Source: Mobula hypostoma (taxonomy: Eukaryota). Taken from it: a stretch of 64,000 bases of DNA. Location: assembly GCF_963921235.1 (NCBI RefSeq), contig NC_086097.1, positions 140,926,001-140,990,000 of the forward strand, given 5' to 3'. A program made the position numbers and the translations under genes. Position 1 is the first letter of the stretch; each line of letters opens with the position of its first letter. A model generated the notes under the pieces. The model was not told the origin of the DNA. It saw nothing but the letters and a program-made list of their open reading frames with translations, and made no database searches. Positions 1 through 64,000 of the stretch are shown here, piece by piece.

Positions 1-189
1 TACAAATTAGCCAGAAAAAGCGGCAAACCTGACGGCTGGGCGAAATTCAGAGTCCAGCAAGGGAGGACAAAGGGCTTAATTAGGAAAGGGAAAACAGATT
101 ATGAGAGAAAACTGGTAGGGAACATAAAAACTGACTGTAAAAACTTTTACAGCTATGTGAAAAGAAAAAGATTGGTTAGAACAAACGTA
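1..189 (+). mobile_element. CR1-type LINE ORF2 fragment (endonuclease-RT linker region), cut by the window edge
   Basis: Encodes a lysine/arginine-rich linker (..KGLIRKGKTDYERKLVGNIKTDCKNFYSYVKRKR..) like the CR1 linkers elsewhere in the window. It belongs with the 394-1239 piece. Confidence 0.7.
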
Positions 190-393
190 GAATAGTAGAA
201 CACAGTACAGGCCCTTCGGCCCACAGTGTCGTGCCGACCCTCAAACCCTGCCTCTCATATAAGCCCCCACCTTAAATTCCTCCATATACCTGTCTAGCAG
301 TCTCTTCAACTTCACTAGTGTACCTGCCTCCACCACTGACTCAGGCAGTGTATTCCACGCACTAACCACTCTCTGAGTAAAAAACCTTCCTCT
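190..393 (-). mobile_element. CR1 LINE 3' end fragment, inverted relative to the host LINE
   Basis: ORF 241..657(-) ends RGRFFTQRVVSAWNTLPESVVEAGTLVKLKRLLDRYMEEFKVGAYMRGRV, nearly identical to the 3' ends at about 6124-6330 and 23260-23477. Confidence 0.85.
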
Positions 394-1239
394 GGTATTG
401 ATGTGGACAGAGAATTGGTTGGCAGACAGGAAGCAAAGAGTGGGAATAAACGGGACCTTTTCAGCATGGCAGGCAGTGACTAGTGGGGTACCGCAAGGCT
501 CAGTGCTGGGACCCCAGTTGTTTACAATATATATTAACGACTTAGACGATGGAATTAAAAGCAGCATCTCCAAGTTTGCGGATGACAAGAAGCTGGGCGG
601 CAGTGTTAGCTGTGAGGAAGATTCTAAGAGGATGCAGGGTGACTTGGGCAAATTCATGTCAGATGCAATTTAATGTGGATAAACATGAGGTTATCCACTT
701 TGGTGGCAAGAACAGGAAAACAGATTATTATCTGAATGGTGGCCGATTAGGAAAAGGGGAGGTGCAACGAGACCTGGGTGTCATTGTACACCAGTCGTTG
801 AAAGTGGGCATGCAGGTACAACAGGCGGTGAAAAAGGCGAATGGTATGCTGGCATTTATAGCGAGAGGATTCGAGTACAGGAGCAGGGAGGTACTACTGC
901 AGTTGTACAAGGACTTGGTGAGACCACACCTGGAGTATTGTGTGCAGTTTTGGTCCCCTAATCTGAGGAAAGACATGCTTGCCATAGAGGGAGTACAAAG
1001 AAGGTTCACCAGATTGATTCCTGGGATGGCAGGACTTTCATATGAAGAAAGACTGGATGAACTAGGCTTATACTCGTTGGAATTTAGAAGAAGGAGGGGG
1101 TGGGGTCTTATTGAAACGTATACAATTCTGAAGGGATTGGACAGGCTAGATGCAGGAAGGTTGTCCCCGATGTTGGGGAAGCCCAGAACGAGGGGTCACA
1201 GTTTGAGGATAAAGGGGAAGCCTTTTAGGACCGAGATGA
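394..1239 (+). mobile_element. CR1 LINE reverse-transcriptase C-terminal part (frameshifted)
   Basis: ORFs 398..673 and 549..1805 contain [19 protein letters not shown] and LVRPHLEYCVQFWSP. The element is interrupted at 1239 and resumes at 3472. Confidence 0.92.
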
Positions 1240-3471
1240 TGATGGACAAGGATAGATCTGGTCCTAGGATTGAGGTTCTGAACTGGAAGAAGGCCAAATT
1301 TGAAGAAATGAGAAAGGATCTAAAAAGCGTGGATTGGGATAGGTTGTTCTCTGGTAGGGATGTGATCGGTGAGTGGGAAGCCTTCAAAGGAGAAATTCTG
1401 AGAGTGCAGAGCTTGTATGTTCCTGTCAGGATTAAAGGCAAAGTGAATAGGAATAAGGAACCTTGGTTCTCAAGGGATATTACAACTCAGATAAAGAAGA
1501 AGACAGAGTTGTATGACATGTATAGGAAACAGGGAGTAAATAAGGTGCTTGAGGAGTATAAAAAGTGCAAGAAAATACTTAAGAAAGAAATCAGGAGGGC
1601 TAAAAGAAGACATGAGGTTGCCTTGGCAGTCAAAGTGAAAGATAATCCAAAGAGCTTTTACAGGTGTACTAAGAGTAAAAGGATTATAAGGGATAAAATT
1701 GGTCCTCTTGAAAATCAGAATGGTCGGCTATGTGGGGAACCAGAAGAAATGGGGGAGATCGTAAATCTTTTTTTGCGCCTGTATTTACTAGGGAAACTGG
1801 CATGAAGTCTATAGAATTAGGGGAAACAAGTAGTGAGATCATGGAAACTGTACAGATTGAAAAGGAGGAGGTGCTTGCTATCTTGAGGCAAATTAAAGTG
1901 GATAAATCCCCAGGACCTGTCAGGGTATTCCCTCAAACCTAGAAGGAGACTAGTGTTGAAATTGCAGAGGCCCTGCCAGATATATTTAAAATGTCAGTGT
2001 CTACGGGTGAGGTGCCGGAGGATTGGAGAATACTCATGTTGTTTCGTTGTTTAAAAAAGGATCGAAAAATAATCCGGGAAATTATAGGCCGGTAAATTTG
2101 ACGTCGGTAGTGGGTAAGTTATTGGAGGGAGTACTGAGAGACAGAATCTACAAGCATTTGGATAGACAAGGACATTGGGCAGAGTCAACATGGCTTTGTG
2201 CGTGGTAGGTCATGTTTGACCAATCTATTGGAGTTTTTCGAGGAGGTTACCAGGAAAGTGGATGAAGGGAAGGCAGTGGATGTTGTCTACATGGACTTCA
2301 GTAAGGCCTTTGACAAGGTCCCGCATGGGAGGTTAATTAGGAAAATGCAGTCGCTAGGTATACATGTAGAGGTGGTAAATTGGATTAGACATTGGCTCGA
2401 TGGAAGAAGCCAAAGAGTGGTAGTAGAGAATTGCTTCTCAGAGTGGAGGCCTGTGACTACTGGTGTGCCACAGGGATCAGTGCTGGGTCCATTGTTATTT
2501 GTCATCTATATCAATGATCTGGATGATAATATGGTAAATTGGATCAGCAAATTTGCGGATGATACAAAGACTGGAGGTGCAGTGGACAGTGAGGAAGGTT
2601 TTCAAAGCTTGCAGAGGGACTTGGACAAGATGGAAAAATGGGCTGAAAAATGGCAGATGGAGTTTAATACAGACAAGTGTGAGGTATTGCACTTTGGAAG
2701 GACAAACCAAGGTAGAACATACAGGGTAAATGGTAAGCCACTGAGGAGTGCAGTAGAACAGAGGGATCTGGGAGTACAGATACAAAATTCCCTAAAAGTG
2801 GCGTCACAGGTAGATAGGGTCGTAAAGAGAGCTTTTGGTACATTGGCCTTTATTAATTAAAGTATTGAGTATAAGAGCTGGAGTATTATGATGAGGTTGT
2901 ATAAGGCATTGGTGAGGCCGAATCTGGAGTATTGTGTTCAGTGTAGGTCACTAAATTACAGGAAGGATATAAATAAGGTTGAAAGAGTGCAGGGAAGGCT
3001 TACAAGGATGTTGCCGGGACTTGAGAAACTCAGTTACAGAGAAAGGTTGAATAGGTTAGGACTTTATTTCCTGGAGCGTAGAAGAATGAAGGGAGATTTG
3101 ACAGAGGTATATAAAATTATGATGGGTATTGACAAAGTGAATGCAAGCAGGCTTTTTCCACTGAGGCAAGGGGAGAAAAAAAAACAAGAGGACATGGGTT
3201 AAGGGTGGGGGGGGAGTTTAAAGGGAACATTGGGGGGGTGGGGGCTCTTCACACAGAGAGTGGTGGGAATATGGAATGAGCTGCCTGACGAGGTGGTAAA
3301 TGCGGGTTATTTTTTAACATTTAAGAATGAATTGGACAGGTACATGGATGAGAGGTGTATGGAGGGATTTGGTTCGTGTACAGGTCAGTGGGACTAGGCA
3401 GAAAATAGTCCGGCACAGCCAAGAAGGGTCAAAAGGCATGTTTCTGTGCTGTAGTTTTTCTATGGTTTCTA
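1240..3471 (+). mobile_element. 5'-truncated CR1 LINE (second subfamily) nested inside another CR1
   Basis: Linker to RT ([28 protein letters not shown]) to a 3' tail (..gtagtttttctatggtttctatg). The host sequence accgagatga|ggaaaaatttc is split here, and ATGA occurs at both junctions (1236-1239 and 3471-3474). Confidence 0.9.
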
Positions 3472-3732
3472 TGAGGAAAAATTTCTTCACACAGAGAGTG
3501 GTGAACCTGTGGAATTCTCTGCCACAGGAAACAGTTGAGGCCAGTTCATTGGCTATATTTAAGAGGGAGTTAGATATGGCCCTTGTGGCTAAAGGGATCA
3601 GGAGGTATGGAGAAAAGACAGGTACAGGGTTCTGAATTGGATGATCAGTCATGATCATACTGAATGGCGGTGCAGGATCGAAGGGCCAAACGGCCTACTC
3701 CTGCACCTATTTTCTATGTTTTTATGTTTCTA
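3472..3732 (+). mobile_element. 3' end of the host CR1 LINE (continuation of 394-1239)
   Basis: RKNFFTQRVVNLWNSLPQETVEASSLAIFKRELD followed by a 3' UTR and an (ttctatgt)n tail. It matches 14930-15187 and 18420-18674. Confidence 0.9.
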
Positions 3733-3989
3733 TAATTGATCAGTCAGGGCATGAAGGGATACAGGGAGAAAGCAGGAGATTGGAGCTGAGAAAAATGTTG
3801 GATCAACCACAATGACATTTTGGAGCAGACTTGATGGACCAAATATATTAATTTTGCTCCTGTGTCTTTGGTAAATTTGCCCAATAGTGGGGACGGCCTT
3901 ACCTGTGGTGGACTGAGTTGTATCGACTCCTTTTGGAGTTTCTCCCCTATTCAAGGTCATGATGCAACCACTTAGAATATTCTTCATCA

Positions 3990-4450
3990 CACATCAAAAA
4001 AGTTTGTCAAAGTTTCAGATGAAATGCCAAATCTGCGTAAACTTCTAAGAAAGTAGTGCCTTTGCTGTGCCTTCTTTGCAATGACACTTACACAGGACAG
4101 ATTCTCTGAAGTTATATTACCAAGAAATTTAAAGTGCTGATTCTCTCCACCTCTGATCCCCTGATGAGAACTTGCTCATGGACCTCCAGTTTCCTCCTCC
4201 TGTATTCAATAATCAGTTCTTTGGTTATGCTGACATTGAGTGAGAGGTTGTTGTTGTGGCATCATTCAGCTAGATTTTCAATGTCCTTCCTATATGCTGA
4301 TTTATCAGCTACAGTGGTGTCATCAGCAAACTTAAATATGGCGTTGGAGCTGTATTCAATCTCAAAGTCATAAGTATAAAGCAAGTAGAGCAGGGCGCTA
4401 AGCACACAGCCTTGTGCACCTGTGCTGATGGTGATTGTGCAGATGTGTCA
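3990..4450 (-). mobile_element. Rex1/Babar-like non-LTR retrotransposon RT fragment (degenerate)
   Basis: The minus strand reads KFADDTTV.. and CHNNNLSLNVSITKEL.., the RT motif pattern of Rex1-type elements. Confidence 0.65.
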
Positions 4451-4999
4451 CTCCAAACTGACTGGGTACTACAAGGGAGGAAATTGAGAATCGACTTGCA
4501 TAAGGAGGTATTGACACGAGATCTCAACCTACAATAATAGAATAAAATGGAAAAAAAACTACACACAAAGACCGACAAACAACCAACGTGCAAAAGACAA
4601 ACTGTGCAAATACATAAAATCTAATAATGACAGTAATGATGAATTGTTTAAGGTAATTAAGTACACTGGGAACATGAGTTGTAAAGTCCTTGAAAGCGAG
4701 TCCATAGGTTGTGCAATCAGTTCAGTGTTGAAGTAAATGATGTTATCAATGCAAAGCACAAGAAAACACAAAATAGGATGCCTATAAAAAGTATTCATCC
4801 CGTTTGGGAGTTTTCATGTTCTATTGTTTTACAATATTGAATCAGTGGGCTTAATTTGGCTTTTTTTACACTGATCAACAGAAAAAGACTCTTTCGTGTC
4901 AAAGTGAAAACAGATCCCTACAAGATGAACAAAATTAATTACAAATATAAAACACAAAATAATTGATTGCATAAGTATTCACCCCCTTCACGTCACTAT

Positions 5000-6006
5000 T
5001 CAGTAGGTTCACCTTTGGCAGCAACTACAGCCTTGAGTTTGTGTGGATAGGTGTCTATCAGCTTTGCACATTTGGACACTGCAATCTTTCCTCATTTTTC
5101 TTTCCTGAACTGCTCAAGCTTTCAGATTGCATGGGGATTGTAAGTGAACAGACCTTTTCAAGTCCAGCCACAAATACTCAATTGGATTGAGGTTTGGACT
5201 CTGACTTGGCCACTCCAGGACATTATCTTTGTTGACCTTAGGCAATTCCTTTGTAGCTTTCGCTTTATGTTTGGGGTCATTGTCTTGCTGGAAAACAAGT
5301 CTTCTCCTAAGCTGCAGTTTTCTTGCAGACTGCATCAGGGTTTTCTCCAAGATTTCCATGTATTTTGCTGCATTCATTTTACCCACTAGCTTCACAAGCC
5401 TTCCAGAGCCTGCTGCAGTGAAGCACCTCCACAGCATGATGCAGCCACCACCATGCTTCATGGCAGGGATAGTGTTTTGATTATGTGTAGTGCTTAGCTT
5501 ACACCAAACATAGCATTTATTCTGATGGCCAAAAAGCTCAACTTTGGTTTCATCAGACCACAGAACCTTCTTCCAGGCAACTTCAGAGTCTCCCAGATGC
5601 CTTCTCGCAAACTCTAGCCGAGATTTCCTGTGAGTTTTTTCCCAACAATACCTTTCTCTTTGCCACTCTCTCATAAAGCTGTCACACATGAAACATCCAT
5701 GCAACAGTTGTTGTATGTGCAGTGTCTCCCATCTAAGTCACTGAAGCTTGTAACCGCTCCACAGTTGTCATAGGTATTTTAGTAGCCTCTCTCACGTCCC
5801 GTTCTTGCATGGTCACTCAGTTTTTGAGGACGGCCTGCTCTAGGCAGAGTTACAGCTGTGCCATATTCTTTCTGTTACTTGATGATTGACTTAACTGTGC
5901 TCCAAGGGATATTCAGTGACTTGGAAATTCTCAAATATCCATCTCCTGACATATGCTTTTCAATAACCTTTACACAGAGTTATTTGGAGTGTTCTTTTGT
6001 CTTCAT
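5000..6006 (-). pseudogene. Tc1 DD34E transposase pseudogene
   Basis: ATG at 6004-6006 gives MKTKEHSK*..PWSTVKSIIK*..AGRPQK (paired-like HTH, with stops). ORF 5114..5704 has WSDETK, KHGGG, QQDNDPKH and WPSQSPNLNPIE, with 34 residues between the second D and the E. Confidence 0.92.
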
Positions 6007-6123
6007 GGTGTAGATTTTGCCAGGATACTGACCCACCAGCAGCTGGACTTTCTAGATACAGGGGCACTTACTACAATCAATTGAAGCACCTTGTCCGCAC
6101 ACAGGTGATCTCCAGTTAACTAA

Positions 6124-9100
6124 TAGAACATAGAATTTTACAGCACAGTACAGGCTCTTCAGCCCACAATGTTGTGCCGACTCTCAAACCCTGCCTCCCA
6201 TATAACCCCCCACATTAAATTCCTCCATATACCTGTCTAGTAGTCTCTTAAACTACACTAGTGTATCTGCCTCCACGACTGACTCAGGCAATGCATTCCA
6301 CGCACTAACCACTCTCCGAGTAAAAACCCTTCCTCTAATATCCCCCTTGAACTTCCCACCCCTTACCTTAAAGCCATGTTCTCTTGTATTGAGTAGTGGT
6401 GCCCTGGGGAAGAGGCGCTGGCTATCCACTCTATCTATTCCTTTTATTATCTTGTACTCCTCTATCATGTCTCCTCTCATCCTCCTTCTCTTCAAAGAGT
6501 AAAGCCCTAGCTCCCTTAATCTCTGATCATATCCCCATAGTCTCTAAACCAGGCAGCATCCTGGTAAATCTCCTCTGTACCCTTTCCAATGCTTCCACAT
6601 CCTTCCTATAGTGAGGCGACCAGAACTGGACACAGTACTCCAAATGTGGTCTAACCAGAATTTTATAGAGCTGCATCATTACATCGCGACTCTTAAACAA
6701 TTTTCCTCGACTTATGAAAGCTAACACCCCATAAGCTTTCTTAACTACCCTATCCATCTGTGAGGCAAATTTCAGGGACCTGTGGACATGTACCCCCAGG
6801 TCCCTCTGCTCCTCCACACTACCGAGTATCCTGCCATTTACATTGTACTCTGCCTTGGAGTTTGTCCTTCCAAAGTGTACCACCTCACACTTCCCTGGGT
6901 TGAACTCCATCTGCCACTTCTCAGCCCACTTCTCCATCCTACCAATGTCTCTCTGCAATATTTGACAATCCTCTACACTACCTATAACACCACCAACCTT
7001 TGTGTCGTCTGCAAACTTGCCAACCCACCCTTCTACCCCCACATCCAGGTCGGTAATAAAAATCACAAAAAGTAGAGGTCCCAGAATAGATCCTTGTGCG
7101 ACACCACTAGTCACAATCCTCCCATCTGAATGTACTCCCTCCACCACCACCCTCTGCCTTCTGCAGGCAAGCCAACTCTGAATCCACCTGGCCAAACTTC
7201 CCTGGATCCCATGCCTTCTGACTTTCTGAGTAAGCCTACCGTGCGTAACCTTGTCAAATGCCTTACTGAAATCCATATAGATCACATCCACTACACTACC
7301 CTCATCTATATGCCTGGTCACCTCCTCAAAGAACTCTATCAGGCTTGTTAGACACGATCTGCCCTTCACAAAGCTATGCTGACTGTCCCTGATCAGACCA
7401 TGATTCTCTAAATGCCCATAGAGCCTGTCTCTAAGAATCTATTCCAACAGCTTTCCCACCACAAACGAAAGACTTACTGGTCTATAATTACCCGGACTAT
7501 CCCCACTACCTTTGTTGAACAAGGGGACAACATTCGCCTCCCTGCAATCCTCCGGTACCATTCCCGTGGACAACGAGGACATAAAGACCACAACCAGAGG
7601 CTCAGCAATCTCTTCCCTCGCCTCGTGGAGCAGCCTGGGGAATATTCCGTCAGGCCCCTGGGACTTATCCGTCCTAATGTATTTTAACAACTCCAACACC
7701 TCCTCTCCCTTAATATCAACATGCTCCAGAACATCAACCTCACTCATATTGTCCTCACCATCATCAAGTTCCCTCTCATTGGTGAATACTGAAGAGAAGT
7801 ATTCATTGAGGACCTCCCTCACTTCCTCAGCCTCCATGCACATCTACCCACCTTTATCTATAATCGGTCCTACCTTCACTCTTGTCATCCTTCTTTTCTT
7901 CACATAATTGAAGAATGCCTTGGCGTTTTCCTTGACCCTACTCGCCAAGGCCTTCTCATGCCCCCTTCTTGCTATTCTCAGCCCTTTCTTAAGCTCCTTT
8001 CTTGCTTCCCTATATTCCTCAATAGACCCATCTGATCCTTGCTTCCTAAACCTCATGTATGCTGCCTTCTTCCACCTGATTAGATTTTCCACCTCACTTG
8101 TCACCCATGGTTCCTTCACCCTACCATTCTTTATCTTCCTCACCGGGGCAAATTTATCCCTAACATCCTGCAAGAGATCTCTAAACATCGACCACATGTT
8201 CATAGTACATTTCCCTGCAAAAACAGCATCCCAATTCACACCCGCAGGTCCTAGTCTTATAGCCTCATAATTTACCCTTGCCCAATTAAAAAATTTCCTG
8301 TCCTCTCTGATCCTATCCTTTTCCATGATAATGCTAAAGGCCAGGGAGCGGTGGTCACTGTCCCCCAGATGCTCACCCACTGAGAGATCTGTGACCTGAC
8401 CCGGTTCATTACTTAGTACTAGATCTAGTATGGCATTCCCCCTAGTCGGCCTGTCCACATGCTGTGACAGGAATCCGTCCTGGACACACTTAACAAACTC
8501 TTCCGCATCTAAACCCTTGGAACTAATCAGGTGCCAATGAATATTAGGGAAATTAAAGTCACCTATGATAACAACCCTGTTATTTTTGCACCTTTCCAAA
8601 ATCTGCCCCCCAATCTGCTCCTCTGTATCTCTGCTGCTACCAGGGGGCCTATAGAATACCCCCAATAGTGTAACTGCTCCTTTGCTGTTCCTGACTTCCA
8701 CACATACTGACTCAAAAGAGGAACCTGCTACATTACCCACCCTTTCTGTAGCTGTAATAGTATCCCTGACCAGTAATGCTACCCCCCTCCCCCTTTTCCG
8801 CCCTCCCTATTCCTGTTAACGCACTGAAATCCAGGAATACTGTGAATCCATTCCTGCCCTGGTGTTATCCAAGTCTCTGTAATGGCCCCTACATCATAAT
8901 TCCATGTATGTATCCAAGCTCTCAGTTCATCACCTTTGTTTCTAATGCTTCTTGCATTGAGGTACACACATTTCAGCCCTTCTACCTTACTGTCTTTACA
9001 CCGTTTATTCTGCTTCTCTTTCCTCAAAGCCTCTCTACATGTTAGATCTGGCTTTACTCCATGCACTTCTTTCAGTGCTCTATCGCTCTGGGTCCCATCC

Positions 9101-10291
9101 CCCTCGCAAATTAGTTTAAACCCTCCGAGCCATGCCAGCGAACCTACCTGCAAGGATATTGCTCCCCTCGAGTTCAGGTGCAAACCATCCAATCTGTACA
9201 GGTCCCACCTTCCCCAGAAGAGATCCCAATGATCCAGAAATCTAAAAGCCTGCTCCCTGCACCAACTCCCCAGCCACGCATTCAACTGCCATCTCCTCCA
9301 ATTCTTACCATCACTGTCACGTAACACTGGCAGCAATCCTGAGAACGCCACCCTTGTGGTCCTGTTCTTCAACCTTCTGCCTAGTTCCCGAAACTCGCAC
9401 TTCAGGACCTCATCCCTCTTCCTGCCTACGTCGTTGGTCCCAACATGTATCCCGACTTCTGTTTGCTTTCCCTCTCGTACCAGGATGTCGTGCACCCGGT
9501 CAGAGACATCCCGGACCCTGGCACCTGGGAGGGAACAAACCATGCGGGTGCCCTTCTCACGTCCACAAAATCTCCTGTCTGCTCCCCTGACTATAGAGTC
9601 TCCAATAACGACAGCTCTCCTCTTCTCCGTCCCACGCTTCTGCACCACCGGGTTAGACTCAGTGCCAGAGGCCCTGCCACTCTGGCTCACACCTGGTCGG
9701 TCGTCCCCGCCAACGGTATCCAGGATGGTAAACTTATTATTCAGGGGAATTGCTACAGGGGTGCTCTGCACTACCTGTCTGCTCACCTTCGCTTTCCCCC
9801 CTCTGACTTTCACCCAACGACCGGCTTCCGACAGCCCAGGTGTGACTACCACCCTGTAGCTCTCATCTATGACTGCCTCATTCTCCCTTATGAGTCGAAG
9901 GTTATCCAGCTGCTGCTCCAGATTCCTGACACGGTTTTCCAGATCGCCCAGCCGTATGCACTTCTGGCAGATGTGACTTTGCGGGAGAGGGGAGTTCCAC
10001 CAAGACTGCCACATCTCACATGAGAGGCACATCACCGTCTCAGGAGACATTGTAAAGACTCACTGCGAGCAAGCTTGTCCTCCGCCTCTTCTCGTCGAAG
10101 CCTGTCGAGTCAAAGCCTTAAAGCTCCACGCCTTCACTGGCCGCTTTCCACAGGCCGCTTCGCTTGAGCTATCCCTCTATTTATCTGTTTGAGCTTTTCA
10201 AAATGCTTGGTCACCTGCCCAATCAGCTGCTTTCTGCTGAGTCTGAGCTATTCAAATCTTGATTGTCTAATCAACAGCTTTCTGCTGATCT
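6124..10291 (-). mobile_element. Essentially full-length CR1 LINE (about 4.2 kb: 5' UTR, ORF1, ORF2, 3' tail) with several stops and frameshifts
   Basis: ORF1 starts at 10050. ORF2 pieces 7844..8740, 7439..7843, 6527..7369 and 6253..6495 cover the APE endonuclease (YRPP, GDFN, LDLV, SDH) and the RT. The tail ttctatgttctat is at 6124-6135, and the Tc1 host sequence resumes on both sides. Confidence 0.95.
9111..10050 (-). pseudogene. CR1 ORF1: N-terminal Cys/His zinc finger, coiled coil and SGNH/GDSL esterase domain
   Basis: CLSC..HICQKC, LENRVRNLEQQLDNL, VVIGDSIVRG, HVGTND and DGLHLN. Two single-G deletions relative to the 20.5-kb copy shift the last codons into the ORF2 frame, which explains the 423-aa ORF call. 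Esterase-bearing ORF1 proteins are known in the CR1/L2 clades. Confidence 0.88.
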
Positions 10292-10859
10292 ATTATGTGA
10301 CTTCTTAAACCAATTGTCTCTACCAGTGACGATTTGGGGTGTCATATTAAAGGGGGTGAATACTTATACAATCAATTATTTTGTGGCTTATATTTGTAAT
10401 TAATTTAGATCACTTTGTCGAGATCTGTTTTCTCTTTGACATAAAATATCAGAAAGTATGGTGATAGAGAGAACGGGTTCCTTTGATGGAGAAGTAGGGA
10501 ATGTAGAGTGAAGCTGACTGGCAAGAGAACCAAAAATGACACAAGAGCCAAGAGTTGCTGGAAATCTGGAACAACACGCAAAAAAGCTGGAGGAACACAG
10601 CAGGTCAGACAGTGTCTACGGAGGGTACCCTCCAGCTTTTTATATGTTTCTTTAAAAAATGTTTCCAAGCTGCTTCTGATGTCATGAGTAGTGAGCAGCA
10701 ACAGGATAGGTCATATGAGGGAATGATGCAATTATTGCGATCATTTCCAAGGTCATGCACAAGTGCGACACGTTGTAGATAAAGCAAGGTGGGACCAACA
10801 TTCTTATTGGGAAGTTTGCTAGCCCTGTTAGAAAATTTTAAACTCAGCTAGCCAGGAAA

Positions 10860-11627
10860 GAGGGCTCACAGTCGTTGTTCAAATAGAGAGGTACGATAGT
10901 AAGATTCTTGGCGGTGTGGAGGATCAGAGGGATCCTGGGGTCCGAGTCCATAGCACACTCAAAGCTGCTACGCAGGTTGACTCTGTGGTTAAGAAGGCAT
11001 GCGGTGCAATGGCCTTCATTAATCATGGAATTGTGTTTAAGAGCCGAGAGATAATGTTACAGCTATATAGGACCGTGGTCAGACCCCGCTTGGAGTACTG
11101 TGCTCAGTTCTGGTCGCCTCACTACAAGAAGGACATGGAAACCATAGAAAGGATGCAGAGGAGATTTACAAGGATGTTGCATGGATTAGGGAGCATGCCT
11201 TATGAGAATAGGTTGAGTGAACTCGGCCTTTTCTCCTTGAAGCGACGGAAGATGAGGTGGCCTGATAGAGGTTTATAAGATGATGAGAGGCATTGATTGT
11301 GTGGATAGTCAGAGGCTTTTTCCCAGAGCTGAAATGGCTAGCACGAGAGGGCACAGTGTTAAGGTGCTTGGTAGTAGATACAGAGGACATGTCCGGGGAA
11401 GGTTTTTTTTTTATTTAGAGAGTGGTGAGTGCACGGAATAGGCTGCCGGCGGCGGTGGTGGAGGTGGAAATGATAGGGTCTTTTAAGAAACTCCTGGATG
11501 GCTGCATGGAGCTTAGAAAAGTAGAGGGCTATGGGTAAAGCCTAGGTAGTTCTATGGTAGGGACATATTCAGCACAGCTTTGTGGGCCGAAGGGCCTGTA
11601 TTGTGCTGTAGGTTTTCTATGTTTCTA
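10860..11627 (+). mobile_element. 5'-truncated CR1 LINE (RT C-terminus and 3' tail)
   Basis: ORF 10916..11278 contains RPRLEYCAQFWSPHY. The element ends ..gtaggttttctatgtttct. Confidence 0.88.
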
Positions 11628-12062
11628 ATGTCCTCAAGGTAAAATAGTAAATCCAATAGTAAAGTAGATCAAACAAGAAACTGAACATCAAGGAAATTTC
11701 AAAGCTAAATTATATCTATTTAGCGCAAGGAATAGCACTCATAGAGTAGATGATGCAAAGCTTTAAGTAACCAGTGGTCTATGATATATTTGCTGTCACT
11801 AAGACATTACTGAACGACCAGCAGGACTGGCAACTCAAAATCAATGGGTGTAGAGTTTCCAGGTGAGATAGTGGAGGGGTCTGGGTAAAAGAAGAGAAGG
11901 CATTGCACTTTTAGCCAGAGGTTGCATTACTTCAGTACTGCAGAAAGACATCCTAAAAGGACCAACAAATGAAGATAGAGATGAGAAATAAAAAGAGTGT
12001 TGTCACTTTGCTTGGCATGTATTACAGACCTACTAACAGTCGGCAGGTGATAGATGAACAGA

Positions 12063-14330
12063 TAACACAAAATACCCTGCAGATGCTGGGGTCAAAGTAA
12101 CACTCACAACACGCTGGAGAAACTCAGAGGTCGGGCAATATCCGTGGAAACGACCAATCAACGTTTCGGGCCGGAACCCTTCGTCAGGACTGAAGAGGGA
12201 AGGGGCAGAGGCCCTATAAGGATGGTGGGGGGAGGGTGGAAAGGAGAAGGCTGGTAGATTCCAGGTGAAAAACCAGAAAGGGGAAAGATAAAGGGGTGGG
12301 GAAGGGGAAGCAAGGAGGGGGTAGGCAGGAAAGGTGAAGAAGGAATAGGGGAAGGCACAATGGGTATTAGGAGGTGGAACCATGAGGGAGGTGATAGGCA
12401 GCTGGGGGAGGGGGCAGAGTGAAATAGGGATAGGGGTAGGGAGGGGGAGGGAATTACCGGAAGTTGGAGAATTCTATTTTCATACCAAGGGGCTAGAGAC
12501 TACCTAGACGGTATGTGAGGTGTTGCTCCTCCAACCTGAGTTTAGCCTTATCATGGCAGTAGAGGAGGCCGTGTACGTACATATCGGAATGAAAATGGGA
12601 AGCAGAGTTGAAGTGGGTGGCTACCGGGAGATTCTGTCTGTTGCGGCGGACGGAGCGGAGGTGCTCGAAGAAGCACTCCCTCAATCTGCATAGATGACCC
12701 CAACAGACTCACAAGTGAAGTGTTGCCTCCCCTGGAAAGACTGTTTGGGGCCCTGAATGGTGGCAAGAGAGGAGGTGTAGGGACAGGTGCAGCACTTACG
12801 CTTACAAGGATAAGTGTCGGGTGGGGAATCCGTGTGGATCAGGGAGTCGTGGAGGGAACGATCCCCGGTGAAAGCGGAGTGGGGTGGAGATGGAAAGATG
12901 TGCTTAGTGGTGGGGTCCTGTTGAAGGTGGCGGAAGCTGTGGAGGATAATGTGCTGGATCCGGAGGCTGGTGGGGTGGCAGGTGAGGACAATGGGATCTC
13001 TGCCCCTGTTGTGATGGCGGGAGGATGGGGTGAGAGCCGAAGTACAGGAAATGGAGGAGATGCGGGTGAGGGCATCATTGATGACAGTAGAAGGGAAATC
13101 ATGATCCTTAAAGAAAGAGGACATTTGAGATGTCCTGGAACAGAAAGCCTTATCCTTGGAGCAGATGCGGCGAAGATGGAGGAACTGGGAATAGGGAATG
13201 GCATTTTTTTGCATGTGCCGGGGTCGGAAGGGGTATAGTAGAGGTAGTTATGAGAGTCAGTGGGCTTGGAGAAGATGTCAGTGGACAGTCTGTCTCCAGA
13301 GATGGAGACCGAGAGATCGAGAAAGGGGAGGGAAGTGTCCGAGATAGTCTAAGTGAATTTGAGGGCTGTGTGGAAGTTTGAAGTAAAGTCGATGAAATTG
13401 ACGAGCTCAGCATGGGTGCAGGAAGCAGCACCGATATAGTTGTCAATGTAGCGAAGGAAAAGTTGGGGAGCAGTACCAGAATAGGTTTGGAGCACAGACT
13501 GTTCCACATAACCAACGAAGCGGCAGGCAGAGCTGGGGCCCATGCGAGGTCCCATAGCTACACCCTTAGTCTGAAGAAAGTGGGAAGAGCCAAAAGAGAA
13601 GTTATTAAGTGTGAGAACCAGTTCTGCCAACCAGAGGATGGTAGTGGTGGTGGGGAACTAGTGAGGTCCATTGTCCAGAAAGTAGCGGCGGGCTTTGAGG
13701 TCTTCTTGATGGGAATGGAAGTGTATAAAGATTGGACATCCATAGTGAAAATGAAGCGGTTCGGACGGGGGAACTGGAAATTATTGAAGAGCTGGAGGGC
13801 ATAGGATGTATCCCGGATGTAGGTGGGGAGGGACTGAACTATGGTCGACAAAATGGAGTCCAGGTAGGCAGATACAAGTTCAGTGGGACAGGAGCAGGCA
13901 GAAACTATGGGTCTACCGGGACAGTCAGTCTTGTGGATCTTGGGGAGGAGGTAAAACCGAGCGGTATGGGGCGTGGGAATTATGAGTTTAGCGGCTGAGG
14001 ATGGAATGTCTCCGGAGTTGACAAGGGCGGTGATGGTACGGGAGACAATGGTTTGATGTTTTTTGGTGGGGTCCTGTTCCAGGCATAAGTAAGAGGAGGT
14101 GTCAGAGAGGTGCCGTTTGGCCTCAGTAAGGCAGAGCTCCGTCCGCCAGACTACTACGACACCACCTTTGTCAGCCGATTTGATGGTGAGGTTGGGATTA
14201 GTGCGGAGAGAGCAGAGGGTAGTGCGTTCATAGGGGGTGAAGTTGGAACAGGAGATAGGAGTGGTGAAGTTGGGACGGTTGATGTCTCGGCGACATCTCG
14301 GCGATGTCTGGGGTGTGTTGAGGTGAGTTT
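12063..14330 (-). mobile_element. Penelope-like retroelement (RT, Cys-rich linker, GIY-YIG endonuclease, 3' pseudo-LTR), inserted in an old CR1 endonuclease remnant
   Basis: Minus-strand ORFs give MDVQSLYTSIP, GVAMGPRMGP, RYID and IPYSQFLHLRRICS, then CKRKCCTC..FTCESVGVIY, then EHLRSV..VATHFN..EQHLTYRLG. The pLTR carries a hammerhead motif. Confidence 0.9.
12155..12192 (-). ncRNA. Minimal type I hammerhead ribozyme motif in the Penelope pseudo-LTR
   Basis: Minus strand: CAGUC-CUGACGA-A-GGGU(UCCG)GCCC-GAAA-CG-UU^GAUUG. The core is intact, helix I is CAGUC/GAUUG, helix II has 4 bp, and helix III is the palindrome AACGUU. Confidence 0.7.
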
Positions 14331-14564
14331 TTTTTTGACACGGTTTGTGGATGGACCAATGATGGATGGAAAATTATGTAACCACACCTTTGGAAATGTA
14401 GCTGGTCATGTGGAAAAAGTGTGAATGGAAGATCATTTCTGAGATAGTGACAACAACCCATATCACTTACAGTGATTGTAGAAAAGGCTAGGGATTGGCC
14501 AGTTTTAAGATGATACTGGTGTAAGGCCAGTTTCATTAACATAAAGCAAGACATAGCAAATGTA

Positions 14565-15187
14565 GTTTCGAGTACAGGAGCAGGGAGATTCTACTGCAGT
14601 TATACAAGGCCTTGGTGAGACCACACCTGGAGTATTGTTTGCAGTTTTGGTCCTTTAATCTGCGGAAAGACATTCTTGCCATAGAGGGAGTATAAAGGAG
14701 GTTCACCAAATTGATTTCTGGGATGGCAGGACTTTCATATGAAGAAAGATTTAATCAACTCGGCTTATACTCGCTGGAATTTAGAAGAGTGAGGGGGGAT
14801 CTTATTGAAACGTATAAAATTCTAAAGGGATTGGACAGGCTAGATGCAGGAAGATTGTTCCCGATGTTGGGGAAGTCTAGAACGAGGGGTCACAGTTTAA
14901 GGATAAAGGGGAAGCCTTTTAGGACCAAGATGAGGAAAAATTTCTTCATACAGAGCGTGGTGAATGCGTGGAATTCTCTGCCACAGGAAACAGTTGAGGC
15001 CAGTTTATTGGCTATATTTAAGAGGGAATTAGATACGGCCCTTGTGACTAGAGGAATCAGGGGTTATGGAGAGAAGGCAGGTACAGGGTTCTGAGTTGGA
15101 TGATCAGCCATGATCATACTGAATGGCGGTGCAGGCTCGAAGAACCGAATGTCCTACTCCTGCACCTATTTTCTATGTTTCTATGTT
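14565..15187 (+). mobile_element. 5'-truncated CR1 LINE 3' portion
   Basis: ORF 14711..15094 and its tail match 870-1239 plus 3472-3732. Confidence 0.88.
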
Positions 15188-15609
15188 TTTAACTGGAAAG
15201 ATTGAATAGGTTAGGACTTTATTCCTTGGAACATAGAATGTGGAGCGGAGATTTGAAAGACTATACAAAATTATGAAGGGTATAGATTGGCTTTTCCCAC
15301 TGAGGTTGGGTGTGTTTACAACTAGAGGTGATTGGTTAAGAGTTAAAGGTTAAAAGTTTAAGAGGAACATGAAGGGAAACTTTTTTCACTCAGAGATTCA
15401 TTGGGGAGTGGAACGAACTGCCAGCGCTACTGGTACATGTGAGCTCGATTTCGACGTCCCATCAGAGAGACGTTTGGCAGCACTGTGGACACTGCGAGGC
15501 ACATTAATATCAATGACAGTGAGGTAGGAAATAAGCTGAGAGGGTGAGACAGGGTGAGGGGAAACTCAGCGCTTCCATCAGGGCCAAGTTAGAGAGCAGT
15601 CTATACACT

Positions 15610-15850
15610 GAGTAACATGGCGAAACCGCAGAGGTCACTATTTCATTCGGAGTTTGAGGAGATGTAATGTGTCAGCAGAGACTCCTGCAGTACTTTTACA
15701 GATATACCACGGAGAATATGCAGCCTGTTTAGAGCCTGCAATACAAGAGGTGTACAGGGTTGTCGACTCAATCAGCTCCCTCACGGGCACAACCATCCCC
15801 GCCATCGAAGGCATTTTAAGAGACTCTGCTTCAACAGGGCGCAGAGCTGA
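15610..15850 (+). mobile_element. Rex1-like LINE C-terminal remnant (paralog at about 55495-55880)
   Basis: Degenerate reading ..FIRSLRRCNVS..RVVDSISSLTGTTIPAIEGI.., the same C-terminal motif pattern as ORF 36631..37143. Confidence 0.6.
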
Positions 15851-16240
15851 ACAAACAAACGTTGACATGAAGGCGGCGCTCCGGATCCAGTGCCCACGCA
15901 AACGAGAAAGTTGAGGAGATCATTCTGAGAGGTTTCGGCAAGAGACAGGAGGGTTTTACTGACAGTGGGGATCTAGGAGGTGGAACGAGATTGGTAAACA
16001 CCAGAGCATAACGTTGGTAGATATATTTCTGAAATTTCGACCGGACACTTTAAATCTGCATCGCTCCACTAATATTGCCTGGCTTGCTGACTGTTTCCAT
16101 AATTTCCTGGTCTTGTTTAGGATAAAGATTATTTTTAATCAGAATAAATTGTGCAAACAGGACCGAGGGGCCGAGTGACATTGAGGGATATTCAAGCCAA
16201 CCTCCCCAAATTATGAAAGGAAGAAATGAACTGTGGCAAG

Positions 16241-16407
16241 CCCCGCCCCTGGCAGCCATTCCCTAAGAAAGGCGGAGCTTCTAGCTTCATGCAAATAAGT
16301 GATTCGGACAAGGCGGGGTAGGAGCTGAGGCGGGTTCAGCCCCGACAACAAAAGCTGATAAACTGCACTTCCTCTCAGATTCCAAACACTGACTCGGCAC
16401 AAGAAGC
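16241..16407 (+). promoter_or_regulatory. TATA-less V-gene promoter with GC box, GATA and Ets-like motifs
   Basis: CCCCGCCCC at 16241-16249, TGATAA at 16356-16361 and CACTTCCTC just downstream. The GC box and GATA motif are conserved in the paralog at 56381 and 56496. Motif function is inferred. Confidence 0.5.
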
Positions 16408-16831
16408 ATGTGGCAGGGTCCCTGGTTCGTGGTGCTGCTTTTCAGCTGTGCGTTACCAACACCTCTTCAACTTTTATCGCCTCTCCCCGCCGCGCAGATT
16501 CTTTTACCGTTTGTGCTCTTTTTGCAGGTAGAAGCGTGGCTCAGACCCTGACCCAACCCAGAGCATCGATTACTGCACCTGTCGGGAAAGCTGTGAGCGT
16601 TCGGTGTCAAGTGAAAGACATCTCCGTCAGCAGCAATGATCCCCTTCACTGGTACCAACAGAAACCCGGCAAACCGCTCCAAAGGATACTCTATTATGGA
16701 GATAGCGTAACGCGGGATTCGGAATTCGGAAAATCCTTCAGCGCGGGAAAATCATCAGATTCCAAATTCTATCTCACAATCGAAGTTAACGCTGAAAGCG
16801 CTGCCACCTATTACTGCGCCTACTGGGTTAA
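16408..16831 (+). CDS. TRGV: T-cell receptor gamma V segment, subgroup a, apparently functional
   Basis: Leader exon 16408-16447, GTGCGT..TTGCAG intron, V exon 16528-16831. Spliced: MWQGPWFVVLLFSCRSVA-QTLTQPRASIT..RCQV..LHWYQQKPGKP..YYCAYWV, followed by an RSS. The gamma assignment rests on the HWY and YYCAxW motifs. Confidence 0.9.
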
Positions 16832-16869
16832 CACAGTATGTAATAGATAACAAGCTCAGCACAAAAACC
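16832..16869 (+). other. Recombination signal sequence, 23-type with a 22-nt spacer
   Basis: CACAGTA (16832-16838), 22 nt, ACAAAAACC (16861-16869). Confidence 0.9.
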
Positions 16870-17339
16870 TCGACGAGCAGCCAGTCAAAGGGAACCGCCG
16901 ATCCGGACGCTGCAGCTTACCTATATCTGCCGGGCAGGAGTTGTGCTCTGCTCAAGAGGCAGGGAGAGAAGCTGACGCTCCTGAAGTGTCCCCAATTCCA
17001 TTAGAAAGAAGGAAACTTTCCCGTTATAGTGACGAGGTTCCAGCCCATTCCTGACTCGCATATTGCAGGAAACGTGGGCCAAGTTCTTTGCTAGAGTGCA
17101 CTGAGCACGGAACATTGCAGGATCGTGCAGCACCGTCATGGGCATCGGACAGGTCGCAGGGAATAGAGTTTTGAATTTGTTCACGACTGAGAGAATTGGA
17201 TTCAGCAAACGCTTTGAGATAAGTCAATATCCCTAATGCAGTTATGAACACCTGCGGTGAAGAACCTGTTATGCCTTTAGGTGAGCTGCTTTCATTCAGT
17301 TACAGTATCAACTCATTAGGAGGAAAAATTACGATCCAC

Positions 17340-17617
17340 GAGACCGTCGCTGTTACAACTCAGGGTGTGGGAATTTAGAATTCTGTCTGCCGTCAGCCTG
17401 TAAGGAATCTCTGTAGGTCCTCCCCTGGAATACATGGGTTTTTCTCGCGAGCTCCGGTTTCCTCTCACTGCCCAAAGACATACCGAGTAGGTTAACTGAT
17501 CATCGTAAATTGTCCTGTGATTAGATTAGGGTTCATCGAGGTTGTCAGGAATCGCTGTGGCGGCGAGACGTGAAGGGCCGGAAGGGTATAATCTGCACTG
17601 TATCGCTAAATAAACAA
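17340..17617 (+). mobile_element. V-SINE/HE1-like tRNA-derived SINE (paralog at about 57465-57746)
   Basis: Core ..gggtttttctcgcgagctccggtttcctctcac.. and an A-rich (taaa)n-like end. This central domain is characteristic of elasmobranch V-SINEs. Confidence 0.6.
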
Positions 17618-18260
17618 GTGAAATTGCCTAGTGATGTCCTGTTCATATAAAGCCGGGCAAATCCAAACTGGTTATTTACAACACAAAACAGGGACTAAAG
17701 AACTGTCCTCTAGGGATGAGGTGAGAGTGACTGCTTTTGATAACTGGACAATATTTGGTTTACTGTAGCTCACAGGAGCCTGAGAAAAACTGAAGTCAAT
17801 GGGCATTAAGTGCTTCACTCCAAGAATCGCAAAGCAACGGCCGGTTTCAAGTTATTTTTCCTAGACCTGTGCATTTAATAAACTTTGCACCTTGTCACAA
17901 GTGTCCAGGCATTGTCAATCTTCAAAAAGGGTTTCCAATTAACTACCCTTGATATTCAATGACCGTAAATACAACTGGACCAGCCACCCAACACGTACAC
18001 CCGCAGAAAAAGAATCTCAAGGCTGTATATGGTGACATGTATGTATTCTGATGATAAATATTACTTTGAACTTTGAATGTGGTTGGATATTCTGGAGCAA
18101 GCAACACATTTTCTGATATTTCAAAGCCTCTCCATTTTCTGTGAAACAAATTAACGGTGTTAAGACATACTTTCTATTTATGTGTACAAGTTTGTCGCAA
18201 AGAACGTTAAAGACTCTCAACGCAATCCAAAACAAAGCAATTCCTTTCATTAACAGCAAC

Positions 18261-18674
18261 CGACTAGAATTTAGAAGATTGAGGGGGGATCTGATTGAAA
18301 CGTATAAGATCCTAAAGGGATTGGACAGGCTAGATGCAGGAAGATTGTTCCCGATGTTGGGGAAGTCCAGGACGAGGGGCCACAGTTTGAAGATAGAGGG
18401 GAAGCCTTTTAGGACCGAGATTAGGAAAAACTTCTTCACACAGAGAGTGGTGAATCCGTGGACTTCTCTGCCACAGGAAACAGTTGAGGCCAGTTCATTG
18501 GCTATATTTAAGAGTGAGTTAGATATGGCCCTTGTGGCTACAGGGGTCAGGGGGTATGGAGGGAAGGCTGGGGCGGGGTTCTGAGTTGGATGATCAGCCA
18601 TGATCATAATAAATGGCCGTGCAGTCTCGAAGGGCCGAATGGCCTACTCCTGCACCTATTTTCTATGTTTCTAT
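18261..18674 (+). mobile_element. 5'-truncated CR1 insertion present only in duplicate copy A
   Basis: ORF 18141..18584 switches into CR1 sequence at ..aacagcaacc|gactagaatt. The empty site is at about 58385-58400 (aacaacaaccacctgctccgaagattc). Confidence 0.88.
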
Positions 18675-18824
18675 CCTGAAGATTCATTCTTGTTACCAGC
18701 TACACTGAAAATTTGTAAGACATCCAGCCTGCTAAATGCAAGGCAATTTCGGACAGCACCTCTCAAACTCACTGTCTACAGTTCCAAGATTTTCTCAAAT
18801 AATATATAGATTTCCTCACCAAAG

Positions 18825-19062
18825 AGTGGGGCGCCATATACCGTAGTGGTGAGCACTGGGCTAATTACCGCCGCCGCCTGTAAGGAGTTTGTATTTTCTC
18901 CCCGTTCCTCTGGTTGCTCTGGTTCCCTCCCACATTCTAAAGACGTACTGGTTGGTAGGTTACTTGGTCATTGTAAATTGTCCCGTGATTAGCACAGGAT
19001 TAAATCGGGGATTGCTCAAAGTGCCAGAAGGGCCTGTTCCGTGCTATATCTCAAAAAATAAA
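18825..19062 (+). mobile_element. V-SINE/HE1-like SINE (paralog at about 58632-58880)
   Basis: ggggcgcc..gtagtggtgagcac.. A-box-like start, ggagtttgtattttctccccg..ctcccacattctaaagacgt core and an A-rich end. Confidence 0.65.
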
Positions 19063-19994
19063 TTAAAAAGAGAGGAAACGCTTGATCTGTTGTTGAAAAA
19101 TTGGGCGGAGCAAGTGACCTTTGGGAGAGGGGCACACTGCGATCACTGACTAGCAGTCTTTCTATGAATTTAGAAAAAGATAGGACTGGCCATCAGGTTA
19201 AAGTCCTAGATTGGTGAAAGTCTAATTTTGAAGGCATTAGACAGGATTCCGCAAAAGTTGATTGGGAGAAGCTGTTTGCAGGTAAGCGGGGTGGCAGGCG
19301 CCCGAAAGTGTGATACAGAGAGTTCAGAGACAGCATAAGACCATAAGACATAGGAGCAGAATTAAGGAATTTGGCCCATCGAGTCTGTCCCCCATTCCAT
19401 CATCGCTGATTGTTACCCCCTCTCAATGCCATTCTCCTGATTTCTCCCCGTAACCTTTGATACCCTTAGTAATCAAGAGCTTACCTGATTTGAGTGTAGC
19501 ATGTTAGATTGAAGGCCGGTGCTGGCAGGATTATGGAACCCTAGCTGATGAAGGATATTGAGGGTTTCTTCAAGGAAAAAGGAGAATATATGTCAAGTAT
19601 TGTCAGTTGGGATCAAGTGAATCCCCTGAGCCATATATAAGATATAGGTGTACACTTAAGAGGAAAATAAGGAGGACAACTACATCAGATCGTTTTGGCA
19701 GAAAAAGCAAAGGGGAGTCCTAAGATGTTTTATAAGAATATCAAAAGTAAAAAGGTAACCAGAACGATTGTGGAATCACAGGAGCTAGGGCAGGAACTTT
19801 AATGAATATTTCTTATCTGCATTTACTGTAGGAAACACAAGGAAAGCTAAGAAATTCATGGTAGAGGATATGGTGAACTTGAACTATATCGACATTACAA
19901 AAGGGAAGGTGCTGACAGTGTTAAAATCCATCAAGGTGGATACAGTACCAGGGCTAGACCAAGTTCATTCTATGACACCGTGGACAGGCGGGGA

Positions 19995-20258
19995 GAGGCA
20001 GGGTAGCGTAGTAGTTAGCACAACGCTTTACAGTACGTCTGGTCCGCGTTCAATTTCCACCAATGCCTGTAAGCAGTTTGTACGCTCTCCGGGTGCTCCG
20101 CTTTCCTCCCACATTCCAAAGATCTACTGCTGGTGGGGAAATTGGCCGATGGAATTCTCCTGTGATGAGGCTAAGAATAAATTGGGGTTTGCTAAGCGAC
20201 GTGGCCTGAAGGGCTGGAAGGGCCTGTTCCCCGTTAGATCTCAATAAATAAATACATA
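19995..20258 (+). mobile_element. V-SINE/HE1-like SINE (paralog at about 59995-60243)
   Basis: ggcagggtagcgtagtagttagc start, gggtgctccgctttcctcccacattccaaaga core and a (aataa)n end. Confidence 0.65.
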
Positions 20259-20292
20259 AGCAAATTTTTGGGAACCTGGCGGAGATATATCT

Positions 20293-23200
20293 GGATTGCT
20301 GCCAGTGCTACGTGACAGAGATGGTAAGAATTGGAGGAGATGGCAGTTGAATGCGTGGCTGAGGAGTTGGTGCAGGGAGCAGGGTTTTAGATTTTTAGAT
20401 CATTGGGATCTCTTCTGGAGAAGGTGGGACCTGTACAGATTGGATGGGTTGCACCTGAACTCTAGGGGGAGCAATATCCTTGCAGGTAGGTTTGCTAGCA
20501 TGGTTCGGGAGGGTTTAAACTAATTTGCGAGGGGGATGGGACCCAGAGCGATAGAGCAGTGAAAGAAGTGCATGGAGTAAAGCCAGATCTAACAGAGAGG
20601 CTTTGAGGAAAGAGAAGCAGAATAAACGGTGTAAAGACAGTAAGGTAGAGTGCTGGAATGTGTGTACCTCAATGCAAGAAGCAGCAGGAACAAAGGTGAT
20701 GAACTGAGAGCTTGGATACATACATGGAATTATGATGTAGTGGCCATTACAGAGACTTGGCTGGCACCAGGGCAGGAATGGATTCTCAATATTCCTGGAT
20801 TTCAGTGCTTTAAAAGGGATAGAGAGGGCGGAAAAAGGGGAGGAGGGGTGGCATTACTGGTCAGGGATACTATTACAGCTACAAAAAGGGTGGGTAATGT
20901 AGCGGGATCCTCCCTTGAGTCAATATGGGTGGAAGTCAGGAACAGGAAGGGAGCAGTTACTCTACTGGGGGTATTCTATAGGCCCCCTGGTAGCAGCAGA
21001 GATACAGAGGAGCAGATTGGGAGGCAGATTTTGGAAAGGTGCTAAAATAACAGGGTTGTTATCATGGGTGTCTTTAACTTCCCTAATATTGATTGGCACC
21101 TGATTAGTTCCAAGGGTTTAGATGGGGCAGAATTTGTTAAGTGTGTCCAGGATGGATTCCTGTCACAGTATGTGGAATGCCATACTAGATCTAGTACTAG
21201 GTAATGAACCGGGTCAGGTCACAGATCTCTCAGTGGGTGAGCATCTGGGGGACAGTGACCACCGCTTCCTGGCCTTTATAATTACCATGGAAAACGATAG
21301 AATTAAAGAGGACAGGAAAATTTTTAATTGGGGAAAGGCAAATTATGAGACTATAAGGCTAGAACTTGCGGGAATTGGAATGATGTTTTTGCGGGGAAAT
21401 GTACTATGGACATGTGGTCAATGTTTAGAGATCTCTTGCAGGATGTAAGGGATAAATTTGTCCCCGTGAGGAAGATAAAGAATGGTAGGGTGAAGGAACC
21501 ATGGGTAACAAGTGAGGTGGAAAATCTAATCAGGAGGAAGAAGGCAGCATACATGAGGTTTAGGAAGCATGGATCAGCTGGGTCTATTGAGGAATATAGG
21601 GAAGCAAGAAAGGAGCTTAAGAAGGGGCTGAGAAGAGCAAGAGGGGGCATGAGAAGGCCTTGGCGAGTAGTGTAAAGGAAAACTCCAAGGCATTCTTCAA
21701 TTATGTGAAGAAAAAAAGGATGAGAGGAGTGAAGGTAGGGCCGATTAGAGATAAAGGTGGGAAGATGTTCCTGGAGGCTGTGGAAGTGAGCGAGGTCCTC
21801 AATGAATACTTCTCTTCGGTATTCACCAATGAGAGGGAACTTGATGATGGTGAGGACAATATGAATTAGTTTGATGTTCTGGAGCATGCTGATATTAAGG
21901 GAGAGGAGGTGTTGGAGTTAGTGTAGGACAGATAAGTCCCCGGGGCCTGACGGAATATTCCCCAGGCTGCTCCACGAGGCGAGAGAAGAGATTGTTGAGC
22001 CTCTGGCTAGGATCTTTATGTCCTCGTTGTCCACGGGAATGGTACTGGAGGATTGGAGGGAGGCGAATGTTGTTCCCTTGTTCAAAAAACGTAGTACGGA
22101 TAGTCCCGGTAATTATAGTCCAGTGAGCCTTACGTCTGTGGTGGGAAAGCTGTTGGAAAAGATTCTTAGAGATAGGATCTACAGGCATTTAGAGAATCAT
22201 GGTCTGATCAGGGACAGTCAGCATGGCTTTGTGAAGGGCAGATCGTGTCTAACAAGCCTGATAGAGTTCTTTCAGGCGGTGACCAGGGATATAGATTAGG
22301 GTAGTGCAATAAGTGTGATCTATTTGGATTTTAGTAAGGCATTTCACAAGGTTCCACACGGTAGGCTTATTCAGAAAGTTAGAAGGCATGGGATCCAGGG
22401 AAGTTTGGCCAGGTGGATTCAGAATTGGCTTGCCTGCTGAAGGCAGAGGGTGGTGGTGGAGGGAGTACATTCAGATTGGAGGATTGTGACTAGTGGTGTC
22501 CCACAAGGATCTGTTCTGGGACCACTACTTTTCGTGATTTTCGTGACCTGGAAGTGGGGGTAGAAGGGTGGGTTGGCAAGTTTGCAGATGACACAAAGGT
22601 TGGTGGTGTTGTGGATACTGTAGAGGATTGTCAAAAATTGCAGAGAGACATTGATAGGATGCAGAAGTGGGCTGAGAAGTGGCAGATGGAGTTCAACCCA
22701 GAGAAGTGTGAGGTGGTACACTTTGGAAGGACAAACTCCAAGGCAGAGTACAAAGTAAATGGCAGGATACTTGGTAGTGTGGAGGAGCAGAGGGATCTCA
22801 GGGTACATGTCCACAGATCCCTGGAAGTTGCCTCACAGGTGGATAAGGTAGTTAAGAAAGCTTATGGGGTGTTAGCTTTCATAAGTCGAGGGATAGACTT
22901 TAAGAGTCGCGATGTAATGATGCAGCTCTATAAAACTTTGGTTAGGCCACACTTGGAGTATTGTGTCCAGTTCTGGTCACCTCACTATAGGAAGGATGTG
23001 GAAGCATTGGAAAGCGTACAGAGGAGATTTACCAGGATGCTGCCTGGTTTAGAAAGTATGCATTATGATCAGAGATTAAGGGAGCTAGGGCTTTACTCTT
23101 TGGTGAGAAGGAGGGTGAGAGGAGACATGATATAGGTGTACAAGATAATAAGAGGAATAGATAGAGTGGATAGCCAGCGCCTCTTCCCCAGGGCACCACT

Positions 23201-23477
23201 GCTCAATACAAGAGGACATGGCTTTAAGGTAAGGGGTTGGAAGTTCAACGGGGATATTAGAGGAAGGTTTTTTACTCAGAGAGTGGTTGGTGCGTGGAAT
23301 GCACTGCTGGAGTCAGTGGTGGAGGCAGATACACTAGTGAAGTTTAAGAGACTACTAGACAGGTATATGGAGGAAACTAAGGTGGGGGTTTATATGGGAG
23401 GCAGGGTTTGAGGTTCGGCACAACATTGTGGGCCGAAGGGCCTGTACTGTGCTGTACTATTCTATGTTCTATGGTCT
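20293..23477 (+). mobile_element. CR1 LINE, 5'-truncated inside ORF1, same subfamily as 6124-10291, present only in copy A
   Basis: Esterase end (..DGLHLNSRGSNILAGRFASMVREGLN*), fragmented APE and RT ORFs, and the tail ttctatgttctatg. The empty site gagatatttctataactg is at about 60263-60280. Confidence 0.93.
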
Positions 23478-23512
23478 ATAACTGTTAGCCACGGTCGAGG
23501 TAACAGAAGAGT

Positions 23513-23667
23513 ATAGAAACATAGAAACATAGAAAATAGGTGCAGGAGTAGGCCATTCGGCCCTTCGATCCTGCACCGCCATTTATTATGATCATGGCTG
23601 ATCATCCAACTCAGAACCCCGCCCCAGCCTTCCCTCCATACCCCCTAATCCCCGTAGCCACAAGGGC
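23513..23667 (-). mobile_element. Very short CR1 3' tail insertion present only in copy A
   Basis: (gaaacata)n tail plus 3' UTR. The empty site gggtata|aggcggctaatg is at about 60305-60322. Confidence 0.8.
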
Positions 23668-24937
23668 GGTTATTGTTGTGCTTGTTTGGGAAGTGGCGTA
23701 AGGCCAAACTAGGGAACTACGGGGAGGCGAGCCTAAAATCAGAGCCGGGAAATTTACAAGAAGATATGGAATAAACGAGCAATTGGGATTGAAACGGCTC
23801 ATCAAATAATCATCATGATATTGTGCGTGGGATATCATGTGAAGAATTTTTTTTGAAGAGGTGACCAACAGGATCAACGAGAGCAGGGTGGTAACAATTT
23901 TAGCAAATTTTTAACAAGGTTCCGCATGGTAAACTGGTCCAGAAGATCCGGACACATGCGATTAAGAACGGACGAGCCACTTGCATACTGGCTTAGCCTG
24001 ATCTTAACAGTCCAAGTTTGGTGTGGAATCTGTGATTATTGGTGTTCCACGGGGATCTTGCTGGGTCCACTATTATTAATTACCCACAGACGTACATTCA
24101 TAACATCGATGAATAGTTAGAAAGTTTATGAATGAGATCAAACTCAGCCGTGTAGTGGACAGTGAAGAAGGCTCCTTGAGATGACGACAAGATCTATGTG
24201 AATCATCGGGGATAATGGGCCAGGGCATAGCAGATGCAATTTAACTCGCCAATTACAAAATTTAAAAACATTTAGTCTGTTTGCGATTGGATGGTTTAGA
24301 GAGCAATATCGGTCTTACGTAGGCAAATGGGACTAGCTCTGGGTAGTATGGACGGGTTGTACAGAAGGGCCCATTCGGTGCTGCGAATTCCACTAGTATA
24401 TGAGTTTATACTGGGAAAATGCATTTATTTGGAGATCAGAGGAGTCGAACGACGGGAAAGCGGCGCGAGACTTGAAGATCAGCCATGATCTTTATGAACC
24501 AGGAACACGAGGAAGGCGGACTCATCCGCTCTCATTTCCCCTCCTTTTATGTTCTCATCTCTGTGGCGTGCTGCGTCAACCCTCAGAATCTGAAGCGAGA
24601 ACGCTGCAATCAGTCAGTGGATTAAGCCTCAGGTATCCTTTGCTCTGGAGATTTCAGAGCTTTCAAAAATTGGCACTAATAAGGGAGAAAACCAATGTTA
24701 ATACAAGAGGAACGTCGGAGGCAGAGCGAGGCTAGGTAGGCAAGAAGGGTACCGGCTGACGGCGAAAGGTTCCTCTCTCCTGCAGCATAGTGCATCCTCA
24801 TCGATGGGAACTGGAGTGACAGACGTTGCGCAACTTTTAATGTGACTCCTTATGTATTACACATCCGCAGACTCCCTGTTTCCGTTCCCCTTTCGTCGTC
24901 GAATAATTCGATCACGTTGTATTATTTCCTCCCACAG

Positions 24938-25224
24938 GTAAAGTGGCGCTTCAAATATGACAGATGTTCAATTATCGATCACCAAGGCTCCGACAAAACC
25001 TGTGCACTTTTACTTTGATATTCAACAACTCGATTTTGTGGAAGCTACATTGGTACCGGCAGAGGCCGGGGCAAGGCCTGCAACGGCCATTGTATTTTAA
25101 GAGCTCATACGACACCAAGAGGGATTAATTGCGAGCAAAGTACCTGAGACTCAATCGTGCACTCTGCTCTTGATGAATATCCCGCGAGAAGGATGCTGGC
25201 ACCTACTACTGCGCTTACTGGCTA
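24938..25224 (+). pseudogene. TRGV: T-cell receptor gamma V pseudogene (paralog of the V at 62879), lacking its leader exon
   Basis: Aligns to 63007-63313. It has a 1-nt deletion giving TGA after KVALQI, the first Cys codon TGT changed to TTT, a 5-nt deletion before HWY and a 16-nt deletion in FR3. It retains cattggtaccggcag and tactactgcgcttactgg. Confidence 0.92.
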
Positions 25225-25263
25225 CACACTGTTCAAATGCGAAGGGAAATCAGTACGTAAACC
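25225..25263 (+). other. Degenerate 23-RSS of the V pseudogene
   Basis: CACACTG (25225-25231), 23 nt, ACGTAAACC (25255-25263). Confidence 0.8.
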
Positions 25264-26626
25264 CAACGGTTACTTTGTGCATAACGTGTTCACTGACCAA
25301 GTAACAGGTGTTAAGCCTCACGATTTCCGCGAACATCTGCATTTAACTAATGCCATTCGTTGTTTTTAGCCTCAGTTCAATTTGCATATTACTTTATAGT
25401 TTGGTTGAATAAAGGTGTTTCGATAAATTTTGCGATGGACTATGAACGTGGATTCACTTTTCATGAATGGATCCGAGCTAACAGCGTGATCATAGTGATC
25501 ATAATGAACCTAAGCTCCCTGCTCTGAACTCGCGCTATGACGTTGTGCGGTCCCCAAGTAGATTTTTCGGATCATTTTCCCACTTCTGTTTATCCCACTT
25601 GCCCCCCCCCAAACCCCCCCCCCCAACTTTCACAGAGATATCTAGCACGGAAACGTCCCTCCTCCCAGGTCATTCATTCTGACGATCACTATAGCTGTGC
25701 CACACACGTTTTTACATATCTCTATACCTCTTCCGAAGCCTGCTGCTCCCGAGGGCTAATTCCTAATTCTACGCCGACTGTCCATATAACAAAAGTTATT
25801 CTGTTTCCTTAATATCCTTGTGAGTCTTCTCTGAACCATAAGGGCACCTTCCTATAGTTAGACCACCGGAAATGAGCACCATACTCCAAGACACGAGAAA
25901 ATCCACAGATGCTGAGAGTCCATAGCAATCAGGGCGGTCTCTGCCCGAAACGTCGAATTTTTACTCTTTTCCATAGATCCTACCTAGCTTGCTGAATTCC
26001 ATCAGCATTTTGTTTGTGTTATCATATTCCAAGTGTGGTTTAACCAATATTTTGTAAAATAATGCTTTACTCCATCTATTGTAATCAACGAACTAACTGA
26101 TGAATGACCTCGCCACCCTATCCAACTGTGTCTCTGCCTTCAGGGGACTATATACTTCTGCCCCTCGATGTCTCTGCTTTACATCTGCTACTGTGTAAAT
26201 CCTGGCCTGCTTTAAGAATTCCATCTGCTTTTCTTTGTAATAATCCTTGTAAATCTTGTAATCTTACACAACTTCCAAAGATGTCCGATAACAATTTGGT
26301 GTAGTCTGCAAATAGCTAACCACGCCATCCACAATCTGATCTATTATGTTATTGCAGACAATGAATAGCAGGATGCCTAGCATTCCTGAGGAACTCCTTT
26401 CCTGTATTTCCAAGGTAATTCTCCGTGCTTATTTGCTCACATCCTCATAACCAGAGCAATTGCCGAAGAGACGTTAGGTCTTGTTGTTGAGTAGCTCGCT
26501 CAGCTGTCTTGTTAGCTTGCAGACGTGCCGTTACCCAGCTGGGCAACATCATCAGTGCAACTTCGAATTAAATATTGGAGCTGTACATTGTTCCTGTTTT
26601 ATTTGCCCTGTGGTTAGTCCGTTTGA

Positions 26627-26628
26627 GT

Positions 26629-26671
<43 letters not shown>

Positions 26672-26684
26672 GGTGTGTGTGTGT
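26627..26684. repeat. (TG)n microsatellite, imperfect
   Basis: About 58-nt run of gt repeats with few interruptions. Confidence 0.95.
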
Positions 26685-26967
26685 AGGGGAGTGGGGGGCG
26701 GAATATGTGCCATTTCTGTTGGTTACCGATTATGTAATCCGCTATTGGTTCGTTACAATCCAATTAGTTGATAATGTTTGTCCTCGCAGTGTTAGTCGAC
26801 CGTTATGTAGGCTGAATATCGTCCTCATCGACTGACGCGTGGAATCAGCTGTGAATTGGCTCTTGGCTCTGCACTGACGATCTGACGCTGAAGTGGGTTC
26901 ATTTCGACGCGCTTGCTGATAGAATTCTGTATCGAAAACAAAGCCTCTAAGAAATCTCTGCGCCATC

Positions 26968-27260
26968 TGCGACAAGCATTATATTGGACAGCCTGGTAGG
27001 AAGCTATCAACAATGGTACATGAACACCAACTGGCTGTAAGCCGTCATGATCAACTTTCCCTTATATCTATACATTGTGGCAGCGAAGCACATCAATTCG
27101 ACTCGACCAATATTATTATCCTAGGCCAAGCCCGTCAACGAGAAGGCCGAGAATTCTTGCACTAATGATGTTGCCTAGCTGGGTAACTAAATGTCTGCAA
27201 GCTAACAAGTCAGCTCAGCGAGCCACTCAACAACAATATCCTAAACTTGATCTACAAATC
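26968..27260 (+). mobile_element. GIY-YIG endonuclease fragment of a second Penelope-like family
   Basis: From 26968 it reads CDKHYIGQPGRKLSTMVHEHQLAVSRHD (YIG..T/PGR..EH pattern). Confidence 0.7.
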
Positions 27261-28452
27261 TTTTCCAACACCTTAACTACGTAAGGTCTATTGTTTGTGG
27301 CGGTGCTCCATGGGATTAAGAAAGGTAAATTCCTATTTCGATATAGAGAAATATTACATAGTAACACAAAACCTCGAGATACAGCACTGTGAAAAAGTCT
27401 TGGGCACATTTCGCCTACTTTCCCACAGTACCAGTCTTTTCCACAATACTATAGTAGATTTATATGCTGCACTGTAATGCTGTCGCAAAAAAAATACCCA
27501 ACTAATTTCATGACATGTGTGAATGAAGGTAAACCGGATTCTGATATGGGCCTCGATTGTGGACTGAGAGTAGGAAGTGGGTAGGAAGAGGGGAACTGTG
27601 GTTGAGAAAAGGGGAAGGGAGAAAGGGAGGGAGCAGGAAGCACCAGGGAAACATTCTGTAAAGATCAACAAATTAATTGTTTGGAATCAAATGAGCTTGC
27701 CTGCTGTCTCAGGACTGAGTTCGTCTGCACCCACGTCACTTCCGCCCCGACACTCCTTCTCTTCCACCTGTCACAAACCCCACCCGTGGAGCTCCACTTT
27801 CGCCATTCCCAGCATCCTTTGCTCCTGCCGCGTTTACAAACTCCGCTTCTCTGTTTTAAAATACAGTACTGTGCAACAGTCTCAGGCACCCCATACATGC
27901 TTTAAGACTTTTGCACATTACCGTACATTAGGTATACGGGCCTCCAATCCGCAAAACAACCCTCTATTGACATCCCCTGGTTCCTACTACAAGGCAATTT
28001 AGTATCCTTATGGCTCGCTGACCCTGGTTCCCGTGTAATCTTACCTTGCAGATCAGACTTCCAAGCGGATTCTTCCACAAAGCCTTGCTAAAGTCCATGT
28101 AGACAAAATCCCTCCCTCATTAATACTCTTAGTCATTTCTTCAGTAATGTCAATTGAGTTTGAAACACGTGGCATTCCCATGTACTGACTATGCTGACTA
28201 TCCTCAATCAGTCTTGCCTTTGCAAATGCTCTGAAATCTCGACCCACAAACTATTTTGGCAGCATGTTCCAGTAATCATTCACTCCATTTGTAATGATCT
28301 TCTGAAATCCCCTATAAAACACTCTCCTTACCTTAAACCTGTACTCCTTTGTTTTCTGAGTGCCTACTGCAGGACGACGTTTCTGACCATTCACTACACC
28401 TATTCTTCTGAAGACTCTTTATACCTCCAACAGGTTGCCACAGCAGTCTCCT

Positions 28453-29650
28453 TGTCATGGTCCGGTCCGTGAAGTCCGCATTCCATTTCACGGTCCGGTC
28501 CATCAATCCGTATTCCAGGTTTACCTGTTTTCCCCGTTTCTGTTGGGTGCTGTAATTTAGGCACATGGTTCTTGTTAAGGCAGACACATAAATACCTCTG
28601 GAGATCAGGGTTTGGCTGCTGGATTGTTCTTGTCCTAACCCCCTGTCTGAATCCCTTCTCTGCCCCTTCCTCCTGAAGTCTTGCCATGCCCCTGCAACCT
28701 ATGTCTGAAGTCTCGCTTCGCCTGGAGCTTTGCCTCGCCTGTAACCCTTGCCTGCACCACTGTCAAGGTCAATCGCCGGAGCACGATAAGGAACTGTCTA
28801 TCGTTGTTCTGGACTGTCTCTGTGTCCACGCGTTCGCTAGGTAGGTCCGGCCGTCTGCCGCTACCTTATGTTGGGAACCTTCTCGTTGCATTCTGCATTC
28901 TGTGTGATGAGTCCCGACCCTACGTCCTGTACCCAAGAAGGAGTCCCGGCTCTGTGTTCCATGTTCCTGTCTCTTCTTCGACCAAGGCTCTGCTTCCTGT
29001 CTCTCCTTCGATCTAGTCAAGGCTTTGGGGTCTCGTCCAGTTCTGGCCACGATCCTAGAACCTTGTCCTGTCCAAGCCATGGCTTTGTGTTCTCGTCTTG
29101 TCCATGTGTCTCGCCCGGCCCAGGAGTGCCTAGCCCAGCCCCGTGCTAGGGTTCCCTCGTCCTGTACTCGGGTTCCCTTGTCTTTTTCAGGAGTCTCACG
29201 TCCAGTCCTGTTGCCTCTCCTCGTCCTGTAGCCACGTCTTGTCCTCGCATAGTTCTGGAGTCCGAGCCCGAGTCAAGTCCCAGGTTCTGGGTCCTTACCC
29301 AGTCTCTGGCTCGGAGTCCAAACCCAAGCCTCGAAGTACACTCGCGCCTCGAGGAACCCAAGCCTGTTCATGTCTTAGCCTAGATCCGGGTTCCGAGCCC
29401 GAGTCACGACCCAGGCTTCGTGTTCTTGTACAGACTCTGGCTCGGAGTCCTTGTCCAGGCTCCTAGTTCCTAGTCCCTCGTCTAGGTCCCGGTTTCCTAG
29501 TCATGTCCTAGCCCAAGTCTGAATTCCTGTCTCAGCTCCTAGTCTGTATCCAGTCACGTCCCTAACTCTAGGCTCTAATCCTGTCCTTTTCTTAGTACTT
29601 CAGTGTCTGTGTCCTGCAATTGGGTCCGCCATCAACGCCCCACTATGACA
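28453..29650. mobile_element. Solo-LTR-like element (1198 bp) with a 5-bp target-site duplication
   Basis: Begins TGTCAT and ends ATGACA (6-bp inverted termini). CTCCT is duplicated at 28448-28452 and 29651-29655. A related copy lies at about 35330-36667. Confidence 0.85.
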
Positions 29651-30364
29651 CTCCTTCAATCCAGGGGAAACAAGCATAGCCTATAGCCAATGATCTGCAG
29701 AATTCCTGTTGTTTGAGTTATAACTCTGAGTGTTGGTTTTGACCCAAGCCATATTTCAGTTGGGCCAAGCAATGATATTCGAATGCTAACCCCACGCCCA
29801 ACCATCCTCCTTTCGCAGCCGGGCTTCTGTCCGTCCGTGGCGGAGATAGATCCCGATCATGCATTAGTATTATTGGGATACCAGCACCAGCTATGATGTA
29901 ATGATTAAAATAATATATTTAAATATTTAAATTAACTGCTTGCGTTATATTCTTTCGCTCACAGTTTGTCATCCGTGTGTCCTTGTCGAGATCGCCATTT
30001 ATTGCCAACTCCGCTATCCCTGAGAAGACATAACACTGGCCAGAGGAGCAGGTGACGGGTTGGAGATCCAACTCGCAGCCGGACATCCCAAAGCATTTCT
30101 ACCATCTACAAGGCACAGGATAGAGAGTAATACAGAAGGTGGAGATAAGCTACCTCTTCGGACGCTGCAGCCCTTCTTGTGAAGGCGCTCTCTCAGTGCT
30201 GGGAAGGAGCATGGAGGTTTCGATTCACTGATAACTGAGGACCGCTGATTTATAGTGTGTTCTATTTCTGGACATAATATAAATCGGATTGAAGTTTAGA
30301 GTGGTAAATAGTTGCGAATCAAAAGCAAAACGTTATCCTGGAGATTGAAAAATGTTGACCCCGT

Positions 30365-31075
30365 TTATCTTAACACGAGGAATTCTGCAAATACTGGAAA
30401 TCCAAAGCAACACACAAAAACTGCTGGAAGAACTCGGCAGGTCAGATAACAGCCATAGAAATGAGTAAACTGTCGGCGTTTCGGGCTTAGAGTCTTCTTC
30501 ACGACTGGAAAGGAAGGGGGAAGACAACAGAATGAAAAGATGGGGGAAGGGATGAAGTTTAGCTAGAATGTGATAGGTGAAGCCAGGTGGGTAGGAAGGG
30601 TAAACTGCGGCCAAAGAAGCAAAGTAATAGGAGAGTAGAGTGGACGATAGTGACAGGGAAGGCGGCGGGGACCCAGGGTGAGGGGAGAGGCAGGAAGAAG
30701 TAAGGGGACTGAATGAGAAATGGAAGAAGAGTGGAGGGGTAGATTTTTCTTACTCTAAAAAGAAACCAATATTCATGCCGTCAGGTTGGAGTTTCCGCGT
30801 ACAGAATATAGGGTGTTGTTCCTCCACGCTGAGGGTGGCCTCATCGTGGCACAGAAGGAATCCATGGGAAAACATGACAGAACTGCAGCGGGAATGAGAA
30901 TTAAACTGTTTGGCCACCGGGAGGTTCCGCTTTTGTCCAATGGATCGTAGGTGCTAGACAAAGCGGTCTCCCAATTTACCACGGGTCTCAACATAGAGGA
31001 GGCCGCCTCGGGGGCACTGGACACAGTAAATGACCCCAGCAGATTCGCAGGTGAATTGTTGTCTCATCTGTAAGG
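30365..31075 (-). mobile_element. Penelope-like 3' fragment (GIY-YIG end and pLTR, degenerate hammerhead)
   Basis: Homologous to 12070-12760. The hammerhead core is mutated (GUGAAGA..GAAACGCC) at about 30475-30505. Confidence 0.75.
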
Positions 31076-31079
31076 ACAG

Positions 31080-34000
31080 AATCGAGGACTTTACACAGCT
31101 TATCGAAAAGACAGGCAGGTGGAAATATATAGGGTTGGGTGGCTCTATCGAAAGACCTGAAATCGAATAATTAAGAAGATGTAGAATCCGTGTAGGTAAA
31201 GCTGAGATACTACAAGGGAGTTATATGATGGGAGTTATATGCTGGCATCAGAACTGTAGCAAAGATATGGGTTACCAATTACAAAAGGAGACAGAAAAGG
31301 CTTGTCAAAAAGGGAGTATCACGATAGTCATAGGGGATTTCAATATGCACGTTAGATTAGGTTAGATTATGAGGACACTCAGTCTTCGTTTGTTGTCATT
31401 TAGAAATGCATGCATTAAAAAATGATACAATGTTCCTCCGGAATGATATCACAAGAAACACAGGACAAACCAAGACTAAAACGGACAAAACCACATAATT
31501 ATAACATATAGTTACAACAATGCAAAGCAATACCGTAATTTGACAAAGAGCAAACCATGGGCACGGTAAAAAAATAAGTCTCAAAGTCCCGATAGCCTCA
31601 TCATCTCATGCAGACGGTGGAAGGGCGAAACTCTTCCTGCCATGATCCTCCCAACGCCGCAAACTGGCCGATGCAACACCATTAGAACCCGATCTCCAAC
31701 TCTGAGTCCGTCCGAAAACTTCGAGCCTCCTACCAGCCTTCCAACACCATCCTTTGCCAAGCGCTGCGACCCCGCATCGGGCGGCGAGCAACAAGAAAGG
31801 CCGAGGACTCGGGGCCTTCCCCTCCGGAAATTCTGGATCAAACAGTAGCAGCAGCAGCGAAGCAGGCATTTCAGAAGTTTCTCCAGATTTTCCTCCGTGC
31901 TCTCACGTCTGTGTCCATCAAATCACAATTGTGCACGGCACCCTACTTGACAGATAACAGACACCACCACGGGAGTGGCTGCTACGAGCTGCGTCGCGCT
32001 GCCATCTTCTCCTCCCGCCATGGTGATTGAGAAAATCAAGTTGATGCTTGATCTCAAGAGGGGGCATTATCAGAATGTCCTCAAGATGGCTTTATTGTGC
32101 AGCTCGCGGTTAGCCCAGGAGGACATCGACTATTCTATATTGGACGTTGTGCCAGGACCCGCTATTGATTAGCGATGTTAGGGTAAAGGAACTCTTAGGA
32201 GACAGCGGTCATAATTTGATAGACTTCATCTTACAATTTCAGTGGGGAATCTCAAATCAGACGTATAAGAATTACATTGGAGTAAAGGTATTTACGGAGG
32301 CTCAAGAGAGAAGCTGACCAAGATGACCAAGAGATTGGAAGAGGACACAGGCAGGGATGATGGAAGAGCAGCAACGACTGGAATTTCTGAGAGCATTTCG
32401 GAGGCGCAGGATAAGAAAAATAGGTATTCCAACGGCAAGATGACACAACTGTGGCTGACAAGAGATGTCAAAGCCAACATGAAAGCTAAAGAAGAAAAGC
32501 AAATGAGAGGGCATATAATAGAGCAAAGATTTGTAGGAAGTTTTTAAAATCTAACAGATAACAACTAAAACAATCCATAAAAATGGAATACGGCTAACCA
32601 ATAATATTAAACAGAATACTTAATGTAAAGGGTAAACGAGAGTCGGGAATACATGTTGGGCTGCTGGAAATTTATGCTAGGGAGGTAGTAATGGGATGCA
32701 AAGAAATAGATGGTGGATCGATAAAGTATTGTCCACCGGTCTTTACTATTGAAGGCATTAACAGTGTGCTAGAAGTTCAAGACTGTCATGGAGCAGAAGT
32801 GACTGAAGTTGACATCACTAGGGAGAAGATGCTTAGGAAACTGAAAGGTCTGGCGTTAGATAAATCACCTCGACCAGATCGTCCGCACCCCAGGGTTCTG
32901 AAAGAGGTGGCTGAAGTCATTGTGGAGGCCTTAGAAATGATCATTCAATAATCAATAGATTCTGACATGGTCCTGGAGGAATAGAACATTGCTAATGTCA
33001 GTCTACTCTTCACAAGGGCGAGAAGGAGAAGAAAAGAAAATATAACCCAGTTGGTATGAGCTCAGTGGTTGGGAAGTGGTTGGAGTCAATTGCTAATGAT
33101 GTACTTTCGGGATAATTGGAGACACAAGATAAATTAGTCTGAAGTCAGGTTGGTTCATTAAGGGATAATCGTGCCTGGTAAAGCTATTGGAAAGCCTTAA
33201 AGCAATAATAAGCAGGATAAACAAAAGAGAATGAATGGGTGTTGTGTACTTGTTTTTCCAAAAACCTTTGACGAAGTGCAGCACATCAAGCTGCTTAACC
33301 GGTTAAAAGCGACGGTACTACGGGACAGATACTGGCATCGGCAGAGCATTGGCTGATTGGCAGGAGGCATAGAGTGGAAATAAAGGGATTTTTTTTTCTG
33401 GTCGGCTGCCAGTGACTACTGGTGTTTCACAAGTGTCTGCGTTGGGACCACTTCTTTTTACTTTCTATGTCAATGATTTCAATGACACAATTGATGGCAT
33501 AATAGTCATGTTTCTGGACAATAGGGAGGTAAATGGAGGAACAGGTAGTGATGAAGTGGCAGGAAAACTGCAGAAGGACTTAGACTGATTGGAAGAATGG
33601 CAAAGAATTGGCAGATGGAATTCAGTGTCATGGAAATGTACAGTCATGCACTTTGGTAGAAAGAATCAAAGCATGGACTATTTTCGAAATGAAGTGAAAA
33701 TTCAAAATTCCGAGGTGCAAAGGGACTTGGGCGTACTCGTGCAGGATTCCCGAACGGGTAATTTGCAAGTTGAATCCGTGGTGAGGAAGGCAAATATAGC
33801 GTTAGCTTTCATTTCAAGGGGACTAGAATATATAAACAAGGATGTAATGTTGAGGCTTTATAAGGCACTGCTAAGGCCTCATTTGGAGTATTGTGAGCAG
33901 TTTTGGGTTCCTTATCTAAGAAAAGATGTGCTGACAGTGGAGAGATTTTGATGAGGTTCACGAGGATGATTTTGGGAATGAACGGTTACCATCCGAGGAC

Positions 34001-34390
34001 TGATTGATACCTTTGTGCCTGTGTTCCCTGGAAATCAGATAAATGAGGGGGATCTCATGAAAACCTATCAAATGTTGAGTAGCCTCTACAGAGTGGATGT
34101 GGAAAGGATACTTCCTATTGTGGTGGCGGGAATCTTAGACCAGAGGGCACAGAATGGAGGGCACCCATTTAGAATGGAGATGATGACCAATTAATTTTGC
34201 TGGAGAGGGATGACTGTGGAAGTCAATAGCACATGTGGCTGTGGAGTCCGAGTCATTGTGCTGAGGTTGATAGATTCTTGATTAGTCAAGGCATGAAGGG
34301 TTTCGGGGAGAAGGCAGGAGACAGGGCTGAGAGGGAGATGGAGCAGATTCGAAGGGCTAAGTGGCCTAATTTTTGTCCTATCTGTTATGA
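31080..34390 (+). mobile_element. Old degenerate CR1 LINE (endonuclease to 3' end), interrupted at 31349-32008
   Basis: Residual motifs ggggatttcaatatg (GDFN), DKSPRPDRPHPRVLKEVA and RPHLEYCEQFWVPY. Confidence 0.75.
31349..32008 (-). mobile_element. Non-autonomous non-coding retroelement inserted into the old CR1
   Basis: The minus strand starts aagatggcagcgcg and ends in a short repeat tail (gttagattag on +). It interrupts otherwise continuous CR1 endonuclease sequence. Family not identified. Confidence 0.5.
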
Positions 34391-35329
34391 CCTTATCGAT
34401 TCAATACAAGTAAGGTAAAAGGTGAATGGGCAGGTGCAGTACTTTGGCTGCTTGCGGGGAGGGAAGAATCGACAAGGGGACCGCAAAAGGAACGTTTGCT
34501 GTGGAAAGTGGAGAGTGCTGCGGGGAGGGTGCAGGAGAGGTAAAGGTATGTTAAGTGGTGGATTACTTTGGAGATAGCAGAAGTTGTGGCGAATAATGTG
34601 TTGGATGCGGAGGCCCATCCGGTAGTAGTTAAGAACAAGAGGAACACTATTACTGTTTAGGCGACGGGAAGTCCTGGTGAGCACGGCCGTTAGGGAAATT
34701 GAGCAGATGTGGGTGAGTGCAGCGTCGATAATGGGCGCAGGGAAGGCACATATCCCAGCTTAAAATGCCTACTGTTTTTCATTTCCAGAGATGTTGCCTG
34801 ACCTGCTGAGTTCCTCCAGCATGTTGAGTGCTTTGCTTCCGTTTATCTTCAATGACCAGCGTATTGTATTTGATTGAAAGCAGAGCTTCCCAGTTCCTGA
34901 TGTTGGATTAGATTGTGTAATTGTTATTTCTTTGCAGTTTAACTATTCTATGCCTGCTAGTGTTTTCTATAATTACCTATGTATGTAATTGTTCAGTGTG
35001 TCCCTTAATGGTTACAGTTGTTTGTATTATTTTGGAAACATGTTGATTCGCCATCTTCTTTCCCTTCCCTTTCTTCATTGTTATTAGACTTTTGCTACTC
35101 TCCCTTTCCAATTCCTTTAATCTCCTGGAGCTTATTGCAACAATTATGGAGCCACGCATTTTATATTTCGTTCTTGACTTCTAAAAGAACCTTGGATCAA
35201 AAACATCAGAATCCAACACTGCGATCCCTCCACTGATAGTGAGCATTTTAAGGCTGTACATTTTATTTACATTCAATGAAGGAGAAGAGGAAAAAGAAGT
35301 CACGAACGGTGATCCTAGTAATGACACAT

Positions 35330-36667
35330 TCCAGTCCGTGGACTGCGGACTCCGGGTCTTCCGGCTGACCCTTATTTCATTTGGGCTTAATCATAGGCAC
35401 CTAATGCTCGTCCTGAGGCTGGGAATATAAGTGGCCCTGGGTTCGAGTGTGGGTGCTGGTTCGTTTCGTCAGTATCCCGTCCTCGCCACTGTGGGGTAAG
35501 TCAGGCCGTCTTTGCCGTTTTCCTACGGTTGGGTCTGTCCCTTCCTGTCCTTGCCTCCATTGGGTAAGCCAGGCCTTCTTTGCCGTTACCCTGAGGCTGG
35601 ACCCTTCCGCTTCCTTCTGAAGCCTCGCCTGCAACTTTGTTAAGTTCTACCATCAGAGCGAGACCGGAGCTTTGCTGTGTCAAGATAAGGAACTGTCTAT
35701 CGTTGAGTTGGAACTGTCTCTGTGTCCACGCCTGCGCTAGGTAGGTCCGGCCGTTTCCCGCTACCTAGTGTTAGGAACCGTCTCGTAGTGTTCAGCACTC
35801 TGTGTACAGCCCCGGCCCTAAGTCCTGTTCCCAAGGAGAGGTTCCGGCTCTGTGTTCCATGTCCCTGTGTTCCTGTCTCTCAAGTCCAAGGCTCCGTGTT
35901 CCCGTGCTCTAGATCTAGGCTTTGTGTTCCTGTCCTCCCAAAGACTAAGGCTCTGCGTTCCTGTCGTCCCGAGCCCAAGGTTCCGAGGTTCCTGTCGTCC
36001 CAAGTCCAAGGATCGGCAGTTCCTGAGTACCAGGTCAAGGCTTCGTGTTCTCGTCCTGTCCATGTGCCTCGTACTGTGATAGAGCTCTCTCGTCCTGTAC
36101 TGGAGTTCCCTCGACCTGTCCAGGAGTCTCTCATTCTGTCCTGTAGCCTCGCCTAGTCCTGTCTCCCAAGACCACGTCATGGTTTTGCCTAGTTCTGGAG
36201 TCCGAGCCCGAGTCAAGACCCAGGTTCTGGGTCCTTGTCCAGTCTCTGGCTCGGAGTCCAAACCCAAGCCTCGTCATGTCCTCGCCTCGAATAACCCAAG
36301 CCTCGTCATGTCCTCGCCTCGAAGAACCGAAGCCTCGTCATGTCCTCGCCTCGGAGAACCCAGGCTTCGTCATGTCCTTGCCTCGAAGAACCCAAGCCAT
36401 GTCCAGTCCTGTAGCCACGTCGTGTCCTTGCCTAGTTCCGGGGTCCGAGCCCGAGTCAAGACCCAGGTTCTGGGTCCTTGTCCAGTCTCTGGCTCAGAGT
36501 CCAAGCCCAGGCTGTTAGTTCCCAGTTCCTTGTCCTGGTCCCGCTTGCCTAGCCAATGTCCTAGCCCAAGTTGTGTTCTTCTCCTCGCTCTCAAGTCAAG
36601 TCCTGTTCCTAGTACTTCAGTGTCTGTGTCTTGCATTTGGGTCCGTCACCAGCGCCCCCATATGACT
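35330..36667. mobile_element. Second LTR-like element related to 28453-29650, with internal duplications
   Basis: Shares gataaggaactgtctatcgttg, ggagtccgagcccgagtcaag and the 3' end agtacttcagtgtctgtgtc..ttgggtccg..tatgac. The 5' boundary is uncertain. Confidence 0.75.
36269..36396. repeat. Tandem repeat, 4 x 32 bp, inside the LTR-like element
   Basis: Units cctcgtcatgtcctcgcctcgaa(t/g)aacc(c/g)aag start at 36269, 36301, 36333 and 36365. Confidence 0.92.
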
Positions 36668-37265
36668 CTGAGGCTGTCTACAAGAAGGGTCAGAGCCATC
36701 TCTATTTCCTGAGGAGACTGAGGTCCTTTAACATCTGTCGGACGATGCTGAGGATGTTCTACGAGTCTGTGGTGGCCAGTGCAATCACGTTTGCTGTTGT
36801 GTGCTGTGGCAGCAGACTGAGGGTAGCAGAGACCAACAGAATCAACAAACTCATTCGTAAGGCCAGTGATGTTGTGGGGATGGAACTGGACTCTCTGACG
36901 GTGGTGTCTGAAAAGACGATGCTGTCCAAGTTGCATGCCATCTTGGACAATGTCTCCCATCCACTACATAATGTACTGGTTGGGCACAGGAGTACATTCA
37001 TCCAGAGACTCATTCCACCGAGATGCAACACAGAGCGTCATAGGAAGTCATTCCTGCCTGTGGCCATCAAACTTTACAACGCCTCCCTTGGAGGGTCAGA
37101 CACCCTGAGCCAATCGGCTGGTCCTGGACATTTCCTGGCATAATTTATATATTACTATTCAACTATTTATGGTTTTATTACTATTTAATTATTTATGGTG
37201 CAACTGTAACGAAAACCAATTTCCCCCGGGATCGTTAAAGTCTGACTATGACTATGACTATGACT
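36668..37265 (+). mobile_element. 5'-truncated Rex1/Babar-like LINE with a (ctatga)n tail
   Basis: ORF 36631..37143 reads VYKKGQSHLYFLRRLRSFNICRTMLRMFYESVVASAI..KLIRKAS..RCNTERHRKSFLPVAIKLYN. The tail gactatgactatgactatgact is at about 37244-37265. Confidence 0.88.
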
Positions 37266-37714
37266 AAATAAGAACGTAAGAACTTCAGAAATGGGAGAAG
37301 GAGTAGGCCATCTGACCAGTCAACCATGAAACAATGACTCAGCTCCACCTATTTGTCTTTTCTAACCTTAAATCCTCGACTAATCAAAACTCTGTCTACG
37401 TATTAACTATATTTAATGAGGTAGCACATACTGCCTTTCCAGCCAGAGATAAGCAGATTAACTTCAGTAGTCCCAGCCGACCCTATCTCTTCTCATAGGC
37501 CAATCCCTCCTCCCAACGCCACCTTCAGAATTAACCGAGTAACCCGTTTCTCTATCACCTACAAAGCTAGTACATCTTTTCTCAAGTACGAGATCCGAAA
37601 TATAGGCAGCACTCCAGATGTGGCCACACCAGTAACCCGTACAATTGCTGTCCTCTATCCATGCTAATACATGACCCCCAAACCAGACATCCATCTACAG
37701 ATAAATCTGTTATA

Positions 37715-40700
37715 GAAACATAGAAACCTAGAAAGCCTACAATGCAGGCCCTTCGGCCCACAAAGTTGTGCCGAACATGTACTTACTTTAGAAATTACCT
37801 AGGGTTACACATAGCCCTCTATTTTTCTAAGCTCCATTTACCTATCCAAGAGTCTCTTAAAATACCCTATCGTATCCTCCTCCAGCACCGTCGCCGGCAG
37901 CTCATTCCACGCACTCACTACTCTCTGCGTAAAAAGCTTAACCCAGACATCTCCTCTGTACCTACGTCCAAGCACCGTAAACTGTGCCCTCTCGTGTTAG
38001 CCATTTCAGCCCTGGGAAAAAGACTCTGACTATACACATGATCAACGCCTCTCAGCATATTATACACCTCTATCAGGTCACCTCTCAACCTCCTTCGCTC
38101 CGAGGAGAAAAGTCCAAGTTCACACAACCTATTCTCATAAAGCATGCTCCCCAATCCAGGCAACATTCTTGTGAATCCCCTCTGCACCCTTTCTGTGGTT
38201 TCCATATTCTTCCTGTAGTGAGGCGACCAGAACTGAGCACAATACTCCAGGTAGGGTCTGACCGGGGTCCTATATAGATGCAACATTACCTCTCGGCTCC
38301 TAAACTCAATACCACGATTAATGAAGGTCATGCACCGTATGCTTTCTTAACCACAGAGTCAGCCTGTGTAGCAACTTTGAGTGTCTTATGGATTCTGACC
38401 CCAAATCCTTCTGATCCTCCACACTGATAAGAGTCTCGTCATTAATACTATATTCTGCCTTCATATTCGACCTACCAAAATAAACCACCTCACACTTATC
38501 TGGATTGAACTCCATCTGCCACTTCTCAGCCCAGTTTTGCATCCTATCGATATCCTGCTGCAACCTCTGACAGCCCTCCACACTATCCACACACCCCCAA
38601 CCTTTGTGTCTTCAGGAAATTTACTAACTCATCCCTCCACTTTATCATCCAGGTCATTTATAAAAATCACGAAGAGTAAGGGTCCCAGAACAGATCCCTG
38701 AGGCACACCACTGGTCACCGACCTCCATGCACAATATGACCCGTCTACAACCAATCTTTGCCTTTTGTGGGCAAACCAGTTCTGAATCCACAAAGCAATG
38801 TCCCTTTGGATCTAATGCCTCTTTACTTTCTCAATAAGCCTGACACGGGGTACCTTAACAAATGTCTTGCTGAAATGCATATACACTTCATCTACTGCTC
38901 TACATTCATCAATGTGTTTAGTCACATCCTCAGACAATTCAATCAGGCTTGTAAGGCACGACCGGCCTTTGATAAAGGCATGCTGACTATTCCTAATCAT
39001 ATTAATTCACTCCAAATGTTCATGAATTCTGCCTCTCAGGATCTTTTCCATCAACTTACCAACCACTGAAGTAGGTTTGACTGGTCTATCATTTCTGGGC
39101 TATCTCTACCCCCTTTCTTGAAAAAGGGAACAATATCTGCAACCCTCCAATCCTCTGGAACCTGACCGTCCTCAATGATGATGCAAATATCATCACCAGA
39201 GGCTCAGCAATCTTCTCTCTCGCCTCCCACAGTAGCCTGGGGTACATCTCGTCCAGTCCTTTGACTTACCCAACTTGATGCTTTCTAAAAGCTCCAGCAC
39301 AGCCTCTTTCTTAATATCTATATGCTCAGGCTTTTCACTCCGCTGTAAGTCATCCCTACAATCACCAAGATTCTTTTCCGTAGTGAAAACTGCAGCAAAT
39401 TATTCATTAAATGCCTCTGCTATCTACTCCGGTTCCATGCACACTTTTCTACTGTCACACTTGATTGGTCCTATTCTCTCACGTCTTATCCTCTTGCTCT
39501 TCAGATACTTGTGGAATGCCCTGGGGTTTTCCTTAACCCTGTTCGCCAAGGCATTCTCATAGCCTCTTCTGGCTCTCCTAATTACATTCTTAAGCTCCTT
39601 CGTGCTAGCCTTATAACCTTCAAGATCTCCTTCATTACCTAGTCTTTTGAACCTTTTGTAAGCTCATGTTTTCTTCTTGATTAGATTTAAAACAGCTTTT
39701 ATACACCACGGGTCCTGTACCCTACCATCCTTTCCCTGTCTCATTGGAACGTACCTATGCAGAACTCCACACAAATAGCCCCTGAACATTTGCCACATTT
39801 CTGCCGTACAATTCCCTGAGAACACCGGTTCCCAATTTATGCTTCTAAGTTGCTGCCTTGTAGCCTCATATTACTCCTTACTCCAATTAAGTGCTCTCCT
39901 AACTTGTCAGTTCCTATCCCTCTCCAATGCTATGGTAAAGCATATAGAATTGTGATCACTATTTCCAAAATGCTCTGCTACTGAGAGATCTGACATCTGA
40001 CCAGGTTCATTTCCCAATACCAGATCAAGTAAAGACTCTCCTCTGGTAGGCTTTTCTGCATATTGTGCCAAGAAACCTTCCTGAACATACCTAACAAATT
40101 CCACGCCATCTAAACCCCTTGCTCTGGGGCGATACCAATCAACATTTGGGAAATTAAAATCTCCCACCAAGACAACCCTGTTATTATTAGACCTTTCCAG
40201 AATCTGTTTCTCTATCTGCTTCTCGATGTCCCTGTTATTATTGGGTGGACTATAAAAAACACCCAGGAGAGTAATTGACCCCTTTTTGTTCCTAACCTCC
40301 ACCCACAGAGACTTCGTAGACAATCCTTCCGTGATTTCCTCCTTTTTACAGCCGTGACACTATCTCTGATCAGCAGTGCCACGCACCCACCACTTTTGCC
40401 TCCCTGCCTGTCCTTTCTGAAACTTCTAAAGCCTGGCACTTGAAGTAACCATTCCTGACCCTGAGCCATCCAAGTCTCTGTAATGGCCGCACATCATAGT
40501 TCTAAGAACTGATCCTCACTCTAAGTTGGATGCTCTTTGTTCATAATACTCCTTGTATTAAAATATTCACATCTCAATCCATCGGTCTGAGCGCGTCCCT
40601 TTTCTATCACCTGCCTATCCTCCCTCACGCACTGTCTATCATCTTCCTCTATTTGTGAGCCAACCGCCTCTTCCTCCGTCTCTTCAGTTCGGTTCCCACC

Positions 40701-41790
40701 CCCAGAAAATCTAGTTTAGACTCACCCCAATAGCTGTAGCAAACTTCCCCGCCAGGATATTGGTCCCCCTCGGATTCAAGTGCAACCTGCCTTTTTCGTA
40801 CAGGTCACACCTGCCCCAAAGGAGGTCCTAATGATCCAATAATCTGAATCGCTGCCCCCTGCTCCATTCCCTCAGCCACGCATTTGTCCTCCACCTCATT
40901 CTATTCCTATACTCACTGTCACGTGGCACACAGTAATTCAGAGATTACTACCTTTGAGATCCTGCTTCTAAACTTTCTTCCTAACTCCCTGTGCTCTGTT
41001 TTCAGGACCTCCTCCCTTTTCCTACCTAGGTCGTTGGTACCAGGATGTACCACGACCTCTGGCTGTTCTCCTTCCCACTTCAGGACATCGTAGGTGCGAT
41101 CAGAAACATCCCGGACCCTGACAACCTGGGAGGCAAACTACCATTCGTTTTTTTTTCTTGCGTCCGCAGAATCGCCTGTCTGACCCCCTAACTATAGAGT
41201 CCCCTATTACTGCTGTCATCCTCTTGCTTTTCCTACACTTGTGAGCTTCGGGGCCAGATTCTGTGCCAGAGGCACGGCCACTGTTGCTTCCGCCAGGCAG
41301 ACCGTCCCCTCCAACAGTACTCAAGCAGGAGTACTAATTGGTAAGGGGGACAGCCACACGGGGTACTCTCTCGCAGCAGACTCTTGCCTTCCCTCCCCTG
41401 ACTGTCACCCACTTATCTGTCTTCCGAGGCCCCGGTGGGACTACTTGCCTATAACTCCTATCTATCACCTCCTCACTCTCCCTGACCAGAGGGATGTCGT
41501 CGAGCTGCAGCTCCCGTTCCCTAAGGAGCTGCAGTTCGACGCACTTGGCGCAGATGTGGCCATCCGGAAGACTGGGAGTCTCCAGGACTTCCCACATCTA
41601 ACACCAAGCACAGGAAACCGGCCTCTCACTCTTACCTCTTGTCTGTCTGTACAAGCACCGAACCTCGCCTCGGTCAGTTATCGCCGAAGCCCCGTTGAAC
41701 CAAAGCCCTCCTACTCTGTTTCCCTCTACTCCGTTGCCCGCTCCTCAGACACCCGCTCTACACAGCTGTCTCCTTTAAACTCATTTTGCT
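37715..41790 (-). mobile_element. Near full-length decayed CR1 LINE (subfamily of 1240-3471 and 10860-11627)
   Basis: Minus-strand ORF fragments: zinc finger (MWEVLET..HICAKCVELQLL), esterase (VIGDSIVRG), APE (GDFNFPN, LDLVL, SDH) and RT, with the tail at about 37715. Confidence 0.9.
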
Positions 41791-42559
41791 GTTATGCGGC
41801 ACCTTTTAGAACACTTCATGGAAATCCAAGTATACAACATCCGCCTATTCCCCTCTATCTCCTGCGCTTGTTATATTCGCAAAAAAATCCAGTAAGTTTG
41901 CCACGATCTGCTTTCCTATATCCATGCTGTGTCTGCCTGATGGATCTACTTCAGGGAAAGAAAGTCTTGTCTGGCTTCCTGCCGGGTACAGTTATCGATT
42001 AGAACCGACGTTTCGATGACAAACTCTTCTATCTTCATCATGGAAAATGGCAGACTTGTCGTCGTAACTTCGGTTATAATCGATGCCTATAACCGGCTGG
42101 AAGCCCGGGAAGAGTTTATTCGTCATAAACGCTGGAAAAGCACGACTCCTTTTACACTTTAGGGGAAGTTTATCAGAGGGAGAGTACAACGTGTACAACA
42201 CATCCCAAAGTTTCACAGCAGTGGTCTCAATTTCAAACAGACAGCAGACCTAGCATGTTGGTGGAAAGGCGGGTGTAGTGGGTCTGGTAGTGGAGAGGTT
42301 TATTTAGACAGTAAGGCGGTGATGCCACGGTTCAAAGAGCGGAAGGTCAGCCACCAATGAAATAAAGGAAAGTTTGGTGCAGTACTTTCAGCCGGCGTTA
42401 GTCGATAGGACTAGTTTGGGGGAAAGAACGTTGTATGTGTTAAATCTTCACGTCGAATAAGTCACACGGAACAAGGGATTGGTGGTTTTATTGGAATAAT
42501 CACCAGCTAATGCATTTCGTCCTTTCACTCATCAATGCTTGCGGGATCTTGCTGTGCGC

Positions 42560-42740
42560 CAACTGGAAACCTCTGCCTTGCTTTCCAACAGTCATCCAAG
42601 GAACTCAGCTGGTCGAGTAGCATCTGCGTGGGAGGGAACTGTTGCCGTTTCAGCTTGAAACCCTGCATCAGCAAGCCCGAAACGTTGACTGTTCATTTCC
42701 CTTCATCGATGCTTCCTGGCCAGCTGAGATCCACTGCGTT
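42560..42740. repeat. Fold-back repeat made of two inverted Penelope pLTR ends
   Basis: gaactcagctggtcgagtagcatc (42601-42624) is the approximate reverse complement of gatgcttcctggccagctgagatc (about 42708-42731). Degenerate hammerhead halves meet at about 42670. Confidence 0.65.
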
Positions 42741-42844
42741 GATTAAGGTACGACCTGCTTTTTGCAGCCGCGTTTAGAACCGAAGAGGAACTCGTTCTCC
42801 GTGCACTGAGATATTTCCCCCAATCGCAGTCGGTCGAAAGTTGA

Positions 42845-42940
42845 CACATCTGGTGAAGACGACGCGGGGCGGAAACCCGCGTCATTTCCCCGAGCAAGCC
42901 ATTTCATCTTGTCAATTTCACCAAGCGCCAGAGTTTGGCC
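42845..42940 (+). promoter_or_regulatory. CpG-rich V promoter with E-box, GC box and half-CRE
   Basis: CATCTG at 42847-42852, GGGGCGG at 42866-42872 and CGTCA at 42880-42884. No TATA box. Motif function is inferred. Confidence 0.4.
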
Positions 42941-43377
42941 ATGGGAGCAGGGAGAGCGGCGCTGCCGGTGTTCCTGGCATGCTTCTGTGAGTACTTCCGA
43001 TTTGGCTCATTTTAAGTTTCATGTTCTCTCTGAGCCCAAAGTAACTGTGATCTTCATTAAACAGGTGGCTGCCTTTCCCAGTCTGTGCTCCAGTCCAAGA
43101 TATCCATCACCAGAGAGGTAGGCAAGACGGTTCGCTTTCGCTGCAGCTTTAACACGAAAAATTTTGGTAACACTGCTGTGCATTGGTACCGAGACGTCGG
43201 GAGCCTCGGCATAAACCGCATCCTGTATGTCCAAGGCAATTCAGGGATAGTTCGGGACAAGGGTTCACCAGACAGATTCGTCGCCGAAAATTTGGAACAG
43301 GAAAAGGCAAGCTTGCTGGACATAAGGGACATCGAGAAAATGGACGCAGGGGTTTACTACTGTGCGATCTGGGACAG
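42941..43377 (+). CDS. TRGV: T-cell receptor gamma V segment, subgroup b, apparently functional
   Basis: Leader exon 42941-42986, GTGAGT..AAACAG intron, V exon 43065-43377. Spliced: MGAGRAALPVFLACFCGCLS-QSVLQSKISIT..RCSF..VHWYR..DRF..DAGVYYCAIWDS. Confidence 0.9.
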
Positions 43378-43416
43378 CACAGCGAAGCGTCACCACAGGA
43401 GCCCAGAACAAATACC
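43378..43416 (+). other. 23-RSS
   Basis: CACAGCG (43378-43384), 23 nt, ACAAATACC (43408-43416). Confidence 0.9.
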
Positions 43417-43594
43417 CTGCGCCCAGGCGAGAGTGACTCCAGGTCGCGGCAGGTTTAAGCGGCAAATCCGCTTCGACCCGCAGAGGCTTAGTGACGCCTG
43501 GACACATGGTCAGTGTTATGGCTACTGGGTCCAGGCGCAGATGAAGTAAGGGAGACCGGAGACACGGAAAGTGCACTCTAGTATCCGGAACAAA

Positions 43595-43730
43595 AAAAAA
43601 ACTATCTGCGAGAGGAACTCAGCAGGTTGAGCAGCATTTGCGGCTGAAATGCACTGGGTCGAAACACTACCTCAAGATCATTCCCCTTCCCTCTGCTTAA
43701 CCCGCTCAGTTCCTCCAGCAGATTATTTGG
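43595..43730. repeat. Second fold-back repeat of inverted Penelope pLTR ends
   Basis: gaggaactcagcaggttgagcag (about 43611-43633) pairs with ctgcttaacccgctcagttcctc (about 43693-43715). Confidence 0.65.
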
Positions 43731-44797
43731 TCCTGAGAGAAACATTGAGATGTACTTGGCTGGGAACACCTGCTCGGCGCTTGTGACATTCCGCACTTTC
43801 TTTCAAAAATCTCTCTACACCTTGCTTTCAATTGTTTGCAAGAGCATCAGAAATCTCTAGGCCGAGGATGCCCCTCACAGAGAGTGAAGTCATTGACAAA
43901 AACCACGGGAGAAAATCTATCGCAGCACCTCACCTACATTTAGATTGCACAAGACGGGTGAAGTTCCTTGATCAGTTTTGAGAGCTGGTTGCTCAGAATT
44001 GTGTCGGATGTCAGTTAGCAGGTCAGGCAGCATCACTGGAGTAAGACTCAACTGGAGGGAAGAGCGAAGAGAATATCCCTAGAGTTGAGGTCGAGGTTGC
44101 ATGGTGATGAGGTTATCTCGCACATGTCGAGCTAGCACCAGTTGTAAGACGCGGTTTCTTACAACTCCAACGTGCCCTTCTCTGTTTACGTTGTGATCTG
44201 TCTCTCTAATCTCCATCTTTAATTTTAAACCAAATGCGTTTGTCAACGCATATGCACTTGTATCCCCCTGCCTCACCTCATGACATGAGGGAATAGTTTA
44301 TTAAACAGCACTTGATTGCATCTAGGACCTCGACTTTTGTGGATGTGACGAAGGCAGGTTCCGCTTTGGCTTCGACAAATAACGGGATAAATACATGCGG
44401 GGGAAAATACAAAAAACATAAACATGGGGCAGGAGATGCAATTAGCTAAATGCTCTGGTGGAGAATTGACATTGACACTGACACTTTATGCATAATGATC
44501 CCCTCTCTGTCATTCTTCTAAAACACTACCAGAGATATTCCCTTTGCTTGATCTACCCATTTCCCAACCTCACAACAACTTTTCCATTGCTCCCACTGAA
44601 AGATTTTTAACTTGAAACAGTAACTGCTTCTCGTTCCATAGTTGTCACCTGACCTGATGAGTTGATTCTAGCATTTTCTATTTTCCTTTCATCACCATCT
44701 GAGTTTTTAACTTTGTTTCAATCTTTAAGATCATCACTCGCTTGATTAGGGGTTGCTCAAGGATCAGGGCACAAATTTAATATTTACGTTAAAAAAA

Positions 44798-44848
44798 CAG
44801 AAGTGAAGAGTCAGCAGAAGTGAAGAGTCAGCAGAAGTGAAGAGTCAG
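44798..44848. repeat. Perfect tandem repeat, 3 x 17 bp
   Basis: cagaagtgaagagtcag at 44798, 44815 and 44832. Confidence 0.92.
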
Positions 44849-45789
44849 ATAACAAAAAAATCGTCCTTACCCGCAGAGCATTTATGATCTGGCACTCACT
44901 GCATGTACGGTATAGAGCATTGAACAGTACAGAATAACAACAGGCCCTTCAGCTTATCTGCCGAAATATTACCAATCCTCTGCTTGTTAACGTGCCTGTT
45001 AAATAACTTTTAAACTTTGCTACGATACCCACTTCTGCCTCCACCACAGCCAACCCAGGCAGCACTTCCTTACCACTTTCTTTGTAAGAAAAGTGTCCCA
45101 GATTTCCATCAAACTGCCTCTCATTTTAAAGCATTTGATATTTCCACCTTAGGAAAAAGATTCTGGCAGTCTATCCATGCTTCTCATAATTCATTTGTCT
45201 ACCCCCAGCCTCTGACCTCCAGACAAGACACTCCAAATCTGTCCAACTTCTCCTAATAACTAATACTCTCTACGCCAGGGAACATCCGGGTGATCCTGTT
45301 CTGCACTCTTTCCAAAGGCCCCACACACTTCCTGTAACTAAAACTGCACATGATACACTTAATGTGGCCTAACCAAACTTTAAGACAAATTTTAATATGA
45401 CTTCCAACTTTTAAAGTCCATGCCTTAACCAATAAATGCAAGTATGCTGTACGCCTTCTTTACTACTTGTGTGCTTGAGAGTTAGTCAATTCTTTCCAAA
45501 GGGATTTCGAGGCTCTATATTTGTAGTACTTACAAATTCTTTGCTCTTTTAAAAGGGAACTGAATGGGTGTAAAAAAATAAGGAGTGAGACTGTGGATGA
45601 CAGCAAGGGAGAAACTGTTCAATCAGCATGGCTTGACAGATTGATTGGCCTCTAATGTTGTAATCAGTAAGAGGTTGTTACAACACAGGAGGAAGCTCTT
45701 CACCCCATTGAGTCCAGCGGAGCAACCTCATTAGTCCCATTCCCTTTCCTCATTTCCTTGATCTCTCTCTCTCACATCCCTATTAGTCC

Positions 45790-46005
45790 TCAGACTCCTT
45801 TACCTGCACTGAGGGGTAATTTTACAGTGTCCACGTAACTCACTGGCATGGCTTTAGGATGTGGGGGAAATCCAGTTACCCAGAAGGTAACAACACAGTT
45901 ACAGGGCGAACATGCAAACTCCACACAGACACACAGACTGGAGGTCAAGGTCGAACCCGGACGCTGAAACTATGAAGCAGCTGTACTATCTGCTACATAG
46001 CCTAA
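45790..46005 (-). mobile_element. V-SINE/HE1-like SINE
   Basis: The minus strand has a B-box-like ccgggttcgacc and the gtgtggagtttgcatgttcgccc..cccccacatcctaaag core. Confidence 0.65.
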
Positions 46006-49000
46006 CAATGATTCTCTAATTTTGGTACATTTAGTACAATTCACATTCAGCTTTCGTCTGAACTAATTAACAAAATGAAACACTGAGTGAACAGTTTGCT
46101 ATGTTCTGTTTAGCTGACAGATGGCACTCCATAATCAGTATTTCAATGTTTATTTCTCCAGAACTGCCCTGCACCAGTCATTATTTGTAATTTTTACTTC
46201 ATTCAGAAGTTAGATGTAATAAGTATAAACTTTATTCAGCACAGACCAGAAGCATTTAATGGCTAAAGGTGAGTACTATGTGGTTTTCAGATTGTAATCT
46301 ACTTACCCTCCACTGTTTGGGAGCTTTCCATAGTCCCATCAATTTTAAATTCAGCTTTTCTGCTAATTCACTTCTGTATTAATTCAGTCCAGAACTTCAC
46401 TCTTAACTCTGACTCAACGTCACCAACTCAGTGCATTTCCATCACTTACATATTTCACTGACTTCATGTCTTTAGATTTCCTCTATGATTCCCTTGCACA
46501 AAGTCCCGTGACCCCAGCATTCCTTGACTCCACTCCCTTCCTCTACCAGTGCAGTTTTTGACTCCCCCCTTCCTTCTCCTGCCTCACATTATCTGGTGGC
46601 AGTTCCTGCAGTAAGTAATTGCTGCAGGCTGATGCTGTTTCAGCTAAATGGCTGATAGTGTGCGTGTTACCCACTGGGCTCTGTTCAACTGGCTGTAATA
46701 TGAAAAACACCAATCACTGTTTAGCATCATCTGGCTGCTCCGGTTGCAACTTAAATCAAAGATCTACGTCCAGGCCTGGGACCACTAACATCGAACTTGG
46801 CCTGGAAAAATAAATGAACTGCTGTCACACTGTGAAATAAGTGACTTCTCAAAACAAGTCAAGTGATTAGTTAATGCAGTTTCTGAAAATCTGCAACAAA
46901 ATCTGGAAATGCTGAAAATACTCTACACCTTAGAAACACCTTCGGAGCGAAACAATCAATGTTCAATGCAAGATTTCACATGGACATAAGAGCCAATGAA
47001 ATATGATTCCTTTTCAGTTATATAAAAAAATGAAAGCTCTTAACCTTGTAAAATTAGACCCAGAGTTCGCCAGAGCCTGATTTTAGATTGTAGTCGGCAT
47101 GTATTCCTGTTGAGTGCTTGTTTGGGGTAACAAATAAAATATAAGTTGAAAATTAGGCTTTTGGATGGGAGTGTATATTTTCAGTATGGATGTTTCAAAT
47201 ATTGTGCAAAGGTCCAATTAATTTAATGTGGTCTGCCAGAGTCGTGCCACGTTGACAAAAACTGCAACTAAAGACTGTTCAGTGCAGATATAGGCTCAAC
47301 TATTCAGGAAGAGAATTACACACTTTAAAGGTAAATATAGAATCATACATGCTGGAGCATTAGATCCAATCTACACAAGCCCAGTGCCATTGGAAGGAAG
47401 AGATTAAATTGAAAGCAACTGTCAATGGTGGTGTTGTTGATATTGTTACTTGTGTTCTACTGAACATGGTGGGCATGCCATGTTGGCTCAGGAATGTGTA
47501 GCAACTCTTGCGGGCGGCCCCAATACATCCTTAAACTTTGTGAATTGTTAACACAAACAACAGGTGTAACTATATGTTTTGCTGTACATGTAATAAATAA
47601 ACGAATCTGAATTTCAATGCTAATCGTTTTTATAGCAGAAATATTCAAGGATAGGTCACTATAGACATGATTAGACTGAAAAAAAAACTAAATAAAGCCT
47701 ACTAAAATAGCTATGTTTACATGGCATTAACATTATAACATGGTTGCTGGGAAGTACTCAGTACCTGAGCATTTTTCTCTCTAATCTAGCATAGAAAAAT
47801 AGGGATGGAGTTTGGAAGAATACTTGGAAGATGTCAGAAAAAAACCCTAATAATAGTCTTTAGTTCATTTGCTGCTGGATATTATAATCTTTAGGAAAAA
47901 GAAACTTCAGAATGTGATTTGTGTCAGTCTGACTTGAAGCAACAATCTTTTAGGAAGGGTGCTGACTTGGCAATACAAGAGTAATAGCAGAAACAGAAGC
48001 AAGAAATGCAGAAATTAGGAACAATCGAGGGCCAAGAATGAACTTTATTCACTATATACATTTGCATATATTTGGAATTTGCTGTTGGTCGAGGTTCAAC
48101 ATGCAACGAAAAACAACAACATTTAATAATGATAAAAAGTGAAGTTAGAGGTTAAAGGACGGATATGGAATGAACTGTGCACAATTACATAGTGTACATA
48201 AAACATGCAATTACAATGTAAACAGTTTTATAAAAAGTGGTTTTAAGTGTCTACAATGCAGTGTAGGGCGAAGTACAATGGTTGATTAGAATAACAGCCT
48301 GGAGGAAGAAACATTTAAGATGATGTGTAGTCTTTGTTGTAACAGCCCCTTAGTGCTATCCAGAAGTGAGCTTCTGGAAGAACCATTAGCAAATATGTTT
48401 GTCTGTGGTGGGTTTGAATACTTTCTGTTTTGGACAGGACATGGTGAATATAGAAGTGCCTCATCTGTTGTGCGATAGTGATGCTCTCAAACCAATCAAT
48501 ACTGTATCCATTGTAACTAGTAGGCTACAGAGATGATGTTGAGATTACCAAAGCTTATATTTTAAAAGTGGTGTTGAGAAAAGAAGAAAAATGTTACTTT
48601 TGCAGATGCTGTCACAGAACTGATCTGCCTGGTGTCAGCATCTGGACTTTTACACATCAGCAGAACTCAATGCTTGAGGAACAGCTTCTTCCCCTCCACC
48701 ATCATATTTCTGCATGGATAATTAACCATGAACACTGTCTCAGTATTTTTCCTTCTTTTGCAATAGTTATTTCATTTTGTTTATATTATATACATAGTTC
48801 TTATTGTAATTTACAAATTTCATGACATATGCCTGTGATAGTAAACCCGATTCTGATTCTCAAATGGATGAATGTGAAATAATTTCCATGGAGCTACAGT
48901 TTGGGAATATGATTAATGCAGATGTTGCAGCTCAGGTACAAATAGGAGGTGTTGCTCAGCAAAGATATCCCAAGATCAGGGTGTAGAGAATACAAGGAAG

Positions 49001-50295
49001 GATATATTGTGTTGTGTGCACTGTCATTCTGCAAAGGATACGGATACATTGAGTAAGGGGGCAAAATTCTGGCAAATGGAATGTGGGGAATATAAGATCG
49101 TGTGCTTCATTAAGATGAATCAAAACATAGATCATTGTCCAAATAGAAATATACTGCAAATGAGTGAAGTACAAGGGGACTGGGATGTTTATTTTCATGT
49201 ACCACAAAATGTTGTGAAACAGTCATATTGAAGAACGTTACCAGACAGCCAAGAAATCAAATTATATATAGAAGGGAGGTTATGTTGCAGCTGTCCAGGG
49301 CCATACCTGGAATACTGTTCATGGTTTTTGCCCCCTTACCTTTAAAGGGATATAGTAGCATTGAAGGAGATCCAGAAGGGTTTCACCAGAGCTAATTCCT
49401 GGGATGAGTGGTTTATCTTTTCGCGAGCCAGACATTTTGGGTCTGTATTCCTTAGAATTTGGAAAAATCTGGAGTGACTTTATTGAGACATATAAGATGG
49501 GACACATATTGATACAGTTTTACTACTGAGGGCAGCCCGCAAGTGTTACCACACAAGCCGTTGCCAACATAGCATACCCACAATGCTCAGCAGAACACAG
49601 TACAACAGAATACAGCAAGCAACAAATCAACAACAGCAACCAATCTCCCATTCACCCCTCCCATCATGTTCATATACATTCTTCGAATTCCAAGACTCTT
49701 CATATTCTTCAGCCTCCAGTCTCCAGAAGACTCAGAATCAGACTCGGATACATAGACATTGGGCCTTTGACAACCCAAGTGGACTCCCAGAGATTTACAA
49801 GCCCAGGTCTCCGGCTAACTCAATGCTTCTGATTCGACCATTGAGATTTGATTCTCAGCAACAATATTAGATATAACTAAGTTATAGAGAGATTCATACT
49901 TCAAAGATCAAGAAATTGTAAGTTATTGGGAAGTGGCACAGAAGAGGAGCTGAGCCTTGCACTAGGGTCAAACCAGTTATTCATTCAACACAGGGGAAGA
50001 AGGATAGCTCAAAGGTGATAAGTGAAGGGATATTGAGGTTTTCCATGTAAAGAGCCTTTACTTCAGAATGTCATCATGTTACCACTTTGTCTCCCCTTTA
50101 CTTAATTTCTTCTACCTACCTGCTTACCACCTTCCCCGGTGACCCCCTTTTAACCTCTGTCCTTCATTCCTCTTCAGCCCTTTACCTTTCCCATCACCTA
50201 TTACTTTCGAGCAATCCTCCTTCCACCACTACCACCTTTAAATTCTGGCATTTCCCTCCTTGATTTCCAGTCCTGAAGAAAGCTGTCAGCCCGAA

Positions 50296-53200
50296 ATGAG
50301 CTCCGGGCATGGATCAACACATCGAATTATGATATCGTAGCCATTATTGAGACTTGTTTGCAGGAGGTGCAGGATTGACAGCCCAATATTCTGAATTCCA
50401 TTGTTTTAGGGGGATTAAAAGGGGAGGAGTGGTGTTACTAGTTCTAGAAATGTCACGGCAGTGCTCAGTCTAGACAGACTGGAGAACTTGCAAAGTGAAG
50501 CTTTATGGGTGGAACTGAGAAAGAAGAAAGGTATGAACACGTTAATGCGGCCATATTAATAGCCACCCAACAGTCTTCGAGATTTTGATGAACAAACCTC
50601 AGTCTGCTGCAAGAAACATAAGGTTGCTTTAGTGGGTGATTTTAACTTTCCATATATTGACTGGGGCTCTCATAGTGTAAAAGGACGAGATGGGACAGAG
50701 TTTGTCAAATGAGGCCAGACAAGTTTCTTGAACTAGTACATGAAAGTCGGAATGAGAGATTATATGATGCTTGATCTTCTTTTCAGAATGAGACAGGGTG
50801 GGAGATCAAAGTTTATGTCGGGGAACACTTTGCATTTTGTGATCATAATGTTATTAGTTTCAAAGTAAATATTGAAAAAGATAGGTCTGGTCCGTGGGTT
50901 GAGATTCTAAATTGGAGAAGGGCCAATTTTGATGATATCAGAATAGATCTGGCAAGTATGGATTGGAACAGGCTGTTTTCTGGTAAAGGGGTTCCAGGTA
51001 ATTCTGTGGCGTGCAGAAGTGAAATTCTGAGAATACAAAGCTCCCATGTGCCTGTCAGAATAAAAGGTAAAGATAACAGTTGTAGAGACCTTGGTTTTCA
51101 AGCGATATGGAGGCCCTGGTAAAGAAAAAAAGGAGCTGCGTTGCAGGTAGGAGCAGCTGAGGTACTTATGGCATGCAGAACATAGAGGAGAATACTTAAG
51201 AAATAAACAGGAAGGTTAAAAGAAGGCATGAGGTTGTCTTAGCAGACAGGTTGAAGGTGGGTCTTAAGGGATTCTACGGATACGTTAAGAGCAAAAGGAT
51301 TGCAAGGGACAAAATTAGTACTCTAGAAAATCGGAATGGTAATCTATGCGTGGAACCAAAAGAGATGGGAAAGATCTTGAATGGATTTTTTTGCTTTTTG
51401 CATCCGTATTTACTCGGGAGCTGGACACAAAGTCCGTAGAAGTGAGGAAAAGCAGGAGCGAGGTCGTGAACCCTATACAGATTACAGAGGAGGAGGTGTT
51501 TGCCGACTTGAGGCAAATTAGGATGCATAAATCCCTAGGGCCTGACAAGGTGTTCCTTTGAACCCTGTGGGAGGCAAGTGCAGAAATTGCGGGGTCCCTA
51601 GCAGAGATATTTAGATCTTCCTTAGTGACTCGTGACATACCGGAAGATTAGAGGATAGCTAATGTTGCTTCCACTGTTCAAGAATGACTCTAAGAATAAA
51701 CCGTAAAATTGTAGACTGGCAAGCCTGATATTAGTGGTGGGAAATTTATTGGAAAGTATTCGAATGACCAGGCTATATGAGCATTTGGATATATATGCAC
51801 TGATTTGGCATAGTCAACGTGGCTTTTTACGTGGTAGGTCATACCTAACAAATCTTGTAGAGGTTTTCAAGGAGGCTACCAGGAAAGGTGATGAAAGCAA
51901 GGCAGTGGATGCTGTCTACATGTACCTTAGTCAGACATTTGACGATGTCCCGCATGAGAGATTAGTCATGAAGATTCTGTTGTTTGATATTCACGATGAG
52001 GCAGTAAATTAGCATACAAATTAGCTTTGTGGGAGAGGCCAAAATGCCTTAGTAGATGGTTGCCTCTATGGCTAGTGGTGTGCCACAGGGATCGACTCTG
52101 AGTCTGTTGATTGGCATCTACAGCAACGATCTGGATAATAATGTGGTTAACTGGATCAGCAAATTTACGGAGGACACTAAGATTGGGAGTGGTGTCAACA
52201 GTAAAGAAAACTATTTAAGCTTGTAGCAGGATCTAGAGCAGCTGGAAAATGAACGGGAAAATGGAAGGTGGAAATTAATGCAGTCAAGTGTGCGGTGTTG
52301 CACTTCGGTAGGATCAACTAAGGCAGGTCTTTCAGAGTGAGCGGTTGGGCACCAAGAAGTGTGGCAGACAAATGTATATGGGGATACAGGTCCATAATTC
52401 ATTGAAAGTGGTGTCACAGCTAGATATGGCTATAAAAATATTCTCGGTACTTTGGCCTTCATAAATCAAAGTATTGAGTACAAGAGATATGGTGTTATAT
52501 TGAAGTTGTATAAGATGTTGATGAGGCTTCATATGGAGTATTGTGTGCAGGTTTTGTCATCTGTCTGCAGGAAAGACGTAATAAGGTTGAATAAATGCAG
52601 AGAAAAATCACCAGGATGATGCCAGGACTTGAGAACCTGAGTTATAAGGAAAGATTGAATAAGTTAGGACTTTATTCCTTGGAACGGAGAAGACAGAAGG
52701 GAGATTTGATAGACCTATACAAAATTATGAAGGATATATATAGGACTTTCCACTGAAGTTCGGTGGGGCTACAATTAATGATGATGGATTAAGGGCGAAA
52801 GGTGAAAAGTTTAAGAGGAACATCAGAGGAAACTCCTTCATTCAAAATTTTATGAGGTTCTGGAACGAACTGCCAGCGTAAGTGGTGCATCTCAGCTCAG
52901 TTTCAAAGTTTAAGAGATTGGTACATCGTTTTCAGGGGTATGAAGGGCAATGGTCCGGTGCATGTTGATAGAAGTGGACAGTTTCAATGGTTCTGCACGG
53001 ACTAGACGGGTCTAAGGAAGCGGTCCCCAACCACCGGGCCGCAAGGTATGCACTACCGGGCCGCGAGGAAACGATATGATTTGGCGATATGAGTCAGCTG
53101 CACCTTTCCTCATTCCCTGTTACGGCCACTGTTGAGCTTGAACGCACGCGAGGTCATTACCCGCGCGTCATCCATGTCAGCGCGGGAAGGAGATCAACTC

Positions 53201-54262
53201 CTCGAGCTTGCAAATGACGGCGGGCTGAAAAGTTTGTTTGACATAACATCTCTGCCGGCATTCTGGATCAAAGTCAAGGCTAAAAATCCTGAGATAGCCA
53301 CGAAAGCACTGAAAACGTTGCTTCCAACATACTTCTGCAATGAATGCAACGAAAACTAAATTGCGGAATAGACTGGACATAAGGAACCCCCTTCGAGTAT
53401 CGCTGTCTCCCATCACCCCTCGATAGCACCGTCTTGTTGCAGGAAAACAAGCCACGGCTCCCACTGATTCAGCTCTATTGGTGCGTTGCAATGATTTTAT
53501 ATGTTCATACGAGGAAAATATGCGCTGTGTGTTTAATATCCAAACGTTACTTAAAATGTTATGATACTATTATAAGTGAGTTATATAACCATGTAACCAT
53601 TACGGCATGGAAACAGGCGATCTCGCCCCTTCTAGTCCGTGCCGAACGCTACTCTCACCTAGTCCCACCGACCTGCACTCAGCCCATAACCCTCCATTCC
53701 TTTCCTGTCCATGTACCCATCCAATTTTTCTTTAAATGATAATATCGAACCTACCTCTACCATTTTTACTGGAAGTTCGTTCAACACTTCAAGCTCCCCT
53801 GTCCTCCCCTGATAATTGACTTATCACTATATTCATGCGAGGAAAATATGCGCTGTGTGTTTATTATTAAATTCGTTAGATAAACCCTTTTAGAAACGAA
53901 ATTAAGTGTATGAGCCACTTATCACCTATATTCAGGTCGTGATTAACACCACCCTCCCCCGCCGCCGCCGCCAACGCCAACAGAATCGGCGAAAACTATT
54001 TTTAAGAAATCGGCACGTAAACGCGCGCAAGTTACGCATGCGCACTGGTGCCAGCGCAAGGCTTCATGGTCATTGTAGTCTTTCTTGGGGTAAACCTAAC
54101 GTATTTGACTGCTACTCTTGTACGTTGGGAACCGTAACCCCCCCCCCCCCCGGTCGGCCGGTCCGCAAGAATATTACAATATGAAATCGGTCCGCAGTAC
54201 GAAAAAGGTTGGGGACCCCTGAAGGGCATGTTTCTGTACTGTAGTTTTCTATGTCTCTATGA
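50296..54262 (+). mobile_element. Old degenerate CR1 LINE whose 3' UTR is interrupted by a hAT element
   Basis: Residual APE (ggtgattttaactttcc), linker and RT motifs. The 3' UTR gacgggtct..aagggcatgtttctgtactgtagttttctatg is split at 53018-54221. Its 3' part is paralogous to 15190-15455. Confidence 0.75.
53018..54221 (+). mobile_element. Non-autonomous hAT (Charlie-like) DNA transposon
   Basis: TIRs aagcggtccccaac (53018) and gttggggacccctg (ending 54221). ORF 53132..53359 has LPAFWIKVKAKNPEIATKALKTLLP, resembling the hAT C-terminal dimerisation domain. A CR1 tail fragment is inserted at about 53590-53790. Confidence 0.82.
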
Positions 54263-56547
54263 CTGATCAATTTCATGTCCTTCCGATCAGGCCTTGGACT
54301 GTCTATTCACTGGAGGTACACAGGGTGCAAGAAGGGTGGAGTTTAATCTAACAAATGACAACGGATGTTCGGTTTCAATCTGCCTTTGATCGTCTTGATG
54401 GAACAATGGAGGGAATGGCTGGTAACAGCCTGGAGTGGCTGAAGGTGTCGCCAGGATCCTCTCTGAGAGAACCAGAACCTGAATCAGAAACAAACATCAT
54501 TCTGCGGGCTTCAGTCATCAGTCGGTGGCGAGACCAGTGCCGCCATGGGCAGGGTGCAGTGCAGAACAAAAGCAGAAACTTTGATATAAATGAGTCGCTT
54601 CAAACCTAGTGACCACATAAACAATACATTTATGCTATTACATTTATATGATGTCCTTGATGCAGTAAGATTCCAGTAGGAGTTCCACGGGAATGCAATT
54701 TAAAATTTGTCAAGAAGTCAGTAAAATGAGACTCTGCGTCCAGTACTTCTTCAATTCCGTGTTTCAAAGTAAAATACATCTTTAAAGACTGGAAGTTATT
54801 CAACGGCGAAAGGATTAAATGGCAAGCAGTTGTATTCACTTCACCAGATTTCATCGACACACCAGGACACAAGGGAATGATACCGGAAGAGGAGCAGAAG
54901 GACGACGCTACCAGGCCGACAGTCCTGCCCCAGTATTCAATACGTTAATAGCTAATATGCCTAGGCCTCAGCACCTCCTCTATACCACAGACCCATGGCC
55001 CTCAGGTCTCCGATTCCTACATTTGTTATACTGCACAGATACAGGCCCTTTAGCCCCACTCGTCAAAGGTTTCAAGGGTCAGTGGAAGAGAAGCAAAGTC
55101 GTCGTTTCAGCGCTAAATTTCAGACAAATATCGACCAACGTTCAAAGGCCCAGGGACCAGAAATCCATTGAGAAATCCAAAGAATCACTTCCCTCCGCCA
55201 GAAGCTGCAAATGACTCCCACTTCCTTTTTACTGAAATCATGTCTTCTGGGCTGCTAGAAAACGGGATATAAATGAACCAGATATTCGAAGTTGCTGGAA
55301 ACATTGACTGTGCGCGAGTCCACATTCCATCAGGGAGACTGTGGATATTGTGGAGGGTCATTGTTATGAATGGCAGTGAGGTAGGAAATCAGCTGAGAGG
55401 GTGGAGCAGGGCGAGGGGAAACTCAAGCGTTCCATCAGGGACGTGGTAGCAAGCACGCCTCCTAACCGAATGCATTCCGCACACTGTAAAGTTTAGTAAC
55501 ATGGGGAAACCGCAGAGGTCACTACTTCATTCGGAGTTTGATGGGATTTGGTGTGTCAGCAAAGACTCTTGCAATATTTTTGCAGATATAACACGGAGAA
55601 TATTCTAACTGATTGCGCCACAGCCATTCATGGAGCCTGCAATTCGAGAAGTTGTAGAGGGTTGTAGACTCAAGCAGCTCCCTCACGGGCCCAACCATCC
55701 CCGCCATTGAAGATATTTTAAGAGGCAGTGCTTCATGACGGCATCATTCATTATTAAAGACCCTCGCCATCTGGGACAGCATTCCCCTTCCTACCATCGG
55801 GAAGGGGCATCAGAGTCTAAAGACGCACACTCGATATCTTAACACCAGTTTCTTCCCCTCGGCCATCAGATTTCTGAGCAGCCCATGAAGACATGAACAC
55901 AACGTCAATAGTTTTCTTTCAATTTCGTAGTTTTGTAACCTAAAGTAATGTTTCTATCTTGCACTGTACTACTGCCGCAAAGCAACGCATTTCGAGGCCT
56001 ATAACAGTGGTCATAAACCTGATTCTCATTCTGATTCACGAACAGGCCGCAGAGCTGAACAAACAAACGTTCTCATAAACGCGGCAAAAGGGGTGGAGGG
56101 TCTTGCTGACAGTGAGGATCGAGGTGGTGGAACGAGATTGGGAAACACCAGAGGATAAAGTTTGGTAGATATATTTCTGAAATTGCGATCTGAAACTCTA
56201 AATCTGCATCATTCCACAAATAGTTGCCTGGATTGCTGAGTATTTCTACAAATTCCTGGTCTTGTGTGGGATAAAGATCAGTTTTAATCGGGAATAAATT
56301 GAGCAAATAGTATCGAGGTGTCCAGAGGCGTTGAAGCAATCCTCTTCAAATTATGAAAGGAAGAAATAAACCGGGGCTTGCCCCGCCCCTGACACCCGTC
56401 CCCAAAGAAAGGCGGCGCTACCAGTCTAATGCAAAGAAGTGATTTGGGCAAGGCGGGATAGGAGCTGAGGCGGGTTCAGCCCCGACAACAAAAGCTGATA
56501 AACTGCGGTTCCTCTCAGATTCCAAACACTGACCCGGCGCAACAAGC

Positions 56548-56972
56548 ATGTGGCAGGGTCCCTGGTTCGTGGTGCTGATTTTCAGCTGTGCGTTACCAAC
56601 ACCTCTTCAACTTTTATCGCTCCTTGCCGCCACGCAGATTCTTTAACCGTTTTCTGCTCTTTTTGCAGGTCGAAGTGTGGCTCAGACCCTGACCCAGCCT
56701 AAAGCATCGATTACGGTACCTGCCGGGAAAACTGCGCGAATACGGTGTCAAGTGCATGGAGGCTCTGTCAGCAGCAGTTCTCCCCTTCACTGGTACCAAC
56801 AGAAACCCGGCAAGCCTCCTCAAAGGATACTCTATTTTGGAGGTGATGTAAAGCGGGATCCGGAATTCGGGATATCCTTCAACGCGGGAAAGTCGACTGA
56901 TTCCGAGTTCTATCTCACAATCGAAGTTAGCACTGAAAGCGCTGCCACCTATTACTGCGCCTACTGGGTTTA
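56548..56972 (+). CDS. TRGV: T-cell receptor gamma V segment, subgroup a (paralog of 16408), apparently functional
   Basis: Leader exon 56548-56587, intron, V exon 56669-56972. Spliced: MWQGPWFVVLIFSCRSVA-QTLTQPKASIT..RCQV..LHWYQQKPGKP..YYCAYWV. Confidence 0.9.
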
Positions 56973-57010
56973 CACAGTATGTAATAGAAGGCAAACTCCG
57001 CACAAAAAGC
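56973..57010 (+). other. RSS, 23-type with a 22-nt spacer
   Basis: CACAGTA (56973-56979), 22 nt, ACAAAAAGC (57002-57010). Confidence 0.88.
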
Positions 57011-59295
57011 TCGACGAACAGCCAAGTCAACGGGAACCGTTGATCCGGAGGCTGCAGCGACCTCCAGCTAAACTTGCGCTTACCCATATCTGCCGGGCAG
57101 GAGTTCGGGTCTGCGCAAGTGGTCTGCGCATCAGCACGTTCGCAATTCCTTTAGAAAGGTGGGCAGTTTTCCGCTTTAGGGACGAGGCGCAGCCATGGTG
57201 TTCCCATTCCTCGGTCGCCCCCTGTGGAATGTTAGGTAAGAGATTCTGTCACCAGAAACACGGCGCGTGGCCTGGCCGATGGTGCGGTAGGGGGGTTGGC
57301 TTTTCCCATCTCCGGGAGATACTGAATACAGCAAATGCTTTGAGACAAGACAACATCCTGACTTCCGTAATGAACCCCTGTGGTGAAGAAGCGGCTTTGT
57401 CTTTAGTCAAGTTGCTTTCATACAGTTATAACATTGACCCATTAGGTGGAAAATTACGTGCCACGAGAACCTAGCGGTTAGCACGACGCTATGCCAACTC
57501 AGGGAGAGTTTGGAGTTCAGTTCTGGCGCTGCCTGTAAGGACCCTCTGTGGTTCATCTCCGTGGAATGCATGGATTTTCCCCGGGTACTCCGGTTTTCTC
57601 TCACGGTCGAGTAGGTTGACAGATGATTGCCAATTGTCAGGGTTATGTTATGTTAGGGTTAATCGAAGCTGTCAGGGGTTCCTGCCGCTGCGTGACTTGA
57701 AGGGCCGGACGGGCCTCATCTGCACTATATCGCTAAATAAACAAATAAAATTGCCTAGTGATGTCCTGGTGATGTAAAGCCTGGCAAATCCAATCTGGCT
57801 ATTTATAACACAAAACAGGGACCAAAGAAATGAGCTCTAGGGACTGTTTTTGATAACAGGACAGTAGTTGGTTTACTTCAGTTCACAGGAATCCTGAAAA
57901 AAACTCAAGTCAATGGGCATTAAGTGAAGAACTGAAATAATAAATCGCTGAAAGGACAGTGGTTGGAAGTCTTTTCCTAGACGTGTACATTTTCAGTTGA
58001 TTCATTAATAAACTTTCTACATTATCACACGTGTACAGACAATGCCAATGTCCAAACAAGTGTTTCCAATTAACCACTCTTGATATTCAATGACTGAAAA
58101 TACAACTGGGCCAGTCACACAAACACTGAGACAACACGTATGGCCGCAGGAAATAAATCTCAGGGTTGCATGTGGTGTCTCTGATAATAAATTTTACTTT
58201 GCACTTTGAGCTTTGAATGTGGCTGGGTATTCTGGGTCAAACAACACATTTCAAATACTTTCCTTTGTCTGTAAAGCAAATTAGGGGTGTTATGACGTAC
58301 TTTCCATTTAGATGAATGAGTTTTCCTAAAAGAACTTTAATGAAGCTCAACGCCATCCAAAACAAAGCAGTTCCTTTTATTAACAACAACCACCTGCTCC
58401 GAAGATTCATTCTTGTGACCACAGAATATTTGTGACACACTGAATATTTGTAAACATCCAGGCTACTAATTGCACTGCAATTACTTACCCAGGTTCCTCT
58501 GACAGCACCTCTCAAACTCACAGTCTACCACCAAGAAAGATTAAGGCAGCTATAACTACTGTTACGATTCACATATCTTATATGTTGTGCCATGGTTAAA
58601 GGTGTCTAGGACTATTTTCACATATAATTTGAAGATTGCCTCACCAAAGAGTGGGGCGGCATGGTAGCACTGGGTTCATTTCCCGCCGCTGCCTGGAAGG
58701 AGTTTGCACTTTCTATCCGTTCGCTCGGTTGCTCTGGTTTCCGCCCACATTGCAAAGACGTGCCGGTTGGTAGGTTAATTGGTCACTGTAAATTATCCCG
58801 TGACTAGTATAGGATCAAATCGGAGATTGCGCGAAGTGCCGGAAAGGCCGATTCAGCGCTGTATCACAACAAATAAAAAAGGAGAGCAGGGACGCTTGAT
58901 CTCCTGCTGGAAAACTTGCCAAAGCAAGTTACTGCTGGAGGATGGCGGGAAACATTGTAATCACTAACTCTTTGTGTTTATATGATTTTGGAAAAAGATA
59001 GGATTGACCATTAAGTTAAAGTACTAGAAAGGCTAATTTTGAAAGCATTCGACAGGATTCTGCAAAAGTTGATTGTGAGAAGCTGTTTTACTGGTATGGG
59101 AAGTGACAGGCGTCTGAATGTGTGATAGGAGGGTTCGGGGACAGCATTATACCATAAGGCATAGGAGCAGAATTAGGCCATTTGGCCCATCGTGACTGCT
59201 CTACTATCCATCATCGTTGATTTTTTAACCACTCTCAATGGCATTTGCTGACCACCCCGTAACCTTTGATGCCCTTATTAATAAAGAGCCTCTTC

Positions 59296-59520
59296 TGAAA
59301 TATACAACACACACAAAATGCTGGTGGAATGCAGTAGGCCAGGCAGCATCTATAGGAAGACGACGTTTCGGGCCGAAACCGTTCGGCAGGACTAACTGAA
59401 AGAAGAGGTAGTAAGAGATTTAAAAGTGGGAGGGGGAGGGAGATCCGAAATGATTGGAGAAGACAGGAGGGGGAGGAAAGAAACTAAGAGCTGGAAAGTT
59501 GATTGGCAAAAGGACCATTA
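59296..59520 (-). mobile_element. Penelope pLTR fragment present only in copy B (degenerate hammerhead)
   Basis: acacacacaaaatgctggtggaatgcag..gacgtttcgggccgaaaccgttcggcagg. The core is mutated to CUGCCGA, and the segment is absent at the paralogous position near 19485. Confidence 0.7.
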
Positions 59521-61431
59521 CAAATGGCGAAGTAAGTGATCCGGAGGTGTGGAAGAGACTGGGATTGGGTCTCCAGGTACCTCCTCATGGCGGAACGTGT
59601 CGCCCTCAGAGCTCGACGGGACAAACAACGGGAAGCAAAGTCAATTAAATGTGAGTACCTGGGATCCTCAGAAGGTCTAAATTGAGAGGCTCGAAAACGA
59701 ATCCTGAAGCCAACTGGAGTAAGTTGGCGGCGGAGACACGTTCCAAGGAAGGATATATGGCTGTAATAGCGGGGCTGGGTGCGAAAAGTTGAAGGGCCGA
59801 AGAAATCATAGATGGGCAGCGGTGAGAGGGGTTTCACTAAACTCCCGTCGAAGAGAAGATTTAAACTTCTTCTTTTCGTGTTTGCTATTCTGAAACATAT
59901 CGACTTTACAAAAGGGAAGGTGCTGAATTGCATCAAGGGGGATGCACTGCCAGGGCCAGGCAAGTGCATTCTATGACATTGCGGAAAGACAGAGAGAGGC
60001 ACGGTAGCGTAGAACAACGATGTATAGCACAAGTGACTTGGGTTCAATTCTCGCCACTGCCTGTAAGGAGTTTATACGCTCTCCAGGTGCTCCGCCGTCC
60101 TCCCACATTCCAAAGCAGGTTAGTCCTAACCCTACGTTCTTTCGTGATGATGCCAAGAATAAATCGGGGATTGTCGAGCGATGTAAACTCAAGGGCCGGA
60201 AGGGCCGATTCCGCGTTGCATCTCAATAAACAAATAAATAAACAAATCGTTGGGGACCTGGCAGAGATATTTCTATAACTGTTAGCCACGGGTGAGGTCA
60301 CAGAAGGGTATAAGGCGGCTAATGTGTTTGTTTGAGAAATAGTGTAACGACAAACTACACAATTACGGGGTGGGGTGGGGGGACCTAAAATCAGAGCCGG
60401 GAAATTTACACAAATTTATGGAATAAACCAGGAATTGGGTTTGAAACAGTTCATCGGAATAATCAGCATGCTATTGTGCGTGGGATATCATGTTAAGAAG
60501 TTAATTCTTTGAAGAGGTGTTAAAGAGGATCAAAGAGAGCAGGGTGGTGAAATTGACCAATTTGGTATTAGGAAGTTTTAACAGGAATCCTCATGGTACG
60601 ATGGTCCAGAAGATCAGATAACATGGGATTAAGTATAAGAGAGTCACTCGCATACAGACTTAGCCTGATGTTAACAGTCCAAGTGTGGTGTGCAATTTGG
60701 TCATTGGTGTTCCACAGGAACCATGCTGGCCCACTGTTAGTCATTACGGTCAGTGTGGACGAGTTACGCAGAAAGGCCCGTTTCCATGCTACGGGATCCC
60801 ACGAGTCTATGACTCTAACCCGGGTAAATACATTTATTTGGAGATTAGGGGAATCAAAAATTGGGAAAGCGGCACCAGACTTAAAGGTCAGACATGATCT
60901 TTATTAACCAGGAACACGAGGAAGGACGGACCGATCTGCTCCCATTTCCCCTAGTTTTAAATTCTCATCTCTGTGGCGTGCCGCGTCAACCCTCAGAATC
61001 TGAAGCGAGAACATTGTACTCACTCAGCGGGTCAAGTATCACCCATCGCTCTGGAGATTTCAGAGTTTTGAATAATCGGCACTAATGAGGGAGAAAATGT
61101 GAGACGGGAAAATACGAAAGGAATGTCGGAGGCAGAACGAGGAAGAAGAGAACCGGTTAAGGGCTAAAGTTACCTCTTTCTCGTGGATAGGAACTCGGAG
61201 ACAGGTTGGATAAACTTTAATATGACACATTACGTATTGCAAAGTTCTACATTCGCAGATTGGCGATAGAAACCACTGCTATTCGTCCTTCTTTCCAGTG
61301 AAAAGGACCGACGAAAGAAAATGTAAATGAAGGTAAAGGTGAAGGCCACACTGCGCAGGCGCCAAAACAACCTGCCTGTATCCGGACAGATGCTGATTTC
61401 ATCTAACGAGGCCCTGAGAGGAGCTAGTCCC

Positions 61432-61439
61432 CCGGAAGT
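61432..61439 (+). promoter_or_regulatory. Consensus Ets-family site just upstream of the V start codon
   Basis: CCGGAAGT, 14 nt before the ATG at 61454. Confidence 0.45.
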
Positions 61440-61453
61440 TTCACCGCCGCATC

Positions 61454-61858
61454 ATGTCGCTCTGTTCACTGCTTACCACCCTGGCGCTTTCCCTTGGTAA
61501 GTATGTCCACCACCGCTCCAGCTTTTTCCTTCAAGACAGCGTGGCTTCAGTGTCTTTTATTTGCAGCTGGATATCTGGCCGAGGAATTGAAGATGCCTCA
61601 CATTTCAATCACGAAGCCCGAGACGACGACGGTGAAGATACTGTGCGAGGTAAGGGCACTCGATGACATCCACTGGTACCAGCAACTCGCCAACCAGGCA
61701 CCCAGAAGGATCCTGCTCTTTAGCAAAGGTCGAACGGAGCGGGATCCGGGAGTGTCCGCCAAGTTCTCAGCCGAGGGCAGTGACCCTTTCTTCTCTCTTG
61801 TGATTGACAACATCGCCCTGACAGATGCCGCCATCTATTACTGTGCCCGCTGGGTCGG
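61454..61858 (+). CDS. TRGV: T-cell receptor gamma V segment, subgroup c, apparently functional
   Basis: Leader exon 61454-61496, GTAAGT..TTGCAG intron, V exon 61567-61858. Spliced: MSLCSLLTTLALSLAGYLA-EELKMPHISIT..LCEV..IHWYQQ..DAAIYYCARWVG. Confidence 0.9.
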
Positions 61859-61897
61859 CACAGTGTGAAGCGGCGGCAGAAAGGCGATACAAAAACC
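61859..61897 (+). other. Perfect-consensus 23-RSS
   Basis: CACAGTG (61859-61865), 23 nt, ACAAAAACC (61889-61897). Confidence 0.95.
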
Positions 61898-62770
61898 CCA
61901 GTCTCTCCTACCGCTCGACTGTTTCACCAGGGAAAGGAAACTTCATGGCATTGACCGGAGATGGAGGCAACGTTCCCACTAAACAAAAGGAATGTAATTC
62001 TATTCAGGGATCCAGTGCTGAAGCGGGAAGCGGCACGTGGTGCAGAAAACACAGGTGCGGCAGGTCTTCAGAACAGCTGACGGAAGATAGTTGTTTATTA
62101 CAAGCGCAATTTACTACAAAGTTAGCGAAGTTATACCCTGTGTACGGAGTCACACCTGGAATATCGTGTGCAGCATTGGTCCGGTCATTTAAGGATGTCA
62201 AACAGTTCAGATAGGGTTCACTGAAACGACAGGGTAAAGGGATGGTCAGGCCAGACTCACATCACCTGAGTTTTGAATAGTAAGTGAGATCTTCATGAAA
62301 CCGTATTATTCGCTGATCAATGTAGACAGTGAGGCGTGTCGACAGCATGTTGCTATTCGTGGGAGAGTCTAGAACGGGAGTCAGTGTTGAATGGTTGTTG
62401 TCCGTTAACGACAGAAATGAAGAGAGAGTTTCTCTCGAAAGTCTGACTCCTGGGAGCTCTTGGGCGAGCAGGGTCTTTGAATAATTTGAAGGCAGAGAAA
62501 GATTAATTATAGATAAGTGAAAGCGTGAAGGTTGCCCCGGGCAGTCGGAATGAGGAATTGAGTGTGGATCTCACCAAGGCATAACGGAAAGCTACAGCGA
62601 CGGGTGACTTCAGGTAGAAACGCCAAGTGCGTGTGGACAAGAATTCACCTGGGGGGTCACACTCAACTTCCTGCGGACAGCGGCTGGGTTGGGTTTCTGG
62701 GTCACGTGGGGGGGGGGGTGAGATCCGGATTGAAATTCAGCGCCGAGTCTGCATAGTAAAGGACAGGTCG

Positions 62771-62778
62771 TGACGTCA
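62771..62778. promoter_or_regulatory. Palindromic CRE (CREB/ATF site) in the V promoter
   Basis: TGACGTCA about 100 nt upstream of ATG 62879. CRE-like motifs are known in TCR V promoters, such as the TCR-beta decamer. Confidence 0.55.
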
Positions 62779-62878
62779 TCGCGCCAAAAGGAATCCGCAG
62801 TTTGCGGCTTCGAGAAGGAGTGAAGCGGTCGGCGGGATTTCAGTCACCTGGATCAACGCGACGCTCTGTCTCCCCAAC

Positions 62879-63313
62879 ATGAAGGTGTTGCTGACCGTCA
62901 TTTTATTGACCTCCTTTCTCGGTCACTGTTTAATCCCAGTTTTCCTTCGCCCTTCGTTACCACACTGTGGAATAATTCAAACACGTTGTATTATTTTCTC
63001 CCACAGGTAAAGTGGACCTTCAGATATTGACACAGACTCAATTATCGATCACCAGGTCTCCGACAGAACCTGTGCACTTTTACTGTGATATTCATCAAAT
63101 CGACTTTGCGGAAGCTGTTATACATTGGTACCGGCAGAGGCCGGGTCAAGGCCTGCAGCGGCTATTGTATTTTAAGAGTTCAGGGGACACTCAGAGGGAT
63201 GTGTCTGAAGAACGATTAATTGCGAGCAAAGTACCTGAGACTCAATCGTGCACTCTGCTCTTGTCGAATATAAACGAGGATGATTCCGGCACCTACTACT
63301 GCGCTTACTGGTA
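62879..63313 (+). CDS. TRGV: T-cell receptor gamma V segment, subgroup d, open reading frame intact (splice donor weak)
   Basis: Leader exon 62879-62921 (MKVLLTVILLTSFL), donor GTCACT, acceptor CCACAG at 63006, V exon 63007-63313: GKVDL-QILTQTQLSIT..FYCD..IHWYRQRPGQG..DSGTYYCAYW. Confidence 0.85.
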
Positions 63314-63352
63314 CACAGTGGCCAAATGCGAAGGGAAGCCAGTACATAAACC
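63314..63352 (+). other. 23-RSS
   Basis: CACAGTG (63314-63320), 23 nt, ACATAAACC (63344-63352). Confidence 0.92.
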
Positions 63353-64000
63353 CATCGGGTACCTTGTGCATAACGTGTTCACTGGTTCCACTCCAAGTAA
63401 CAGGTGTGATGCCTCACGATCTCGGCGAACATCTGAGTTTAACGAATGCTATTCCTTGTTTTAAACCACGGTGCAATTTGCATTTTACTTTATAGCTTCG
63501 TTGAATAAAGCTGTTTTCAATAAATTTGCGATGGACTATTAAAGTGGTTCTAAATTTCATGATTGAATATGAGTCAAGAGTCTAAAAAGCTACTGACGCT
63601 CACAGAAAACCTGGTCGGGCGATCACAAAGAGCCAAAACTCCAGTCCAATTGTCCCTGATCTGAGCTTGGGTTATGGAACTGTACATACGCAAACCGGTC
63701 ATTCGGGCCATTTTCTAACTTGCATTTATCTCATTGGTCTGCCTTTCAAAGTTATCTAGCACGGAAACGTCCTTCTTCCCAAGTCATTCATTGTGACGAT
63801 CACTATAGCTGTGCGCACATGATTTTATATACCACCATATCTCTTCCAAAGCCTCCTACTCTCTAGGGATAAAACCTAACTCTATCCAGACTCTCCATAT
63901 AACAAAGGTGCTTCTGTCCCGTTAACATCCTTGTGAATCTTCTCTGCACCATAAGGGCATCCTTCATACAGCGAGGCGATCAGACATGAACAGCATACTC

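What the first reader, a model, noticed from the sequence alone, without database searches (positions are those of the whole stretch)
8880..9180. Candidate programmed -1 ribosomal frameshift joining CR1 ORF1 to ORF2 at a coronavirus-type UUUAAAC site
Seen: on the minus strand ORF1 ends ..GGT TTA AAC TAA (heptamer at 9114-9120). In the ORF1 frame defined by the 20.5-kb copy this is U UUA AAC, a correctly phased X XXY YYZ slippery site, immediately followed by the stop codon. The -1 frame reads UUU AAA CUA AUU.. = FKLICEGDGTQSDRALKEVH..EGLKCVYLNARSIRNKGDEL..AITETW without a stop, straight into the APE endonuclease. Known: UUUAAAC is the coronavirus ORF1a/1b slippery sequence, and -1 frameshifting makes Gag-Pol fusions in retroviruses and LTR elements. 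LINE ORF2 is usually explained by re-initiation (human L1, SART1). Inference: these CR1s may make an esterase-ORF1p/EN-RT fusion protein. I am not aware of this being described for CR1 but cannot check the literature. By eye I see only a weak GGG/CCC stem downstream, so the adjacent stop codon may act as the pause signal.
Basis: partly seen in the sequence, partly recalled or inferred. Interest (0 to 1): 0.82.

Follow-up and report, generated by a model that had tools for sequence, protein, structure and literature searches.

The report
Conserved ribosome-slip signal in CR1 LINEs
In CR1 jumping genes from this cartilaginous fish and from bird-type relatives, the first gene ends in the same seven-letter slippery sequence, a stop codon and a run of five Gs, with the second gene continuing one base back, so the copying enzyme is likely made when ribosomes slip back one base, as in retroviruses.

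Summary
Confirmed, with one correction: this copy has lost two bases upstream, so the ORF1 frame holds for the family, not this copy. TTTAAAC + stop ends the esterase ORF1 in all 11 CR1 families sampled from this genome and in the tetrapod-type relatives. It is fixed at the nucleotide level: only 1 of 96 other conserved residues keeps a single codon, and a change silent in both frames (AAC to AAT) occurs only at decay level (1,321 vs 30,815 matches). ORF2 is in the -1 frame in 16 of 16 lineages with a located endonuclease, through an open 99-324 nt linker; 7 of 16 have no AUG before the endonuclease. New here: no conserved stem follows, but GGGGG sits 10 nt after the heptamer in 16 of 16 lineages. 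Best reading: programmed -1 frameshift giving an ORF1-EN-RT fusion (0.8); no experiment shows it. Main rival: AUG-independent reinitiation. -1 frameshifting is stated for Dictyostelium TRE LINEs; ten searches found nothing for CR1, but four key older papers were not held. This scan noted the site before on other DNA (e1-8041403, e1-9568866).

The parts
6123..10292 (-). Near full-length decayed CR1 LINE copy (ends approximate), inserted in a DDE transposon
   Evidence: 5' edge from where other copies start to align; 3' end in short ATTCTATG/TTCTAT repeats with no poly(A); DDE_3 ORF next to it
9111..10050 (-). ORF1: N-terminal Cys pairs, SGNH/GDSL esterase; family end ...REGLN-stop; two 1-nt deletions in this copy (after 9168 and 9127)
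   Evidence: PF13472 E 2.4e-12; translation; deletions
9114..9120 (-). Heptamer T TTA AAC (X XXY YYZ in the family's ORF1 frame), predicted slip site
9111..9113 (-). ORF1 stop codon TAA directly after the heptamer
9099..9103 (-). GGGGG run starting 10 nt after the heptamer, candidate 3' stimulator
   Evidence: G at all five places in 16 of 16 lineages; 20,067 vs 1,765 synonymous variants
8965..9120 (-). 156-nt linker, open only in the -1 frame, no ATG in that frame
7844..8964 (-). APE endonuclease region of ORF2 and following sequence (broken by a 1-nt deletion after 8786 in this copy)
   Evidence: PF03372/PF14529; deletion
6527..7438 (-). Reverse transcriptase part of ORF2
   Evidence: PF00078 E 6.6e-23
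20514..20535 (+). Second copy of the same family: heptamer, TAA and GGGGG intact
40699..40720 (-). Junction of a second CR1 family (67% DNA identity), heptamer decayed to TCTAAAC in this copy, TAG, G run

Best explanation
This is the ORF1/ORF2 junction of an esterase-type CR1 LINE, and ORF2 is likely translated by a programmed -1 ribosomal frameshift at U_UUA_AAC, which would give an ORF1-linker-endonuclease-RT fusion protein. Shown: the heptamer, its phase, the adjacent stop, the -1 frame of ORF2, the open linker and the G run are conserved across lineages at the nucleotide level. Inferred: most ribosomes stop after Leu-Asn and release ORF1p; a minority slip from UUA/AAC to UUU/AAA and read on. 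Inferred, weaker: the pause comes from the adjacent stop codon and from the G run 10 nt downstream, which forms no conserved fold and may bind a protein. This particular copy is dead.
For: ORF1 ends NNT TTA AAC stop in 15 of 16 lineages read without reference to the motif; the 16th (L069) is out of phase by an upstream indel and still has TTTAAAC TGA. The codon before Leu encodes 7 different residues but always ends in T (background 0.21). 0 of 12 and 1 of 96 control conserved residues keep one codon; four-fold third positions agree only 0.42 between lineages. AAC to AAT, silent in both frames, 1,321 vs 30,815. ORF2 in the -1 frame in 16 of 16 lineages, 0 shared stops in 15 of 16 against 3-12 in the +1 frame. 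No in-frame ATG before the endonuclease in 7 of 16; ATGs elsewhere at unrelated places. The -1 frame is usually closed 1-8 codons upstream. 96 of 113 homologous proteins that reach the esterase end stop at LN, including named turtle, lizard, snake, frog, alligator and bird entries. U_UUA_AAC is listed among the most shifty heptamers for mammalian ribosomes (PMC5009743 passage).
Against: No translation data. No conserved hairpin or pseudoknot-forming stem 3' of the site (mean z -0.13 and -0.16 over 16 copies), which classical U_UUA_AAC sites need. 9 of 16 lineages do have an in-frame ATG in the linker, and family F3 has a UAAUG stop-start overlap. Two unnamed proteins end ELN, which cannot be XXXYYYZ (P0069, P0071; DNA not seen). 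Linker length is poorly fixed in the old families F4 (14 of 29 copies at a multiple of three) and F6 (11 of 20). In an unselected 200 kb only 1 of 5 esterase ends had the exact heptamer (old copies). Lineages are related, so they are not independent draws.
Confidence: 0.8

Rival explanations
1. Termination-reinitiation: ribosomes stop at the ORF1 stop and restart ORF2 nearby at an AUG or non-AUG codon, as proposed for human L1 and shown for SART1; no fusion protein.
For: Accepted model for LINE ORF2 (PMC2881922, PMC3894237, PMC3708506 passages); L1 restart is described as AUG-independent (PMC5009743). F3 has UAAUG in the ORF2 frame; 9 of 16 lineages have a linker ATG.
Against: Does not explain a fixed XXXYYYZ heptamer, a fixed -1 frame, or a linker kept open from the heptamer over 99-324 nt. 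No start codon position is shared; F7 and L056 representatives have no ATG, CTG, GTG or ACG in the linker.
Confidence: 0.12
2. Dual-coding overlap: ORF2 starts a few codons upstream by its own route and the heptamer is fixed only because Leu-Asn-stop and Phe-Lys-Leu are both required as protein.
For: FKL is invariant in the -1 frame and LN in frame 0; together these fix most of the seven bases.
Against: The last base is free under both codes yet stays C. The -1 frame closes 1-2 codons upstream in F6, F10, L057, L058, L060, leaving no room for a start.
Confidence: 0.04
3. The frame is changed in the RNA (polymerase slippage, editing or splicing), not on the ribosome.
For: Short T and A runs; some families read ...TTTGCAG/G like a splice acceptor.
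Against: Genomic copies are reverse transcripts, so an altered RNA should be common among them: the extra-A form has 38 matches vs 20,067; 156 of 194 sampled copies have T3A3 and 3 have a longer T run with A3. The AG is not conserved (A at position 17 in 10 of 16).
Confidence: 0.02

Closest known systems
Dictyostelium TRE5-A and TRE3-A (APE-type non-LTR retrotransposons)
   Same: Two-ORF APE-RT LINEs said to require a -1 frameshift for ORF2 (PMC5911963 figure legend)
   Different: Different clade and ORF1; I did not see their site or whether it was tested; no esterase, no stop-plus-G-run signal described in the passages seen
Coronavirus (IBV) U_UUA_AAC and retroviral gag-pol -1 frameshift sites
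   Same: Same heptamer and phase (PMC5009743 passages); structural gene fused to polymerase
   Different: No conserved 3' stem or pseudoknot here; stop codon directly after the heptamer; element is a LINE
PRRSV nsp2 protein-stimulated -2/-1 frameshift
   Same: Unstructured short motif at a 10-nt spacer from the slippery site (PMC4937337 passages)
   Different: Motif here is G-rich, not C-rich; heptamer differs; no binding protein identified; analogy only
SART1 UAAUG coupling and human L1 reinitiation
   Same: ORF2 translation depends on ORF1 translation; UAAUG occurs in family F3
   Different: Most CR1 lineages have no AUG at the stop; ORF2 frame is open through the ORF1 stop
Vertebrate CR1 with esterase ORF1 (type IVB, CR1 subgroup 7 of PMC4120745)
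   Same: Zinc finger/leucine zipper plus esterase ORF1, APE-RT ORF2
   Different: No frameshift mentioned in the passages searched

Membership tests
CR1 LINE, esterase type | ORF2 with APE endonuclease and RT | tested here: met
   PF03372, PF14529, PF00078
CR1 LINE, esterase type | ORF1 with N-terminal Cys pairs and SGNH esterase | tested here: met
   PF13472; Cys pairs in alignment A1; homologues in turtles and birds
CR1 LINE, esterase type | 3' end in short tandem repeats, no poly(A) (feature recalled) | tested here: met
CR1 LINE, esterase type | RT groups with reference CR1 elements in a tree | not tested
   No reference RT set held; only an esterase tree was built
Programmed -1 frameshift site | X XXY YYZ heptamer in phase with the upstream ORF | tested here: met
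   15 of 16 lineages in phase; not in this decayed copy
Programmed -1 frameshift site | Downstream ORF in the -1 frame, open from the heptamer | tested here: met
   16 of 16 lineages
Programmed -1 frameshift site | Heptamer conserved beyond coding need | tested here: met
Programmed -1 frameshift site (classical, structure-stimulated) | Stable stem-loop or pseudoknot 5-9 nt downstream | tested here: not met
   mean z about -0.1 over 16 copies; G-quadruplex predicted in only 5-6 of 16; pseudoknots cannot be predicted by this method
Programmed -1 frameshift site (protein-stimulated, PRRSV type) | Conserved unstructured motif at about 10 nt that binds a protein | tested here: inconclusive
   Motif and spacing present; binding not testable
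Programmed -1 frameshift site | Measured frameshifting or fusion product | not testable with these tools
   needs reporter, ribosome profiling or proteomics
SART1-type stop-start coupling | AUG overlapping or next to the ORF1 stop | tested here: not met
   UAAUG in 1 of 16 lineages (F3); absent in the window's family

The most novel reading that the evidence does not exclude
Vertebrate CR1 LINEs, from cartilaginous fish to birds, make their reverse transcriptase as a Gag-Pol-like fusion through a structure-free frameshift signal (U_UUA_AAC, stop, 7 nt, GGGGG) whose G run binds a host or element protein: a protein-controlled frameshift of the kind so far known from RNA viruses, kept in the commonest LINE of non-mammalian vertebrates since the split of sharks and bony vertebrates.
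Probability: 0.3. Interest if true: 0.9.

Novelty: new variant of a known kind. Interest (0 to 1): 0.7.

Why it matters
How LINEs translate ORF2 is described as open in the reviews read, with reinitiation as the default. CR1 is the dominant retrotransposon in most vertebrates (PMC13343379 abstract listing). A frameshift would mean ORF2p carries the ORF1 zinc finger and esterase, sets the ORF1p:ORF2p ratio, and that CR1 ORF2 starts are mis-annotated at internal methionines. The 22-nt signal is short enough for a direct reporter test, and a structure-free G-run stimulator would be a new type of frameshift signal.

Tried and rejected
Conserved 3' hairpin: rejected. G-quadruplex: predicted in only 5 of 16 (45 nt) or 6 of 16 (90 nt) copies. 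Long-range pairing of the G run with the C-rich CLPG codons about 416 nt upstream: ranked 9 to 425 among about 450-730 windows, never first. G run as mere Gly coding: GGG holds 20,067 of 21,832 matches against 31 of 111 Gly codons elsewhere. RNA-level insertion. Sequencing runs: no RNA holder listed on record; contigs of 4 runs showed only single-contig joints with unknown filling and none of the 15 listed had splice-type ends, 12 joints not shown; used neither for nor against. Viral contigs held no relative. Prokaryote genome contigs and the protein-representative library were not searched. A1 was built from proteins picked for ending in LN, so its invariant LN is not evidence; two searches were run with a profile that stops before the end. 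In one search copies were anchored on the motif and filtered, so one search replaces it. F8, F10 and F11 came from the motif search and L058 was anchored on the motif; the heptamer and G-run results hold without them. The esterase tree has long branches for L058 and L069 (frameshifted copies) and is used only to place L057 and L060 with bird proteins. Primary papers on turtle CR1 (1997), chicken CR1 (1997), the CR1 esterase (2003) and SART1 (2005) could not be read.

Full report
What is there. The window comes from a 3.48-Gb genome whose nearest named ORF1 relatives are from rays (89% to a Mobula entry). A CR1 LINE copy lies at about 10292-6123 on the minus strand: esterase ORF1, APE endonuclease and RT, a 3' end in short repeats, inserted in a DDE transposon. 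TTTAAAC is at 9120-9114, TAA at 9113-9111 and the -1 frame runs into the endonuclease. This copy has two 1-nt deletions upstream, so here ORF1 is fused to ORF2 by decay. In the family, ORF1 ends ...REGLN-stop and 27 of 30 copies have the exact 10-mer. Among the 11 copies open for 185 codons or more past the site, 9 have no Met before codon 186, while the endonuclease profile starts at residue 54.

Sampling. I gathered 11 families from this genome: two from the window, six from protein searches that stop about 8 residues short of the ORF1 end (F7 also had one motif hit), and three from the motif search only (F8, F10, F11). Six more lineages are single metagenome loci found by esterase patterns: L060 is 98% identical to a penguin entry and L057 groups with bird proteins; L059's best hit is a crane entry; L056, L058 and L069 have no firm placement. 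Mean amino-acid identity between lineages is 0.48 (0.18-0.90) and four-fold third positions agree 0.42.

The heptamer is fixed as RNA. Read from a profile that ends before the motif, the commonest codons are NNT, TTA, AAC, stop in 15 of 16 lineages; L069 is shifted by an indel and has TTTAAAC TGA. Backgrounds are 0.21 for third-position T, 26 of 184 for TTA and 35 of 81 for AAC. None of 12 near-invariant esterase residues keeps one codon; over ORF1 and the endonuclease 1 of 96 does. The final C is free under both reading frames, yet the T form has 1,321 matches (control 309) against 30,815 (control 163), and its listed matches are spread over many families, as decay would give. Of 138 esterase ends in the protein-search loci, 108 have the exact heptamer and 102 a stop after it; in an unselected 200 kb only 1 of 5 old copies does. 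At protein level 96 of 113 homologues end in LN; the preceding residue is one whose codon cannot end in T in 2 of 96, against 58 of 480 nearby. Those two end ELN and are exceptions.

ORF2 frame. The endonuclease start was located in 16 of 17 lineages. The commonest distance from the heptamer is a multiple of three in all 16 (99 to 324 nt), placing ORF2 in the -1 frame; F4 and F6 have weak modes. Shared stops number 0 in the -1 frame (1 in F10, two copies), 3-12 in the +1 frame and 3-12 in frame 0 except L056 (0). Seven lineages have no in-frame ATG in the linker; the other nine have ATGs at unrelated codons.

The 3' element. Folding 45 or 90 nt after the heptamer gives mean z-scores of -0.13 and -0.16: no conserved stem. 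Instead positions 18-22 are G in 16 of 16 lineages with sequence there, where GGGGG starts at 2 of 4,253 background positions. Two of the five Gs are third codon positions. Genome-wide the GGG form has 20,067 matches and the three synonymous Gly forms together 1,765, against 31 of 111 Gly codons elsewhere. Single copies decay: exact in 74 of 108, four of five in 100. The 10-nt spacer equals that of the protein-bound motif of PRRSV (PMC4937337 passages); this is an analogy, not a test. A stop codon near a shift site matters in pea enation mosaic virus (PMC5009743 passage).

Mechanism. Shown: the anatomy above. Inferred: tandem slippage of tRNA-Leu and tRNA-Asn from UUA/AAC to UUU/AAA, a minority ORF1-linker-EN-RT fusion, and stimulation by the stop and the G run. 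Reinitiation remains possible, most of all in F3 (UAAUG), but leaves the heptamer, fixed frame and open linker unexplained. An RNA-level change is unlikely because reverse-transcribed copies do not carry it (38 vs 20,067). Distant esterase LINEs show an in-frame TGA with an open linker instead, which would give the same fusion by another route; untested.

Literature. Ten full-text searches found no paper describing this for CR1. I saw keyword passages, not whole texts, of PMC5009743 and PMC11835228 (first 300,000 characters only), PMC2881922, PMC4255032, PMC3894237, PMC2734521, PMC13343379, PMC4120745, PMC3708506, PMC5405496, PMC5911963, PMC5006619, PMC3905857 and PMC4937337; no supplements were read. 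'Frameshift' has 0 hits in the 2026 CR1 survey. Precedents in other LINEs: TRE5-A/TRE3-A need a -1 frameshift; Paramecium elements are suggested to use +1 frameshifting, reinitiation or readthrough. The 1997 turtle and chicken CR1 papers, the 2003 esterase paper and the 2005 SART1 paper were unavailable, so an older remark on this overlap cannot be excluded; I put that at about one in three. Earlier notes of this scan report the same site in other genomes and similar junctions in Penelope elements of this genome; they are not independent evidence, and one gave me the TRE lead, which I checked.

Verdict. Real, deeply conserved and most simply a programmed -1 frameshift (0.8). New variant of a known kind; interest 0.7.

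Noticed in passing
L067:2041, L071:990, L072:1099, L074:576, L079:2095, L081:743, L082:894, L098:1999, L108:1932, L119:2072 and others: Distant esterase LINEs from metagenome contigs lack the heptamer. In 15 of 24 loci with both domains located the endonuclease is in the same frame as ORF1; 13 of these have one TGA, followed by CTA (6), CCA (5), CCC (1) or ACA (1), then 213-399 nt of open linker with no shared ATG position. TGA-CTA is a readthrough context (recalled), so these may reach the same fusion by stop readthrough.
   Followed up: partly
about 416-398 nt upstream of the heptamer (window about 9536-9518, minus): The C-L-P-G-A-x-V codons of the esterase are unusually fixed at silent sites (TGC 17 of 17, CTC 14 of 17, GCC 14 of 17, GTC 12 of 16). 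Pairing with the G run was not supported; cause unexplained.
   Followed up: partly
window 5114-5737 (-) and flank above 10292: The CR1 copy sits inside a DDE (Tc1-like, recalled) DNA transposon; DDE_3 E 1.1e-12.
   Followed up: partly
window 56647-57474 (+): ORF with an immunoglobulin V-set domain (E 2.6e-09), probably a host exon.
   Followed up: no
P0025, P0108: Database gene models from a ray and a turtle join ORF1 to the endonuclease; P0025 reads through ...GFKLNL..., probably a decayed copy like the one in this window.
   Followed up: no
P0017, P0090: CR1 ORF1 proteins filed under Pseudomonas aeruginosa and Klebsiella pneumoniae, likely animal DNA in bacterial records.
   Followed up: no
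L196-L225 (family F3): This family has both the heptamer and a UAAUG stop-start overlap in the ORF2 frame, a natural test case between frameshift and reinitiation.
   Followed up: partly
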